A stretch of 64,000 nt of DNA from Cenarchaeum sp. (GTDB taxonomy: Archaea; Thermoproteota; Nitrososphaeria; Nitrososphaerales; Nitrosopumilaceae). The number at the start of each line of letters is the position of its first letter. Within the stretch, counting starts at the first letter, position 1. A program made the translations under genes and the position numbers. The DNA is taken from assembly GCA_965212015.1 (NCBI GenBank), contig OZ243037.1:1344001-1408000 (forward strand), read 5' to 3'. Shown here piece after piece: positions 1-64,000 of the stretch. Below the pieces are notes generated by a model that did no database searches, was not told the DNA's origin, and worked only from the letters and a program-made list of their open reading frames with translations.

Positions 1-27
1 TCACGCACAAAAACCGGCGTTCTGCCG

Positions 28-65
28 TGAAACGGGCGTTTCAGATGCGTTTCAATGCGGTTTCA
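28..65. promoter_or_regulatory. Candidate operator: TGAAAC-N4-GTTTCA palindrome plus GTTTCA direct repeats at 11-bp spacing
   Basis: TGAAAC 28-33; GTTTCA at 38-43, 49-54, 60-65, upstream of the wHTH gene at 104. Confidence 0.4.
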
Positions 66-103
66 AAACGTCCCTCATTAACCAGGCCATCCTATACCAC
101 AGC

Positions 104-391
104 ATGTCAAAACAACAGTACAGATCCGAAATGGGCATCATGGGAGACATCCTGGACGTTGCAATGGATGCGGGACGAAACGGGGCAATAGTTTCTGCGA
201 TATCCCGCAGGGCGAACCTTTCCCACTATGCGGTGCTAGACAAATGCGAGAAGCTGATAAGCGCCGGCCTGGTGGAATCCCTCAAAAACGACCGGAACAG
301 GATATTTCTTATCACCGAAAAGGGACTAGAGTTCTTTCAGGAGTTCAGACGGTTCCAGAGCATAGTGGAATCCATGAACCTGAGGTACTAG
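104..391 (+). CDS. Small winged helix-turn-helix transcriptional regulator
   Basis: 95 aa; YRSEMGIMGDIL...ANLSH...L.SAGLV...ITEKGLEF pattern of archaeal wHTH proteins. Confidence 0.85.
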   Translation: MSKQQYRSEMGIMGDILDVAMDAGRNGAIVSAISRRANLSHYAVLDKCEKLISAGLVESLKNDRNRIFLITEKGLEFFQEFRRFQSIVESMNLRY

Positions 392-466
392 CGCATGGCA
401 CCAGAGACGACGCCGTACCCAGACGATGGAATGCTTTTTGTAAGGGTCGACGGCACTTTACAAATT

Positions 467-1366
467 ATGCTCAAGGCGCCACTAGTTGTAATCGGCCTGA
501 TCGCCCTGGCTTCTGCCATGCCGGCTCAAAACTCCTCGGGAATCCCCAAAAGCATGGATCTTGCCATATATCCGGACGGCCTGACCCATGTAATCACCGA
601 GTTCAAAGTCGACCCGCTACAGCCGGACTTTGAGGTGAGCCTTCCCGGCTCTACGATAGACAATTTTGTCGCAGTCGGGCAAAACGAATTTTTGCTGGCA
701 AGCCAGATAGACGGCAGCGTGGCGACGATTGAGACGCTGGGAGCTGAGCTAGTCTCCCTGCAGTATGACGTCCACGATCTGGTCTCAAAGCAGGGCAGGG
801 TCTGGAGCTTTGAGCTGGACTCTTCCTCCGGCTATTCCCTGCTCATGCCGGAGAATTCCGTCATTATAGGAATGAGCAGCCTGCCGGCAGCCATGGAGGT
901 CCTTGAGGATCGCTCAAAGCTGACCCTGAAGGAGGGCAGCATACGAATCGACTATATCTTTGGATCACAGCAGGATCCTGCGCCCTCGCAGCCTGAGGAC
1001 GGCTCGCCGATAATCGTCGGCGCCGTGATCGCAGCAGCCGCCATGGCGGGCATAATGTATTTAAGAAAAATCAGACGTGCAAAACCCATGCTTGTCTCGC
1101 CGCAATCCCCAAAACCCGTAATCCCGAACCTGCAGGCCGTCCTTGACTCCACGCCGGATCTCAGGGAGGATGACAGGGACATTGTATCGTTCATACATGA
1201 AAACGGCGGCAGTGCAAAGGAGAGCGAGCTGCGCAAAAAATTCCTGCTGCCGCGCACCACCATGTGGAGGGCAGTCAAGCGGCTTGAGAGACACGGGATT
1301 GTCGAGATAAGAAAGACAGACCTGCAAAACCTCATCATACTAAAAGAGCCGGAGGACGGGCAATGA
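467..1366 (+). CDS. Membrane-anchored protein with extracellular domain and C-terminal cytoplasmic wHTH
   Basis: Signal peptide from ATG 467 (MLKAPLVVIGLIALA), TM helix IIVGAVIAAAAMAGIMYL, C-terminal ESELRKKFLLPRTTMWRAVKRLERHGIV. Confidence 0.75.
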   Translation: MLKAPLVVIGLIALASAMPAQNSSGIPKSMDLAIYPDGLTHVITEFKVDPLQPDFEVSLPGSTIDNFVAVGQNEFLLASQIDGSVATIETLGAELVSLQYDVHDLVSKQGRVWSFELDSSSGYSLLMPENSVIIGMSSLPAAMEVLEDRSKLTLKEGSIRIDYIFGSQQDPAPSQPEDGSPIIVGAVIAAAAMAGIMYLRKIRRAKPMLVSPQSPKPVIPNLQAVLDSTPDLREDDRDIVSFIHENGGSAKESELRKKFLLPRTTMWRAVKRLERHGIVEIRKTDLQNLIILKEPEDGQ

Positions 1367-2355
1367 CGAGGGCCGTATTTCTGGGCTTGTTGCTGCTTGT
1401 ATGCGCAGCAGGCGTGCCAGGCGCCATGGCTGCGGCAGAATACGAGACCATTCTCAGAATCGCCACGCACGCACACGAGGAGATCAAGCTGCAGCTTGCG
1501 GGGACGGACGACGTTCCGGCCTCAGTCGAGACGCTGTTTCAGGACGGCGCAGGCGAGCTAGACGCGCTCAAGGCGGCCATAGAAAACGACGACGCAGAAT
1601 CCGCAGAGAGGCATTTTCTTGCAACCATGGACATATTCAAAAAGATTCCACACATGATCTCAGGCGGGGACATCCGGCATGCGGATGCCGGCATTGAACC
1701 GGATCTGAAAAGCGTCCTGGAGAGGTCCGAGCGATTCATCACAAAGCTGAAAAACATAGCCGTCACGCACGGCATTGATGCGGATTTCTCGCAGCTCGAC
1801 GGGCTGCTAGGCCTGGCACAACAGCAGGTTGGCCGGGGTGACGGCGAGGGCGCCGTGGCGTCGATTGCCGAAATCAACGCGCTGTTGCCAGACATAGAGT
1901 CCAAGCTGGAGGAATCCTCCCAGCAAAGGGCGTCTGACCGCGCAAAGACGTTTGCACAGCAGTATGTCGACACGCTAGACAAGATAATAGCCGACGCAGA
2001 GGAGCTGGGATACTATTCCATAGTAGACAAGCTAGAGTCCGCCAAGGAAAAGCTCTCGCAATCCTCGGATCCCAGGCTGATAATCGATGAAATCAAACAA
2101 GTCCTCTCAATCAAAGAGCAGCTTGACTTGTCGCAGTTCGAGGTAATGCTGTCGCGCGCAGTCCAGATAGACCGGGATCTTGACGTGCTACAGTCCATAG
2201 ACGGGGTTGATTACGAGGCGACCCTGGCCGCAAAAAAGATGATCGACGAGCTGCGGGCGCACATTGACGAGGGAAGCTATGACGAGGCCCAGTCCCTCCT
2301 GACGATACTGGAGGATCACCTGGATGACATTTTGAACCCCGGCATGGACAATTGA
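1363..2355 (+). CDS. Secreted alpha-helical hypothetical protein
   Basis: Signal peptide, acidic helical repeats, ATGA overlap with upstream gene. Confidence 0.7.
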   Translation: MTRAVFLGLLLLVCAAGVPGAMAAAEYETILRIATHAHEEIKLQLAGTDDVPASVETLFQDGAGELDALKAAIENDDAESAERHFLATMDIFKKIPHMISGGDIRHADAGIEPDLKSVLERSERFITKLKNIAVTHGIDADFSQLDGLLGLAQQQVGRGDGEGAVASIAEINALLPDIESKLEESSQQRASDRAKTFAQQYVDTLDKIIADAEELGYYSIVDKLESAKEKLSQSSDPRLIIDEIKQVLSIKEQLDLSQFEVMLSRAVQIDRDLDVLQSIDGVDYEATLAAKKMIDELRAHIDEGSYDEAQSLLTILEDHLDDILNPGMDN

Positions 2356-2455
2356 CAAGTCCTACGCACGTCTTATATCCAAACCACGCAAAGCGACTGC
2401 ATGCAAGAACAAAAACTGCTCGCCCGTACCGGAAATCAGATCGACTGGCAGGACA

Positions 2456-3772
2456 TCAGGGGGCTGTGCTGGATGTTTTACGGGTCTGACGACGGGGAAT
2501 AGAACCGTCCAAAGCCAGGCTCCCCACGTCCCGGGCGCTATAGAGCCTTTCAACCTCCCGCACTATCATGCCTGCAATCATTTCCTTTCTGTGCCACCCG
2601 GACCAGTGCCTTCCGGACCGGCTTGCAATCAGCACCTCGTTGTTGTGGGGGTTTTTCCTGTACCTGGCAGTCCCCACGTCGTTTGCCACGATCATGTCGG
2701 CCTTTGCGTCGCGCATCTTTTTTAGCGCCCTTGACTCGAGCTCTTTTCTTGAAACCCCGGCCTCGGCCTTGAAGCCCACTAGCAGCGTGTCGTTTTGAAT
2801 CCCCCTGATGCCGTCTATTATTTTTGGCGTCCGTGCAAACGTCAGGCGCAGCTCCCCCCGGCTGCTTATCTTGGTTCGTCTGGGATTCCTTACCGTATAG
2901 TCAGACACGGCTGCCGCCATGATTACGACGTCAAACCTGTTTTTCATCTCTTTTTTCACTGCGGCCAGCATCTCCTGCGCTGTTCTGACGTGCACGTGCC
3001 TTGCCCCGGCTGGGGCCTCTTTTGCGCCCAGGCCGTAAATCAGGGTTACATTCGCCCCGGCAGAGAGCATCCCTTTTGCCAGCAGGACGCCTGTCTCCCC
3101 CGTGCTCTGGTTGGTAATCACGCGTATGGGATCTATTGGCTCTGCAGTAGAGCCGGCGGTAATCAGGATGCTCTTGCCGCCCAGGACAGAAGAGTATCCG
3201 AACCGTTTTAGCACATAGTCTAGCACGTCTCCGGGCTCTCCTGCCTTGGCCTTTCCCTCCATTACCTGCGGCAGAAAAAACTCAATCTTGTCTTTTAGGA
3301 ACCTCATGTTTTTTCTTACCGCGGCATTGCCGTACATTGCCGCATGCATGGCAAGACACATCACGATGGGCGTCTTTGAGCCAAGCCCGACGGTAAGCAC
3401 AGTCGAGACCGGCGTGTCGTCGATGCCGTTGGCAAGCTTGCCAAGCGTGTTGGCAGTTGCCGGATAGACGATGATCAGATCCGATCTTCCATAGTCTGCC
3501 AGATCAATGTGCTCGAGCTTTCCTGTAAGCTTTGTCACCACGTCGTTGCCCGTGGCCCACTTGAAATAGTCGGCCCGGATAAGCTTTAGTACGGCGCTGC
3601 TTGCGACGCATCTTACGTCTGCGCCGTGGCGCATCAGCAGCCTTGAGAGCTCGATTGCCCTGTATGCGGCGACGCTTCCTGCCACGCACAAGACTATTCT
3701 TTTGCCTGAGAGCTCCGCCCCGTGCGATCCCGCAATGTCCTGCGACGGATGCCCCCTAGCTCCTGCCGCCAA
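2456..3772 (-). CDS. coaBC: Phosphopantothenoylcysteine decarboxylase/ligase
   Basis: GSVAAY, PATANTLGKLANGIDD, ITAGSTAEPIDPIRVITNQSTG, AAVSDY, VGFKAE motifs. Confidence 0.95.
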   Translation of the reverse strand: MAAGARGHPSQDIAGSHGAELSGKRIVLCVAGSVAAYRAIELSRLLMRHGADVRCVASSAVLKLIRADYFKWATGNDVVTKLTGKLEHIDLADYGRSDLIIVYPATANTLGKLANGIDDTPVSTVLTVGLGSKTPIVMCLAMHAAMYGNAAVRKNMRFLKDKIEFFLPQVMEGKAKAGEPGDVLDYVLKRFGYSSVLGGKSILITAGSTAEPIDPIRVITNQSTGETGVLLAKGMLSAGANVTLIYGLGAKEAPAGARHVHVRTAQEMLAAVKKEMKNRFDVVIMAAAVSDYTVRNPRRTKISSRGELRLTFARTPKIIDGIRGIQNDTLLVGFKAEAGVSRKELESRALKKMRDAKADMIVANDVGTARYRKNPHNNEVLIASRSGRHWSGWHRKEMIAGMIVREVERLYSARDVGSLALDGSIPRRQTRKTSSTAP

Positions 3773-4601
3773 TACTATTCTCCAATTCCTCCAGCTCGTC
3801 TTTGTCCATTGAAAACCAGTTCTCCCCGCCGGGAAACTTTCCCGTCCTTACCTCGCTTATGTAGCCTCCCACGGCGCCGGTGATCTCATCGGACAGATTC
3901 AGGTATCTTTTTGCAAACTTTGGCCTTATCCTGTCGTACATTCCGAGCAGATCCTGTGCCACGAGAACCTGCCCGTCACAGCCCGCACCTGAGCCTATCC
4001 CTATGGTGGGAATCTCCACGGAATCCGTGATTATCCTGGCGACCTCGTGCGCCACCATCTCCAGCGTGATGCTAAACGCGCCTGCCTCCTCCAGCTTTTT
4101 TGCATCCCGGATCAGCCCCAGTGCAGAGTCCCTTGTCCTGCCCTGCACCCTGTAGCCCTCTGACAGCCCTGCGGTCTGCGGCTGCAGTCCAATGTGCCCC
4201 ATTACCGGAATTCCGACTTTGACAATCTCGCCTACGGTTCCTGACATGGAACTGCCGCCCTCGAGCTTTACTGCGTCGGCACCTGCCCGGACCAGCCTGC
4301 CTGAATTCCTGATTGCGTCATCGACGCTTGCCTGGTACGACATGAACGGCAGGTCCCCCACGACTAGCGAGTTTTTCCTTCCGCGGCACACCGCCTCTGT
4401 AAACATGCACATCTGATCCATGGTTACCGACGTGGTGTCTGCGCGGCCAAGCATCACCATGCCTGCGCTGTCGCCTACAAGAATCACGTCTATTCCGGCC
4501 CTGTCGCAGAGTGCCGCCATCGTATAGTCATAGCTGGTCAGCACGGAGATCCTGCTGCCTGCCTTTTTCATCTGCACTATGTCGCCTGCCGTCTTATGCA
4601 A
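3756..4601 (-). CDS. panB: Ketopantoate hydroxymethyltransferase
   Basis: LTSYDY, LVGDSAGMV, GDLPFMSY, VKLEGG, GHIGLQPQ, CDGQVLV; start set at TTG 4601. Confidence 0.95.
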   Translation of the reverse strand: MHKTAGDIVQMKKAGSRISVLTSYDYTMAALCDRAGIDVILVGDSAGMVMLGRADTTSVTMDQMCMFTEAVCRGRKNSLVVGDLPFMSYQASVDDAIRNSGRLVRAGADAVKLEGGSSMSGTVGEIVKVGIPVMGHIGLQPQTAGLSEGYRVQGRTRDSALGLIRDAKKLEEAGAFSITLEMVAHEVARIITDSVEIPTIGIGSGAGCDGQVLVAQDLLGMYDRIRPKFAKRYLNLSDEITGAVGGYISEVRTGKFPGGENWFSMDKDELEELENSIGGRS

Positions 4602-5358
4602 TTCTTGCCCTCCCGGCGAGGTTGGCCCTAATCTCCCTGATGCTTGATGCCAGGTTTTTTCCGTTATCAAAACAGTCCACTATTTTTTCCAGCTCGCGCC
4701 CGCTCTTTTTGGAATATGTACCTGCCATGCGCACCAGCACCCCCATCCCCCTCGTTATATTGTCCACGATTGAGACGCTGGCCGTCTGCGAGGTCCTTGA
4801 GAGGGGGTTGAGATCAAACGTTATGACTTTTTTGCCCGCCCCTACCAGCGCGGCCGTCCTGTCCCCGTCCTCCAGGGGAACCAGTACCACGTCGGCACAA
4901 AAAATGCCGTCCGCATCAACAAACCTGCGCGCCGAGTCCGTTCCGGAAAGACGCCTCGATGACTTTGGATTCGTTCCCAGAACGCGTCTGGCGCCGTGTT
5001 TTTTTAGCGCCGCCGCAACGTCGCGCATTCTTTTTGCGCTGGAATAAAACAGGTTCACCTCTATTTGCGCCCCGACTGACTCTGAGAGCTCTATAATCTC
5101 GCCGGGACACAATGCTGCCACGTTGCCGTTGACTGAAATCACGGGTCTTTGTGCCAGCAGCAGCATGGCAGCTGCTGCACCGAGCGCCTTTTTGGCCGCA
5201 CTCCCGGTGCTCTCGCCTAGCAGATAGTCAAAGGCCTCTCCGCGTCCGTGGGCCAGCAGTCCCTCCCTTGCAACCAGGCCGCAGTCAAATCCCCTGACCA
5301 GCCTCTCCCTTGTCTGCAGGGATTCGAATCTGGGATGGGTTTTGGGAATTACAGTCAT
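4594..5358 (-). CDS. Archaeal phosphopantothenate synthetase (PPS)
   Basis: IPKTHPR, AHGRGEAFDYLLGE, ISVNGNVAAL, VPLEDGDR, DLNPLSRT. Confidence 0.93.
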   Translation of the reverse strand: MTVIPKTHPRFESLQTRERLVRGFDCGLVAREGLLAHGRGEAFDYLLGESTGSAAKKALGAAAAMLLLAQRPVISVNGNVAALCPGEIIELSESVGAQIEVNLFYSSAKRMRDVAAALKKHGARRVLGTNPKSSRRLSGTDSARRFVDADGIFCADVVLVPLEDGDRTAALVGAGKKVITFDLNPLSRTSQTASVSIVDNITRGMGVLVRMAGTYSKKSGRELEKIVDCFDNGKNLASSIREIRANLAGRARIA

Positions 5359-6251
5359 TTCCAGCTCTGCACTGTGGCACCGTCATTATCAATCTCCGAG
5401 TTTATGACAATGCCCTCCGGGTATCCCCTTAAAACCTCCAGCACCACACCCTCCATCTCTTTTGGAACCAGCGTAAAGACGGTCTCGCCGAACAATGCCA
5501 CCCCGCATCTCACCGAGATGTCCCTCAGCTCGCCTATCACGGAATTCATCTTTGGCGTCATCACCTTTACGTATCGCGCAAATTCCAGCGACATGTCATG
5601 AAAGTCGTCATAGCTTCTCGAGCGGGCCAGCCTTGAGACCATCTTGCCGCCAAGGCCGTTTATCAGCTCCATCCTCTCGTCCATGAACTTTCTAGTGGAT
5701 ATGGGCGAAAAACAGATCAGGATTGCCCTTCTGTCGGACTCTATCTTTTCTAGCCTGCCTATTCCCGGCGCCCCCGGCCTGGTTCTTATCTCAAAGCCGC
5801 CGTGGTACGACGCCAGCACGTCGCCCAGCCCCGTCTTGCAGCCAAGCTCCGCACAGTGTGCCACCTGCCCGACCTCCTCCCTTGACAGGCCGGTGCCCAG
5901 CGCAGAATCCAGCGCCATTGCCAGCGATAGCGCCACTGCGCCGCTGCATCCCAGGCCGTATCCCACGGGCACGGATATCTCGTGCTCTATATCGACAAAA
6001 TACTTTTTCCCGGTCATCTTGAAGAACTCGCCAATGACACACTCTGAGACCCGCGTATCATCCGGCCTGTATCCTGATATGTATATTCTGTGGCCCGCCT
6101 TGCTCGAGGGGGATGCCCGAACCCCAGTCACCACGCCCTCACGCATCGAAAAGCCCGCACCAAGCGAGCCGAGTTTTCTGGGATCCCGCTCCCCTGTCTC
6201 TGCCTTGAAGAACCCCGTGACATGCGCGGGGCAAAACGCCATTCCTCTCAT
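5355..6251 (-). CDS. Archaeal pantoate kinase (GHMP family)
   Basis: PAHVTGFF, GSLGAG, PVGYGLGCSGA, TGLGDV; lies in the CoA cluster. Confidence 0.92.
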   Translation of the reverse strand: MRGMAFCPAHVTGFFKAETGERDPRKLGSLGAGFSMREGVVTGVRASPSSKAGHRIYISGYRPDDTRVSECVIGEFFKMTGKKYFVDIEHEISVPVGYGLGCSGAVALSLAMALDSALGTGLSREEVGQVAHCAELGCKTGLGDVLASYHGGFEIRTRPGAPGIGRLEKIESDRRAILICFSPISTRKFMDERMELINGLGGKMVSRLARSRSYDDFHDMSLEFARYVKVMTPKMNSVIGELRDISVRCGVALFGETVFTLVPKEMEGVVLEVLRGYPEGIVINSEIDNDGATVQSWK

Positions 6252-6316
6252 TGATCTAAATTTAAATTTCTAGGAAAATATAAAAATATGGCTTAAATAA
6301 TATAAATCGGTATAAA

Positions 6317-7303
6317 TTGACTAAATACGTTCGACGCCTACAACGCATAGGCAGCAGCACGCTGGTAACGCTGCCAAAGGACTGGGTGGACTCTAACGGC
6401 CTGACAAAAAACGCCGAGGTGGAGCTGGATACGGGGCAGAACTCTGTCACGATAACGCCGAATCAAAAGTCAAAGCCGGCCAAGGAGATTACGATATCGT
6501 ATCCGCTGCCGCCCGACGAGAACATTGCAGCCGACCTGACTGGCGCATACCTGCTAGGATACGACGTCATCAACATCAAGAGCAGGACATCCATTCCCGT
6601 CGGCGACAGGGAAAAAATCAGAAACTCCATGCGCAGGCTGGTTGGAATGGAGATCATCGAGGAGGACTCGACTGCGATAAATATGCAGTTTCTGCTAGAC
6701 GCCGTCACGCTAAACCCGCAAAAAATCCTCAAAAGGATAGGCAACATTGTGCTGGGAATGTACGGCGACATTACATCCGGGCTGATAGACGGCGACAAGT
6801 CAAACCTCCGCACCATATCTGACAGGGACAACGAGGTAAACAGGCAGTACTTTTTACTGGTCCGGCTGATAAGGAGCACCATGATCGACAGGAGGCTGGC
6901 AAACGCCTTCAATCTTGAAAACATAGACGTGCTTGACTACAGGATTGCGGCAAACCTGCTAGAGCGCGCAGGCGACACCATAGTGGAGCTTTCCAACTCG
7001 GTCTATTCGACGACGGTCCCAAAGTCGTACCTCAAAAAGATCCACGGCATTGCCAAAAACCTGGAACCGATGGGGACAAAGATAATCGACGCCTTTATCA
7101 ACAACGACCGCAAGCTGGCCATCGAGTCAATTGCGCTGCACAAGGCATTCGAGGGGCGCATACAGCTCATAAAGTCGTCGCTTGAAAACAAAAAGCAGAT
7201 CCCGATTGACTATCTTGACCTGGTCTACACGTTTGAGCGCGTCGAGCGCTCCTGGGCGGACATTGCCGATCTTGTAAAGCCGACATACTCCACTCAGACC
7301 TGA
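6317..7303 (+). CDS. AbrB-PhoU family phosphate uptake regulator
   Basis: N-terminal RRLQRIGSSTLVTLPKDW (AbrB-like); PhoU repeats DNEVNRQYFL, LERAGD. Confidence 0.85.
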   Translation: MTKYVRRLQRIGSSTLVTLPKDWVDSNGLTKNAEVELDTGQNSVTITPNQKSKPAKEITISYPLPPDENIAADLTGAYLLGYDVINIKSRTSIPVGDREKIRNSMRRLVGMEIIEEDSTAINMQFLLDAVTLNPQKILKRIGNIVLGMYGDITSGLIDGDKSNLRTISDRDNEVNRQYFLLVRLIRSTMIDRRLANAFNLENIDVLDYRIAANLLERAGDTIVELSNSVYSTTVPKSYLKKIHGIAKNLEPMGTKIIDAFINNDRKLAIESIALHKAFEGRIQLIKSSLENKKQIPIDYLDLVYTFERVERSWADIADLVKPTYSTQT

Positions 7304-7809
7304 ATCTTTTCCCTGGCGGCATACGTCAGAACCGCGCAGATTGTCTTCGAGTCTGCTATCTTGCCGGACTTTATCATGCCGACAAGCCTGCCCAGGCTCA
7401 TCTTGACTACCGTGATGAACTCGTCGCAGTCAGGATTAATCTCCGAGACCCTGGCTAGTCCTGAGGCCACATAGCAGTGTATGACCTCCGTATTGTAGCC
7501 AATGGAGGGATAGTACGACAGAAAATGCGTCATCTTTTTGGCCCTGTATCCGGTCTCCTCCTGCATCTCCCTAAAGGCGCATTCCTTTGGATCCTCGCCC
7601 TCCTCTAGCGTTCCTGCGGGAATCTCTAGCACACGGCCGTGGGGAAACCTGTGCTGTCTTACCAGGATTATCCTGTCCTTCTCATCAAAGCCGATGATCG
7701 CAGCGGCCCCCCTGTGCTCTATCATCTCCCTTTTCACCCTCCTGCCCTGAATCCTCACGTCATGTATGCTAAAGTCCAGAATTTTTCCGCTATAGATCTT
7801 TTTTTTCAC
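7294..7809 (-). CDS. NUDIX hydrolase (ADP-ribose pyrophosphatase-like)
   Basis: Nudix box EIPAGTLEEGEDPKECAFREMQEETG. Confidence 0.9.
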   Translation of the reverse strand: MKKKIYSGKILDFSIHDVRIQGRRVKREMIEHRGAAAIIGFDEKDRIILVRQHRFPHGRVLEIPAGTLEEGEDPKECAFREMQEETGYRAKKMTHFLSYYPSIGYNTEVIHCYVASGLARVSEINPDCDEFITVVKMSLGRLVGMIKSGKIADSKTICAVLTYAAREKIQV

Positions 7810-7834
7810 GACCGGCGTATGCCGGATGACAATA

Positions 7835-8737
7835 TTAGTTTACTTGGTACGACAGGTGCAGTGTCGGGGACTTTACCGCATCAAGGACCGCGCCTTTAAT
7901 CCACTCTTGCGGAAAAAAGATCTTTTTGGGGATAAACAGGTCAGTCGAGCCCACGCCCGGCACGTCCCTTACCTTCTGTGTCAGGTCGTCAAGCCCGAAT
8001 ATGTCGTCGCTGTACATGAGCAGCGCGATCTGATCCTCTGCAATATATGGGGCCTGCAGGAAATTCCCCGCGAATTTTTTCTTCAGCCTCTTGATGGTCT
8101 CTTTTGTATCGCGCGCAATCCGGGTCAGGATCACGTGCGGTATATAGCCGGTCATCCTGGTAGGATCATATACCAGCGTGAACTGGACTGCGTCGTTTTT
8201 TTGCATCTTTTCTATGGATCTTGCAACCGTCTTTGTCGACAGGCTGATCTTTTTTGCAAGCGTTTCTATCTTTTGCCTCGGATTGTCCATCAGCCCGCTT
8301 ACTATCACAATGTCCGTCTTTGTCAGGCTTGTATATCCGCCGGAATCCCCGGCCTCAAAAACATTAAGCACCATTACGTCCTTCATCAGCCCCTCTGCAA
8401 TCTTTATCTTTTGGCGCACGTCTTCTTTTACCACTATTCCGCATATCGTTATCCCGCCCACGCACGGAACTATCATGAATGGCTGGCCCACCAGTCTTAC
8501 CTGCTTTAGTATGGCGTCATGATCCCGCCCCGTCACGACGATATAGAAAACCCCGTAGCCCAGAAGGGGCGGCTCTATCCTCAGGGTGAAATATTCAATG
8601 ACCCTGCCCTTTTGCATTTTTTTTATCCTGGCATTTACCGCACTGCCAGAGATGCCCAGATGTCTTCCAATCTGCCTGTCTGATTCCCTACAATTGTTCA
8701 ACAGCCTGCCGAGAATCCGCATATCTAAACTGTCCAA
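7835..8737 (-). CDS. Lrp/AsnC family regulator with duplicated HTH-RAM units
   Basis: MDSLDMRIL...LGISGSAVNARIKKM and a second LTKTDIVIV...LSTKTVARSIEKM. Confidence 0.8.
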   Translation of the reverse strand: MDSLDMRILGRLLNNCRESDRQIGRHLGISGSAVNARIKKMQKGRVIEYFTLRIEPPLLGYGVFYIVVTGRDHDAILKQVRLVGQPFMIVPCVGGITICGIVVKEDVRQKIKIAEGLMKDVMVLNVFEAGDSGGYTSLTKTDIVIVSGLMDNPRQKIETLAKKISLSTKTVARSIEKMQKNDAVQFTLVYDPTRMTGYIPHVILTRIARDTKETIKRLKKKFAGNFLQAPYIAEDQIALLMYSDDIFGLDDLTQKVRDVPGVGSTDLFIPKKIFFPQEWIKGAVLDAVKSPTLHLSYQVN

Positions 8738-8914
8738 TCTAATGCCTCGATATCCATTTTATGATTCATTATCTACTTATAATATATAAAAATGTCGTGA
8801 ATATATATTATTTCCAGTTTAATGGATCATTTTATACTTTAATACCATAAAAATCTCTTATATGCTACTATTTGGCATGATATACCTTATATATAAGACT
8901 ATTTTATACAAGGC

Positions 8915-10102
8915 ATGGAATACCGGCTTAATCTGGCCAAAAGAATGCTGTTCAACAAAAAGGGAAGCCTGATCGGGGCGGTGCTTGCCGTGATGATTGG
9001 AATACTGGTAATTCATGTCAACTTTGTAATATTTCAGGGCCTGTTTGATGCCATAGTCCGCGATCTCACAGATTACAGGTTTGGAAACATCTCAGTTACG
9101 GACGACGAGGACTATATTGACAAGTCTGACCTGTCGCTGGTCAGCTGGTTTGAAAGGATACCGTACGTCGAGGCGGCAACGCCCCGGCTGTCTTCAACAG
9201 CCGCCATCAACATAACAAAGTCCGGACAGCGAATAGAGGAGACGCGAATTCCCATAGTGGGAGTGGATCCCCTCAGGGATATCAGGACGTCTACCGTTCA
9301 CACCACCGTAACGGAAGGACAGTTTGTCTTTTCCAGAAACTCCATCGTGTTAGGCTCCAACGTGGCAGAAGACCTCGGGGGTGCTACAGTCGGCGACAGC
9401 GTACAGGTAGGGGTGGTAGACAGGGGCGGCGAGGATCAGATCAGGCGGTTTGTCGTGACCGGGATTGCAAAATCCCCGGGCGGGCAGGGTTTTGACTATA
9501 GCGTAGTAGTTCACATTGATACCCTGCGCGGCATGCTGGACAGACCGGGCGACACGGGATCCATAATGGTAAAGCTAAACGATCCGGCCAAGGCAGAGGA
9601 AGTCAGGGACTTTTTTTTGGCGGCGTTTCCAAACGACGACTTTATCGCAGAGACGATAGAGGAGGCCGCAGAAGAACAGCTAGAGGGCTTTAGATCCGGG
9701 ATTGCCCTGATAAACCTGATAGGGTATTTCGGCATGATGTCCTCTGCGTTTGCGATTGTGACAATACAGATGATGCTGGTAACCGGAAAAACAAGGGAGA
9801 TCGGGGTGATGCGCGCCATAGGGGCGCGCAGAAAGGACATACTGATCATATTTCTCTTCCAGGGAATGATCATCGGGGTCATAGGCGCGGGGGTCGGAAC
9901 CGCAGCTGGCCTTGGATACACGTTTTATGCAAAGGAGGCAAAGCTGTCGTTTAGCGGAAGCCTGCCGCTGGAGGTGACCTACGACTGGGCAAAGATCATC
10001 CAGACTGCGCTGACATCGTTTGGCCTGGCAATACTGGCATCGCTTTATCCCTCGTACAGGGCGACGCGGTTGTTGCCGGTGGAGGCGATGCGCAATGTCT
10101 AG
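8915..10102 (+). CDS. MacB/LolE-type ABC transporter permease
   Basis: N-terminal TM, large extracellular domain, KTREIGVMRAIGARRKDI FtsX motif, PVEAMR ending. Confidence 0.9.
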   Translation: MEYRLNLAKRMLFNKKGSLIGAVLAVMIGILVIHVNFVIFQGLFDAIVRDLTDYRFGNISVTDDEDYIDKSDLSLVSWFERIPYVEAATPRLSSTAAINITKSGQRIEETRIPIVGVDPLRDIRTSTVHTTVTEGQFVFSRNSIVLGSNVAEDLGGATVGDSVQVGVVDRGGEDQIRRFVVTGIAKSPGGQGFDYSVVVHIDTLRGMLDRPGDTGSIMVKLNDPAKAEEVRDFFLAAFPNDDFIAETIEEAAEEQLEGFRSGIALINLIGYFGMMSSAFAIVTIQMMLVTGKTREIGVMRAIGARRKDILIIFLFQGMIIGVIGAGVGTAAGLGYTFYAKEAKLSFSGSLPLEVTYDWAKIIQTALTSFGLAILASLYPSYRATRLLPVEAMRNV

Positions 10103-10793
10103 GGTGCTAGAGATAACCGGCCTGAGCAAGGCCTACGGCGAGGGCCAGACGCGGATCATGGCGCTTCAGGACGTAGAATTTGGAGTCGAAAAGGGGGAGT
10201 TTGTCCTCATTGTGGGAAGCTCCGGCTCTGGCAAGTCCACCCTGCTGAACATGATCGGCCTGCTAGACAGGCCGACTACTGGCAGAATCCTAGTCGACGG
10301 GATAGATGCCACCATGCTTGACGACGGCAAGATCTCGTCATTTAGGAACAAAAAGCTTGGCTTTATCTTCCAGTTCTCCAACCTGCTTGCCGATCTCTCG
10401 GTAATAGAAAACGTGCTGCTTCCAAGGCAGATTGCAGGCACCGGCCGTGATGCCAAAAGGGACGCAGAAGAGCTGCTCCGGGCAGTGGACCTGAATGACC
10501 AAATGTACAAGCGTGCAAACAAGATCTCCGGCGGACAGGCGCAGCGGGCCGCCATTGCCAGGGGCCTCATCAACAACCCCACGATAGTGCTTGCCGACGA
10601 GCCTACCGGAAACCTTGACTCTGTTACAGCAGAGACCATAGTGCAGCTGATGAAGACGATTGCAAAAAAAATGGGGCTGACCTTTGTTATAGTCACGCAC
10701 GACCGGCACCAGTTCGGCCAGGTCGACAGGGTGATTACCATCAAGGACGGGCGCGCCTTTGAGGACAAGCAGCAGGCGGGGGTGGCGGCATGA
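10095..10793 (+). CDS. LolD/MacB-type ABC transporter ATPase
   Basis: GSSGSGKST, ISGGQAQR, LADEPTGNLD, VTHD; start at ATG 10095. Confidence 0.92.
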   Translation: MSRVLEITGLSKAYGEGQTRIMALQDVEFGVEKGEFVLIVGSSGSGKSTLLNMIGLLDRPTTGRILVDGIDATMLDDGKISSFRNKKLGFIFQFSNLLADLSVIENVLLPRQIAGTGRDAKRDAEELLRAVDLNDQMYKRANKISGGQAQRAAIARGLINNPTIVLADEPTGNLDSVTAETIVQLMKTIAKKMGLTFVIVTHDRHQFGQVDRVITIKDGRAFEDKQQAGVAA

Positions 10794-12079
10794 GGAACAT
10801 CATACTGCTGGCAGTCCTGATTGCCAGCTCGATTCTCGCCGGCGACGCATACGCGCAGACGGGAACGGCCGACTCTTTCTTTGATAGGAGGTTCGGCGAC
10901 GTAAAATTCATTGACGCGTACTTTGGCACGGAGGATGAAAAGATCGAGGTGACGCCGGGGGATCAAAACGTCCCCTTTACGGTGATAATCGCCAACATAG
11001 GCACCGAGGACATTACGGGCATCAAGGGACAGCTGTCCCTGCCAATCGGCTTTTCGCCTACTGACGGGCCTGATGCCATAATCGAGGCAGACAGCGTCAC
11101 AAACACCGCCGCCGGGGAGAACTTTGCGCTGAAATTCTTTGTAAACATTGGCGAGCACGCAAATATCGGGAATTACCAGGCGTCCGCCAAGGTTGAATAT
11201 TCCCGGCTGCGCGAATCGGGGCTGAGAAACGCGTTTTTTGACTTTGACTTTAAGGTTACGGGCGACAGCATCATAAACATGAAGGCGACTGACCCGTTTT
11301 TGATCTCGCTGCAAAAAAACAAGGTGGTAATTGAAATATCAAACCACGGCACGGCCCCCGTCTCCGGCGTCGACATTGAGCTGCAAAACACGCAGGACAC
11401 CATATCGTCGACTGCACAGTCCATAACAAACACGGAAAACGTGGTAATCCTCGACACCAACTGGGACGTGGGCCACATTGGACCGGGCGAGGCAAAGTAT
11501 TTTGAGCTGGAGATATACGTGCCGGCGTCGGTAAAGGGCGACACCCTGCGCACCCCGATGGAGGTGACATACTTTAACGCCCACGGGGACAGGTATACAA
11601 TCTCCCGCATCGTGGATTTTTACGTCAAGGGATTCATTGACACGTCAGTCTATAACGTGGGCGTAATAGAGCTGTCAGGCAAGTCCACCATCATCGGCGA
11701 GATAATCAACGAGGGCAACGAGAATGCGCTGTTTGGGTTTGTAACAGTCGAGCCGCTGGGCAGCTCAAACATAAGACCCACGACGCAGTTCATCGACGAG
11801 ATCGAAATCGAATCGCCGGTGCCCTTTAACGTGCAGGTAGAGTTTGACGGCCCGCCGCAGTACGGCGAGCACGACATACTGATCACCGTCCGATACAAGG
11901 ACGACGTCAGAAACGAGATATTCGTCACGCACGAGGCGACGGTCTTTTTGGAGGATCATTCAAAAGACACAGAGTCAAATGCCGACTATATGCCGCTTTT
12001 CATACTGCCCGCAGTCGCAGTAGCGGGGTTTTTGGGATTCCGCGTGTACAAGAAAAAAACGGCGGAAAACTCTACGTGA
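10790..12079 (+). CDS. COG1361-like S-layer/Ig-domain surface protein
   Basis: Signal peptide, repeated beta-sandwich motifs (N.G...), C-terminal TM with basic tail; typical ABC partner in archaea. Confidence 0.75.
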   Translation: MRNIILLAVLIASSILAGDAYAQTGTADSFFDRRFGDVKFIDAYFGTEDEKIEVTPGDQNVPFTVIIANIGTEDITGIKGQLSLPIGFSPTDGPDAIIEADSVTNTAAGENFALKFFVNIGEHANIGNYQASAKVEYSRLRESGLRNAFFDFDFKVTGDSIINMKATDPFLISLQKNKVVIEISNHGTAPVSGVDIELQNTQDTISSTAQSITNTENVVILDTNWDVGHIGPGEAKYFELEIYVPASVKGDTLRTPMEVTYFNAHGDRYTISRIVDFYVKGFIDTSVYNVGVIELSGKSTIIGEIINEGNENALFGFVTVEPLGSSNIRPTTQFIDEIEIESPVPFNVQVEFDGPPQYGEHDILITVRYKDDVRNEIFVTHEATVFLEDHSKDTESNADYMPLFILPAVAVAGFLGFRVYKKKTAENST

Positions 12080-12191
12080 TGCGCGCAGACCGTGCCTGCA
12101 GTATCCGCACCGCCTGCCAGTCTGTAATGCCGCCGGGACTATACCGTGGCGCAAAAACTTAACAAGTAGCGGCACTGCGATCATCTTACCG

Positions 12192-12557
12192 ATGTTTGGC
12201 GAGGAGATCGAGGTTCCAAAGGAGATCAGGCAGTTTATGATGGCAGGTGCAGAGGAGACCGTACTTGGCCAGAAAAACGGGGCAAGACGCCAGTACCGGT
12301 ACGGCAGGCTGCACATTCGGGAGTATGACGGCAGGTATCTGGTGCATATGGACAGAGTTGATCCAAGAAAGAGGCCGCTTGCACACCTTGTTTATGACGC
12401 CCCGGAGGTACTAGTGGGACTGTCACTGGCAGGACTCGGATCACTATTAAGGATAAAACCGCTCCCGCTGCAAATCGCCGGCTCCCTGCTGCTTGGCATT
12501 GCAGGCTATGCCGCCGCAAAAAAACTCAAGGATCTGGGTGAGACAAGATACCACTAG
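12192..12557 (+). CDS. Hypothetical membrane protein
   Basis: 121 aa ORF, LHIREY..HMDRVDP motif, two C-terminal hydrophobic segments. Confidence 0.65.
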   Translation: MFGEEIEVPKEIRQFMMAGAEETVLGQKNGARRQYRYGRLHIREYDGRYLVHMDRVDPRKRPLAHLVYDAPEVLVGLSLAGLGSLLRIKPLPLQIAGSLLLGIAGYAAAKKLKDLGETRYH

Positions 12558-14095
12558 TCCGCACTGCGCGCGTCGCATTCAAGCTACTGCCGTCGCTGCT
12601 GGCGCTAAGGCGGGACCGGAGGGAATGGATCCGGCAGGGGGGCAGAAACATCGAGGCCGAAAAGTACAGGAAAAACGCCCGGAGGGCACTTGAGACGTTC
12701 ATATCGCTCGGGCCGGTATACATCAAGCTGGGACAGTGGCTGTCCTCGCGGGCAGACATACTGCCGCAGCCGTACATGGAGGAGCTCTCAAAGCTGCAAG
12801 ACGACGTCCCGGCGGAACCCTTTCAGAAAATAAAGCCGATAATAGAGCGTGATCTGGGATCCATAGACGACACGTTCTCCTTTATGGGATCAAGCGCAAT
12901 CTCTGGCGCGTCACTAGGGCAGGTATACCTTGCAAAAATCGACAGGCAGGACGTGGTAGTAAAGGTAAAGCGGCCCGGAATAGAGGGGATTGTCGCCCAG
13001 GATCTACAGGTTCTCAAAAAAATCCTCCCCCTGGCGCTGAGGTTCGTCGATCCCAACCTGAGGTTTTCCGCACGCGCCATGCTGGCGCAGTTCATAGAGA
13101 CGATATACGAGGAGATGGACTATACCCTCGAGTCCTCAAACCTAAAGAGAATAAAGCAAAACATGAAAAAATACCCAAACGTCGTGGTTCCAGACGTGTA
13201 TGACGACTATTCCTCAAAAAACATCCTGACCATGGAGTATGTGCCGGGAATCAAGGTCACCGACATCGAGGAGCTAGACAGGAGGGGAATCGACAGGCAA
13301 AAGCTAGTAGTCGACGTCCACAGGATCTTTTTTACAATGCTGCTGCGCAACACGATCTTTCATGCCGATCCGCACCCCGGAAACGTCTCAGTCACGGACG
13401 ACGGCAGGCTGATTCTCTACGACTATGGGATGGTCGGAAGGCTGGACGACCAGACAAGGATGCAGCTGGTGAGGCTGTACCTTGCGCTAGTCGAAAAAAA
13501 CCCGCAGCGAACAGTCGGCGCGATGAAGTCACTCGGCATGCTGATGCCGGATTTTAACCAGTCGGTGATTGAAAGGGCAATAGAGATGTCCATACGCGCG
13601 ATGCACGGAAGAAAACCCGACGAGATGGAAGTCGAGGGCCTAATGGAGATTGCCAACAAGACCATGGGCAGGTTTCCGTTTATCCTGCCAAAACACCTCG
13701 CACTATACATGAGGATGGCCTCGATCATCGAGGGGATATACAAGACGCACCGGGTGGATTTCAAGTTCGTCCGGGTGCTCAAAAACATACTGGAAGAAGA
13801 GGACCTGATCAGGGACGCCTATCTCGAGGAGCTAAAACAGTCATTTGACACGATTGCAAAGTCCATCGATGCGACGATCAGCATTGCGCCTGAGCTAAAA
13901 AAACTCATCGACGACGGCAGATCCCTCCGGCTCAACGCGGGGCAGAGATCAGGCATGATCCCCGGCAGCATACTCTTGGCTGCCGTATTCGTGGGATCGG
14001 CAATACTGTACGGCTCCAACGAGGTTCTGGGCATTGCCGGAATGGCGTGCTCGATGGTTGCAATGTCAGTCTATGCCGTTTTCAAAAAGCGCTAA
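12548..14095 (+). CDS. ABC1/UbiB (AarF) family atypical protein kinase
   Basis: LGPVYIKLGQWLSSRADILP upstream of the first ATG (12776); ASLGQVY, VVVKVKRP, FHADPHPGN, DYGMVG; start inferred at ATA 12548. Confidence 0.88.
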   Translation: MPLVRTARVAFKLLPSLLALRRDRREWIRQGGRNIEAEKYRKNARRALETFISLGPVYIKLGQWLSSRADILPQPYMEELSKLQDDVPAEPFQKIKPIIERDLGSIDDTFSFMGSSAISGASLGQVYLAKIDRQDVVVKVKRPGIEGIVAQDLQVLKKILPLALRFVDPNLRFSARAMLAQFIETIYEEMDYTLESSNLKRIKQNMKKYPNVVVPDVYDDYSSKNILTMEYVPGIKVTDIEELDRRGIDRQKLVVDVHRIFFTMLLRNTIFHADPHPGNVSVTDDGRLILYDYGMVGRLDDQTRMQLVRLYLALVEKNPQRTVGAMKSLGMLMPDFNQSVIERAIEMSIRAMHGRKPDEMEVEGLMEIANKTMGRFPFILPKHLALYMRMASIIEGIYKTHRVDFKFVRVLKNILEEEDLIRDAYLEELKQSFDTIAKSIDATISIAPELKKLIDDGRSLRLNAGQRSGMIPGSILLAAVFVGSAILYGSNEVLGIAGMACSMVAMSVYAVFKKR

Positions 14096-14485
14096 TCACT
14101 CTATGCGTATGTCCCTGTCGTTTTTGACCAGGGGAAAGACGAGCGTCAGGATTCCGTCGGCGTACTTTGCCGCGGTAATCTCTTTTTTCTCCTCGATGGG
14201 AACCGGCAACAGTATCTTTTTGTCGATTATGCGCGGGCGCTGATCATAGATTGCCCTGCCCCGGGCATCGCCGTCGTCTGGCTTTTTTGCGCTAATTGAC
14301 AGGATGTTTTCCGCAATGCTCAGCTTTATCTCGTCTTTTTTAAATCCCGGAATGTCGATTACCACCGTCAGCTCAGAATCGCCCAGATGCATGTCGACTG
14401 GAGGCAGTACAAACTCGTAGAACTCTCTTGACTTGTTGCCTATCCCCTTTACTATCTCCCTTGCCACGGATTTTACCAGCTCCAA
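14096..14485 (-). CDS. Small heat shock protein (Hsp20/alpha-crystallin)
   Basis: PPVDM, IDIPGFKKDEI, AKYADGILTL. Confidence 0.9.
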   Translation of the reverse strand: MELVKSVAREIVKGIGNKSREFYEFVLPPVDMHLGDSELTVVIDIPGFKKDEIKLSIAENILSISAKKPDDGDARGRAIYDQRPRIIDKKILLPVPIEEKKEITAAKYADGILTLVFPLVKNDRDIRIE

Positions 14486-14678
14486 TTTCAGTGATTGGGC
14501 GTTTTTTGGTTATAAACCTTGGCGGATGGCCTGCAAATTCCGACTTTTGCGCCGTGGCCGGTCTTGCCGCACCGGCAAGCTAGCCACCTGCAAGATCTTT
14601 TTTCACATCATGGCGCTCTATTTTCCGGCACAATTCTGATAGATTTTTAAATTAATTGCCCCCCACGAAAAGCCACTC

Positions 14679-15260
14679 ATGATAATAGTGATCGAAGGCG
14701 GGGATCAGGCGGGCAAAAAGACCCAGTCCGGCCTTCTTGCAAGGGCACTGCGCAAAAGAAAGCTAAAGACCCGCGTCTTTAGCTTTCCGGACTATTCCAC
14801 CCCGGTGGGCAGGGCGATAGACGGGTATCTCAACGGGCGGAGCAGCCCGCCGCTGCAGACGGTCCACTGCCTGCTTGCCGCCAACAGGTGGGAAAAACTC
14901 GACGAGATCAAAAGGGCAGTCTCGGAGAACTCGGTCATTATAATGAACAGGTACTACCAGTCCAACATGGTATACGGAATGGTGAACGGAATGGGGCCGG
15001 AATGGCTGGCAAACCTTGATCGCGGCCTGCCAAGGGCGGATCTGGTAATACTGCTCGACGTTGCACAAGGGGAGTCATTTAGGAGAAAGGCCGCAAAAAG
15101 GGACCAGTTCGAAAAAAGCGAGGCGTTTTCGCGCAAGATATCGCTTGCCTACAAAAGGATGGCAAGGGCCAAGAGGTGGAGGATAGTCGATGCGTCCGGA
15201 ACCCGCCGGGAGGTACACGAAAGGATAATGGACGTGCTTGCACGAAAACTGGGAAAATGA
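14679..15260 (+). CDS. tmk: Thymidylate kinase
   Basis: IVIEGGDQAGKKTQ, FPDY, ANRWE, NRYYQSN. Confidence 0.93.
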   Translation: MIIVIEGGDQAGKKTQSGLLARALRKRKLKTRVFSFPDYSTPVGRAIDGYLNGRSSPPLQTVHCLLAANRWEKLDEIKRAVSENSVIIMNRYYQSNMVYGMVNGMGPEWLANLDRGLPRADLVILLDVAQGESFRRKAAKRDQFEKSEAFSRKISLAYKRMARAKRWRIVDASGTRREVHERIMDVLARKLGK

Positions 15261-16501
15261 AAAAAAACTATATCGACATAATTGATCCGATTCACAGCTT
15301 TATCAGAATCAACCCCCTGGAGCACCAAATAGTGGATCTTGCGGTATTTCAGCGGCTGCGAAGGATACGGCAGCTATCGGGCGCGCATCTGACCTATCCG
15401 GGCGCGCAGCACACCCGGTTTGAGCACTCGCTTGGCGTCATGCACATTGCCGGGCAGGCGGCCCAGTCGCTGCAGGAGAAGGGAATCCTGGACTCCGACA
15501 AGGTAGAGCAGCTGAGGCTTGCCGGACTATTACACGACATTGGACACGGCCCGTTTTCACACCTTTTCGAGGAGGTCCTAGGTGAGCAATCAAAAGTGTC
15601 GCACGAGGATATAGGCAGGAGGATAATCAAAGAGACAGAAATCGGGGACATACTCTCAAAGTCGGGCCACGACAAAAAACTCGTAACGGGGCTGGCGTTT
15701 GGCAGCTCCGGGCCTGGGTACATGAACGAGATAATCTCGGGGATTCTAAGCGCCGACATGATGGACTATCTTCTCAGGGACGGATACTTTACCGGGGCAG
15801 AGCACGCAAGAATCGATCACAACAGGATCATCCGGTCACTCAACGTATACCGGAACAGGCTGGCGCTTGAAAAGTCCGCCCTGTATTCGTTCGAGTCGAT
15901 ACTGCACTCCAGGTACCAGATGTTCAAGACGGTCTATTTTCACAAGACCGTCCGGGCAGTCGAAGTCATGCTCCTAGAGTCCATCCGGCTGGCACGGGGG
16001 GAGCTAGGACTGGTCCCGATGGACCTTGACTATTACGTAAAGCTTACCGACGAGATAATCCTCTCAAAACTGCTGGCGCTGGAGCCTAGGACCGAGGAGC
16101 TGCGGCGCGCAAGGGGCTTTGCTGAGGACTATCGTGACAGGAGGCTGCTCAAGTGCGTGTATGAGCGCTTTGTCGCAAACAAGTCAAAGTCCGGCAGCAT
16201 CAATGCGGCGGAGCTCAGATCCGAGCTCTCGCGGAAATCCAAGATAGACGAGAGCATGATCTTTATTGACAGCTCGACTGCCCCGTCAATCCCGCTGGCC
16301 CCCTCCCACGAAGAGTCCCAGTCAGTCGTCCTGGTATCGCATGCAGGCGGCAGGCCGTCTGTGGAGGAGAGGCCGGTCAGCCAGATCCCCCTCGTGGCTG
16401 CCATGTCCGGATTCATGAACATATTGAGGGTCTATACGGCCGGCAAGACCAGAAAAAAAGTTGAAATTGCCGCCAGATCTGTCCTTGGTGGGCTGGAATG
16501 A
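15257..16501 (+). CDS. HD-domain phosphohydrolase (SAMHD1/dNTPase-like)
   Basis: [50 protein letters not shown]. Confidence 0.9.
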
Positions 16502-17172
16502 AAAGACGAGTCGTGATAAAGCTGTCGGGAAGGGTTTTTGACATGGATGACGCCGGATCCCTCGGGAAATATGCGTCGTCTCTTGTGAAAATTGCCAGGG
16601 TGTGCCAGCCCATAGTCATAGCCGGCGGCGGAAAAATCGCGCGCAGGTACATTGATCATGCCAGATCCTCTGGCGCCGACGAGTCCACGCTAGACGAGAT
16701 GGGAATAGAGATCTCCCGGCTCAACGCCAGGCTTTTGATTTGCGCGCTAAAACAAAAGGCGTACCAGCACATGCCCGTCACGCTGCAGGAGGTCCAGCGC
16801 GCAGCTGATAGCGGCATGATCGTAGTGGCCGGCGGGCTGCATCCGGGCCACAGCACGAACGGAACGGCCGCCCTGATTGCAGAAAAGATAAAGGCCGCAG
16901 AATTCCTCAACGCCACTGACGTAGACGGGGTGTACGACTCGGATCCCAACACGCATAGGGGCGCAAAAAAGCTCAAAAAAATCGAACTAAAAAAGCTCAG
17001 AAACATGCTGGTCCACGAGGACTCGGCCGCCGGCGGATACGACCTGATGGATATTGTGGCGCTAAAAATAATCGAGCGCTCAAGGATAAAGACCAGGGTG
17101 CTAAGGGCCGATCCCCGAAACCTCGAAAAGGCAGTCAGGGGGACTGCCGTCGGCACGGAGATAGTGACATAG
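16498..17172 (+). CDS. pyrH: Uridylate kinase
   Basis: [34 protein letters not shown]. Confidence 0.93.
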
Positions 17173-17173
17173 C

Positions 17174-17467
17174 CTACATGCCCTGCATTGCCGGATACTC
17201 GTCGTTCCAGATCAGGATCCTGCTTCCGGGAAACTCTGCAACGCCTGCCTGCCTTGCCTTTTGAAAAACCTCCATGGCCTTTTGTTTTTCCATGGCCTTT
17301 GTCTGCGCCTTTGTGCACCCGTCGCAGTCGACTAGAATCGCCACAAAGCCGTCGGGCGTCTTGATCACGGCGGCAAGATCGTCCTCGCCGACTGGCATGA
17401 ACTTTCCGTCTATCTTTTTCGTAGTCAGAGTCAGCATTGCAAACCCGGCCAGCTCAAAGAGCCTCAT
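17174..17467 (-). CDS. Hypothetical protein
   Basis: ORF from ATG 17467 (MRLFELAGFAMLTL...), protein-like composition. Confidence 0.6.
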   Translation of the reverse strand: MRLFELAGFAMLTLTTKKIDGKFMPVGEDDLAAVIKTPDGFVAILVDCDGCTKAQTKAMEKQKAMEVFQKARQAGVAEFPGSRILIWNDEYPAMQGM

Positions 17468-17618
17468 CTGTGATTTTGCCGCCCTCTGCTTTCCCTGCTG
17501 TACGGCCTGAAAATACTGCACAGGCAGACTGTGCCGGCTTGCTATAATAATTCTTTGAGATTCGGCCGCGCCTCCCGGCTTGTCAACATTTAAGAGATGT
17601 TTTGAATGACACGACTGC

Positions 17619-18149
17619 GTGAACCCAAGGATATTCGTCATTGTAGCCATGACGGCCTTTGCGGCAATTCTGGGCGCCGTGGCCTTTGGCTATGTAATAC
17701 CGGGCATTCCCAGTAACGGCCTGTCGCCCTCTGTGGGGCCGGCCATGCCGCTTGAGGTGCAGCTCGAGCACATACTGATAGACGAGGTCACCCCCAAGGC
17801 GGCCACCATAATGATCCAGTTTATCGTAGAGAATCCCAACTCAAAGTCAGTCATACTGCAATTTATAAAATACGAGCTATACGAGGACGGCAAGCGGATA
17901 CACATAGGCGAGATCGGCAACCGTCCGAACGCCTTTGTCACAGAATCCAACTATTTCACGGTACTTCCGGATCAACGAACGGTACTCTATGACACGATCA
18001 CCATAAAAAACACGGGAAACACCCCGGAGCTGTGGGACGCACTGACTAGCGGTTCCCCGTCCTGGCGCGTTCTGGCAGAGGCGTATTTCAACCTCAGCTC
18101 CATTACCAGCGGTGGTGAGAACATTGCCGAGTTTGAGTTCGTCCCCTAG
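17619..18149 (+). CDS. Membrane-anchored LEA_2/WHy-like protein
   Basis: N-terminal TM; FIVENPN..VIL..IKYELY pattern. Confidence 0.7.
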   Translation: MNPRIFVIVAMTAFAAILGAVAFGYVIPGIPSNGLSPSVGPAMPLEVQLEHILIDEVTPKAATIMIQFIVENPNSKSVILQFIKYELYEDGKRIHIGEIGNRPNAFVTESNYFTVLPDQRTVLYDTITIKNTGNTPELWDALTSGSPSWRVLAEAYFNLSSITSGGENIAEFEFVP

Positions 18150-18266
18150 CGTCCGGCGGCGACTGCCTGCGGTATAGTATCATGATTTTGGAAAATTATG
18201 ATTATTTGTCAAAACAGGTGAAAAATTGGCAAAATTATATATGATTAGTAATAGCCTTTCAAGGAA

Positions 18267-18377
18267 ATGGCAGAAGCAGCAATGAGCGCATTTGGCGCGG
18301 CAATCGGAGTCTCGATTGCTCTGGCAGTAGTAACATTTGCATTACGTGGTAAAGGGCATCCGGAACCAATAGAGTAA
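18267..18377 (+). CDS. 36-aa single-TM microprotein (not in ORF track)
   Basis: MAEAAMSAFGAAIGVSIALAVVTFALRGKGHPEPIE; TATA-like TTATAT just upstream, T-run downstream. Confidence 0.7.
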   Translation: MAEAAMSAFGAAIGVSIALAVVTFALRGKGHPEPIE

Positions 18378-18404
18378 ATGTACAAAACCTTTACAACCTT
18401 TTTC

Positions 18405-19052
18405 TTAATCCTTACCTATTCCTACCAGCTGCGTAATTGAGATCGACTTGCCGATCCTTTCCCTTACGAAACACCGCTGATAGTACTGGCACCCGGAGCA
18501 GTCCTCAGAGGGCTCCAGTATCGGAACCTTTTGCTCCTCTAGCAGGTTGGTCAGGACCCTGATCCTCCTGATGACCTCCTCGAACATCTTTTTGTTCTTT
18601 GAGAGTGAAAACGAGGACTCTTTTTTGTCGCCCGTAATGTAAATGACGACGCCGTCCATCTTGTCAAAGATCCACAGGCACGCATTGAGGAACAGCAAGT
18701 CGCCTGCCTTTGGGTTTGCCGGCGGCTCGGAGGCCGATCTGTAAAGTATTACTGCGTCATCCACTATCATGTCTGCCTGGCCCGTCAGTTTTATCCCGTC
18801 GACGTCAAACGTCCCCGGCTTTGCGCCGTGCCCGAGCTTGTGCAGCAGTCCGGACAGCAGATCGTTGAATCCCTCCCTCCTTGCATCCATGGGATCCGTC
18901 CTGTCAAAATAGGCCCGCCTCAGGCACCTTGTGACCTCGTGAAGGTGGATGGTCTTTATGTCCTTGGCGTCGACCTTGACGTCAAGCTCCCTTCCGATGG
19001 AGTCAATTGAGTTTTTTATGAGACTGCGATAGTCCCTGTCCCCCATGGTCAT
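18405..19052 (-). CDS. Solo Cas4-like Fe-S/PD-(D/E)XK-fold protein, probably nuclease-dead
   Basis: CLRRAYF plus C-terminal CSGCQYYQRC four-Cys set; GQAD kept, ExK and Q..Y motifs degenerate. Confidence 0.75.
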   Translation of the reverse strand: MTMGDRDYRSLIKNSIDSIGRELDVKVDAKDIKTIHLHEVTRCLRRAYFDRTDPMDARREGFNDLLSGLLHKLGHGAKPGTFDVDGIKLTGQADMIVDDAVILYRSASEPPANPKAGDLLFLNACLWIFDKMDGVVIYITGDKKESSFSLSKNKKMFEEVIRRIRVLTNLLEEQKVPILEPSEDCSGCQYYQRCFVRERIGKSISITQLVGIGKD

Positions 19053-19273
19053 GGCGCATCACTCCGCACCGCACCGGATGCCAGCCGCCTTGAGATCCTG
19101 GGCGAAAAGGCAAGCATTGCAAAATGCACCGCAAAGCCGACTATGGCGCCGGCAACAATGTTGCCCGTCCCGAAATATATCCCGATAAAGACGCCGAGTG
19201 ACGGCAGGGCGAGAATCATGGCCATCACGGTGCTCTTCCAGAGGACGGCAGTTGCCGTCACGCCGGCGCTCAA
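19049..19273 (-). CDS. Small two-TM membrane protein
   Basis: 74 aa hydrophobic ORF overlapping both neighbours by 4 nt. Confidence 0.7.
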   Translation of the reverse strand: MSAGVTATAVLWKSTVMAMILALPSLGVFIGIYFGTGNIVAGAIVGFAVHFAMLAFSPRISRRLASGAVRSDAP

Positions 19274-20313
19274 CTCTTCTCCAGGATGAGCTTTTCCATC
19301 GTAGTCTGCGGCGCGATCTTTTGCTCCACTGCAAACGCAATGGATGAGAGATTCCTGACCTCGTAAGACGTCATAATCGTAATGCCCACACTGGTGGCGG
19401 AGCTAAACATCCGGGTAAAGGTGTTTCTGGCCCTGCTGTAAATCTCCATCTCAAATGATCTTTCAAACTCTGAAATTGCGTCCATCTCGTTTTCGGTCTG
19501 CGGGACTAGCCCGCCGTAGGGCGTGCCGGACAGCTCGTTGAGGGCGTCCCTGACGGTTCCGGCCGCCATCATGCGGCCGAGCAGATCCATCGGCGCGCTT
19601 GCAGTCTGTGAAACCAAGAGATCCTGGATCTGCGCCTCATCCAGGCCCCAGAACTTGCCGCGTATGACGCTCATCAGGTTGTAAAAGTCGATATTCATCC
19701 CGACTGGCTTTGCCATGTCCTTTTCGCCCGAGATTCTCAGGCCGGAGCTTAGCTGCCGTATCCAGATCTTGTCAAAATACGTGTCAAAGACCTGTATGTT
19801 TTTCTTGTCGTTGTATATGGCAACTGCCTTTGCAATGTCGTCGCCATAAACCGTCGAGCCCAAGCTGGATACCGTCTCTTCCAGATCCTTTGCAACAAGT
19901 GCCTTGAGAACAACATCCCTCTGCTTGATTAGCTCCTCGGCGCGCAAGTTGAGAAGCGGTTCTATCTCTTCCTGGGTCTTGCCGAGCACCTTGCCTTTTA
20001 GAATCAGCTTTAGGTTCCAGATGAGAAATTTCAGGTAATAGGCGTCTAGCACCTTTGAGCCGCCGGCGGCCTTTACTATAGAGTGGTGTATCTCTGCCAG
20101 GTGCTCCCTGAGAACCGACTCGATTTTTTTGGCCGTATAGGGTTTTGTGACCCTTGATACCACGTCTGCATATCCGGTGTTCTTCATCCTTGTGACTAGC
20201 TCATCCAAGTCCCTCGACTCTGCAAACGTCTGAAATTCGGCCCTTGCCAGCAGGCGCCCGCGCTTGCTGTATGACTTTACGGATGCAAAGACCTTTTGAG
20301 AACCGGAACCCAT
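19270..20313 (-). CDS. atpC: A/V-type ATP synthase subunit C
   Basis: 347 aa helical protein; NLKLILKGK, IDFYNL...RGK, YEVRNL..IA motifs. Confidence 0.88.
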   Translation of the reverse strand: MGSGSQKVFASVKSYSKRGRLLARAEFQTFAESRDLDELVTRMKNTGYADVVSRVTKPYTAKKIESVLREHLAEIHHSIVKAAGGSKVLDAYYLKFLIWNLKLILKGKVLGKTQEEIEPLLNLRAEELIKQRDVVLKALVAKDLEETVSSLGSTVYGDDIAKAVAIYNDKKNIQVFDTYFDKIWIRQLSSGLRISGEKDMAKPVGMNIDFYNLMSVIRGKFWGLDEAQIQDLLVSQTASAPMDLLGRMMAAGTVRDALNELSGTPYGGLVPQTENEMDAISEFERSFEMEIYSRARNTFTRMFSSATSVGITIMTSYEVRNLSSIAFAVEQKIAPQTTMEKLILEKS

Positions 20314-20376
20314 TTTATAGGATCTGTGAAAATAACCGATTTTAATGTTGACTTTTGAATCGGCGCCGCGCCGGAT

Positions 20377-21048
20377 CTACCCGGTCATCTCGTCTAGAAA
20401 CGACATCATTGCTGCCCTGTCGTCTTTTGACGAGCCGGCAAAGCCCTCCACAAACTCCCTTATGATCAGCACCGACTCGTCAGAGACGTGTCTGAAATTC
20501 GCAATGTCCAGCGGAAGCAGGTCCTCTATTGTGCCGTCGCAATAGGCCCTTGCGTGCTTTTCAAAGAGCGAGTATGTGAACCGCGGGGCAATTTTTGAGA
20601 ACTTGGATGTCACGTCATGCATGGATCTCTCCTCCGGATTCAGGGCGGCAAAAAACTTGTCGATAATGCCGCCCCTCTGGCCAATCTCGTCTAGCGACAG
20701 GCATACAAGCAGTCCCCTGGCAGTCAGCCTGTAATACGGGATGCCCATCTCCTGTAGGGCCTTGGGGCCCCTCTTTAGCGGCAGCCTGCCCTCCTCCTGC
20801 ACCAAATCCAGCGGAATCAGGACCTCGTCTAGATCCCTGAAAATGCCAGAATAGATATTCTTCCAGATTACGCTGTTTTTTGCGGCTATCCTCTGCGAGA
20901 TGGCAGTCCTGGTCCTGTCTGCCGGATTTGCCAGGGTGGCCAGCACCGTGAGTATTGATCTCTGGCGTATTGCCTCTCCGGTAAGCTCCCGGTTCTTTGT
21001 CTTGAATGTCTTGAAAATCGACAGTTTTGAGCCCTTTTTACCGCTCAT
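20377..21048 (-). CDS. Putative winged-helix regulator divergent from amt
   Basis: TRTAISQRIA...YSGIFRDLDEVLIPLDLV...YYRLTARG wHTH-like pattern; start ATG 21048. Confidence 0.65.
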   Translation of the reverse strand: MSGKKGSKLSIFKTFKTKNRELTGEAIRQRSILTVLATLANPADRTRTAISQRIAAKNSVIWKNIYSGIFRDLDEVLIPLDLVQEEGRLPLKRGPKALQEMGIPYYRLTARGLLVCLSLDEIGQRGGIIDKFFAALNPEERSMHDVTSKFSKIAPRFTYSLFEKHARAYCDGTIEDLLPLDIANFRHVSDESVLIIREFVEGFAGSSKDDRAAMMSFLDEMTG

Positions 21049-21173
21049 ATCCGCCTGATACCTGCCCCGTACATGATGGGTGTTTTCTGACACAATTTCA
21101 TCATTTTATGATACTATCACATAATACTGGAATATATTAATTTACATTTTTGAGGATTTAAACATCTCAATGC

Positions 21174-21181
21174 TTAAATAA
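21174..21181 (+). promoter_or_regulatory. TATA box of amt
   Basis: TTAAATAA about 25 nt upstream of the amt start. Confidence 0.5.
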
Positions 21182-21203
21182 TTTTCAAAAACGACAAAAT
21201 TTG

Positions 21204-22769
21204 ATGAATTCTAGAAACCACAAGTATGCTCTATTACTTGTGGCAGCGGTGGCCGTTACGGCAATCAGTGCAGTGTCAACAGCATATGCACAATCGATTG
21301 ACGACGGCATGGATGGATACGTCAAAGGAACTAGCGGAATCTATACCGGAAACCCCAACGAATGTTGGGTTGACAACGGAGATGGGACATTTACTGCATG
21401 TTACATAGACACGGGTGATACGTCATTCATGTTGGTAGCATCATCACTTGTCCTCTTTATGACTCCGGGTGTAGCATTCTTTTACGGTGGTCTTGCAAGA
21501 TCAAAGAACGCCGTAAACGTGATTGGAATGACCTTCATCATCATGGGCTTGATGGCATGGCAATGGGTTGCATGGGGATACTCCCTATCATTCGGACCCA
21601 TTGACAACGACGCCAACATGTTCATGGGCAGTCTTGACTACGTAGGCTTTAACCAAGTCTCCCACTATGCACCATTAGGTGCTCCAACAGCTTGTGACGG
21701 AGATACTTGGTCAAACGCGTACCAGATGCAACAGATGAAAGCAGAAGAGGCCTGTGGAGACTCTTGGCCTAGTACTGTCCCACATGCACTATTTGCAGCA
21801 TTCCAGGGAACTTTCGCAATTATTACACCGGCACTAATTGTTGGTGGACTAATTGACAGGATGAAGTTCAGCGCACTAGTAATCTTTGTTCTCCTCTGGG
21901 GTACATTCGTTTACGACCCAATTGCCCACTGGGTATGGGGTGGCGGATATATCGGAGGCGGAGCAATAGACCTTGATCCAGACTTGTCGCCAAGCTATGC
22001 ACTTGACTTTGCTGGCGGCACTGTAGTACACATTTCTTCGGGATTTTCTGCGCTGGCAGCAGCCTTGGTTCTTGGCCGAAGGCTGGGATATGGAAAGGTT
22101 CCAATGGAACCGCACAACGTACCAATGGTGGTACTTGGCGCATCCATACTCTGGTTTGGTTGGTTCGGATTCAATGCAGGAAGCGAAGTAATGGTGGACG
22201 GAATCACGGTAAGCGCCTGGGTAGTAACTAATACTGCAACAGGCGTGGCCGCTGTAACTTGGTTGTTAATGAGCTGGGCTCATACTGGCAAACCGAGTAT
22301 TGTTGGAGCTGCAACAGGAGCCGTTGCGGGTCTGGTAGCGATCACACCAGCATCTGGTTGGGTCGGACCAATGGCCTCGATAATCATCGGCATTGCAGCG
22401 GGAACAATCTGTTATGGATGTGTAGCATTCAAGAATGCACGCAAGTGGGACGACGCACTCGATGTATGGGGAGTACACGGGATGGGCGGCCTTACGGGCG
22501 CAATCTTGACTGGCACACTAGCTAGTCCCCACATTTGGGATACCGGCGACGGTATCGGTGCGTGGACCGGCACTCCGGAAGGATTTGAACAACAAGGTAT
22601 CAGCATCATTGGTGCGGCAATCTCTGTAGGATACGCCTTTGGCGTGACTATAGTGATTCTCAAAATCATGGATGCTGTATGGCCAGGCGGAATCAGGGTC
22701 ACTCCAAAGGAAGAGGAGATCGGACTCGATTTGGCACAACACGGCGAAAGAGCATACGTTAACGAATAG
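21204..22769 (+). CDS. amt: Ammonium transporter (Amt) with signal peptide
   Basis: FMTPGVAFFYGG, FQGTFAIIT, DFAGGTVVHISSG, LWFGWFGFNAGS, DDALDVWGVHG, EEEIGLD..HGE.AY. Confidence 0.97.
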   Translation: MNSRNHKYALLLVAAVAVTAISAVSTAYAQSIDDGMDGYVKGTSGIYTGNPNECWVDNGDGTFTACYIDTGDTSFMLVASSLVLFMTPGVAFFYGGLARSKNAVNVIGMTFIIMGLMAWQWVAWGYSLSFGPIDNDANMFMGSLDYVGFNQVSHYAPLGAPTACDGDTWSNAYQMQQMKAEEACGDSWPSTVPHALFAAFQGTFAIITPALIVGGLIDRMKFSALVIFVLLWGTFVYDPIAHWVWGGGYIGGGAIDLDPDLSPSYALDFAGGTVVHISSGFSALAAALVLGRRLGYGKVPMEPHNVPMVVLGASILWFGWFGFNAGSEVMVDGITVSAWVVTNTATGVAAVTWLLMSWAHTGKPSIVGAATGAVAGLVAITPASGWVGPMASIIIGIAAGTICYGCVAFKNARKWDDALDVWGVHGMGGLTGAILTGTLASPHIWDTGDGIGAWTGTPEGFEQQGISIIGAAISVGYAFGVTIVILKIMDAVWPGGIRVTPKEEEIGLDLAQHGERAYVNE

Positions 22770-22779
22770 AAAAAATCCA

Positions 22780-22797
22780 TTTTTTCTTTCTTTTTTT
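22780..22797 (+). terminator. Archaeal oligo-T terminator after amt
   Basis: Long T-rich tract immediately after the stop codon. Confidence 0.6.
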
Positions 22798-22934
22798 GAA
22801 TCTAGAGGTTTTTTTACCCGCACCGGTCTGCCGCGGGGCGGGAAAATCTTCTGCCATGAACCATCAATCCAAATTTACCATTCCCTTTACAATCCTTGAC
22901 ATTTGACAGAAAAAATCAATTTGTGATTAAAGTC

Positions 22935-23135
22935 ATGTTCGAATTCGTCCAGAAAAAGAGCGAAAAAACCTCCTATATCGTGGGCGGGGACTGGTCCGAG
23001 CTGAAAAAAGCGTGGGACAAGTACGGCAAGGCCAGAGATGATCAGGACAGTGCCGGAATGGAGCGATATGCCATGAAAATAAACCGCCTGCAAGAAAGGA
23101 TGGGAATTGAAAAAACAGGCTTTTCTGCATCCTAG
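22935..23135 (+). CDS. Small helical hypothetical protein
   Basis: MFEFVQKK...WSELKKAWDKYGKA...YAMKINRLQERMGI. Confidence 0.55.
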   Translation: MFEFVQKKSEKTSYIVGGDWSELKKAWDKYGKARDDQDSAGMERYAMKINRLQERMGIEKTGFSAS

Positions 23136-23293
23136 GCGATTCGCATACATCGTAAAGGACATTTTTCTGCGCGTTCCGTGACCGGATTTTACCGCAATCA
23201 CCAGATTCTTGTTCTCAAACCTACTCTTATGATCCTGAATATTGCTAATGATTCTCTTATTGGGATTTTATACGATCTCTAATTAGCGATCAA

Positions 23294-23935
23294 ATGATTA
23301 AAATAGGATCATTTATGACTAGAACCGTGGTACACACGACATTTCGCTCAACTGCCGCATATCCACAACTGTACTATATGCTGGAGCGCGGGGACTTTAA
23401 GCAGCGCCCCATGGCGCGGGATCTTGATCTGCCGCATGGAGCCAGGGTCAGCGGATTTGTAAACTGGCTAGTCGATCTGAAATTCATCGAAAAGACAAGA
23501 AGCAGAAAACAGCGCTTAAACGTCTACAGGGTAGTCTCCCCGGTGGCCCTAGTCAAGTTTTATAGCACCTTTAGGAACATGGGGACGCACATGGTGTCCC
23601 GGGACTGGGGAACCGACAGAAACGAGGTCATTGAGCACTTTAAAAACGAGGGCGGGGTTTTCTGCCTGACAACTGCACTGGAGCATTACACGGAATACGT
23701 GCGCGATCCCGCAGTTAACGTCTATGTGGGCGATGATTTCTGGAACGAGATGCAAAAAAAAGAGACGTCCGGTACCATACGTGTCAACATGTATCCGTTT
23801 CAGCCGTTCAGGGACGACAATGTAGTTGAAAAAGACGGCCTGAAAATAACCACCAAGCTCAGAACGCTGATAGATCTGTATTGCAATGACAAGGCGTATG
23901 TCACAGAACCGCTGGTAAAACAACTATGGCCATAG
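23294..23935 (+). CDS. wHTH/AbiEi-like putative type IV antitoxin
   Basis: N-terminal wHTH (MARDLDL...VNWLVDLKFIEK); C-terminal ITTKLRTLIDL resembles AbiEi. Confidence 0.6.
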   Translation: MIKIGSFMTRTVVHTTFRSTAAYPQLYYMLERGDFKQRPMARDLDLPHGARVSGFVNWLVDLKFIEKTRSRKQRLNVYRVVSPVALVKFYSTFRNMGTHMVSRDWGTDRNEVIEHFKNEGGVFCLTTALEHYTEYVRDPAVNVYVGDDFWNEMQKKETSGTIRVNMYPFQPFRDDNVVEKDGLKITTKLRTLIDLYCNDKAYVTEPLVKQLWP

Positions 23936-24684
23936 AAGGTGACAGGTATGCGCCTGGGCTGACGAGCAAAAGCCAGACGGAGCTGCAAAAATTTGCAAAA
24001 TGGTACAACACCAATCAGGGCGGTAATTGGCCCACGGTGATAGGCGGATGGGCGGTGTGGTCCTATCATGAAGAAGGATTTGGCTCGCGCGACGTTGACC
24101 TGATTTTTCCGACAGACGAGTGGATTGAAAACATGATGATAGAGACGTATTTTCCCGGAAACAGATTTAAAAAATACAGGATTGGGGATCCGATCTTTGG
24201 CGAACTGCATTACGGCAAGCCGATTGATGGTAAAGACGACGTGGTGTTTTTTGATTTGGTTTCCGCGCAAACCCCGCGGGAGGATACGGTAAACATGGGC
24301 GTAACCGTGGACTGGAACTGGGTTTATGAGGATCAACGAGCGCGGTCAATCGGAAATGATGCCTCAATCAACGTTCCGTCATTGGAATTTTTAATCACGC
24401 TGAAAATCATAGGCTGCATATCCAGACGCAGGCAATTACAGCGTGCCGCCGACGAGTCATATTTCCAATCCAAAATCTGGAAGGACTGCTACGATATTGC
24501 AAATCTTGCCAGTCATCTGACGCCCAATGGCGAAAAACTGTTGTATCATTTCAACCGAACTGGCCTTAACAGGGAACTGTTTCAGGAATTTTTGGAAATT
24601 TATGACGGCAAAAAGAATGCACTGGAGGACGGTAAGGCAAAAATGGAATATCTGGAGAGGCTACTTGGCCTGTTCGGGCAATAA
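23926..24684 (+). CDS. AbiEii-like nucleotidyltransferase (putative type IV toxin)
   Basis: VIGGWAV, SRDVDL, conserved K (ITLKI), KDCYD; overlaps the upstream gene. Confidence 0.7.
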   Translation: MAIEGDRYAPGLTSKSQTELQKFAKWYNTNQGGNWPTVIGGWAVWSYHEEGFGSRDVDLIFPTDEWIENMMIETYFPGNRFKKYRIGDPIFGELHYGKPIDGKDDVVFFDLVSAQTPREDTVNMGVTVDWNWVYEDQRARSIGNDASINVPSLEFLITLKIIGCISRRRQLQRAADESYFQSKIWKDCYDIANLASHLTPNGEKLLYHFNRTGLNRELFQEFLEIYDGKKNALEDGKAKMEYLERLLGLFGQ

Positions 24685-24788
24685 GATGCCCATTCACCCA
24701 TTCCCGCGCGCCAGAATTGGCGGATCAATTTCCGCACAAGCGCGACCAGACCAAACAGTTTAACAAACGCCGCGTCCCCAAAAGAACA

Positions 24789-25565
24789 ATGTTCATGCAG
24801 ACCAGCGAGCTGGGAAAAATCCTGGACGATCCGGGCCTGATCATAATAGACTCGCGCTCCTTTGGGCAGTACTCCGGCGGGCACATTCCGGGCGCCATAC
24901 ACCTGGATCTTTTTGCGTTCCACTGGATAGACACCACCGACGGGGGAATAGAGGCGTTCAACGCCCAGGCCCGCCAGCTCTTTTCGTTCTGCGGCGTAAC
25001 AGAAAAGAGCAAGGTGGTCTTTTACGACGACCAGTCCGGCATGCTGGCATCCCGAGGAGTCTGGCTCTTGAATTATTTCTCCCATCCGGATGCGCATCTT
25101 TTGGACGGGGGCTATGGCAAGTGGAAAAAAGAGGCCATGCCGACAGAGACAAGTACAAACAGCCCCCGCCCGGCGGAATTCTCCGGAAGGGCCGACCCGG
25201 AAATGATTGCAGGATTCGAGTTTATCCGGGACAACCTTGCGGATCTGAAGATTTTGGATGCCCGCTCGCCTGAAGAGTATGACGGGCGTATCGTCAGGGC
25301 TGCAAAATCAGGACACATACCGCGCGCGGTAAACATTGACTGGAACCTCAACCTGGCAGAGGACGGCACCATTGCGGATTCTGCACGGCTGGAAAAACTG
25401 TACCAGTTTCCCAAGGATGCCAAAATAGTGACCTATTGCCAGGGCGCATACAGGGCCGCCAACACTTTTCTGTCACTCAAAAAAATCGGTTTTAAGGACG
25501 TCCGCGTGTACCTTGGCTCCTGGGGCGAGTGGGGAAACAAGCCGGAGCTTGCCGCAGAAACCTGA
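24789..25565 (+). CDS. Tandem rhodanese sulfurtransferase
   Basis: GHIPGA, LDGGY, DARSPEEY, GHIPRA, YCQGAYRA, YLGSWGEW. Confidence 0.92.
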   Translation: MFMQTSELGKILDDPGLIIIDSRSFGQYSGGHIPGAIHLDLFAFHWIDTTDGGIEAFNAQARQLFSFCGVTEKSKVVFYDDQSGMLASRGVWLLNYFSHPDAHLLDGGYGKWKKEAMPTETSTNSPRPAEFSGRADPEMIAGFEFIRDNLADLKILDARSPEEYDGRIVRAAKSGHIPRAVNIDWNLNLAEDGTIADSARLEKLYQFPKDAKIVTYCQGAYRAANTFLSLKKIGFKDVRVYLGSWGEWGNKPELAAET

Positions 25566-25706
25566 GCGCATAAAATGCAAAGTTCTACATGAAAAAACAC
25601 GGAAACGTCTACAGGGATTATGCAGTTTTGGGAGTGAATCAAAAACACAACATTGTGTTATTTTTTATAGGAGTCATTATAACTCGAGACATGGCATTAA
25701 GAGGGA

Positions 25707-26159
25707 TTGCCCCGTTGGATGATCATCAATGAGGATTATCTGAAATATTATCAATACGATGCCCTGTATGATGCGCAAGAAAACCTTGCACATACATATC
25801 TGTTAAAGCTTGATGAAAAAGTATTGGGATATGTCTCTGTTGCATTGGCACACATTCGCAAGGAAAACAGAGATAAAATGATGAAAAAAGGCACTGATGG
25901 AAACATATCCGCATTGTTAATCAGTCATTTGGCAACGGACAGCAGGTTTCTAAGACAAGGGGTTGGAACCACACTTATCGATGTGGCATTAGACATGGCA
26001 AAATCCATATCTCGATATATCGGATGCCGATATTTGGCACTTCATCCGGAAGATGATGACGGAGTTAAACAATTTTATGCAAAATACGGATTTGAGTATA
26101 TTGAAAAAACTGTCGAAGATAAAGAAAAAGATCTTTTTATCTTGGACATAACCACGTGA
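25707..26159 (+). CDS. GNAT N-acetyltransferase (TacT/AtaT-like); N-terminus uncertain
   Basis: LLISHLATDSRFLRQGVGTTL, GCRYLAL, FYAKYGF; AT-rich DNA. Confidence 0.75.
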   Translation: MPRWMIINEDYLKYYQYDALYDAQENLAHTYLLKLDEKVLGYVSVALAHIRKENRDKMMKKGTDGNISALLISHLATDSRFLRQGVGTTLIDVALDMAKSISRYIGCRYLALHPEDDDGVKQFYAKYGFEYIEKTVEDKEKDLFILDITT

Positions 26160-26280
26160 TCACGCCCGTGACTCAGCTAATTACGGTTATGCCGAATATC
26201 GCAAATCCCAGCATGATTAGTGCGGGAACCAGCGTGATTGCGGCCTCTTTTGACATGCGTCATTTCCCCCATGCCATCTA

Positions 26281-28395
26281 TTAACCGTTCTCCGATGTCC
26301 TGCCCTTCCATGACAGGGTATTGTATACCATCTCTGGCACCAGCTGCCTGAACGGCTGGGCGCCCCCCTCGTACCACTTCGTGAAAAACTCGTACAGGTG
26401 GAGCCTGAGCGACTGTATGTACACTATGAGCCCCTCGATCATCATGATTCCGATCTGCCCGCCTACAATAAGGACGATCGCAGTGGGGGAGCTCAGCCCG
26501 CCCAGCGACGCAAACGCGTCATTGACAGTCAGCAATAGTGCGGCGTGCACCAAAAGCATTATTCCAATCCTGGCATAGCTTATGGTGTGCGCCAGACACT
26601 CTATGGTCTTGCCCAAAAAGACCTCCATTATCACGCTTACCATGTCGCCGCCCTCGTTGGGGTGCTTTTTGTTGTGCTTTATCCCGCCTATGACCATCAG
26701 CACCATTGCGGCAATGATTACTATGATTGAAATCCTGACTACCAGCCAGACCACCGCCCACTCCCCGACTATTACGGTAATCCACGGCACGGCCTCTGTG
26801 TGAATCCTCGAATACATGTTTATCACGTCATACCCGGAGCCTATGGCCCCCATCATCACCCCGAACACGCCGGACCACATGAAAAAGTTCGGGATTGCCT
26901 CAAAGAACATTGCGTCCCTGTTTCCCGTCCTCCAAAAGTTGTGTATTCGCAGAATGAACGCCCATCCAAGGTGTATGACGCCGATGAATATGGAGACCTT
27001 TAGAATCAGTATCACCTGCTCGAATGTCAGCTCGGCCACCGAGATCGCCCCGATGAGCCACCCTATGGAGTGGAGCGGCCCGCCCTCGTGCAGCATGCTC
27101 TCTAGCGGCTCGAAATGATCCAAGTGGAACCCAAACACCTCGCCCTGAAAGACGCCGGCTATCGCGCCGGCGGCGCCGGACATTGCCAAAAGCATCCCCC
27201 ATCTGGTCAGCGTTCCCTGACCCTTGAACTTGAAGAGCAGTCCCAGTCCCATCAGCAGCAGCCCGTGGCCCAAATCCGCAAACATCAGCCCGTAAAACAC
27301 GGGCCACATTAGCGCAATCATCCACGTGGGATCAAACTCGCCCCTCTTTGGAATCCCCTGGCTGTCCGTAATCACCTCGTAGGTCCTCACCCACCTCGGG
27401 TTCTGTATGTGGACCGGAAGGGCGGCCAGCTTTTGCGGATCCGTTATCTCTTCAGTCATCGAGGTCCACTGGCTCGTGGCCTGCCTGAATTTTTCCTCCA
27501 TTTTTTTTGGAATGTATCCCTGTATGAGCGCAAAGCGCCTTGTGCCGCCGGGCTTTCTGAGCGTCTCTAGGACGTCCTTTGCAACAAAGGCCGTCTCGTG
27601 CAGCGCAAGTATCTCGCCGCGTATCTTTTTTGTGACTGCGGCCAGCTTTTTGGCGATTGATTTCTTTTTTGACTCTAGCTCTTTTATCTTGGATTCCGCA
27701 AGCGCAAAAGCCTCGCTTGGCACCTGCGGGAAGCCCTGCGGGATTGCAAATGGGTTGGCATTGACTGCCCGCATCACCTTGAGAATCCTGTCCGAATCCC
27801 GCGCGCCGCCGATTATGACGACTGCGGATTTTTCCTTTGACTCTAGATCGTACCTGTAGACGGCCGTATCATCCAGCGTCCTTTGTATCTCCTCGAAATC
27901 CGAGGAATTTATTATGAAAACATTGGTGTAAAAGTACCTCGCCTGCCCGAGGCCGCCCAGATCCATGTCCAGCTTGCCTGCCACCCGGAGCGCATCCCTC
28001 AGGGAGGAATACTCGTCCAGGGAGCGCCTCACATCAGAGTCCTCCCCGAGCATCTTTGCTGCCTCGGCGATCGCACCGGGGGCCCTTGCCTCCAGATCGT
28101 CGATCATTTTGTGTATCTCGTCGAGCTCGTACTTTTGCCTCTTGAATGTAGTCCCCTTGAAGAGAATCTCCATTATTCCCACCCTGGGCGGGATATTGAG
28201 GCCCTTGACTATCTCCTCTATCGACTGGTGCACCTTTTGCGCCCTCAGGAGCAAGTCGTCTATCTCTGGCGTGACAGTCTCGTTTTCGGCCTCGATCTTG
28301 TGGAACCACTCGAACTCCACAAGGCGGGAGATGGCCCTCGGCGATTCGGTCCTGGGCAGCACGACGGATCCCAGCAGTAGTTCAGAGACGGCCAA
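26281..28395 (-). CDS. atpI: A/V-type ATP synthase subunit I
   Basis: EFDPT, YGLMFADLGHG, HTISYARI, IQSLRLHLYEFFTKWYEG; start set at TTG 28395. Confidence 0.95.
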   Translation of the reverse strand: MAVSELLLGSVVLPRTESPRAISRLVEFEWFHKIEAENETVTPEIDDLLLRAQKVHQSIEEIVKGLNIPPRVGIMEILFKGTTFKRQKYELDEIHKMIDDLEARAPGAIAEAAKMLGEDSDVRRSLDEYSSLRDALRVAGKLDMDLGGLGQARYFYTNVFIINSSDFEEIQRTLDDTAVYRYDLESKEKSAVVIIGGARDSDRILKVMRAVNANPFAIPQGFPQVPSEAFALAESKIKELESKKKSIAKKLAAVTKKIRGEILALHETAFVAKDVLETLRKPGGTRRFALIQGYIPKKMEEKFRQATSQWTSMTEEITDPQKLAALPVHIQNPRWVRTYEVITDSQGIPKRGEFDPTWMIALMWPVFYGLMFADLGHGLLLMGLGLLFKFKGQGTLTRWGMLLAMSGAAGAIAGVFQGEVFGFHLDHFEPLESMLHEGGPLHSIGWLIGAISVAELTFEQVILILKVSIFIGVIHLGWAFILRIHNFWRTGNRDAMFFEAIPNFFMWSGVFGVMMGAIGSGYDVINMYSRIHTEAVPWITVIVGEWAVVWLVVRISIIVIIAAMVLMVIGGIKHNKKHPNEGGDMVSVIMEVFLGKTIECLAHTISYARIGIMLLVHAALLLTVNDAFASLGGLSSPTAIVLIVGGQIGIMMIEGLIVYIQSLRLHLYEFFTKWYEGGAQPFRQLVPEMVYNTLSWKGRTSENG

Positions 28396-28506
28396 TAATA
28401 CCACCGAATCAGATGATGGTTTAAAATCTTTCCAACTCGGGGACCGGCCGATCCCCGAAAAAAATACTCCAAACATTAAAATCCAATATTAATACACGCC
28501 ACTTCG

Positions 28507-29106
28507 ATGAGTTCTGATTCCCGGCTTGAGCAGAGTATTGATAAAATCCTGGCACAGCACGAATCCGAACTGCTGGCGGGCCTCAAGGACGCCCACGGCG
28601 AGGCGCAAGAAAAGCTTGCCAAATCCCGGTCCTCCATGGAGGACGAATATGACAGAATCATAGACGAGGGGAAAAAAGAGGCAGAAAAGATCGCAAAACA
28701 GATCGTTGGCAGCTCAAACCTACAGGCAAGAAACAAGCAGCTTTTGCTGGTCCAGCAGCACATAGACGGCGTTCTTGAAAAGGCCATAGAAAAGATCCGC
28801 TCCGCTGATCGCAATAATGACTATTCCAAATTCATATCGTCGCTAATCTCCGAGTCCGTCGCCGCACTGGGGACGCCCGACGTCATAATCTCGACTAGCG
28901 CCGGGGACAAAAAGACGGTCAAGTCGGTTCTGGGAAAATTTGCCGGCGCCAAGCTGTCCGCAGACGCGGCGGACTGTCTTGGCGGGGTTTATGTAAAGTC
29001 AAAGGACGGCTCAATGTCGTACGACAATACCATCGATTCCAGGATTGAACGTATGAAGCCTTTAATAAGGAAAGAAATTGCCAACAAATTCGGAATAGGT
29101 AGTTAG
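28507..29106 (+). CDS. atpE: A/V-type ATP synthase subunit E
   Basis: Coiled-coil N-terminus; CLGGV...DG...YDNTIDSR. Confidence 0.9.
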
Positions 29107-29107
29107 C

Positions 29108-30886
29108 ATGGTGGCACAAGGCAGAATTGTTTGGGTTAGCGGTCCTGCAGTCAAGGCAGACGGCATGGCAGACGCAAAAATGTACGAGACTGTCTCAGTC
29201 GGGGACGCAAAGCTGATAGGCGAGGTAATCAGGCTTACCGGCGATGTCGCATTCATCCAGGTATACGAGTCGACTAGCGGCCTCAAGCCCGGCGAGCCCG
29301 TGGTCGGAACGGGAAACCCGCTAAGCGTGTTTCTGGGCCCGGGAATCATTGGACAAATCTATGACGGCATCCAAAGGCCGCTCAAGGAGCTCTCGAAAAA
29401 ATCCGGCTCTTTTATCGGACGTGGCATCACCACGACTCCAGTGGATCTTACAAAGAAATACCACTTTGTACCGACTGTCAAGGCAGGCGACGAGGCGGTT
29501 CCGGGAACCATCATCGGCTCCGTCAAGGAGACGGAGCTAATCGAACACAAGATAATGATCCCCCCTGATCACCAGGGCGGCAAGATTTCCAATATCGTCC
29601 CAGAGGGGGACTATGATCTAGAGACGGAGGTTGCCACAACGCAAAAGGACGGCAGCTCCTCGCCGGTAAAGATGTACCACAAGTGGCCGGTGCGACACCC
29701 GCGCCCGTACCACGAAAGGTACGATCCCACCATTCCGCTGCTTACGGGCCAGCGCGTAATTGACACGTTCTTTCCCATGGCAAAGGGCGGCACGGGCTCG
29801 ATTCCCGGCGCATTTGGCACCGGCAAGACCGTGACGCTGCACCAGATTGCAAAATGGGCCGACGCCCAGGTGGTGGTGTACATTGGCTGCGGGGAGAGGG
29901 GAAACGAAATGACCGAGGTGCTCACGGAATTCCCGGAGCTCAAGGATCCGCGCACCGGAAAGCCGCTCATGGACAGGACAGTCCTGGTTGCAAACACCAG
30001 CAACATGCCGGTGGCGGCCAGGGAGGCAAGCATATACACCGGAGTTACAATCGCAGAATACTACAGGGACATGGGAATGGACGTGGTCCTAGTCGCCGAT
30101 TCCACAAGCAGGTGGGCCGAAGCACTCAGAGAGATGAGCGGCAGGCTAGAGGAGATGCCCGCAGAGGAGGGATACCCGTCGTACCTTGCATCAAGACTGG
30201 CCGAATTCTACGAGAGGGCCGGGCGCATCAGGGCGCAGGGCAGCCCGCAGAGGGACGGTTCTGTCACGCTAGTCGGCGCAGTGTCGCCGTCGGGGGGAGA
30301 CTTTACAGAGCCGGTGACCACGCACACCATGAGGTTTATCAAGACGTTCTGGGCGCTTGACGCAAAGCTGGCGTATTCCCGGCACTATCCGTCAATCAAC
30401 TGGATGAACAGCTATTCCGGATACCTTGCCGACGTTGCAAAGTGGTGGGGCGAAAACATAAACGAGCAATGGCTGGACCTGAGAAGCGAGGCGTACGGGG
30501 TGCTGCAGCGCGAGGACACCCTAAAGGAGATAGTCCGGCTCTTGGGCCCCGAGGCGCTTCCCGACGATCAAAAACTCATACTCGAGGTGGCAAGGATGAT
30601 AAAAATCGGAATCCTGCAGCAAAACTCGTTTGACGAGGTCGACACGTACTGCAGCCCCGAAAAGCAGGTAAAGCTGCTGCAGCTGCTCGTACAGTTTTAC
30701 AGGGAGGGCCAGCAGGTGCTCAAGGACGGCGCCACGCTTGCCGACATACGCACAATGTCCACGATTAGCTCGCTGCTCAAGGCGAGAATGGACATCAAGG
30801 ACGACGAGATTGCAAAGCTAGACGAGCTGTCCGCTGCGATAACGGAGCAATTCAAGAGCATATCGGGGGTAAAGGTTTCAAGTTGA
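29108..30886 (+). CDS. atpA: A/V-type ATP synthase subunit A
   Basis: [40 protein letters not shown]. Confidence 0.98.
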
Positions 30887-32268
30887 GCGAAAAGGGCGGC
30901 GTGCAGTACAGCAAGATTGCAGAGATCAAGGGGCCACTGGTCATAGTCGACGACGTGGAGAATGCGGCGTTTGACGAGCTAGTGGAGATTCAGACCTCCG
31001 ACGGGGGCAAAAGGCTCGGAAAGGTCCTCGAGGTCGGAAACGGCAAGGCCATAGTGCAGGTATTTGAGGGAACCATGGGGCTGTCAGTCTCTGGAACCAA
31101 CGCAAAGTTCGTAGGCAAGGTAATGGAAATGCCCGTCTCAGAGCAGGTGCTAGGGCGCGTCTTTGACGGCCTTGGCAGGCCAAAGGACAAACTGCCGGAT
31201 CCCATTGCAGACAAGTTTGTGGACATAAACGGGGAGCCCATGAATCCCGAACAGAGGCAGTACCCGCGCGACTTTATACAGACCGGCGTGTCCGTAATCG
31301 ACGGAATGCTCACGCTGGTGCGGGGCCAAAAGCTCCCGATATTTTCCGGCTCTGGAATGTCGCACAACATTCTTGCAGCCCAGATTGCGCGCCAGGCATC
31401 GGTGGTGGGAAGCGGCGAGGAGTTTGCCGTCGTCTTTGCCGCAATCGGCGTGCAGTACAGCGAGTCCGAATACTTTAAGCGCAGCCTGGAAGAGTCCGGG
31501 GCGCTAAAGCGCAGCGTACTGTTTCTGAATCTGGCCGACGATCCGGCAATAGAGAGAATCATCACGCCGCGCGTGGCGCTGACGGTGGCAGAGTATCTGG
31601 CCTATGATCTCGGCATGCACGTGCTGGTGATAATGACTGACATGACAAACTATGCCGAGGCCCTGCGGGAGATCAGCGCGGCGCGAGAGGAGGTGCCCGG
31701 CAGAAAGGGATACCCCGGATACCTGTATACGGATCTGTCCACAATATACGAGCGGGCCGGCAGGCTTCAGGGCAGGCCGGGCAGCGTGACTCAGATGCCG
31801 ATTCTCTCGATGCCCTCTGATGACATTACCCACCCGATACCGGACCTTACCGGCTATATCACCGAAGGCCAGATAGTGCTCGGCAGGGACCTGTTCCGCC
31901 AGGGCGTGTATCCGCCGGTAAACATACTCATGAGTTTGAGCCGGATAATGAAGGACGGCATCGGCAAGGACAGGACGCGCGAGGATCACCAGGAAATTTC
32001 CAATCAGAACTATGATGCGTATTCCAGATCACAGGAGGTCAGGGCGCTTGCGGGCATTGTCGGCAAGGCCGGCCTTACAAGCGTCGATCTAAAGTACCTT
32101 GAATTCGGCGACGACTTTGAGAACGCATTTTTGTCCCAGGCAGTCGACGAGAACAGGACAATCGAGGAGACGCTTGCGCTGCAGTGGAAGGCAGTATCAA
32201 ACCTGCCAAAAAACGAGCTGACCAAGGTCAAGGACAAGTACGTCGAGCAGTACTACAAGGAAAGATGA
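30883..32268 (+). CDS. atpB: A/V-type ATP synthase subunit B
   Basis: [47 protein letters not shown]. Confidence 0.98.
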
Positions 32269-32271
32269 CAA

Positions 32272-32907
32272 TTGTCGTTTGGCCAGAATGTCGCTGCAAC
32301 AAAGATTGAGCTCCTGAAATTCAAGCGCTCAAGCCAGGTCGCCACGATGGTGCAGAAAATCCTTGACGACAAGAGAAAGGTCCTTTTAAAGAACATCGAG
32401 GAGATGATCGACGAGGCATCAAAGGCGCGCGGGGGAATATGGGACCCCCTCCAGGACGTCTACAAGTCGGTAAACGAGGCGTACCTGTCGCTTGGGACCG
32501 GTACTGTCGACTCGGTGGCAGAGTCGGCCCCCGCGGTGATGCAAGTCGACATTGACGTCAAGCGTATAGTGGACGTAAAGATTCCGGCCCTCACCGTCAC
32601 AGAAAAGGACACAAAGTCAATGCCCTACGGGTTTGCCGATACCAACTCGTCAATTGACAGGGCCTCAAAGCAGATAAAGTCGCTGCTGCCAAAGATCTGC
32701 AAGGCAGCCGAGTACGAGAACTCTATATTCAGCCTTGCAAAGGCGCTTGAAAAGACGCAAAAGCTCCTCAACGCGCTTGAAAACGTAATAATTCCGCAGT
32801 ACCAGCAAAAGATCCGCTTTATCATATCGACTCTCGAGGAGCGCGAAAGGGAGGAATTTGCAAAACTAAAAAAGGTAAAGGCCGCCATAGAAAGGAGAAA
32901 GCAATGA
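32272..32907 (+). CDS. atpD: A/V-type ATP synthase subunit D
   Basis: ATKIEL, NALENVIIP, LEEREREEFAKLKKVK. Confidence 0.95.
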   Translation: MSFGQNVAATKIELLKFKRSSQVATMVQKILDDKRKVLLKNIEEMIDEASKARGGIWDPLQDVYKSVNEAYLSLGTGTVDSVAESAPAVMQVDIDVKRIVDVKIPALTVTEKDTKSMPYGFADTNSSIDRASKQIKSLLPKICKAAEYENSIFSLAKALEKTQKLLNALENVIIPQYQQKIRFIISTLEEREREEFAKLKKVKAAIERRKQ

Positions 32908-33041
32908 CCAAAGAGGAGATAAAAAAACTGCTGGATGAATCAAAGCGATCCCTGGACGAGGCGCACGACGGCCTGGGCGCCGACATTAAAAGCGATCTGG
33001 GCGGCTTTAAGAAAAAGACGCTCGATCACGCCTCAAAATAA
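32904..33041 (+). CDS. 45-aa helical protein coupled to atpD (not in ORF track)
   Basis: MTKEEIKKLLDESKRSLDEAHDGLGADIKSDLGGFKKKTLDHASK; ATGA overlap and upstream GGAG. Confidence 0.65.
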   Translation: MTKEEIKKLLDESKRSLDEAHDGLGADIKSDLGGFKKKTLDHASK

Positions 33042-33150
33042 CGCCGGCACGTACCGGTGCCAGGCGGCAAGGATTGAATCTGCCAACCGTTTTTCCGACC
33101 GCATTGGTCGTGCCCGTACTGTACGCCTGTGATCTTTGGCCCGCCCCATC

Positions 33151-33174
33151 CCCGATCCCAAATTTTGGATCGGG
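33151..33174. other. 8-bp perfect inverted repeat/hairpin downstream of the ATPase operon
   Basis: CCCGATCC-caaatttt-GGATCGGG. Confidence 0.4.
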
Positions 33175-33235
33175 ACCACGGATGACACACTTGTGAACAG
33201 GGTACAATTTTATACAATTATTATGATATGGATTT

Positions 33236-33373
33236 ATGATCGAAGACGATTTGGAGGATCTACGCGAGGATCTCTGGGATAGCATTGACAAGATAAAAGC
33301 GAGACTCTTGAACCTTGAAAATAGAATGGAAAAAGTGGATGGCAAAGATTCGGGATATAACGGCCTAGATTAG
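33236..33373 (+). CDS. 45-aa coiled-coil microprotein (not in ORF track)
   Basis: MIEDDLEDLREDLWDSIDKIKARLLNLENRMEKVDGKDSGYNGLD; TTTATA about 25 nt upstream. Confidence 0.55.
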   Translation: MIEDDLEDLREDLWDSIDKIKARLLNLENRMEKVDGKDSGYNGLD

Positions 33374-33758
33374 AAACTATTGTGTCAGAGCGTTACCCCG
33401 AGTTTATCATCCATGAAATCACACTTGTACGGTGCCAAAGAATCATCCGTATGGATAGTGGGGAGATTAAAATTCGCCATTGACATTTGGGATCAAAACG
33501 CCCCCTTGACCGGGTTGACTGCGGATCTGTGATTGCCGGCGCGTCCCGGCTTTAGCTGTATTGGATAATCAGCGCTCTCCGATCCGGCCCCGTTCTCTTT
33601 TGCCAGAGTTATTTTCCTTGAACTATTATTTGGGGATTGGGCGCAATTTGGCGCAAGAGATCCGGTGCCTGTGGGCAAACATCCCCTCCCGGACCTAACC
33701 GATTACTGGTGCGGCATCTTATGATTTAAATATGGAAATATGAGGGGTTTACTCGTTA

Positions 33759-34070
33759 ATGAAACCTGTTATGATCATTTTGCTGGCAGTATCGGGGGCG
33801 TTTCTGGCATCCGGCATAACGGATGTTGCTTATGCCGCAGAGGGCGACGCCGCAGGAATGAGTGACGGCTCCAAGCTGATCGGAGCTGGAATTGCGTTTG
33901 GCGTGGCAGCAGGCGGCGCAGGCGTCGGTCTTGGCTATGTGGGCTCTGCGGGCCTTGCGGTAATCAGCGAAAACCCGGCACTCCAGTCCAAGGTATTCAT
34001 CTTTATCGGAATGGTGGAATCCATTGCCATCTATGGTATAGTAATGATGTTTATCATCCTGGGACAATAA
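33759..34070 (+). CDS. atpK: A-type ATP synthase proteolipid subunit K (c) with N-terminal leader
   Basis: GAGIAFG..A.GAG.G.G, ENP loop, ion-binding E in MVESIAIYG. Confidence 0.93.
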   Translation: MKPVMIILLAVSGAFLASGITDVAYAAEGDAAGMSDGSKLIGAGIAFGVAAGGAGVGLGYVGSAGLAVISENPALQSKVFIFIGMVESIAIYGIVMMFIILGQ

Positions 34071-34088
34071 GCCCCGAATCCGTATTTT

Positions 34089-34550
34089 TTAGCTATAGTC
34101 TATCTTGCTTACGTCGAGTATCCTTCCGCAGTACCTGCACTTTAGGATGAGGTTGCCCTTGTCCACCACGTCCATCACGGATTCCGTGTGCTCCTGGCTG
34201 TTCGTTATGCAGTCCGGGTTTGTACACCTGAAAATCCGGTCGATCTCGTTTGGCAGCGCCACCCGGCGCTTTTCGACTAGCTTGTAGTTTTTGATAATGT
34301 TCACGGTGGCCTTGGGGGCAATCACTGCCAGCTTGTTTGTGTCGTCGTCCCTGAGAAACCGGTTCTCCACCTTTATGATGTCCTTTTTGCTGAATTTTCC
34401 GCTGGGGACGTTCAGTGCCACCGTAATCAGGCTGCCGTCCTTTCCGCTGATGCCCAGGGCGCCTAGCACCTGGAGGCCCCTGCCCTCGTTGATGTGGTCA
34501 ATTACCGTCCCCTCCTTGATCCTGCGCACAATCAGTTCGGATTCCTGCAT
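34089..34550 (-). CDS. pyrI: Aspartate carbamoyltransferase regulatory chain
   Basis: GTVIDHI, KKDIIKVE, CTNPDCIT, CRYC. Confidence 0.96.
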   Translation of the reverse strand: MQESELIVRRIKEGTVIDHINEGRGLQVLGALGISGKDGSLITVALNVPSGKFSKKDIIKVENRFLRDDDTNKLAVIAPKATVNIIKNYKLVEKRRVALPNEIDRIFRCTNPDCITNSQEHTESVMDVVDKGNLILKCRYCGRILDVSKIDYS

Positions 34551-34592
34551 TAGAATACTTTGTATATCTACCCGTATATATCATTGAAAGCA

Positions 34593-35522
34593 ATGAACGA
34601 ATTCTTCGGCAGGGACATTATCTCCATTAGGGATCTGGACAAGCCCAAGCTCGAAAAGATATTCGAAACCACGCAGAAAATCCTCGATTTCTCCATAAAC
34701 GAGCGCCGGGAGATAAGCAGGGGGCAGACACTGGGATACCTGTTCTTTGAGCCAAGCACCAGGACCCGGCTGAGCTTTCAGGCCGCCATAGCGTCGATCG
34801 GGGGCACGTCGCTGGGAATCGCCGACATTGCCTCCTCGTCGACCCAAAAGGGGGAGAGCCTTGCCGACACGGTAAAGATCATGTCCATCTATTCGGACGC
34901 GCTAGTCCTGAGGCACCCGCTTGACGGCTCGAGCAGGTTTGCCGCAGAGGTCTCCGACAAGCCGGTAATCAATGCGGGAAGCGGCACAGAGGAGCACCCC
35001 ACCCAGGCAATACAGGATCTGTTCACGATTAAAAAGGAAAAGAAAAGAATCGACGGCCTGAGCATCGGCATAGTGGGAGACCTAAAGTACGGAAGGACGG
35101 TATACTCGCTTTTGCAGGCGCTGGGAAACTATGACGTAAAGGTGCACCTCATCTCGCCGGAATCCCTCAGGGTGAGGGCCGACTCTATCTATGACATAAA
35201 AAAATGCCTGGACTTTACAGAGTCCGGGAGCCTTGAGGAGAACATTGACGAGCTAGACGTGATATACATGACGAGAATCCAAAAGGAGAGGTTTCCCGAC
35301 GAGGAGGAATACCTCAAGGTCAAGGGAAGCTATATGCTCGGACTAGACGTGCTGCAAAAGACAAAGGATGATGCGATAATACTCCACCCGCTGCCCAGGC
35401 TAGACGAGATTGCAGTCGAGGTGGACTCTACAAAGCAGGCAAAATACTTTCAGCAGGCAGAATACGGCAAATACACCAGGGCGGCCATGCTGGGCCTGAT
35501 CCTAAACGAGAACGGAATATAA
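34593..35522 (+). CDS. pyrB: Aspartate carbamoyltransferase catalytic chain
   Basis: FFEPSTRTRLSF, HPTQ, GDLKYGRTV, RIQKER, HPLPR. Confidence 0.97.
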   Translation: MNEFFGRDIISIRDLDKPKLEKIFETTQKILDFSINERREISRGQTLGYLFFEPSTRTRLSFQAAIASIGGTSLGIADIASSSTQKGESLADTVKIMSIYSDALVLRHPLDGSSRFAAEVSDKPVINAGSGTEEHPTQAIQDLFTIKKEKKRIDGLSIGIVGDLKYGRTVYSLLQALGNYDVKVHLISPESLRVRADSIYDIKKCLDFTESGSLEENIDELDVIYMTRIQKERFPDEEEYLKVKGSYMLGLDVLQKTKDDAIILHPLPRLDEIAVEVDSTKQAKYFQQAEYGKYTRAAMLGLILNENGI

Positions 35523-35564
35523 TTCTCCACAACTTAATTATGCGGCAATGCGCCACAAACCTAC

Positions 35565-36884
35565 ATGAAGTCGCTTCTTGCGCTGGGACCTGTCATTATC
35601 GTAATGGTGATGGCGCCTGCCGGCGCCTACGGCCACGGCCTGAGCCTTGATGCAATCCCGTCGGTGAATATCGACGGAACAAAGTCCACCATAACGGTGG
35701 AAATGTCTGCCGGCTCGGACTCGAAGCGGATCACGATTAGCGCCGCAAGCGATGCTACGGGGCAGAACGCAGGCGGCGTGACGTTTCTTGTCGGGGTTTA
35801 TCACGGAGGAGAGATTATACTTGATGACTATTTCCTTGCCGTCGACGGCATTGTCGCAATCGATGCGGTTGCCGGCACAGGCGGTGTGGAGGTCTCCGGC
35901 CAGCGACACGGGACGCCGGAGGCCTGGCGTGCTACAGACGGGCAGCCCGTAACTGTCACCGGACCGGTATTCCAGGATGCCGGCCTGTACACATTTGAAA
36001 TACAGGTGTACGGCGCAGACGGGCAGCCCCAGGGGGGCGTGCACAGGGCCGATCTGAGCATCACCGAGACAAAAGAGTTTGTCCAGGATGACGGGGTAAA
36101 ATTCGGGACAAGGTCGTATTTTGACGCAATAACCGGCCTGGAATACGACTCGCAGGCAGGAACGGTAAGCATAGAGATGCCGTTTGACTGGAGCCAAAAT
36201 ACAATCTCGCACATTCCAGTCGTCCACGTGGAGGTGCACTTTCCAAAGGACTTTGCAGAGTATACCAGCCCCAGCTATGCGGGGACCGTAAACGGCGTCG
36301 ATTTGTTCCGGTCGTCTGTCACCATAGACGACTATACAGAGCCTGATGAGCGCATCGTACATTTCGTGCTGCTTGCCAGCCACCTGCAGGTCATCAAAAA
36401 CCAGCTTGCAGATGAGCTGCCGGCCAACATGGTCTTTGGGCTCGCCATGAGCGACGAAAACCAGTTCCCAATGACTGCGTATACGGCAGGCGAGGAGTTT
36501 TACGTCGATCTCTCGTGGGAGCCACCGGAGATAATGCCGGACCAGGACGTCAACTTTATCTTTACAATACGTGACGGCGCCACCGGCTCCCCGCTGCGCC
36601 AGTCCTCGTACGACTTTGTGATAATCCAAAACGGAAAAGAGATTCACCGCGTGCACGACACGGCAACAGTCGGGGGATCGTTTGCAAAGTACACGTTTTC
36701 AGAGGCGCAGACGGGGCCCACAATAGTGCGCTTTGAGGACATACGCGGGACCGGTGCAGAGACTGAGTTCGGGCTGGTGATAGTGCCAGAGTTTGGCGGT
36801 GTTGCGCTTTTGGTGCTGCTAGTCACGATGGCCTTTGTCGTAATAGGCTGCAGATCATCTGCCTTTCGGGGAATTCGCATCTGA
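35565..36884 (+). CDS. PEFG-CTERM surface protein, paralogue of 42536-44230
   Basis: Signal peptide AYG|HGL, TGPVF..GLY, MPFDWS, C-terminal VPEFG plus TM. Confidence 0.8.
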   Translation: MKSLLALGPVIIVMVMAPAGAYGHGLSLDAIPSVNIDGTKSTITVEMSAGSDSKRITISAASDATGQNAGGVTFLVGVYHGGEIILDDYFLAVDGIVAIDAVAGTGGVEVSGQRHGTPEAWRATDGQPVTVTGPVFQDAGLYTFEIQVYGADGQPQGGVHRADLSITETKEFVQDDGVKFGTRSYFDAITGLEYDSQAGTVSIEMPFDWSQNTISHIPVVHVEVHFPKDFAEYTSPSYAGTVNGVDLFRSSVTIDDYTEPDERIVHFVLLASHLQVIKNQLADELPANMVFGLAMSDENQFPMTAYTAGEEFYVDLSWEPPEIMPDQDVNFIFTIRDGATGSPLRQSSYDFVIIQNGKEIHRVHDTATVGGSFAKYTFSEAQTGPTIVRFEDIRGTGAETEFGLVIVPEFGGVALLVLLVTMAFVVIGCRSSAFRGIRI

Positions 36885-36892
36885 CGTACCGG

Positions 36893-39637
36893 TCACTTGT
36901 AGACCAGGGCGTTTATTTTTCGCTTGTCCTGCACGCCCTTTACAAAGAACAGCGATGCGGCAATCACGCCCAGTGCAATTATGGGGGATGCAATTTCCGT
37001 ATATTCCGGCCAGTCTGCGTCCCGCCTGATTTCCCCGGCGGGGGATTCTGTAAGCTCTAGCACTGCAAGCTTTGATGGCTTTTGCTCGACAAACCAAATG
37101 TTTCCCCCGTCATCTGACGTGGTAAACTGCACCCAGGATTCCTCGGTGGGAATGGGTACCGTCATAATGTCGCCATTGTGCGGATCGTACGCCGCAAGCT
37201 TGTCCACAGTATGCATCGCAAACCAGACGTTCTGGTATTTGTCAAGTGAGGCGCTGTTTGGAAATGCGGCCTCGTCAGGGGACCGGACTCTCTCAAAAGA
37301 GTCAAGCACCGGACTGTATCTGGTCATCCAGCCGTTCTCCCGGTGCTCTGCAATCCACAGGTTTCCATCAGAGTCAAACGTTATGGTCTCCGGGGTGGCA
37401 AGCGGCGCATCCGGTGCAAGCTCTGTAATCTTTCTATCGTCTAGCTCCACATAGCCTATCTGTCCTATATTCTGCGTAAACCACGCCCGGGAATGGTCCA
37501 CTGCCACTGCAAACGGGCCCGAATCGGCAGTGGGCAGCTCGTACACGTCAAGCTCCCCCGTTGCATGGTCGTACCTTACGATGGCGTTTTTGTTTGCGAC
37601 AGAGGCCCACATGCCGCCTTTATCGTCCTCGTCAAGCGCTATTACGAAATTCTTTTCTGCCTCGGGGGCTATTCCCGAAAACTCTATAATCTCGAACAAT
37701 TCGGTCTCTGGATCAAGATACCCTATTTTTCCTGCCGGAACGTCGGTAAACCACACCCTTCCCTGCGAGTCGATCTCTAGGGTGATGCTGGCCTGCCCGT
37801 CAAACTCGTATTCCGTGAATGCCTCGTCCTGGATTGAAAACTTCCAGAGCCGCGGATGCGACGCATCGGTAATCCAAATGTTTCCGCGCCCGTCATATTC
37901 AGGATAAAGCGGCGCGCCCTTTACGGGAAGCTCGTATTCCGTGATTTTTGCATCCAGCTGATCCAGCCTTGGCTTTACCAGCAAGTCAAGTGTTACTGCG
38001 TCGTTTGCGCTCTGGGTTCTCTGCGCCTCAATCTCTACTTGCCACCGTCCCGAGAATCCAAAGGTCACATCGCCGCCGTAAGAGCCGGACCCGTCCCGCT
38101 CCACTGGTATCTCTATCGGGGTTATGCCCCGCTGCGGGTTTGAGACCTTTACCTTTAGCGAGCCCAGATCCGGCAGGGAATTTCCTGCAAGGTCAGTCGC
38201 CCTGACCGTAATAGTGTTGGCGCCGGCGGCAAACGGAAAGATATCCACATCAAAGCGGACCTGGTCTGCAAACTCTGAGGCGGTATAGCCGTATGCTGCG
38301 TCTGCCTGCACGGTCTGAGTCTCGCCCTCTGGAAGGGTCCCGTTGGTCAGCAGCGCCACGATTCCCAAAAGCGCGATTCCCAGGACCGCCTCTATCCTCA
38401 GGGCGCGCCCAAGCTTTTTGCTGACAGAAATTTTGGCTGAAATGTCTTTTAGCGCCACTCTTTGTATGCCGAACTGGTGGTACCCCCCCACCCCGATCAT
38501 CGCGCCGGCAAGCAGAATCTTTGCAATGATCAGCTTGCCATAGGTGGATTCCGTAATGCTTTTGACGTCGCCTTCCAGCATCCACATCAGCGTGGGGCCG
38601 GTGATTGCCACGATTCCTATTGCAATTACGATCATAATGGAGAACCTTGGAATCGAGGCGAGGGACATTTTCTCCCTGATGCCGCCGTCAAGTGCGCCAA
38701 ACGACGGGAGCAGGACGAATGCGAAAAACAAAATCCCGCCAATCCACGCGGCGGCAACCAGGTTGTGTATATAGTCGAGTGCGACGGCCGGCGGCTGCTC
38801 GCTTGCCATTCCGTGTCCCATCATGGTGGTGGTGGCAATGAGGACAAGGGACAGCGCCAAAAGCGGGATCTGTCCCGCAAACGAAAGGCGTTTTGCGCGC
38901 TCCATTGCAAACCATGCGGCCAAAAGCGCCACTGTCACTGCCATGCGTATGGTCCACGTTGTTCCAAACGAGGTCTGCAGTGAGTCAAAGACCGACGCCT
39001 CCAGCCTCAGGGTCTGGATTGCCAGCATTAGTATGTTTGATGCAAAGACGACTATAATGCCAAGGCCCACAAGCGACATGAATTTTCCGTGAAACACGCA
39101 GTCCAGCTTTTTCCCGACCTCCGGATCCCTTCTCTGCGTCCCCCACACAAACATTGATGCAATGACCGCGCCAAGTATTACGGTCTGCCCTACTAGTCCG
39201 GGAAACCTGGCGCCTGCCTCGGGAAAAAAAACCAGATCGGCTATTGCCTGCTCCTCTCTTGCTGGCGCCTCCACTGTCACGTCGCCGACTCCAAAGACGA
39301 ATGCGGACGGCACGAGATGCCCGTCGACACGCGAGAGCACCTTGCTTGTAACGGTGTATGCGCCCTCGCTTAGCGGCGCGGTAGTCACTATCAGGGAATA
39401 GTCCCCCTCGTGGTATCTGGTGTCCCTGTTGTCTATCTGCTCCCCGCTGCCGTCAAAGACCTTTAGTGCGCTGTGGTTGATCTCTATTGCCTCAGAGTAT
39501 CTCACTATTACCTCAGATATCCCGACTGGCGCACTTGAGAACCTGGGCGGCACGGTCTCTTCTGTAAACGGGTGTGCCGATACTGCAGTGACCCCCACCA
39601 TTATCAGGATCAAAAAGGCAAGCAAAATCCCCCTCAT
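36893..39637 (-). CDS. CopC-CopD fusion with C-terminal Vgb-like beta-propeller
   Basis: Mature N-terminal His, VLSRVDGH (CopC); GH, HNL.AA.WIGG (CopD); repeated G.IWF.E propeller blades; terminal TM. Confidence 0.88.
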   Translation of the reverse strand: MRGILLAFLILIMVGVTAVSAHPFTEETVPPRFSSAPVGISEVIVRYSEAIEINHSALKVFDGSGEQIDNRDTRYHEGDYSLIVTTAPLSEGAYTVTSKVLSRVDGHLVPSAFVFGVGDVTVEAPAREEQAIADLVFFPEAGARFPGLVGQTVILGAVIASMFVWGTQRRDPEVGKKLDCVFHGKFMSLVGLGIIVVFASNILMLAIQTLRLEASVFDSLQTSFGTTWTIRMAVTVALLAAWFAMERAKRLSFAGQIPLLALSLVLIATTTMMGHGMASEQPPAVALDYIHNLVAAAWIGGILFFAFVLLPSFGALDGGIREKMSLASIPRFSIMIVIAIGIVAITGPTLMWMLEGDVKSITESTYGKLIIAKILLAGAMIGVGGYHQFGIQRVALKDISAKISVSKKLGRALRIEAVLGIALLGIVALLTNGTLPEGETQTVQADAAYGYTASEFADQVRFDVDIFPFAAGANTITVRATDLAGNSLPDLGSLKVKVSNPQRGITPIEIPVERDGSGSYGGDVTFGFSGRWQVEIEAQRTQSANDAVTLDLLVKPRLDQLDAKITEYELPVKGAPLYPEYDGRGNIWITDASHPRLWKFSIQDEAFTEYEFDGQASITLEIDSQGRVWFTDVPAGKIGYLDPETELFEIIEFSGIAPEAEKNFVIALDEDDKGGMWASVANKNAIVRYDHATGELDVYELPTADSGPFAVAVDHSRAWFTQNIGQIGYVELDDRKITELAPDAPLATPETITFDSDGNLWIAEHRENGWMTRYSPVLDSFERVRSPDEAAFPNSASLDKYQNVWFAMHTVDKLAAYDPHNGDIMTVPIPTEESWVQFTTSDDGGNIWFVEQKPSKLAVLELTESPAGEIRRDADWPEYTEIASPIIALGVIAASLFFVKGVQDKRKINALVYK

Positions 39638-39752
39638 ATGCCTCCCTATTGCCCTTTTGACAATTTAAACAGTCGTCAAGTTTCTAGTCCGCACCGGGAT
39701 TCCCCGGCGCCGCTGCGTAATCTTAAAATCATTAAGCCCGCCCATTTTACCC

Positions 39753-40364
39753 ATGAAATGTTGTGTGGCGCTGCTCTCTGCGCTGATGCTAGGCGCGGGA
39801 CTGTTCTCCCCGGCACTGGCGCATACCACCGTAGGCGTGGGCGGCTATGAGATCGAGGTGGGATGGGGCACAGAGCCGCCTGTTGTGGGGTTTAGAAACG
39901 AGATTACCTTTGAGGTCAGCACCCCCGGCGAGGCAGAGGGCGTAAAGACGGCGGTGAAAAACGCCTTTCAAAACATGGATGCCACCGCCAAATTCGGCGG
40001 AATTACAAAAAAACTCGACATCAATTCTGCCACCACTCCGGGACACTATTTCTCAAACATAATCCCCACAAAGACCGGCTCCATTGCAGTCGTCATGAGC
40101 GGCGGCATAAAAGACACGCCGGTAAACGTTGAGATTCCCGTCGAGGACGTGGAGGGTACTGCCGTTCTGGACTTTCCGCCAAGGTCGGACTCTGGCGATA
40201 CGGCGGGACTGAAAAGCGCAATGTCCGTACTGCAAAAGGAGATCCGCGCGCTGCAGTCCGGGACGGGATCGGATGGTAATGCCTACAACTTTGCAGTGTT
40301 CGGACTGTCACTTGGTGCGGCGGGCGTGATCTTGGCGATTGTTGCAATGCTAAAAAGAAAATAA
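39753..40364 (+). CDS. Membrane-anchored secreted protein
   Basis: Signal ALA|HTTV, EVGWGTEPP, C-terminal TM plus KRK. Confidence 0.75.
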   Translation: MKCCVALLSALMLGAGLFSPALAHTTVGVGGYEIEVGWGTEPPVVGFRNEITFEVSTPGEAEGVKTAVKNAFQNMDATAKFGGITKKLDINSATTPGHYFSNIIPTKTGSIAVVMSGGIKDTPVNVEIPVEDVEGTAVLDFPPRSDSGDTAGLKSAMSVLQKEIRALQSGTGSDGNAYNFAVFGLSLGAAGVILAIVAMLKRK

Positions 40365-40377
40365 AAGGGGGGTTTTT

Positions 40378-41523
40378 CTAGACTCTTGGAATCATGCCGA
40401 GCTTTGTTCTTGCAGTTACTGCAATTATCGAAACAATTGCAACTGCCAGAATCATAGTGGCTATGGTACCAAACTCTGGAACGATGTTGGTGAATGTTAC
40501 AGTTTCTCCGATTGGTCCGGTCTTTGGATCAGCAACGCCGTATCCCTGGAATGTCACAGTGACGTCCACCGGGTCTGCCGAAACTAGTGCATCAGTTGTG
40601 TGTGTTCCGACTCCTTCGTGCTCGTGTGCTGCTGTCTTTTCAAGGACGGTTTCCCCGTTCTGCGTCACTATAACATCATAGTTTGCATGTTCGGTTTCGC
40701 CAAACTCGACTTTGATCTCCATTGTTTCTCCGGCTGTTGGTGCGGAAGCATGAATTTTGACCTTGGTGCCGTCAGATATCATACCTGCCGTGCCGTCCTC
40801 CATCATCATCATGCCGTCGTCACCCATCATCATGGTGTCGTCATCGTCACCCATCATCATGGTGTCGTCATCGTCACCCATCATCATGGCATCGTCGTCT
40901 GTCATTGCGTCGTCATCGTCACCCATCATCATGGCATCGTCGTCTGTCATTGCGTCGTCGTCGTCACCCATCATCATGGCATCGTCGTCTGTCATTGCGT
41001 CGTCGTCGTCACCCATCATCATGGCATCGTCGTCTGTCATTGCGTCGTCGTCGTCACCCATCATCATGGCATCGTCGTCTGTCATTGCGTCGTCGTCGTC
41101 ACCCATCATCATGGCATCGTCGTCTGTCATTGCGTCATCACCTGGTTCTTCAGCGGTAACAGTAACGGTTCCAACCATGTGTGGATGTACTGCACAATAG
41201 TACGGATAGTCGCCTGCTTCGTCAAACGTAACTTCGAACGTGGTTCCTGCTGAAAGCGGACCGCTCTCAATCAATTTAACAGCAGTACTGTTATCTACAG
41301 TGTGAAAAATGCTATCATCGTTGGTCCATGTTACCGTGCCGCCAACGTCAACTGTGACGTCGCTTGGAATAAAGCACTCGTTGGTTTCTTCACAACCTGG
41401 AGTATTACTACCCTCTGGCATGCTTACTGTAGCTTTTCCGTGATCTCCGTATGCTATGGGAGTAGCAGCTAGTGCTACGATAGCAAAAAGAACAAAGAAA
41501 GAGCCAATAGCTAATGTCTTCAT
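40378..41523 (-). CDS. Blue-copper (cupredoxin) PEFG-CTERM protein with Met/Asp repeat linker
   Basis: FHTV and YYCAVHPHM type-1 Cu ligands; repeat linker; HEHEG; VPEFG plus TM. Confidence 0.9.
   Translation of the reverse strand: MKTLAIGSFFVLFAIVALAATPIAYGDHGKATVSMPEGSNTPGCEETNECFIPSDVTVDVGGTVTWTNDDSIFHTVDNSTAVKLIESGPLSAGTTFEVTFDEAGDYPYYCAVHPHMVGTVTVTAEEPGDDAMTDDDAMMMGDDDDAMTDDDAMMMGDDDDAMTDDDAMMMGDDDDAMTDDDAMMMGDDDDAMTDDDAMMMGDDDDAMTDDDAMMMGDDDDTMMMGDDDDTMMMGDDGMMMMEDGTAGMISDGTKVKIHASAPTAGETMEIKVEFGETEHANYDVIVTQNGETVLEKTAAHEHEGVGTHTTDALVSADPVDVTVTFQGYGVADPKTGPIGETVTFTNIVPEFGTIATMILAVAIVSIIAVTARTKLGMIPRV
40801..41140 (-). repeat. Coding tandem repeat: 6 x 45 bp (DDDDAMTDDDAMMMG) plus 2 x 27 bp (DDDDTMMMG)
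   Basis: 45-bp units start at 40871, 40916, 40961, 41006, 41051, 41096 on the + strand. Confidence 0.95.
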
Positions 41524-41568
41524 TACATGGGTAGCATTGCGAGTAACATAAAAACCTCACTTGGATTT

Positions 41569-42420
41569 TCAGGCATTTTGGCGCCGATCCCGTCCAAATC
41601 CGCGCAATTTCAGGACGGCGAGGGCTGGAATCCCAAGGTATATCCCGGCATTGAGCAGGATTACGCCGGATCCGTATGCCAGCATTTCTGCCTCCGAATC
41701 GACGTCCACATAGTTAAGGATGCCCAGCGTCGCCAGCATCGGCGTCAGTCCCAGCTTTACGACCTCCCTAAAGACGGGGTTTTCCCTCTCGAGATCCGCC
41801 ACTATCGGGGAGAACGAATAATACACTGCATCAAACGCGCCCATAAATGCAGAGCCGGACTCTGTACCCAGGACAACATTGTCGCGAATCTCCCTTAGCT
41901 GCTGCACCTGCGGTGCAAGCTCAGAACCGTACGCCGCAGTTGCAATCAAACATCCGTTGGTCGGCTGCGCGACGCATACTCCGTCCACCATTACCTCGTT
42001 TATGTCGCACGGTACGGGCGGAACATCGCCTGCAACTATGCTAAACGAAACAGCCTCTGCGGGAATCGGCTGGAACAAGATCCCCTCAATCTCTATTGTT
42101 GCAGTATACGTTCCCTCATCAAGGACTCCTATCGGAATTGTCACCGAGCCAGTCGAGGTGTGCGTCAAGGGAATGGGGCCAAACGCGGCCTCGTCGTCCT
42201 TGTATACTGCCATGCTGTAATCTATATGCTCTTGAACATTGTTCGTCTGCGGGTTGAGAAAATCAATGTACACCTTTACCTGATCACCGGGTAAAATCCT
42301 GCCGGGGGCTGTCGAAAAATCAATATTCAGGGTACCGTCTTCTGTCGGCAACACCTGCGAATTTGTCTGTGCAAACGCAGGCGGGATCAAAAACAAAACC
42401 AGCAGCAGCAAAGCCTTCAT
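41569..42420 (-). CDS. CFI-box-CTERM surface protein
   Basis: Signal peptide MKALLLL; QEHIDY; GCLIATAAYGSELAPQVQQLREIRD...YYSFSP; terminal TM. Confidence 0.85.
   Translation of the reverse strand: MKALLLLVLFLIPPAFAQTNSQVLPTEDGTLNIDFSTAPGRILPGDQVKVYIDFLNPQTNNVQEHIDYSMAVYKDDEAAFGPIPLTHTSTGSVTIPIGVLDEGTYTATIEIEGILFQPIPAEAVSFSIVAGDVPPVPCDINEVMVDGVCVAQPTNGCLIATAAYGSELAPQVQQLREIRDNVVLGTESGSAFMGAFDAVYYSFSPIVADLERENPVFREVVKLGLTPMLATLGILNYVDVDSEAEMLAYGSGVILLNAGIYLGIPALAVLKLRGFGRDRRQNA
41881..41940 (-). repeat. 60-bp repeat, inverted copy of 47797-47856
   Basis: Reverse complement is actgcggcgtacggttctgagcttgcaccgcaggtgcagcagctaagggagattcgcgac. Confidence 0.9.
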
Positions 42421-42535
42421 GCCGTATTTTTTACCACAAACAATAAAAAACTTGCCAAATTCCAAGTTTCACGGCCGCTGCGCCCCGCCACACACTTGTA
42501 TATTTAAATAAGGAAAATCACCAAAAAAGGAACAC

Positions 42536-44230
42536 TTGCACTCAAAAATACCGATATTTTTCGCACTGCTGGGGATTGCGGCAGTACCGCTGTTGACAGG
42601 CGGCGCGTATGGACACGGCCTCGGAGGCGACGTTGCGCCGCCGATTGATTTTGAGGGCGAACAAGTCACGGTCAGCACGCAGATGAATCCCGCCGACATT
42701 ACCGTAGGCGAGGTTGATTCTGCAAACATGGCAATCCGGTTCTACAACGAGGACACCAATTCCACACTGAACAGCGTGACTTATCGCGTCGAAGTCTGGA
42801 GGAGCGATGATCTGCTTGCCAGAAACCTGTTTTACGACGACGACGGGTTTCTCAACATAGAGGTCCGGCCCGTATACGACTGTAACGAAGTCGACCTGTG
42901 GAGGTGCACCACGTATGCGGGATCCGAGCACTCCGTCTCGCCGGGGGCGCTGTACGTCTTTGGGGAGGGGCGGCCGCTCATAACGGGGCCCATCTTTGAC
43001 AAGGGCGGCCTGTACAACATCAAGGTGACCATCGAGGGCGCCACCAGCCCCAGGACCATTGTTGCCTCGCCCCTGAAATACGACACGTTCGTCAGCGTTG
43101 CGCAGGAGCAGCCGTTTTCAATCCAGACTGCCAGTGCAGAGACCCCCGTAGTGGTAAAGACGTACTATGACGAGGTCGACAATTTTGCCTATGATTCGTC
43201 TGACAACTCCATTGGATTTGACATGCCGTTTGACTGGTCGCCTGACTATATCCAGTACGTATCCGTGGTACACCAGGAGCTGCAGCTGCCAAAGTCGTTT
43301 GCCCCGTACATGGACGTGACGCAGTTCAGGGGCTTTGTGGACGGAGTCGAAGTCGAGCAGCGGGTGCTGGTGCTGGATCCGTACTCGTCAGAGGACACAA
43401 ACACCATCCACTTTCTGGTCAACGGCGAGGAGCTAAAAAGAATCAACAGTGTGCTGGGACCGCAGCACGAGCAGAGCCCGACCATGGAATTCAAGCTTGT
43501 CCCCCAGGCCGGGGTCACAAAAAACTCGCTCGGGTTCTTTCTAGTCGACGTGGAAACATTCGATGATACTGGCACCACCGTAAACATTTCGTGGGACGAA
43601 AAATATGTGGCAGGAGACGAGATTCCGTTTGAAATCAGCTTTTTTGATAAGAACAAAGAGCTGATCAAGGATGTAAGATATGCGTATTACCTGATCGATT
43701 CGGCAGAGAACATACTGCTGGAGGTCGGAACCACCAAAGACAGCTCGGGGGACCTTGGGATATCCGCATTTGAGGGAATCGACATTCAAAAGATCACGCT
43801 GCCCTCCTCTGATACGTACCGGCTGGACATCAGGGTGCTGGGAACAGGAATCAACTATGATTCCACGTACGCCGGAATCGGCTCGACGATATTCGAGATA
43901 GGATCCGACGGTTCCATTGTACCAAGAGCATTGCCTGATCCGGCACCAACCCAGACAGAGACAGTCTCCATTCCAGAGTGGGTCAAAAACAACGCCAGAT
44001 GGTGGGCGGAGGGAAGCATTGATGATGCGGCATTTGCAACAGGAATAGAGTTTATGATAAAACAGGGAATCATATCAATTCCCACAACCGAAGGCCGGCA
44101 GGGCGGCGGTGCGGAAATCCCGGAATGGGTGAGAAGCAATGCCGACTGGTGGTCGCAGGACCTGATAACTGACGAGGACTTTGCAGGCGGTCTACAATAT
44201 TTGATAGCAAACGGTATAATTACGGTTTGA
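42536..44230 (+). CDS. Thaumarchaeal secreted surface protein with IPEW..NNA.WW C-terminal domain
   Basis: AYG|HGLGGD start; duplicated IPEWVKNNARWW / IPEWVRSNADWW ending. Confidence 0.82.
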   Translation: MHSKIPIFFALLGIAAVPLLTGGAYGHGLGGDVAPPIDFEGEQVTVSTQMNPADITVGEVDSANMAIRFYNEDTNSTLNSVTYRVEVWRSDDLLARNLFYDDDGFLNIEVRPVYDCNEVDLWRCTTYAGSEHSVSPGALYVFGEGRPLITGPIFDKGGLYNIKVTIEGATSPRTIVASPLKYDTFVSVAQEQPFSIQTASAETPVVVKTYYDEVDNFAYDSSDNSIGFDMPFDWSPDYIQYVSVVHQELQLPKSFAPYMDVTQFRGFVDGVEVEQRVLVLDPYSSEDTNTIHFLVNGEELKRINSVLGPQHEQSPTMEFKLVPQAGVTKNSLGFFLVDVETFDDTGTTVNISWDEKYVAGDEIPFEISFFDKNKELIKDVRYAYYLIDSAENILLEVGTTKDSSGDLGISAFEGIDIQKITLPSSDTYRLDIRVLGTGINYDSTYAGIGSTIFEIGSDGSIVPRALPDPAPTQTETVSIPEWVKNNARWWAEGSIDDAAFATGIEFMIKQGIISIPTTEGRQGGGAEIPEWVRSNADWWSQDLITDEDFAGGLQYLIANGIITV

Positions 44231-44244
44231 GGAGGGATAACTGC

Positions 44245-44451
44245 ATGAAAGACATCAACAAAATCCTGCCAAAAATCCCAAACATGAAGTGGGGGGCGCT
44301 GATGAATACCGCGCCGACCAGCCAAAAGGTGGACGAAATGAACAAGATATTCCCGGCAAACGGCAAGTGGCATACCGTCTTTGAGGAAAAAGACCAGATA
44401 CACATAGACGGAAAGCGCGTCTGGAAAAAGGACGCAAAATCCTGGACATAA
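44245..44451 (+). CDS. Small hypothetical protein
   Basis: MKDINKILPKIPNMKWGALMN...GKWHTVF; upstream GGAGG. Confidence 0.65.
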   Translation: MKDINKILPKIPNMKWGALMNTAPTSQKVDEMNKIFPANGKWHTVFEEKDQIHIDGKRVWKKDAKSWT

Positions 44452-44719
44452 CGCGGGCTAGAATTCTTCTGGCAGTGATTCCGACCCAATTCCAGCAAAT
44501 TCAGATTTGCGGCGAAATCTACTCGTGGCCATTCGTGACCGGCAACCGGATTTCACAGTATTTAAGCACCATTAAAATTAAGTACAACTAGATGATATCT
44601 ATATGCGTGTGGAATCCCAGCTATTCAGGGTTATCTCTTGGAGATTGTGATAATGAGTTATAAAAGGCGGTTTTTAGAAAATATGATAGGAGATATCCGG
44701 CGGGGGCAAGCAACATAAA

Positions 44720-45022
44720 ATGACAAATTTAGAACGACCGAGTGAGTTGCAAAGCGGATTCATACTTGCCAAGTGCTCTAAAAGAACCCACAACGATTGC
44801 AGAAAAATACGTGACGCCATTATCGATGGATCTGATGGGTATGTTCAGGAGGCATACACTACAAACGCCGATATTGATAATGAAACGTGGTGTGTTGCAG
44901 CTTCTGCCTTGGTTCCTGAAAATAAGGCCAAAAAATTTGAAAAACACTTGCGATCTATTCATACAACAGGTAAAAAACCTGTCACGATCAAAAACCTCAA
45001 ATTTATCCTCAATAAGCAATAA
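44720..45022 (+). CDS. Hypothetical protein, possible RAM/ferredoxin-like fold
   Basis: GFILAKC...VQEAYTT...WCVAASALV beta-alpha-beta pattern; AT-rich DNA. Confidence 0.6.
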   Translation: MTNLERPSELQSGFILAKCSKRTHNDCRKIRDAIIDGSDGYVQEAYTTNADIDNETWCVAASALVPENKAKKFEKHLRSIHTTGKKPVTIKNLKFILNKQ

Positions 45023-45047
45023 ATTTATTCGGGACTAGTTTTTCTAT

Positions 45048-45992
45048 ATGATATTGCACGTTTTCATAGTTTTGGAGTCTGGTAAGGAAAAAAGAGCTCT
45101 CAAAGCGATCAAATCCATGAATCACGTCCAAATCACTGCCCATAATTCAAATGAAATTGTCGTAAAATTGGATAATCCACCACAGAACAAATCCAAACAA
45201 ACACAGATAAAAAACTCATTTACAAAAATTCCGGGTGTATTGCAAGCCAGTTTAGTACCTCCATATCTTGCTGTTAAAAATGCCAAAAGAGATGAAGCAT
45301 TCCGGACAAATAAATGTGGGATATTTTTTGACATTGATAGCACATTAACTCAAGGTGCACCCGGAACTATACATCCTAAAATAAAGAAAATCCTTCAGCA
45401 AATCCAAGATCGCGGAATATGGATTTTCTTTGCTACCGGGCGTTCAATGCCAGATGTGATTAATCTAATTACAAATTACCCTGCCGAATCCCATGCGATT
45501 GCAGAGAATGGAGGGCTCATTCTGGGATTTGGCAAAAACGGGTATATGGAATTTGGCAACAGAGATGAGCCAGACAAGGTATTAAATCATCTGAAAACCA
45601 AATATAGAATTCCTGAGGATATGCGGCAAGGAATACGATTGACTGAGGTGATATTTTTACAACGTGATGTATCCCGCAAACATCTTGATTCGGCAATCAA
45701 ACACAGTAATGCCAAGGTGGACGTTCATCCTAGTACTAACTCATATCACATCTCCCAAACTAAAATCAACAAAGGTACTGCCATGCTTAAATTGTGCGAA
45801 TTATTGCACTTTAATCGCTTTATAATTGCCGTCGGCGATGCAGACATGGATATTCCCATGTTTGAAAAGGCGGATTATAGCTTTGCAGTAGGAAACGCAT
45901 CACCAAACGCAAAAAACGCGGCAAATCAAGTTCTAGACGGAGAATTTGAAAAAGGCATCGAAGAAATCTACAACCTAATCAACCGAGTCTAG
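45048..45992 (+). CDS. HAD-IIB phosphatase (phosphoglycolate phosphatase-like) with N-terminal Lrp/AsnC ligand-binding-like domain
   Basis: FFDIDSTL, ATGRS, AENGG, INKG, GDADMD; N-terminal VFIVLESGKE...EIVVKL...KIPGV. Confidence 0.8.
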   Translation: MILHVFIVLESGKEKRALKAIKSMNHVQITAHNSNEIVVKLDNPPQNKSKQTQIKNSFTKIPGVLQASLVPPYLAVKNAKRDEAFRTNKCGIFFDIDSTLTQGAPGTIHPKIKKILQQIQDRGIWIFFATGRSMPDVINLITNYPAESHAIAENGGLILGFGKNGYMEFGNRDEPDKVLNHLKTKYRIPEDMRQGIRLTEVIFLQRDVSRKHLDSAIKHSNAKVDVHPSTNSYHISQTKINKGTAMLKLCELLHFNRFIIAVGDADMDIPMFEKADYSFAVGNASPNAKNAANQVLDGEFEKGIEEIYNLINRV

Positions 45993-46100
45993 GCGTGCGA
46001 TATCGATTTATATCCCCATATGTAGCCTCAACCAAAACCCAAGACAGGCGCCGGCCGGTACAACATTATTATACAAATCTCGAATGATCCATATCAATTC

Positions 46101-46859
46101 ATGATTCCACTACGAGACGAAAACCCGCACCCGCCGGGATTCAAGCCAAAGGTGACCATCGCCTTAATAATAGCCAACCTGGCGGTATTTATCTACGAGA
46201 TTGCAGTTACCGGGCAGTTTTGGGAGTTTACCAACTCGCGCGCCGCACTGTTGTTTTTTGAGTGGGGCGCCGTTCCAAGCTGCGTTACGGGATCGCAGTT
46301 TATCGTAACGCAGGGGATACAGATCCCGTGCCCCGCAATCCCGGAATTATCGCTGCTAAGCTCCACCTTTATGCACGGCGGGCTGATGCACCTGGGCGGC
46401 AACATGCTGTTTTTGTGGATATTCGGGGACAATATCGAGCTAAAATTCGGCAAGATAAAGTTTCTTGCAATCTATCTAGTGTGGGGGCTGGGCGCCGGAC
46501 TTGCCCACGTTTTTGTAGATCCCACAAGTGTCATTCCCGCAGTCGGCGCATCGGGTGCAGTCTCTGGCGTTCTTGGTGCGTATCTTATAATATTTCCAAA
46601 GGCCAGAATCCTGACTTTTGTGGGCTATTTCATGATGCACATTCAGGCCAGATGGTTCCTGCCGTTCTGGCTGGTCTTTCAGAATTTGCTGCCGTTTTTC
46701 GTTGGCGGTTTCGGAGTCGCAGGCGGCGGGGTCGCATACATGGCGCACATTGGCGGTTTTGCAATCGGGTTTGCAGCCGGCTTCATATACAAGAGAATGC
46801 ACAGGACCGAATCCACCTACGGCACAAGATACGGCTGGCGCGGTGACGACTATCGCTGA
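46101..46859 (+). CDS. Rhomboid intramembrane serine protease
   Basis: FMHGGLMHLGGNM, VGASGA, AHIGG. Confidence 0.95.
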   Translation: MIPLRDENPHPPGFKPKVTIALIIANLAVFIYEIAVTGQFWEFTNSRAALLFFEWGAVPSCVTGSQFIVTQGIQIPCPAIPELSLLSSTFMHGGLMHLGGNMLFLWIFGDNIELKFGKIKFLAIYLVWGLGAGLAHVFVDPTSVIPAVGASGAVSGVLGAYLIIFPKARILTFVGYFMMHIQARWFLPFWLVFQNLLPFFVGGFGVAGGGVAYMAHIGGFAIGFAAGFIYKRMHRTESTYGTRYGWRGDDYR

Positions 46860-47349
46860 CTTTATTCCTGCGACCTGCTCAAAGCTTTACTGGAAACCAA
46901 GATGAACCTGAACCTGTTCATACCGCACTGAAACCAGAATCCTACAGACCTCACTGCGACCTATTCTGCACTTGCGTACAATCCACCTGCCTGCGCGTCT
47001 TGTGCGGTATGAGGGCAGGTCCGGCTGCTGTTACCCGTTTGTTCCACCTCTAAGGAATAAATCACGCCTGATGGCCACACCGTATAATGCCAGTAATCAC
47101 GGTATCAATGTATCCCGGCAGGACACGGGAGCAAAAAAACGACTTTGCGCGGACCGTCACAGAATCGGCGGCAAAAATTCTGAAAACCAAGGAAAACCAC
47201 GTGATCGTAGTCTTTGATGAGAATCCAAAGGAAAACTGGTTTATGGCCGGAGAACAGCTGTAAGCCGATTTTTTTATTTTTTCAGTCCCCGTGCCAATCC
47301 ATAACCGCAGACATGAAAGTTTTTATGTTGTTAAAACGGAGCGGTATCG

Positions 47350-48171
47350 TTGCAAAATACGGCATTATTCACACTTTTGGCCATACTGGCTACCGCATCG
47401 GGAATCGCCGTGCCATACGCGCACGCCCAGGATTCAAGCGTGCAGATCATACCTGCAAAGGACGGCGAGTGCGGGGATGCAGAAAAATGCTTTGTGCCAG
47501 ATACTATTACAATTAACGCAGGCGATACCATAACATGGACAAACGCCGGCGATTCATCGCAGACCACCGTGACTAGCGGCAGCATAGATGACGGCCCCGA
47601 CGGAGTCATCGACTCAAAGCTGATCGCACCGGGAGAAGAGTTTTCACAGACATTTAACATTGCGGGGACGCATTCCTATTTCTCAATGATTCAGCCCTGG
47701 ATGACTGGCACCATTACAGTACAGGCGGCAGTGGCAGACGTTGACGCAACAAGCGAGCCGGCGCCATCGGCAGAGACCGGCGGCTGCCTTGTTGCGACTG
47801 CGGCGTACGGTTCTGAGCTTGCACCGCAGGTGCAGCAGCTAAGGGAGATTCGCGACGATACCCTGCTGTCGACTGAATCGGGAACGGCATTCATGCAGGG
47901 CTTTAACCAGGCCTATTACTCGTTCTCGCCGGCAGTGGCAGATCTCCAGCGGGCAAGTCCCGAATTCCGCGAGGCAGTAAAGCTCGTCATCACGCCAATG
48001 CTCTCCACACTCTCCATAATGACGCTGGCAGAGTCAGGCTCAGAATCCGACGTGCTGGCACTTGGAATCTCAGTCATTGCGCTAAATCTGGGCATGTATG
48101 TTGCGGCTCCTGCGGCGGCCGGACTTGTCATACACAGGAAACTAAGGCCAAACCCCGGCACAATACAGTAA
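47350..48171 (+). CDS. Cupredoxin-fold CFI-box-CTERM protein lacking Cu ligands
   Basis: CFVPDTITINAGDTITWTN; DSSQTTVTSG and YFSMIQPWM; GCLVATAAYGSEL. Confidence 0.85.
   Translation: MQNTALFTLLAILATASGIAVPYAHAQDSSVQIIPAKDGECGDAEKCFVPDTITINAGDTITWTNAGDSSQTTVTSGSIDDGPDGVIDSKLIAPGEEFSQTFNIAGTHSYFSMIQPWMTGTITVQAAVADVDATSEPAPSAETGGCLVATAAYGSELAPQVQQLREIRDDTLLSTESGTAFMQGFNQAYYSFSPAVADLQRASPEFREAVKLVITPMLSTLSIMTLAESGSESDVLALGISVIALNLGMYVAAPAAAGLVIHRKLRPNPGTIQ
47797..47856 (+). repeat. 60-bp repeat, inverted copy of 41881-41940
   Basis: Exact match by eye over 60 nt; flanks diverge. Confidence 0.9.
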
Positions 48172-48205
48172 CACTCTTTTATTTTGCACGTTCATTGAAT
48201 TTTTG

Positions 48206-49015
48206 ATGGTAAAGGCAGCAATCGTGCAGCTCCGGGCGTCGACTAGCAAAAAAGACAATCTGGAAAAAATACTGAAATACGTCTCGCAGGCTGCGAAAAA
48301 AAACGCAAAGCTAGTAGCGTTTCCGGAATTCATGATGTTTTACACGCCGCAGTCGCAGACGCCGTCGCAGCTGGCGCGCCAGGCAGAATCAATCGACGGC
48401 GGGTTTGTGCGCGCCATAAGGGAATCCGCAAGGGAGAACTCTATAGAGATAGTGGGGACGTTCTATGAGACCAGTGCAAAAAAAAACAGGGTCCATGACA
48501 CGTCGTTTCTAATCGACAGGTCCGGCAGGGTGGTATCCAGGTACAGGAAAATACACCTGTATGACGCGCTGGGATTTCGCGAATCCGACAAGATGGTCCC
48601 CGGTTCGGGGATTTCCAGGCCGGCAGGAACGCAGATTGGAAGGCTCGGCATGCTGATATGCTACGACCTGAGGTTCCCCGAGGTATCGCGCACGCTGGCA
48701 TCATCCGGCTCTGAAATCATAGCAGCTCCGTCTGCCTGGGTCCGGGGAAAATCAAAAGAGGAGCACTGGATAAGCATGAACAAGGCGCGCGCCATTGAAA
48801 ACGGGTGCTATGTGATATCGCCTGACCAGGTAGGACATGCCTACTGCGGGCGGAGCGTAATTGTGGATCCGTACGGCAAAATCCTGCTTGACATGAAGAA
48901 AAGAGAGGCAATGGGGACTGCCGACATTGATCTCGAGGTGGTCAGGCAGACGCGCAGGGCCCTGCCGCTGCTCAAAAACAGGAGGCTTGACATATATCCG
49001 GGCTTTAGGATTTGA
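48206..49015 (+). CDS. Carbon-nitrogen hydrolase (Nit1-like)
   Basis: E-K-C triad: FPEF, YRKIHLYD, ICYDLRFPE; RAIEN. Confidence 0.92.
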   Translation: MVKAAIVQLRASTSKKDNLEKILKYVSQAAKKNAKLVAFPEFMMFYTPQSQTPSQLARQAESIDGGFVRAIRESARENSIEIVGTFYETSAKKNRVHDTSFLIDRSGRVVSRYRKIHLYDALGFRESDKMVPGSGISRPAGTQIGRLGMLICYDLRFPEVSRTLASSGSEIIAAPSAWVRGKSKEEHWISMNKARAIENGCYVISPDQVGHAYCGRSVIVDPYGKILLDMKKREAMGTADIDLEVVRQTRRALPLLKNRRLDIYPGFRI

Positions 49016-49472
49016 CCTTTCTGGTCTTGCAGTTGTGGTTTGAGCACTGGTGCGTCCATTTCTGCTTTCTGGAATACCGGAAAATCACCACGGGCCACCT
49101 GCAGCTCTCGCACGTCCTCTTGAGCGCCCGGAGCTTTGCCCTTTGCAGGAGGGGAGCCGAGGCCTTGCAGCCGCTGTAATAGTTCGAGCACCCCATGAAG
49201 CGCTTTCGGGTCTTTTTGGATCTTATCACCATCAGCTGCCCTATGCCGCATTCCGGGCACGGCGCAAGCCCGTTTTTCGGCTCGTTTGTCCCCAGAATCA
49301 CGTATTTTTTTTTGGACGGCGACCACGAGAGAAACCCGTTGACATCAAAGTACTGCCTGATCTCTTTTTTGAACGTGTCGATTCTTTTCTGGCTGGTCCT
49401 TATGGTGTGGCGGCACTTTGTAATGTCGCGGTTGGCCCGGACGGGCTTTTGCAGGGCCTGTTTTTGTTTCAT
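49005..49472 (-). CDS. Stand-alone topoisomerase I C4 zinc-ribbon protein
   Basis: CPECG, RFMGCSNY..C, CESC, CSNHNC. Confidence 0.8.
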   Translation of the reverse strand: MKQKQALQKPVRANRDITKCRHTIRTSQKRIDTFKKEIRQYFDVNGFLSWSPSKKKYVILGTNEPKNGLAPCPECGIGQLMVIRSKKTRKRFMGCSNYYSGCKASAPLLQRAKLRALKRTCESCRWPVVIFRYSRKQKWTHQCSNHNCKTRKVKS

Positions 49473-49534
49473 ATTTTGATTTGCAACACTTGTTATTAAA
49501 ACAATTTTTATAGGGACATTGGTCAGCAAGTTTT

Positions 49535-50689
49535 GTGGAAAAGGTTTGCGTTCTTGGTGCGGGAAGCACCAAATACGGAAAATTACAAGACAGCATTTCC
49601 GATATAACGGTCCGGGCCTCGATTGACGCAATTCAAAGCGCAGGGATTGATCCCAAGGACATCAAGGCCGGCTATATCTCAAACGTCTTTGGCGTCGCCG
49701 ACAAGCAGGTACACCTGGGACCGGTAATCATGAGCAATCTTGGAATACCGGAGAGGCCCTCGCTGTCCATCGAGTCGGCCTGCGGCAGCGGATCCGTCTC
49801 GTTCAGGGAGGCGTTTGCAAACGTGGCAGCGGGATTCTACGACGTAGTCCTGGTTGCCGGAACAGAAAAGGTGACGCATACCGGAACCGAATGGACCACG
49901 ACTTATTTCTCGTACTGTTCGGATTTCTTTTACGAGGGGCAGGCCGGCGCGTCGTTTCCGGGCCTGTTTGCATCGATGGCCAGGGCGTACCTGTCGGAGT
50001 TTGACGCCACCGAGGAGGATTTTGCAAGGGTGGCAGTAAAAAACCACGAAAACGGGCTGCTCAACCCAAAGGCGCACCTGCGCAAAAAGATCACAGTCGA
50101 CGACGTGATGAATTCTGCGACAGTCGCAAGCCCGCTCAAGCTTTATGACTGCTGCCCGTTTTCTGACGGCGCCAGCTCTGTCATCCTGTGCAGCGAAAAG
50201 TTCGCCCGCGAGCACGGCGGCGACTATGTCCGGGTCATCGGCTCCGGAAGGGGAGGATCGCCTGCGGCACTGCAGGATCGCGCCCACATGACTACCATCC
50301 CGAGCACAAAAATAGCGGCGGATGCGGCCTACAAGATGGCAGGAATTACCCCAAAGGATGTAGATTTTGCCGAGGTCCACGACTGCTTTACCATCGCCGA
50401 AATAGTCGACAGCGAGGATTTGGGGTTCTTTGAGAAGGGCAAGGGCGTCGAGGGCGTGCGGGAGGGCCAGACCTCAAGGGACGGCCAGATACCGATCAAC
50501 CCGTCAGGCGGGCTAAAGTCAAAGGGCCATCCGATCGGCGCAACGGGGGTGGGACAGGTAGTCGAGGTTTATGATCAACTGACTGGCAATGCGGGTCAGA
50601 GAACCGTACGGGACGCCAAAGTCGGCCTGACCCACAATTTCGGCGCAACGGGGGCCAGCTGCGCGGTCCACATCTTTCAGGGAGTGTAA
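49535..50689 (+). CDS. Acetoacetyl-CoA thiolase (archaeal type)
   Basis: ESACGSG, EVHDCF, NPSGGLKSKGHPIGATG. Confidence 0.93.
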   Translation: MEKVCVLGAGSTKYGKLQDSISDITVRASIDAIQSAGIDPKDIKAGYISNVFGVADKQVHLGPVIMSNLGIPERPSLSIESACGSGSVSFREAFANVAAGFYDVVLVAGTEKVTHTGTEWTTTYFSYCSDFFYEGQAGASFPGLFASMARAYLSEFDATEEDFARVAVKNHENGLLNPKAHLRKKITVDDVMNSATVASPLKLYDCCPFSDGASSVILCSEKFAREHGGDYVRVIGSGRGGSPAALQDRAHMTTIPSTKIAADAAYKMAGITPKDVDFAEVHDCFTIAEIVDSEDLGFFEKGKGVEGVREGQTSRDGQIPINPSGGLKSKGHPIGATGVGQVVEVYDQLTGNAGQRTVRDAKVGLTHNFGATGASCAVHIFQGV

Positions 50690-50690
50690 A

Positions 50691-51056
50691 ATGTCCGGCA
50701 AGCAAGAGTTTGTAAAACAGGCCAAGGAGGGAAACGTCCTTGCGCACAAGTGCGCAAAGTGCGGCAACCTCTGCCTGTCTACTGTCTATTTCTGCCAGAA
50801 ATGCGGCGCCAGGGACTTTGAGGATGCCGTATTCAAGGGGACCGGGACGGTGGCCACATACACGATAATCACGGTTCCGCCGGCAGGGTTTGAAGAGCAT
50901 ACGCCATATGCCTGGGTGGTGCTCAACCTGGACGGCTCCAAGCTGCGGGTGTCCGGATTCATGGCCGGAATCGCAAGCCCGGACGATCTCTTGGTCGGCT
51001 CGCCTGCCAGAATAACCGGCTTTGACGAGCGCGGGATCCTGCTAGAAAAGCGCTAA
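50691..51056 (+). CDS. DUF35 Zn-ribbon/OB-fold thiolase partner
   Basis: CAKCG...CQKCG, GTVATYT, PY; adjacent to thiolase. Confidence 0.9.
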   Translation: MSGKQEFVKQAKEGNVLAHKCAKCGNLCLSTVYFCQKCGARDFEDAVFKGTGTVATYTIITVPPAGFEEHTPYAWVVLNLDGSKLRVSGFMAGIASPDDLLVGSPARITGFDERGILLEKR

Positions 51057-51124
51057 AATAATTCATCATTATCATTAAAAAAACCAAAGCACGTTTTTAT
51101 TTATCCTAAAGGTGGATCATCTGT

Positions 51125-51286
51125 ATGTCCGTGGATGTCACGTGTGGTAAGTGCGGTGAAAAGATTACCACGATGAAAATGCTAAAGCCACTCAAGGACG
51201 TGCTGAATCCATACAACGGAAAGTGTCCGTCGTGCGGGCAGGCGCTGTCGACATCCGAATTCTCGCTAGATGTCGACGAGAACTGA
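51125..51286 (+). CDS. 53-aa zinc-ribbon protein (not in ORF track)
   Basis: MSVDVTCGKCG...GKCPSCGQALSTSEFSLDVDEN. Confidence 0.75.
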   Translation: MSVDVTCGKCGEKITTMKMLKPLKDVLNPYNGKCPSCGQALSTSEFSLDVDEN

Positions 51287-51350
51287 TCGTAATCTGCGAT
51301 AAACGTTCTAGTCACAAGTCTTATTTAGCTCTTTTTTTTACACATGGATC

Positions 51351-53441
51351 ATGGAGCTTAGCGAGGACATCGAGGAGCCAAAGAGGGACGGCATCCTGCA
51401 GTCCACGTCAAAGCGCGTGCGGATGATCTTTTCTGTAATGGCAAGCCCCAACAGGATTGACATACTCCGGATCCTCAACTCAAAGGGCCCGCTGACCTAT
51501 TCTGAGCTAAAGTCGCTGGCCGGATTCAAGTCAAAAAAGGAGAGCGGCAAGTTTGCCTATCACCTGAGAAAGCTGCTAAGGCAGTCCCTGGTGGCGCTAA
51601 ACAAGTCCGAGCGCCGCTATACCATAACCAACCTTGGAAAGCTGGTTCTGAGCCTCGCCCGGCAGATCGAGGAGCGGTCGATAATCGAGAGCGGCAAGAT
51701 GTACGTGAGGACGTCGCACGAGTCAATCGAAGAGTTCAACTCGCACAAGATAATCCAGTCCCTGGTAAGGGAGGGAAGCCTTCCCCTGGAGCTGGCCCAA
51801 AAGATCACAGAGGAGGTCGAAAACCGCATCTACAAGTACCAGACCACCTACCTGACCGGATCCCTGATACGGGAGATGGTCAATTCCGTCCTGCTCGAGC
51901 ACGGCCACGAGGAGTACCGCAACAAGCTCGTGCGGCTGGGACTGCCAGTATACGACGTCCTGGAGATGATGTCAAACGTGGACATTGTAAACAACGGGGC
52001 AGAGGGCATACTATCCAGGACCGGACAGGCGATATTCTCAGAAAACCTGCTCACAAACATGCTGCCAAAGGACGTGGCGGACTCTCACCTGTCAGGCGAC
52101 TTGCACATAACGAACCCGGGAATCTGGTCGCTATTGCCGGACATTTTGTTTGTCAACATCAAGGAGCTAATCGAGGACGGCCTTGATCTTGGCGGCAAGT
52201 TCCTTGACGTTTCCAGATTAAAGTCAGTAAAGACGCTTGACGACCTGTCAGTCGCCATATCGATGATAATGTCGCTCATCTCAAAGGAGGCCTCACAGGA
52301 GATAGTGTTCAGCGGAATTGCGCAGCTGTTATCCAAGCACTCAAAAAACATACCCGAGCTTGTAACAAAGGTTACCAACGCGTTCATATCTGCGTCGACT
52401 GCATCAAAGTACAACAAGGATCCCACGCTGATCTCATTCGTGCTGCAGATGGGCACGGATACAAAAACAAACAATGCGGTAATCGAGGCGTACAAGAACT
52501 ATGTAAGAATAACGCCGCTGCCCAGCATCGGCCTGGTAATTGATCACACAAAGACGAAAATCTCTGATGTCTCTGCTGAGCTTTCCGAGATAATTGCGCT
52601 GGGCGGAAGAATAATCATCGGCAAAAAGACAATGTCCAACCGCGCAATAATTCCCAGCACGACAAAGAGCTCCACGCTGTCGATAAACCTGCAGTCCATA
52701 TCGATAAACCTGCCAAGACTTGCATTCGAGTCAAACAAGGACGAGACATACTTTAGGGCAAGGCTTGCCCTGCTGATGAAGCCGGCGATATCGTCGATGG
52801 GGCTGAGAAAAAAAGAGATTGCCGATTTGACAAGGCGCGGACTCAATCCAATCCTTGCAAAAAACACGCAATACATGCAGCGCGGCTCGATCACACTTGT
52901 TCTGAATCTCACCGGGTTGCGCGAGGCAATCTTTAACATACTTGGCTATACCGAAAACAAGGCCGGCCGCGACGTGCTCTACAAGGTAGTCGAGACTGCA
53001 ATCGATGTCGCAAAAAAGAAGGGCAAGGAGATCGGCGACGACGTGAAAATCTGCATGACCGAAAGCGACGGCTCTACCAGGTTTGCAACCATGGACGGCG
53101 AAAAATACGGCAAGAACTCTGTACTGAAAACAATAGAGTCGGACTCTTATTCTGACGGGATGACACTAGATGCCGCAGACGTCGCCGGCCTTACGGCAAA
53201 AAGCGATCAGATTACAGAATGCAACAGGCTGGCCAAGACCCTCAACGGGGGCCTCTTGGTGAGCCTAAAGATAGGCAGGGAGCTTGGCGCAGGCGACATC
53301 AAAAAGGCCATAGAAAAGACCGCCGATCTCGTAGGATCCTTCAGGCCGGTCCAGCAGGTTCCGATCTGCGGCGGATGCGGCTTTAAGGACGAGACGCTCT
53401 CTGAAAAGTGCCCAAGGTGCAAATCCCCGTATATCATCTGA
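51351..53441 (+). CDS. ArsR-type wHTH + ATP-cone + degenerate class III RNR (NrdD-like) fusion
   Basis: SPNRIDIL..L...LTYSEL..FAYHLRKL (wHTH); MYVRTS..IEEFNSHKI...IREMVNSVL (ATP-cone); DSHLSGDLHI, SINLPRLA, RFATMD, CxxC..CPxC (NrdD). Confidence 0.85.
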   Translation: MELSEDIEEPKRDGILQSTSKRVRMIFSVMASPNRIDILRILNSKGPLTYSELKSLAGFKSKKESGKFAYHLRKLLRQSLVALNKSERRYTITNLGKLVLSLARQIEERSIIESGKMYVRTSHESIEEFNSHKIIQSLVREGSLPLELAQKITEEVENRIYKYQTTYLTGSLIREMVNSVLLEHGHEEYRNKLVRLGLPVYDVLEMMSNVDIVNNGAEGILSRTGQAIFSENLLTNMLPKDVADSHLSGDLHITNPGIWSLLPDILFVNIKELIEDGLDLGGKFLDVSRLKSVKTLDDLSVAISMIMSLISKEASQEIVFSGIAQLLSKHSKNIPELVTKVTNAFISASTASKYNKDPTLISFVLQMGTDTKTNNAVIEAYKNYVRITPLPSIGLVIDHTKTKISDVSAELSEIIALGGRIIIGKKTMSNRAIIPSTTKSSTLSINLQSISINLPRLAFESNKDETYFRARLALLMKPAISSMGLRKKEIADLTRRGLNPILAKNTQYMQRGSITLVLNLTGLREAIFNILGYTENKAGRDVLYKVVETAIDVAKKKGKEIGDDVKICMTESDGSTRFATMDGEKYGKNSVLKTIESDSYSDGMTLDAADVAGLTAKSDQITECNRLAKTLNGGLLVSLKIGRELGAGDIKKAIEKTADLVGSFRPVQQVPICGGCGFKDETLSEKCPRCKSPYII

Positions 53442-53635
53442 AATTCGAAAATTTTGAGCTGTTTTCGATGCGGCCACCACCGTCGGCGTGACTTTATTCA
53501 GATCTACCGGGACGGATCAATCCACCGGTATGACGTTCATAATAGCGGTGTCAATATTTTTGAACCCCGACGGACAGATTTTTTGTAGAATCATTTATAC
53601 GCATATTCATTTTACTAATTTTGAGGACATTATAA

Positions 53636-56284
53636 TTGGACAATTCCACCATAGAATCGACTATCGGCGAGATCAGAAAGCGAAACGGCAAGGTAGACAG
53701 CTTTAACATCGACAAGATCTCAAATGCCATATTCAAGGCCCTGTCTGCCACCTCCAAGGCAGATCGCGATCTGGCAGAAAACCTTGCAAGGGGCGTGGCC
53801 ACAAAGCTCATGGAGCAGGGGTTTTCGGCCTCAAGGCAGCCCAGCGTGGAGAACATTCAGGACATGGTCGAGATTACCCTGATTGAAAACGGCCACGGCG
53901 AGATTGCAAAGGCGTACATTCTGTACCGAAACGAGCGCAGCATGGTCCGCGACGAAAAGATGAGGGTCCTCAACTCCCAGAGCCTGGATCCGGTCGCAAA
54001 GTTCTTTGATCTCAACTGCCTGCGCGTTTTGGCATCCAGATACCTTCTCAGGAACAACAAAAACGAGATCACAGAGAGCCCCAGCCAGATGTTTGAGCGC
54101 GTGGCGATCCTGATCGGCATCGGGGATCTGCTGTATGACGGCGAGATATTCGACAGGGACGGCCGCTCAAAGCAGGACGAGGAAGTGGCCAAAAAATACC
54201 TTGAAAAACTCGACAGTTTTGACTACAAATTCAAGATAGGCGACTATTACCTGAACAAGTACCACCTCAGATCCCTTGTCAACCATTATGTCGCCCTGGC
54301 AGACAAGGGGCAGATAAAAATCGGCTTTAAGGACCTGCTGACAAAGATAGCCGGAAAACAGTTCAACAGGTATGCAGATAAAATCAAGGAGTATTACGAG
54401 TTAATGACATCACAGGACTTTCTTCCAAACTCGCCCACAATGATGAACGCAGGCGGAAGGCTGGGACAGCTGTCTGCGTGCTTTGTGCTTGACATGCCAG
54501 ATGACATGGAGGCAATCATGAAGTCGACGTCAGACGCCGCGCTGATCTTCAAGTCCGGCGGCGGCGTGGGAATAAACTATTCAGACCTGCGCCAAGAGGG
54601 CGACATTGTCGCCTCCACGTCCGGCGTGGCATCCGGCCCCGTCTCGTTTATGAACATTATCAATACCGTGACTGAGGTCGTAAAACAGGGCGGCAAAAGG
54701 AGGGGCGCCAACATGGGAATCATCGAGGCGTGGCATCCCGACGTGGAAAAATTCATCACAAACAAGACGGAATCCGGCGTGCTGGAAAACTTTAACGTCA
54801 GCGTCGGAATCTGGGAGGATTTCTGGAACTCGCTTGTCAACTCTAAAGACGGCAAATACATGCTCAGAAGCACGCGCGAGCGCACTCCCGTGCGCGAAAT
54901 CAATGCGCACCAGCTAATCGACCTCATTGCGCTGTCCGCGTGGAAGAGCGCAGAGCCGGGGCTCATATTCTTTGATCAGATAAACAAGTACAACGTTTTT
55001 GCAAAGGCAAGAGGCGGGCCGCTGCGCGCGACGAACCCGTGCGGGGAGCAGAGCCTGTACCCGTACGAGTCGTGCAACCTGGGATCAATCAATCTTGCCA
55101 ACCTTGTAAAGCGAAAGGCAGACGGCGAGTACGAGTTTGACTGGCAGAGATACGAGGAGACGATTAGAAAGACCACCAGGTTCCTTGACAGCGTAATTGA
55201 CGTGAATCTCTATCCGGTAAAAGAGATAAACACCGCCTCCAAGGATTCCAGGAGAATCGGACTGGGGGTCATGGGCGTGGCGGATCTATTATACAAGCTG
55301 AGAATTCCGTACAACTCCAAGGAGGGCTATGAGCTACAGTCCAAGCTTGCCGAGGCCCTTACCTACTATTCCATGGAGGAGAGCGTGGCCCTGGCAAAGT
55401 CTCGGGGCGAGTTTCCGCTGTGCTCAAAGACAGAGTATCCGGAGGGCAGGATTCCCGTCGCGGGATACTATGAAAGGCCAAAGGACGAGCACACGTACGA
55501 CTGGGACGCACTCATTGACAAGATAAAAATACACGGAATCCGGAACGTCCTGACGACCACGGTGGCCCCCACGGGAACACTCTCGATGCTTGCCGACTGT
55601 TCCAACGGCATGGAGCCCACGTTTGCGCTGGTCTTTGAAAAGCGCGTAACTGTCGGGCGGTTCTTTTACACCAACAAGATAATAGAGCAGGTACTGCGCG
55701 ACAACGGGCTGTACGACAAAAAGATACTCGAAACGATTGCAGACAATTACGGATCCCTCCGGGGCCTTGAGGAGATTCCCGAATGGATGCAGAACATCTT
55801 TGTGACGGCGATGGACATACACTGGTCTGACCACCTCATGGCGCAGGCCGTATGGCAGGAATGGATCGGCAATGCTATAGCAAAGACAATCAACATGCCG
55901 TATGACGTCTCTGCTGACGACGTAAAGGCGGCATACCTGCTGGCCCACGAGATGGGCCTCAAGGGAATCACGGTATACCGCGACGGCTCGAGGCACAAGC
56001 AGGTGCTGCACATGACCAGTGAGAATGCAGAAAAGTCCTTTGACGTCGTGCCAAGCGACTATCTTGTACAATACGTAGAGGGGAACATACACAACACGTA
56101 CATAAAGTCCCAGGTTGACGCGGCGCTGAGCTTCAAGGCGTCTGACAAGCCGCAGATGGAGCAGAACATCTCTGAGGAGGAGACAGAAAAAACACTGTGT
56201 CCCAACTGCAAAAACAAGCTGGTCTTTGTGGAGGGGTGCAGCATATGCATAGACTGCGGCTTTAGCGGATGCACGTCCGGATAG
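53636..56284 (+). CDS. nrdJ: Adenosylcobalamin-dependent class II ribonucleotide reductase
   Basis: N-terminal ATP-cone (IRKRNG), PNSPT, LSACFV, TNPCGEQ, ESCNLGS, APTGT, C-terminal Cys cluster. Confidence 0.95.
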   Translation: MDNSTIESTIGEIRKRNGKVDSFNIDKISNAIFKALSATSKADRDLAENLARGVATKLMEQGFSASRQPSVENIQDMVEITLIENGHGEIAKAYILYRNERSMVRDEKMRVLNSQSLDPVAKFFDLNCLRVLASRYLLRNNKNEITESPSQMFERVAILIGIGDLLYDGEIFDRDGRSKQDEEVAKKYLEKLDSFDYKFKIGDYYLNKYHLRSLVNHYVALADKGQIKIGFKDLLTKIAGKQFNRYADKIKEYYELMTSQDFLPNSPTMMNAGGRLGQLSACFVLDMPDDMEAIMKSTSDAALIFKSGGGVGINYSDLRQEGDIVASTSGVASGPVSFMNIINTVTEVVKQGGKRRGANMGIIEAWHPDVEKFITNKTESGVLENFNVSVGIWEDFWNSLVNSKDGKYMLRSTRERTPVREINAHQLIDLIALSAWKSAEPGLIFFDQINKYNVFAKARGGPLRATNPCGEQSLYPYESCNLGSINLANLVKRKADGEYEFDWQRYEETIRKTTRFLDSVIDVNLYPVKEINTASKDSRRIGLGVMGVADLLYKLRIPYNSKEGYELQSKLAEALTYYSMEESVALAKSRGEFPLCSKTEYPEGRIPVAGYYERPKDEHTYDWDALIDKIKIHGIRNVLTTTVAPTGTLSMLADCSNGMEPTFALVFEKRVTVGRFFYTNKIIEQVLRDNGLYDKKILETIADNYGSLRGLEEIPEWMQNIFVTAMDIHWSDHLMAQAVWQEWIGNAIAKTINMPYDVSADDVKAAYLLAHEMGLKGITVYRDGSRHKQVLHMTSENAEKSFDVVPSDYLVQYVEGNIHNTYIKSQVDAALSFKASDKPQMEQNISEEETEKTLCPNCKNKLVFVEGCSICIDCGFSGCTSG

Positions 56285-56586
56285 GAACCGTCATTCCAGG
56301 ACACTAAAAAAACAAAATCCCCCTTCTGCCGCGGGGGCAGTTGTACGTTGACTCGTTTATGTGAGCTTTTGGACGCCCGGCTAGCGCCGCGAGATGTCTC
56401 TGACTCTTTTTCCCTGTCGGGGCCCATTTGATAAAAAAATTGGGGTCAAAAAAGTTAGTTTTTTGGCAAACTTTGGGCACACCAGACATTGAAACCGGCC
56501 CCCATCAGGCGCGTCGGATGCCCGTTTGAAAAGCTTTTTTTGTGGGGCCTGCCGCAAAAGGGCGATTGGTTTGCACGCCAACAAAA

Positions 56587-56618
56587 CCGGGGGGTTCATC
56601 TACGGATGGCTCTCCCGG
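56587..56618 (+). other. Hairpin with C(UACG)G tetraloop in intergenic region
   Basis: ccggggggttcatc-tacg-gatggctctcccgg; 14-bp stem with G-U pairs and one mismatch. Confidence 0.4.
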
Positions 56619-56679
56619 GAAACTCGTTTTTGGAGCGTGACTTGGTTTATTACCAAAGGGGGACAGCACAAGCCAAAGC

Positions 56680-57276
56680 TTGAGGGTAAAATGCGATTCA
56701 AACGGGATCAGCCAGGCGGTAAATGCCGTCCGCGCAGGCAAGGTCATCATCTTTCCGACGGACACAGTCTACGGGATGGGTTGCGATCCCTTTGATGCGG
56801 ACGCAGTAAGGGCGGTTTACGGCCTCAAGCGGCGCCGGGCCTGCAAGCCGCTTCCGGTACTGGGATACTCTGGAGACGATCTTTCTGTTATAGCCGAGCT
56901 GGGGGAAATGCACGAAAAAATCACCTCGAGATTCTGGCCGGGCCCGCTTACCGTCGTCACCGGGGTAAGGGACGAAAGGATAAGGCAGTCACTCGGGCTG
57001 GCAGACAAAATCGCAGTAAGGGTGCCCCGGGGCCGATGCGTGCGCGAAATACTCAAAGAGTGCCGGCTCTTGGTGGGGACCAGCGCAAACGTATCGGGGG
57101 AAAAGCCGTTTGTTGATCCGCAAGAGTGCCTCCAAGCGTTCGGGCAGGTTCCGGTATTTGTGGACGGGGGGGCAATAGCCGGCGGGGTGGAATCCACCAT
57201 AGTGGAGCTGGACTGCGACGGGGTAAGGATTCTGCGCAAGGGCGGGATTGCCGGGGAGCTGCTCGGGACGCCTTGA
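56680..57276 (+). CDS. tsaC: Threonylcarbamoyl-AMP synthase (TsaC/Sua5 YrdC domain)
   Basis: FPTDTVYG, LKRR..KPL, FWPGPLT, TSANVSG, STIV. Confidence 0.92.
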   Translation: MRVKCDSNGISQAVNAVRAGKVIIFPTDTVYGMGCDPFDADAVRAVYGLKRRRACKPLPVLGYSGDDLSVIAELGEMHEKITSRFWPGPLTVVTGVRDERIRQSLGLADKIAVRVPRGRCVREILKECRLLVGTSANVSGEKPFVDPQECLQAFGQVPVFVDGGAIAGGVESTIVELDCDGVRILRKGGIAGELLGTP

Positions 57277-57791
57277 ATCTGATCGTTACGTGCCCCAGGC
57301 ACTTTGAGGAGGATGCGGCAGACGAGATCTCCGGCATACTAGACGGCATGGGCGCAGACCTGACCGTTCAAAAGAGCCGCTTTTCTGGAATCCTGATGGT
57401 TGATGCAAAAATCAGCCCTGCCGCCGTCTCGCGGCACATCCGGGAGCGCATACACGACGAACCGTGGTCTGTCAGGTACATACTCAGGACGATACCGGTG
57501 CAAAAATGGATTGCAACTGACATGGAGCAGATTGTAGCCGAGTCGCAAATACTCGCCGGGACAATACGGGCGGATGAAAAGTACAGGGTTACGGTGGAAA
57601 AAAGGGACTCTGAAATATCCTCGCGCGACATAATCTCCAGAATCGCCGACCTGATGGAAAATGAGGTCTCGTTGGAGGCGCCTGACAGGATAATACTCGT
57701 CGAGATACTCGGGGATCATACCGGGCTGTCGGTGATAAGTGCCGATGACATACTCAGCGTCGAAAGGGAAAAGCGCAGAATCTCAGAATAA
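57273..57791 (+). CDS. THUMP-domain protein
   Basis: LIVTCPRHFE, YRVTVEKR, VSLEAPD.II.VEI; TTGA overlap with tsaC. Confidence 0.85.
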   Translation: MNLIVTCPRHFEEDAADEISGILDGMGADLTVQKSRFSGILMVDAKISPAAVSRHIRERIHDEPWSVRYILRTIPVQKWIATDMEQIVAESQILAGTIRADEKYRVTVEKRDSEISSRDIISRIADLMENEVSLEAPDRIILVEILGDHTGLSVISADDILSVEREKRRISE

Positions 57792-58550
57792 TACTGCGGC
57801 GCGCTCTACTAGAATGTCCTCCAGCGGCACCCTTGACTCGACTGCCCGGATGTGCGTTTTGGTTATGCCGAATTCCTTCATCAAAAACCCCTCGTTTTTT
57901 TTGGGCGGACTGGCATCAAGCTGGGGCCGCAGCGTGTGGTGCATCCTGTCAAGCATGGCGCCCGGCCCCACTGCCACGAGCAAAAACCTGTCCTTTTTGG
58001 CAATGCCTACCTTGGAGATTGCATACGAGATCTGATTCGTTCCGGCAAACCTCATTAGCATGTCCGTCTCTAGCTTTTTGGACAGCATGATGCCGTGTTT
58101 TTGCGCATACAGGGAGATTAGCAGTATCCTTTGCACGTGGGATCTGCCCATTACATAGTCTGCCGATATTGCCTGTATGGCCAGCCGGGGAAACTCTTTG
58201 CGGAGACAGTCCAGAAACTGCACGTTCGAGTCCCCGTCGCGCCTGACAGAAAAGATCTCGGCGTTTTTGCCCGCCTTGAGCCGCACCCTTGGCGAGCCGC
58301 CGTGGATGACGGGGATTATCGACACCGTGTCCCCGGAGCGTATCGGCGCAGACTTTCCGCCCGTTATGGCAGAATCGGCGCCGTTAATTGCAACTATTGT
58401 GTTGGCCGCGTCAAACTCCATTGTTTCATCGGGTTTTTTTGCAAGCAGATAGTCTAGCAGCTCCTGCACCGTGAGCTCGTCCTTTTCAACCGGCATGGAA
58501 TCGGCGCGGAACGATTTTTTGGCGCCGCCAAGAAACTTTACCGTTATCAA
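57783..58550 (-). CDS. cgi121: Ubiquitin-like (MoaD/ThiS) domain fused to KEOPS subunit Cgi121
   Basis: ITVKFLGG...VAING...IIPVIHGG then SKKLETDMLMRFAGTNQISYAI..GI. Confidence 0.85.
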   Translation of the reverse strand: MITVKFLGGAKKSFRADSMPVEKDELTVQELLDYLLAKKPDETMEFDAANTIVAINGADSAITGGKSAPIRSGDTVSIIPVIHGGSPRVRLKAGKNAEIFSVRRDGDSNVQFLDCLRKEFPRLAIQAISADYVMGRSHVQRILLISLYAQKHGIMLSKKLETDMLMRFAGTNQISYAISKVGIAKKDRFLLVAVGPGAMLDRMHHTLRPQLDASPPKKNEGFLMKEFGITKTHIRAVESRVPLEDILVERAAVLF

Positions 58551-58574
58551 TTCAAAATCCCGCATCCGTGCAGG

Positions 58575-59042
58575 TCAGTTCTTTGGCTCTGCTGCCGTCT
58601 CTGTTGTAGGTTCGACTGTGGCCGGCTCTACCGTCTCTGTTGTAAGTTCGACTGTGGCCGGCTCTGCCGTCTCTGTTGTAGGTTCAACCGTCTTTGCAAT
58701 AGGTTCGCCTGTATCAGTCTCTGCTGCCGGCTCTATCGTATCCGTCTTTGCAATAGGTTCGCCTGTGGCCGTCTCTGTTGTAGGTTCGCCTGTCTCTGCG
58801 TCCTTTGCCTGGCTCTCTGAGACCTGCTCGTCGAACTCTTTTTCACGCTCTTCTTTTTCTTTTTGCTGGCGTATCTCGCGCTTTATGAACTTTGTAATAA
58901 ATCCCGCAATCTCATTTTTTAATTCCTTGGAGCGTATGATTGAAACATCATCCAGAGCTTTTTTGTTGTCCACAAAATCCACGCCAAAAGACGACTTGTA
59001 GCTATTCATTACCTCCATTGAAAGTATCTTGACTCTGTCCAC
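58575..59042 (-). CDS. rps17e: 30S ribosomal protein S17e with long acidic repetitive tail
   Basis: DFVDNKKAL...SKELKNEIAGFIT S17e signature; GTG start 59042. Confidence 0.88.
   Translation of the reverse strand: MDRVKILSMEVMNSYKSSFGVDFVDNKKALDDVSIIRSKELKNEIAGFITKFIKREIRQQKEKEEREKEFDEQVSESQAKDAETGEPTTETATGEPIAKTDTIEPAAETDTGEPIAKTVEPTTETAEPATVELTTETVEPATVEPTTETAAEPKN
58590..58797 (-). repeat. Imperfect coding repeats (EPTTETA / EPATV / GEPIAKT)
   Basis: ccgtctctgttgtaggttc recurs; ctttgcaataggttcgcctgt occurs twice. Confidence 0.8.
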
Positions 59043-59073
59043 TCCGGTCGTTACGGGAGGGGGTTTTTTATAC

Positions 59074-59829
59074 CTATATGCCAAGAAAGCGCCTCGAGTT
59101 CTCCTCCAAGAGGGCGCACGTTTCGTCATACGACTTTTGGAGCACCTTGGATGCGCAAAAGACGACGCTTGGAATAAAACCGACCTGGGCCGTCCTGAGG
59201 CCAAAGCACCCGGCGAATCTTACCGGCCCGTCAGTCTCGACGAGAATCCTGTCGCCGGCGGTGCGCGAAAGAAGGCTCTGCTTGTCATTGGCATACACCG
59301 TGACGGGGCCGTACGAGACAAACAGGCCCATCTCCATTGCCCTTTTTAGCTGTTTTTTGTTGCCGTCAAACCAGTGCAGGCACGCGCCGTCCAGGGAAAA
59401 CGACGACAGTACTGCAAGCACCTCGTCCAGGCTTTTTCTGGAATGGATTGATACCGGCTTGCCGTGCTTTTCTGCCAGGGACAACAGTCCCTCAAAGACG
59501 CGCCTCTGCTCCTGCGAGTCCGCATCGGTTTTGCAGTACGTGGGATCCAGCCCTATTTCGCCGATTCCGGCAATCGATGCGGCGTTTTGCCCGATAATGC
59601 CGGCAACTGCGTCAAGACCTTCTGACGCCTTTTCCGGATGAACCCCGACAAACGGCAGGACCAGGTCGCTTGTCCCGGCAAGCCGCAGCGTCCGCTCTGA
59701 GTCTTTTGCATCCATCGAGACGCAGCACGCCCGCGCGTTCATGCGCTTCATGTTTTGAAGGATCATCTCCAAATCGGGCAGATACTGCGGGTCAGTCAGG
59801 TGCACGTGGGTGTCGTATAGCCAGTACAT
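59074..59829 (-). CDS. tatD: TatD family deoxyribonuclease
   Basis: DTHVHL, GVHPE, IGEIGLD, IHSR, LHWF, VETDGP. Confidence 0.93.
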   Translation of the reverse strand: MYWLYDTHVHLTDPQYLPDLEMILQNMKRMNARACCVSMDAKDSERTLRLAGTSDLVLPFVGVHPEKASEGLDAVAGIIGQNAASIAGIGEIGLDPTYCKTDADSQEQRRVFEGLLSLAEKHGKPVSIHSRKSLDEVLAVLSSFSLDGACLHWFDGNKKQLKRAMEMGLFVSYGPVTVYANDKQSLLSRTAGDRILVETDGPVRFAGCFGLRTAQVGFIPSVVFCASKVLQKSYDETCALLEENSRRFLGI

Positions 59830-59931
59830 GCCGCTTGGTTGCGTGCCTCCTTAAAATAGTCTGCATAAATCAATCCCTTGGTGATATTTTTTCACTTAGA
59901 ATCTTTTATCCGTATTGGCAAAACACCGGCG

Positions 59932-60153
59932 ATGAAGTCATCTGAGCTGGGACTATCCACCATGTATCGAATCCTGAAAAAATCAGGCGCGCAAAGGGTC
60001 AGTGAGGCGTCTGCCGACGAACTGCGGCGCGTCGTAGAAGAGATTGCACTCGGAATAGCAAAAAACGCAGTCGCCATGTCCGTCCATGCTGGCAGAAAGA
60101 CGGTGCGGGCAGAAGACGTAAAGCTCGCCTCAAAATCGTTTACAAAATTCTGA
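59932..60153 (+). CDS. Archaeal histone
   Basis: RILKKSGAQRVS...A..HAGRKTVRAEDVKLA histone-fold signature. Confidence 0.93.
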   Translation: MKSSELGLSTMYRILKKSGAQRVSEASADELRRVVEEIALGIAKNAVAMSVHAGRKTVRAEDVKLASKSFTKF

Positions 60154-60253
60154 TTCGCAGCCGGCAACGGCACGCCTTGCATGCGGGCGAGCAGGTTCCG
60201 ACTTGGCAGTTTCCATCTAAAGAGTTTAATTGTTTAGCGGTACAACCCACCCC

Positions 60254-60325
60254 GGTGAGGTGGCAGAACGGTCATGCGTGGGCCTGCAAAGCCCATATAC
60301 GGGGGTTCGACTCCCTCTCTCACCT
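60254..60325 (+). tRNA. tRNA-Cys (GCA)
   Basis: Acceptor GGTGAGG/TCTCACC, anticodon arm TGGGC-CTGCAAA-GCCCA, T-loop TTCGACT, U discriminator; no encoded CCA. Confidence 0.93.
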
Positions 60326-60346
60326 TGTAATGAATCCGTTCTAAAA

Positions 60347-60634
60347 CTAGATGGACAGGCCGAAATTGTCTGCAAACTTGCTAAACGTCTGGTATTCCTG
60401 CAAAAACTCCCTTCCGGAGGAGCTAATCTTGTACCTGCACGCGCCGCGCGAATCGACCTGTTCTAGCAGGCCCTGGGACACCAAGGTGCCCAGAATCCGC
60501 GAAATCCGCCCGTGCGATATGTTGGCCTTTCGTATCAGGTACGTGACGCTAGCACCGCTGTCGTCTTGCAGCTCGTCCCTGGTGGTAACTAGTATGTCGC
60601 CTATGATCTTCATGTGAGTCCTGTACTCGGCCAT
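60347..60634 (-). CDS. Small winged-helix regulator, paralogue of 104-391
   Basis: YRTHMKIIGDIL...RKANISH...LVSQGLL...ISSSGREF. Confidence 0.85.
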   Translation of the reverse strand: MAEYRTHMKIIGDILVTTRDELQDDSGASVTYLIRKANISHGRISRILGTLVSQGLLEQVDSRGACRYKISSSGREFLQEYQTFSKFADNFGLSI

Positions 60635-60767
60635 TCCACCATAAGATCGTGATTTTTAATATGATAGTTGTTAGATGCCCTCTCGTGGACTAAAGGGATA
60701 AAAGAATTTGACAAATATATTTGAGGCCGGTTTTGCGCGGTTTTTGGGCATGTGCCGCCCCGGCCAG

Positions 60768-61418
60768 TCACCTGCCAGAGTCCGGCCCCTCGTCGAACTT
60801 TATCCTGATCATCGAGGCCTTGCTGAGCGGAATGAACAGCGAGACCAGGCCCGCTATCTTTATGGATATCGAGACATAGTACAGGACGGATTCCGGAAAG
60901 ACAAACGAGTACCATCCCAGAAACTCGCCCAGTGCAAGCAGGCTCAGCCCCACTGAGACGAACACCGTCCCCTTTTTCCTGTTCTCCAAAAAGGACAGCA
61001 TGGTCTCTATTGCGCCGTACACCAGCAAAATAAACGAGGTCGCCCTGAATATGTGCTCTATGTGGATGGCCGATATTATGAACAGCGGAAAGACCCCGAC
61101 TGATCTCAGGTACTTGTTCTTTGGAAAAAACGACTTGATGCCGTGCGAGAATGCGATGAAAAAATACCCCACCGTCTGGATGCTTATTCCCAGGGTCTGC
61201 ACCCATCTTATGATGTGGCCGTTTTTTAGCACCAAGTCTTCTGCCATATAGCCCGTCCAGATGACCAGAAACCCGCCGCTGATGGCAAAAAACGCTATGG
61301 CCAGCCGGAACAGCGTGGGACTGCCGGTATTTTTAAACCCCACATACGACATTACCCCGATTATCAGGCCCACTAGAAACCCGATCAGGTTCAGTATATT
61401 CTCAAAGAGGAATTCCAA
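60768..61418 (-). CDS. Polytopic membrane protein (about 7 TM)
   Basis: 216 aa, about seven hydrophobic segments. Confidence 0.75.
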   Translation of the reverse strand: MEFLFENILNLIGFLVGLIIGVMSYVGFKNTGSPTLFRLAIAFFAISGGFLVIWTGYMAEDLVLKNGHIIRWVQTLGISIQTVGYFFIAFSHGIKSFFPKNKYLRSVGVFPLFIISAIHIEHIFRATSFILLVYGAIETMLSFLENRKKGTVFVSVGLSLLALGEFLGWYSFVFPESVLYYVSISIKIAGLVSLFIPLSKASMIRIKFDEGPDSGR

Positions 61419-61465
61419 CTATACCGACATGTTTTGAAATTAATTATTTTAACATAATGGTTGTT

Positions 61466-61687
61466 TTAACCGGACTGTGAATCCCAGTCATCCAGCGTGC
61501 CTGCAGTCTGCCCCTCGGTGCTGCCCGTATAGTCGCCGAGAATGTCCGAATAGGTGGCATCTGCGTGCGCCACATACCTGACATACTCCCCGTAGGTCAT
61601 GTCCATGCCGCAGTTTTCGCACCTGACCAGCGAAAAATCCATGCTAAGATCCGCGTTTTTCTTGCATTTTGGGCACTTGATCTTCAT
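61466..61687 (-). CDS. Small zinc-ribbon protein
   Basis: MKIKCPKC...RCENCG. Confidence 0.7.
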   Translation of the reverse strand: MKIKCPKCKKNADLSMDFSLVRCENCGMDMTYGEYVRYVAHADATYSDILGDYTGSTEGQTAGTLDDWDSQSG

Positions 61688-61760
61688 CGATTCTGATGGC
61701 GTTTCTTGGCTATTATGAGTTGGGGTTAAAAATATTAGGAGTTGCCGGCCGCATGCCTGC

Positions 61761-62051
61761 ATGGCAAAAACATGCACGAAATGCAAGTCTGAAATTCCAG
61801 ACGGCACAGAGCTCGAGGCGCAGGCCGAAAAGTATCCGTGCTGCCCGAAATGCTGGGCGGAATGGAAGGAGTACCGGGTTATGGTAATGAACGAGATGAG
61901 GCTTGACATGTCCATGTCAGACCACCGCAAGGTCCTCAAAAAGCACGAAAAGATATTCGCAGGCGTGCTGTCCCCGGAGGGCGACGTCATTGACTATAGC
62001 AACGAGGAGAACCGGAATCCCGAAGAGCCTACAGGCCAAACATCGCCCTAG
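61761..62051 (+). CDS. Fe(II)-trafficking YggX-like protein
   Basis: CWAEW...MVMNEMRLDM..HRKVL; extra N-terminal CxxC and CCxxC. Confidence 0.75.
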   Translation: MAKTCTKCKSEIPDGTELEAQAEKYPCCPKCWAEWKEYRVMVMNEMRLDMSMSDHRKVLKKHEKIFAGVLSPEGDVIDYSNEENRNPEEPTGQTSP

Positions 62052-62490
62052 CGCTGTCCGGTATTATCAGCAGGATCCTTCTCTTTGACTCTGCATCGAG
62101 GCCGGCAAGAACCCCGCTTATGGTGCCTGACAGCACCTCTTTTTCACGCTGCCCCAGCGAGAGGTATGCCTCGAGTATGCCGTCCAGGTTAAAGTCGACA
62201 AGCTTTCTGGGATTGCCGCTGATCTGTCCCACATAGCCCGCAAAAAGCGAGCTTCGCTGCTCCTCTGAAAAGGTGGCCAGGACCTCCAGCCACGTCTTGA
62301 ACAGCCTGGAAAAGCTGGCAAAGGGAATCGTCGGCCCGGCATCTAGCGCGCTGCCGATTACGGCGTCCTTTTCTGCCTGATCCATCGAAAAGAATTCCAG
62401 CATCCGCTTTTTCAGGATGGGTTTTCGCAGAAAATCCGGCAGGCTGGAGAGGTTTACAATGATGTTTCCGGCATAGTTGGGCTCAGACAA
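62029..62490 (-). CDS. Helical hypothetical protein
   Basis: 153 aa ORF (LPDFLRKPILKKRMLEFF). Confidence 0.7.
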   Translation of the reverse strand: MSEPNYAGNIIVNLSSLPDFLRKPILKKRMLEFFSMDQAEKDAVIGSALDAGPTIPFASFSRLFKTWLEVLATFSEEQRSSLFAGYVGQISGNPRKLVDFNLDGILEAYLSLGQREKEVLSGTISGVLAGLDAESKRRILLIIPDSARAMFGL

Positions 62491-62567
62491 TACCGTACGC
62501 CGGGTAATTTGATTATTAACTGTATTACACTCTAGCTTAAAATAAACCGTAATGATTCACCTCACAC

Positions 62568-63566
62568 ATGCCCTCGACAATCATAGTTGGCGGATTTTTC
62601 GGCGACGAAGGAAAGGGAAAGATCATATCGTATTTGGCAAAAAAAGACAACCCCGCCATAGTCGTCCGCGGGGGTGCCGGCCCCAACGCGGGCCACACAA
62701 TCAAGGAGGGCGGCAGGGTGTACAAGGTCAGGATGCTGCCGAGCGGTTTTTTGAACGCAGGCTCTGCCGTGATGATCGGGCCGGGCGTGGTTGTAAACCC
62801 CGACATACTGCTAAAGGAAATGCGGGATTTCGGCACTGAAAAAAGATCCTTTGTGGACGGCAACTGCGGAATAATCGATCCCGAGCACATAGAGCTGGAT
62901 TCTGGCGGCCCGCTGAAGGAAAAGATAGGCAGCACGGGATCGGGCACGGGTCCTGCAAACGCCTCAAGGGCGATGCGGACACTGCGGCTCGCAAGGGACG
63001 TGGATTCGCTCTCAGAGTACGTCCGGGACGTCCCGCAGGCAGTCAACTCTGAGCTGGATTCCGGCGGCGGCGTACTCATAGAAGGCACGCAGGGAACGTT
63101 TCTTTCGCTGTGGCACGGCACCTATCCGTTTGTAACCTCAAAGGACGTGACGGCCTCCGGCATATGCGCCGACATTGGGGTGGGCCCCACTAGAATAGAC
63201 GAGGTGATAGTCGTCTTCAAGTCGTATGTGACCAGGGTGGGAACAGGACCGCTTGATGGCGAGCTTGACGATGCCGAGACGCAAAAGCGCGGCTGGGCCG
63301 AGGTTGGAACGGTCACGGGCCGCCCCAGGCGTGCAGCAGACTTTGACTTTGGCCTTGCAAAGAGGGCAGTCATGCTAAACGGCGCCTCGCAGATAGCCAT
63401 AACAAAGCTTGACGTGCGCTTTCCAGAGTGCAACGGCAAGACCAGCTATGAAGAGCTGTCAGCAGAGGCCAAATCTTTTATAAAAAACATAGAGGAGCGC
63501 CTCGGGGTTCCAGTCACGCTTTTGGGCACCGGTCCTGCGGTAAACGACGTGATTGACCGGCGATGA
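62568..63566 (+). CDS. purA: Adenylosuccinate synthetase (short archaeal form)
   Basis: GDEGKGK, GPNAGHT, IGSTGSG, EGTQG, GTVTGR.RR, TKLD. Confidence 0.96.
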   Translation: MPSTIIVGGFFGDEGKGKIISYLAKKDNPAIVVRGGAGPNAGHTIKEGGRVYKVRMLPSGFLNAGSAVMIGPGVVVNPDILLKEMRDFGTEKRSFVDGNCGIIDPEHIELDSGGPLKEKIGSTGSGTGPANASRAMRTLRLARDVDSLSEYVRDVPQAVNSELDSGGGVLIEGTQGTFLSLWHGTYPFVTSKDVTASGICADIGVGPTRIDEVIVVFKSYVTRVGTGPLDGELDDAETQKRGWAEVGTVTGRPRRAADFDFGLAKRAVMLNGASQIAITKLDVRFPECNGKTSYEELSAEAKSFIKNIEERLGVPVTLLGTGPAVNDVIDRR

Positions 63567-63827
63567 CTGTGCGGCAGGCGTGAAATACAGCCTGCATTGC
63601 AATCAGAGTTTCAAGCTTTTGCAAGTGTGACTGGCCTGCCAGTCTCCAAACTAAGAGGCACGCCTGTCCCTTGAACCTGCAAGGCGCGTCATCACGCCTG
63701 CACGCAACGAGTCGCGCCTAACACTTTTGGTCACGCCTGTACGAGACGTGCGGGAAAATTCGAGACTGCGCTGCGACACGCGCGCGCGGTGGGTTAGGTT
63801 TAATTTAGTTGGTATTTCAAGTCCCGC

Positions 63828-64000
63828 ATGGAGCAAACAGACAAGCTGCCCAAATACATACAGGTAAAATCGCCGCTGGAATTTTCACGGCTGATATGCG
63901 CCCTTGAGCGCACGCCGCGGGTATCCTTTCTTCATGATCACGGGGGCAAAAAAATCCTCTCAGTCCAGATGGATCTGCTAAAGGAAAAACCAATCATCTA
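63828..64000 (+). CDS. Partial hypothetical protein (runs off the window)
   Basis: MEQTDKLPKYIQVKSPLEFSRLICALERTP..., open to the window end. Confidence 0.6.
   Translation, partial: MEQTDKLPKYIQVKSPLEFSRLICALERTPRVSFLHDHGGKKILSVQMDLLKEKPII

Follow-up and report, generated by a model that had tools for sequence, protein, structure and literature searches.

Known systems and their relation to the locus

Control of ribonucleotide reductase (RNR) governs the supply of dNTPs, and hence the fidelity of replication, and NrdR is the bacterial solution to this task. Regulators derived from enzymes (the so-called trigger enzymes and pseudoenzyme sensors) are also established, with PutA, BirA, and NadR being examples that keep their catalysis. 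Archaea are described as seldom having NrdR (PMC9110341), and the ATP-cone repertoire so far is given as ‘RNRs and NrdR’ (PMC11226230). The literature we searched (main texts, non-subscription journals) yielded neither an archaeal RNR regulator nor any fusion of a winged helix-turn-helix (wHTH) to an RNR or other RNR-derived regulator, and a term search of PMC3019208 and bioRxiv 10.1101/2022.04.23.489257 gave no mention of Thaumarchaeota, HTH, or pseudoenzyme.

Here, we describe a 696-residue archaeal protein composed of a wHTH, an ATP-cone, a NrdD-like barrel, and a Zn ribbon, for which the family distribution, the linkage to nrdD in Bathyarchaeia, the loss of catalytic residues across 96 members, the invariance of the wHTH, and the palindrome TATGAAnTTCATA are new. 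The protein resembles NrdR in that its gene also lies beside an RNR gene, a DNA-binding domain is combined with an ATP-cone whose model aligns to NrdR, its candidate sites are palindromes ahead of the RNR gene, and it occurs where NrdR is missing. As a whole, however, it is no homologue of NrdR, as it has an ArsR-type winged helix rather than the Zn ribbon of NrdR, carries a 500-residue dead NrdD barrel, and lacks the Lys-Arg pair in its cone. Moreover, while NrdR boxes are described as lying upstream of the transcription start site and extending over it (PMC9110341), the candidate sites here are situated upstream of the TATA box. With NrdD, the protein shares the fold, the N-terminal ATP-cone, the four-cysteine Zn ribbon, the NLPR, H..G..H, R577, D582, and Y600 columns, and a predicted homodimer, but differs by an extra N-terminal wHTH and by having no radical cysteines, no RVxGY tail, and no NrdG in the genome. 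A likeness to ArsR/SmtB proteins is seen in the above-cut-off HTH_20 match and in the N-terminal fold matches, whereas fusion to an ATP-cone and barrel takes the place of a metal site, the metalloregulator model NF033788 (NCBIfam) stays below its cut-off (24.2 bits vs 55), and dimerization is predicted to proceed via the barrel. Like the trigger enzymes, the protein joins an enzyme scaffold to a DNA-binding domain and is encoded next to the pathway of its proposed control, yet the radical machinery is gone in all 96 of the family members compared.

Gene organization and domain architecture

The window (a 64,000-nucleotide stretch of contig OZ243037.1 from a Cenarchaeum sp.) holds the two open reading frames (ORFs) just as the first-pass annotation had drawn them, both on the plus strand, at 51351-53441 (696 residues) and 53636-56284 (882 residues, TTG start). 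The second of these is nrdJ, which encodes an ATP-cone plus an adenosylcobalamin-dependent (class II) RNR and is the presumed target gene. Its description as an intact next gene is borne out by TIGR02504 (713.2 bits vs 399.95) and by the PF02867 barrel profile, matched over positions 1-523 of 523, so that NrdJ is full-length; its ATP-cone scores 79 bits and has the canonical Lys-Arg pair (IRKRNG). In this genome, nrdJ is the sole class I/II RNR barrel.

Based on the ORF, Pfam, NCBIfam, AF2 modeling, and a fold search, the first gene codes for a candidate RNR regulator, and the Pfam matches and motif positions confirm all of the domains and sequence motifs quoted in the first-pass annotation. 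The wHTH (residues 26-100; 51426-51650) is covered by DUF7347 at residues 26-100 (40.9 bits vs 27.6) and by HTH_20 at residues 30-82 (32.6 bits vs a cut-off of 27), and in the fold search the N-terminal model is matched best by the ArsR/SmtB proteins AntR, CzrA, SmtB, and HlyU, the first three with a target TM of 0.63-0.74 but an E of only 8e-3 to 5e-2. Its predicted recognition helix spans residues 62-77 and includes GKFAYHLRKL (66-75). The divergent ATP-cone (residues 117-200; 51699-51950) is matched by PF03477 at residues 117-189 (35.1 bits vs 25.8 in Pfam, and 38.5 in the genome-wide search). Next comes the NrdD-like barrel without catalytic cysteines (residues 201-665; 51951-53345), which scores 85.2 bits with NRDD PF13597 (cut-off 26.2), but only 81.6 bits with the NrdD equivalog TIGR02487, below its cut-off of 326.35, whereas canonical NrdDs of the same phylum reach 330-600 bits. 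Kept in the barrel are SHLSGDLHI (245-253), SINLPRLA (451-458, with NLPR at 453-456), and RFATMD (577-582), and the alignment places H246/G249/H252, NLPR, G522/E525, R577, D582, Y600, and GG633-634 in canonical NrdD columns. Finally, cysteine positions and the alignment locate a C-terminal Zn ribbon (53346-53438) at C673, C676, C687, and C690, of which three (673, 687, and 690) fall in the cysteine columns common to canonical NrdD.

Searching the solved structures by sequence, with the full-length protein as query, yielded marginal matches only (9d3x, E of 0.13; 1h78, E of 0.36), and therefore a fold search was needed. The AF2 model (pLDDT 91.7, pTM 0.85) places NrdD chains at the top 35 ranks of the PDB fold search, with E values from 2e-20 to about 1e-12, and the Foldseek matches include the class III RNRs 9dca, 4col, 8p2c, and 1hk8. 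Modeled as a homodimer, residues 201-696 gave an ipSAE of 0.81 (0.81-0.82 in three runs) against 0.00 for the best control, with a contact agreement of at least 94% and a partner pLDDT of at least 82; of the proteins solved as pairs, 20 of 30 reach the ipSAE mark used, compared with 1 of 23 of those solved as single chains. Here, the predicted pairing may reflect the model's memory of solved NrdD dimers.

Loss of the catalytic residues

The catalytic columns were read from alignments with eight to nine canonical NrdDs, using E. coli numbering. In these, the protein has no cysteine at the C175 and C383/C384 columns, the C384 column, which is cysteine in the canonical sequences, being the one we take to hold the finger-loop thiyl-radical cysteine. 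In fact, there are just six cysteines in total (568, 624, 673, 676, 687, and 690) and none in residues 1-567. The chain stops right after CPRCKSPYII (687-696), six residues past the last Zn ribbon cysteine, and the glycyl-radical column (G681 in RVxGY) falls beyond the C-terminus, with the tail being absent. Both the empty cysteine positions and the stop ahead of the glycyl-radical loop are thus as the first-pass annotation had read them. The loss extends through the family: the C175-column cysteine is found in 9/9 canonical sequences and 0/96 fused members, a cysteine within one column of C384 in 5/96, and a glycine at the G681 column in 12/96; of the three radical residues, no member (0/96) retains more than one. 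A few distant relatives retain an RxxG(Y)-like tail (e.g., P0222) or a cysteine ahead of the conserved arginine.

Profile searches of the whole 1.76-Mb genome (99.74% complete) found no Gly_radical domain (PF01228) and no NrdG above cut-off (best scores of 51.9 vs 131.15 for TIGR02495 and 32.5 vs 126.1 for TIGR02491), which extends the earlier claim of no activase nearby to the entire genome. The best NrdG-like ORF was rejected as an activase, since it resembles QueE (68.6 bits, missing that model's own cut-off) and adjoins folE. A check for nrdR, which the first-pass annotation had proposed, likewise gave no match to TIGR00244 in the whole genome, this search being positive in 9 of 14 reference genomes used as a control. 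Archaeal amoA is present, and the lifestyle of an ammonia oxidizer is aerobic.

With both columns devoid of cysteine, the tail missing, and no activase in the genome, the known mechanism of class III RNRs is ruled out for the protein, and it is a catalytically dead class III RNR descendant. As for its gene being a relic or pseudogene, this reading was rejected in view of near-universal presence and sequence conservation.

Divergence of the ATP-cone

Only two ATP-cones are found in the whole genome, those of the 696-residue protein and NrdJ. Where canonical cones have V.KRDG, the former has VRTS (residues 119-122), such that lysine is replaced by threonine and arginine by serine; among 93 family members, the same columns hold threonine in 74 and serine in 87. 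There is also a 7-residue deletion in the last helix, and the Pfam match covers profile positions 1-75 of 88. The modeled cone aligns with the NrdR chains 9a6n_B (80 columns, rmsd 2.4) and 9fxk_F. Lys7 and Arg8 of the V.KRDG motif in PcNrdD are described as coordinating nucleotide triphosphates (PMC11226230). Because the cone here is without this triphosphate-binding pair, canonical-type ATP/dATP sensing, as judged from sequence, is doubtful.

Conservation, distribution, and origin

Members of the 696-residue family were present in 195 of the 201 Nitrososphaeria genomes searched (177 of the 178 of high quality). With regard to synteny, a check that the first-pass annotation had advised, 130 of the 140 genomes compared have nrdJ directly downstream on the same strand, 106-855 bp away; in one genus (g12), the two genes are unlinked. 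Across 119 close homologue clusters, 73 of the 75 wHTH residues (97%) are invariant and the median identity of this domain is 100%, as compared with 99% for the ATP-cone and 62-71% for the barrel, in which 103 of 465 residues are invariant. The strongest constraint falls on the wHTH and linker, and G66, F68, A69, Y70, H71, and L72 are invariant in both the ammonia-oxidizing archaeal (AOA) and Bathyarchaeia forms. Such near-total invariance is unusual for a local regulator of one gene.

Relatives in the anaerobic Bathyarchaeia are longer and retain a degenerate radical tail. Of 54 such loci with enough flanking sequence, 30 have, on the same strand, an nrdD-like gene that begins within 1.5 kb downstream, and 24 have no RNR gene downstream. 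One genome (G418) encodes a 773-residue form followed by an ATP-cone NrdD, and in Ca. Bathyarchaeum tardum a 740-residue form is followed by glutaredoxin and then by a NrdD with RVTGY and CC. Some relatives adjoin pyrB/pyrI or have no RNR nearby. A FastTree analysis of the barrel (489 columns, 105 sequences, 9 canonical) tentatively unites all fused members in a single group, within which the short AOA forms fall among the long ones, and in this rough tree the nearest canonical relative is the NrdD type encoded beside the family in Bathyarchaeia. The fused family predates the ammonia oxidizers, and the AOA form seems to derive from it by truncation and now stands ahead of nrdJ. Palindrome enrichment over 75-77 related Bathyarchaeia loci returned recurring inverted repeats, which we judged uninformative on an operator.

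The spacer upstream of nrdJ

The spacer between the two genes is 194 bp long. Conservation among spacers points to two candidate sites in it, one being the palindrome TATGACGTTCATA at 53529-53541 (family consensus TATGAAnTTCATA), a candidate operator, and the other TGTCAA-N5-TTGAAC at 53549-53565, about 21 bp downstream, an offset that is held in most of 29 aligned spacer rows. Among the 29 Nitrosopumilaceae spacers, TATGAAnTTCATA is exact in 23 and within one mismatch in 26, the latter being met about 0.15 times per 29 in shuffled spacers. The core GTCAA-N5-TTGA is exact in 16 and within one mismatch in 24. Part of this conservation is shared ancestry, the genomes being related. Genome-wide, TATGAAnTTCATA with up to one mismatch has only five sites and exact TGTCAA-N5-TTGAAC a single occurrence, and scanning for ACGATnATCGT along with both motifs turned up no other convincing site. 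A further element, ACGATCATCGT, is conserved in relatives and missing from the window's own spacer.

Closer to nrdJ on the plus strand are TTTATA at 53594-53599, probably the TATA box, 37-42 nt ahead of the start codon, and GAGGA at 53623-53627, by position a possible ribosome-binding site. A TATA-like hexamer recurs 44-48 nt ahead of the start in 29/29 aligned spacers. Relative to the TATA box, TATGAAnTTCATA and TGTCAA-N5-TTGAAC lie upstream by about 60 and 40 bp, respectively. Because the candidate sites are upstream of this box and not over it, activation seems at least as likely as repression, and an activator would fit at least as well as a NrdR-style repressor. Rfam returned no matches on 51000-54000 at E up to 1, and therefore no known riboswitch or RNA family accounts for the conserved blocks of the spacer.

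In the region upstream of the regulator's own gene, neither motif rises above shuffles, and autoregulation through them is not supported by the sequence. The same holds for the region upstream of nrdJ in 16 loci that are more distant and belong to Nitrososphaeraceae and other families (four further loci that could not be oriented were set aside), with the exceptions of an exact GTCAA-N5-TTGA in L095 and a palindrome with two mismatches in L084. The predicted recognition helix is nearly unchanged in the distant loci without detectable motifs. TCAA-N5-TTGA (53551-53563), which the first-pass annotation had put forward as a weak candidate site, is present and conserved in Nitrosopumilaceae, but undetectable outside of this family. 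In five complete Nitrosopumilaceae genomes, the exact palindrome is found at nrdJ in three but not in G004 or G044, and each genome has 0-2 exact sites elsewhere, as against 0-1 for the reversed pattern.

Proposed function

On balance, we consider the protein to be an RNR-derived regulator that binds DNA as a homodimer, in a sequence-specific manner, and controls transcription of the RNR gene of this organism, because the regulator gene is paired with RNR genes of two classes, the wHTH is conserved, and the palindromes are at fixed spacing in Nitrosopumilaceae. In mechanistic terms, the barrel would dimerize in the fashion of NrdD, which would bring the two ArsR-type winged helices at the N-termini to a palindromic site in the nrdJ spacer, and nrdJ transcription would be tied to the nucleotide pool by a sensor formed by the divergent ATP-cone, the emptied nucleotide pockets of the barrel, or both. 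The first-pass annotation had likewise proposed a transcription factor for nrdJ, one reading ATP/dATP; synteny, the Bathyarchaeia fusion ahead of nrdD, and the invariant wHTH speak for the former part, whereas VRTS renders the canonical reading of ATP/dATP doubtful. More tentatively, and with a probability that we put somewhat short of even, the protein might be the functional counterpart of NrdR in archaea, from an ancient family in which a disarmed class III RNR with a wHTH reads the (d)NTP pool through its old substrate, specificity, or cone pockets and switches the RNR of its lineage (nrdD in Bathyarchaeia, nrdJ in almost all AOA), probably as an activator sitting upstream of the TATA box.

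Synteny alone cannot separate control of a gene from control of an enzyme. The protein might instead act on RNR or on the nucleotide pool at the protein level, its dead barrel and cone binding (d)NTPs or the active RNR (as an allosteric decoy, buffer, chaperone, or inhibitor), with the wHTH merely tethering it to the nucleoid or to another protein. The barrel is, after all, still constrained (at 62-71% identity and 103/465 invariant residues) and keeps several canonical NrdD columns, and with the adjacent Bathyarchaeia NrdD as the nearest canonical relative, a heterodimer is conceivable there. We regard this as unlikely, however, as the neighbor in AOA is a class II enzyme for which a heterodimer through the NrdD interface is improbable, yet the synteny persists; the constraint on the wHTH and linker, the greatest in the protein, suggests contact with DNA or with some fixed macromolecular partner, and the palindromes sit where a dimeric wHTH protein would be expected. 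That last domain being 97% invariant across genera in which NrdJ is only about 75-84% identical also brings to mind a more global DNA-binding factor, be it a chromatin protein or a factor through which replication, the cell cycle, or repair is tied to the supply of dNTPs, in which case nrdJ would be one target or a mere neighbor. Such a role would suit a gene near-universal in its class, motifs untraceable past one family despite a conserved recognition helix, and relatives beside pyrB/pyrI or with no RNR nearby. Nonetheless, we think it quite unlikely, given that both motifs are near-unique in the genome, that the extra palindromes elsewhere are within the control range, and that, unless the role is specific to RNR, one can hardly account for a tight same-strand pairing with two RNR classes.

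An active RNR or other radical enzyme, working with non-canonical residues or an unknown radical source, would be in line with the intact fold and Zn ribbon of a confident model, the name in public records, and those few distant relatives having an RxxG(Y)-like tail or a cysteine before the conserved arginine. But a thiyl radical at the finger-loop tip is described as needed in every RNR class (PMC8463856), and residues 1-567 are devoid of cysteine. When this is taken together with a genome that has no glycyl-radical tail, activase, or Gly_radical domain, a TIGR02487 score of 81.6 vs 326.35, and not one of 96 family members keeping two of the three radical residues, residual activity is highly improbable.

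Should the protein be a regulator derived from RNR, it would offer a testable answer as to how RNR is regulated in two large archaeal groups, the family being near-universal in the AOA and widespread in Bathyarchaeia. It would also present a clear example of an entire radical enzyme turned into a sensor domain, and would extend the ATP-cone proteins past RNRs and NrdR. AOA are major players in the nitrogen cycle, and names of anaerobic RNRs in aerobes can mislead metabolic reconstructions with regard to anaerobic capacity. The analysis corrects one such annotation error, as public records do name the 696-residue family ‘anaerobic ribonucleoside-triphosphate reductase’, which is the mislabeling that the first-pass annotation had anticipated.

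Locus and domain architecture

The open reading frame at 51351-53441 (+) encodes a 696-residue protein from an ATG start, and after a spacer of 194 bp it is followed on the same strand by nrdJ (53636-56284, 882 aa, TTG start). Pfam assigned DUF7347 (residues 26-100), HTH_20 (residues 30-82), an ATP-cone (residues 117-189; 35.1 bits vs 25.8), and an NRDD domain (85.2 bits) to the upstream protein (the candidate regulator, hereafter "regulator"), while the NrdD equivalog of NCBIfam gave 81.6 bits where 326.35 are required. Overall, this confirms the observation of the first-pass annotation, whose quoted motifs are all found at residues 245-253, 451-458, 577-582, and 687-696. NrdJ combines a complete ATP-cone with a class II reductase (TIGR02504, 713 bits; positions 1-523 of the 523 in the barrel profile are covered). 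The host genome, a single contig of 1,764,220 bp and 99.74% complete, encodes archaeal amoA, and the nearest homologs of the regulator carry Nitrosopumilaceae names.

Loss of the catalytic residues

Cys175, Cys384, and Gly681 have catalytic roles in E. coli NrdD. We aligned the regulator and 20 relatives with the E. coli enzyme and seven canonical Thermoproteota NrdDs, the latter taken from loci found by TIGR02487 (570-600 bits), and all three columns proved conserved across the canonical sequences. Here, the Cys175 column holds cysteine throughout the canonical set and never among the regulator relatives, the finger-loop CC(R/x)L is devoid of cysteine in the regulator, and the canonical tail (YSRVVGY...WN.GK) falls past its C-terminus. 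The claim that the Cys and Gly residues of NrdD have been lost is thus borne out by empty cysteine columns and a missing tail. The regulator contains only six cysteines, four in the zinc ribbon and the others at 568 and 624, so that residues 1-567 have none. In a larger alignment of 105 sequences, none of the 96 wHTH-fused members keeps the Cys175-column cysteine, five have a cysteine at most one column from Cys384, and 12 place a glycine at the Gly681 column (one through spurious alignment of a short tail), with at least two of the three radical residues being kept in 0/96.

Profile searches of the host genome, including the check for nrdG and nrdR that had been proposed, found no Gly_radical domain, no NrdG above cut-off, and no NrdR. 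Just two ATP-cones and one class I/II RNR barrel are encoded there. The best radical-SAM open reading frame scored highest with a QueE model (below the cut-off of that model) and adjoins folE.

The AF2 model of the regulator (93-sequence alignment; pLDDT 91.7, pTM 0.85) indicates that the NrdD fold is intact, and its best Foldseek matches in the PDB are the class III RNRs of S. thermophilus, T. maritima, P. copri, and phage T4 (E 2e-20 to ~1e-12). Structurally, the regulator is a member of the NrdD superfamily, yet it falls outside by every catalytic test of membership, and we regard it as almost certainly a dead enzyme.

Some distant relatives of the longer type (P0222, P0188, P0198, P0211, and others) have lost only part of the radical residues: a minority have an RxxG(Y)-like tail (e.g., RRLGY) with both cysteines gone, and five others have a cysteine before the conserved arginine with the glycine gone. 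Judged by their sequences, these proteins look like intermediate stages of decay.

Predicted DNA-binding module and dimer

When folded separately, the N-terminal 200 residues (pLDDT 82) matched the ArsR/SmtB repressors AntR, CzrA, SmtB, and HlyU (target TM 0.63-0.74), and the cone part matched NrdR chains, with all of these fold matches being weak (E 8e-3 to 5e-2). A homodimer model of residues 201-696 scored 0.81, whereas the best of three controls gave 0.00, with at least 94% of contacts agreeing between runs and a pLDDT of at least 82. Among proteins of solved structure, 20 of 30 pairs and one of 23 single chains attain this mark, but the pass may reflect likeness only, because NrdD dimers have already been solved.

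Conservation and distribution

Our word-index search scored 8000 candidates, of which 4127 had E ≤1e-3; the best 120 of these share 73-83% identity across ≥98% of the length, and each carries the four Pfam domains seen in the regulator. A representative library yielded 1124 relatives (E ≤1e-3). Moreover, the regulator was found in 195 of 201 sampled Nitrososphaeria genomes (counting G114, flagged unpublished), in 177 of 178 high-quality ones, and in 52 of 55 genera. Across 119 close homolog clusters, median identity is 100% for the winged helix (73 of 75 residues invariant), 100% for the linker helix, 99% for the ATP-cone, and 62-71% for the barrel; for scale, NrdJ shows 75-84% in the closest ~100 of these genomes. 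The strongest constraint therefore lies on the DNA-binding and cone module. That the protein is a mere relic is ruled out by its near-universal presence together with this domain conservation.

The Nitrososphaeria genomes without a clear homolog cluster in one family, f7, where five of ten gave weak matches only (E 1e-4 to 3e-8) and five none; the single genome of family f12 also lacks one. All such genomes of both families encode NrdJ. Only one other genome of this genus was available, and there the frame of the orthologue (locus L075, G131:C1:1751000-1761000, at 4999-7076 on the minus strand) breaks near residue 492, the rest following as a separate 184-aa open reading frame, with the downstream nrdJ intact. 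The break may be either a genuine frameshift or an artefact of assembly.

Linkage to ribonucleotide reductase genes

NrdJ is present in all 201 sampled Nitrososphaeria genomes, and for the 140 with coordinates in both tables we compared the gene order. In this synteny check, which had been proposed, 130 of the 140 genomes have nrdJ next in line and in the same orientation (gap 106-855 bp, median 227). The ten exceptions are an adjacent but divergent pair (G012), a 5-kb inversion (G082), four genomes of genus g12 (G099, G135, and G190, where the genes share a contig but are unlinked; G095, where they are split between two contigs), and four further genomes in which they lie on separate contigs.

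The family also extends past the ammonia oxidisers. An alignment scan of GTDB species genomes with the longer type confirmed 560 relatives, the best 80 of which are Bathyarchaeia MAGs, except for one labelled Thermoproteota archaeon and one with a Krumholzibacteriaceae label. These long forms (740-780 aa) have the same wHTH, cone, and NRDD architecture (256-316 bits), and retain a degenerate tail with the glycine replaced, e.g., YGRSSAQYTPLKWW. Downstream sequence of ≥2.5 kb was available for 54 Bathyarchaeia loci, and in 30 of these an nrdD-like gene in the same orientation starts <1.5 kb beyond the long form. For instance, in G418 a 773-aa long form precedes an ATP-cone NrdD (643 bits), and in Ca. 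Bathyarchaeum tardum a 740-aa long form is followed by glutaredoxin and then an NrdD with CC and RVTGY kept. The fusion thus accompanies RNRs of two classes whose mechanisms are unrelated, which points to a role in the overall process of ribonucleotide reduction rather than in class III chemistry. As evidence against, such a downstream gene is missing in the other 24 of the 54 loci. No RNR gene lies upstream of the long form in any of the 80 loci. A rough FastTree of the barrel (nine canonical outgroup sequences, no support values printed) tentatively unites all fused forms and nests the short forms of ammonia-oxidising archaea (AOA) within the long ones.

At several of these loci we noticed other genes nearby. 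A glutaredoxin gene separates the long form from nrdD in Bathyarchaeia locus L131 (8471-8776), and a short CPxC open reading frame, read by eye, does so in G418 (L072, ~6080-6200). In L160 (8228-9746) and L072 (2945-3865), the aspartate carbamoyltransferase genes pyrB and pyrI are neighbors of nrdD or of the long form. The locus labelled Candidatus Krumholzibacteriaceae bacterium (L141, DATKLC010000012.1) is probably a misbinned contig, with transfer being a lesser alternative.

Motifs in the regulator-nrdJ spacer

Of 30 Nitrosopumilaceae loci fetched, 29 were aligned, one being left out as its nrdJ start was not found, and their spacers show conserved blocks within diverged sequence. The palindrome TATGAAnTTCATA is exact in 23 of these 29 spacers, which are not independent samples given the relatedness of their genomes, and has at most one mismatch in 26, as against ~0.15 times per 29 in shuffled spacers. 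Placed 21 bp downstream of it is GTCAA-N5-TTGA (exact in 16/29, at most one mismatch in 24/29), which contains the weak TCAA-N5-TTGA candidate of the first-pass annotation, and every one of the 29 spacers has a TATA-like hexamer 44-48 nt ahead of the nrdJ start codon. The corresponding positions in the window are 53529-53541 (one mismatch to the palindrome), 53549-53565 (TGTCAA-N5-TTGAAC), and 53594-53599 (hexamer). Within the host genome, TGTCAA-N5-TTGAAC is unique, and the palindrome has five sites with at most one mismatch. In locus L038 (G129:C3:192304-197388), the spacer measures 570 bp against the usual ~207 bp, and the module of both motifs lies ~360 bp further from nrdJ, with a second, partial copy of the module and a TATA box adjoining the gene.

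Archaeal activators typically bind upstream of the TATA box, and repressors overlap the BRE/TATA or start site. Because both candidate sites are upstream of the TATA box, NrdR-like repression is not assumed. In its predicted working the regulator is most like NrdR, with a DNA-binding domain plus cone, adjoining RNR genes, and palindromic boxes, yet it falls outside the NrdR family. Several observations weigh against a regulatory role. The motifs are confined to one family, occurring at chance level in 16 more distant loci (one exception each), yet the predicted recognition helix (GKFAYHL) shows no change even from AOA to Bathyarchaeia. Moreover, neither motif was found upstream of the regulator gene in the Nitrosopumilaceae loci, and the exact palindrome is missing at nrdJ in two of five complete Nitrosopumilaceae genomes. 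We rate the protein as a candidate RNR-linked, cone-bearing regulator on a pseudoenzyme scaffold, and its predicted function as a DNA-binding regulator of RNR genes as reasonably probable. No description of this fusion was found in full-text searches of open-access main texts.

The ATP-cone

The cone itself is altered, with VRTS at the canonical V.KRDG (Thr in 74/93 and Ser in 87/93 family members) and a seven-residue deletion in the last helix. The P. copri NrdD study (PMC11226230) places Lys7 and Arg8 among the basic residues coordinating triphosphates. With Lys-Arg replaced by Thr-Ser, the earlier proposal that the cone reads ATP/dATP in the canonical way is unsupported. Tyr189-Arg190 and Arg195 are kept, and the altered cone may bind something; putative nucleotide sensing via the cone or barrel pockets is conceivable and somewhat doubtful.

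Neighboring genes

Just upstream of the locus, at 49535-51056 (+), a thiolase gene and then a ChsH2-type Zn-ribbon/OB-fold gene resemble the archaeal thiolase/DUF35 pair. An unlisted 53-aa open reading frame (51125-51286, +), separated by 64 bp from the regulator gene that follows it, has two CxxC pairs and is Zn-ribbon-like, with sub-threshold Pfam zinc-ribbon matches only. On the other side, a 260-aa open reading frame (57783-58565, minus strand) joins a ThiS/Urm1-like N-terminus to a CGI-121 (KEOPS Cgi121) domain near a Sua5/YrdC gene (56680-57276, +), which makes two t6A-related neighbors, one with an unusual ubiquitin-like fusion.
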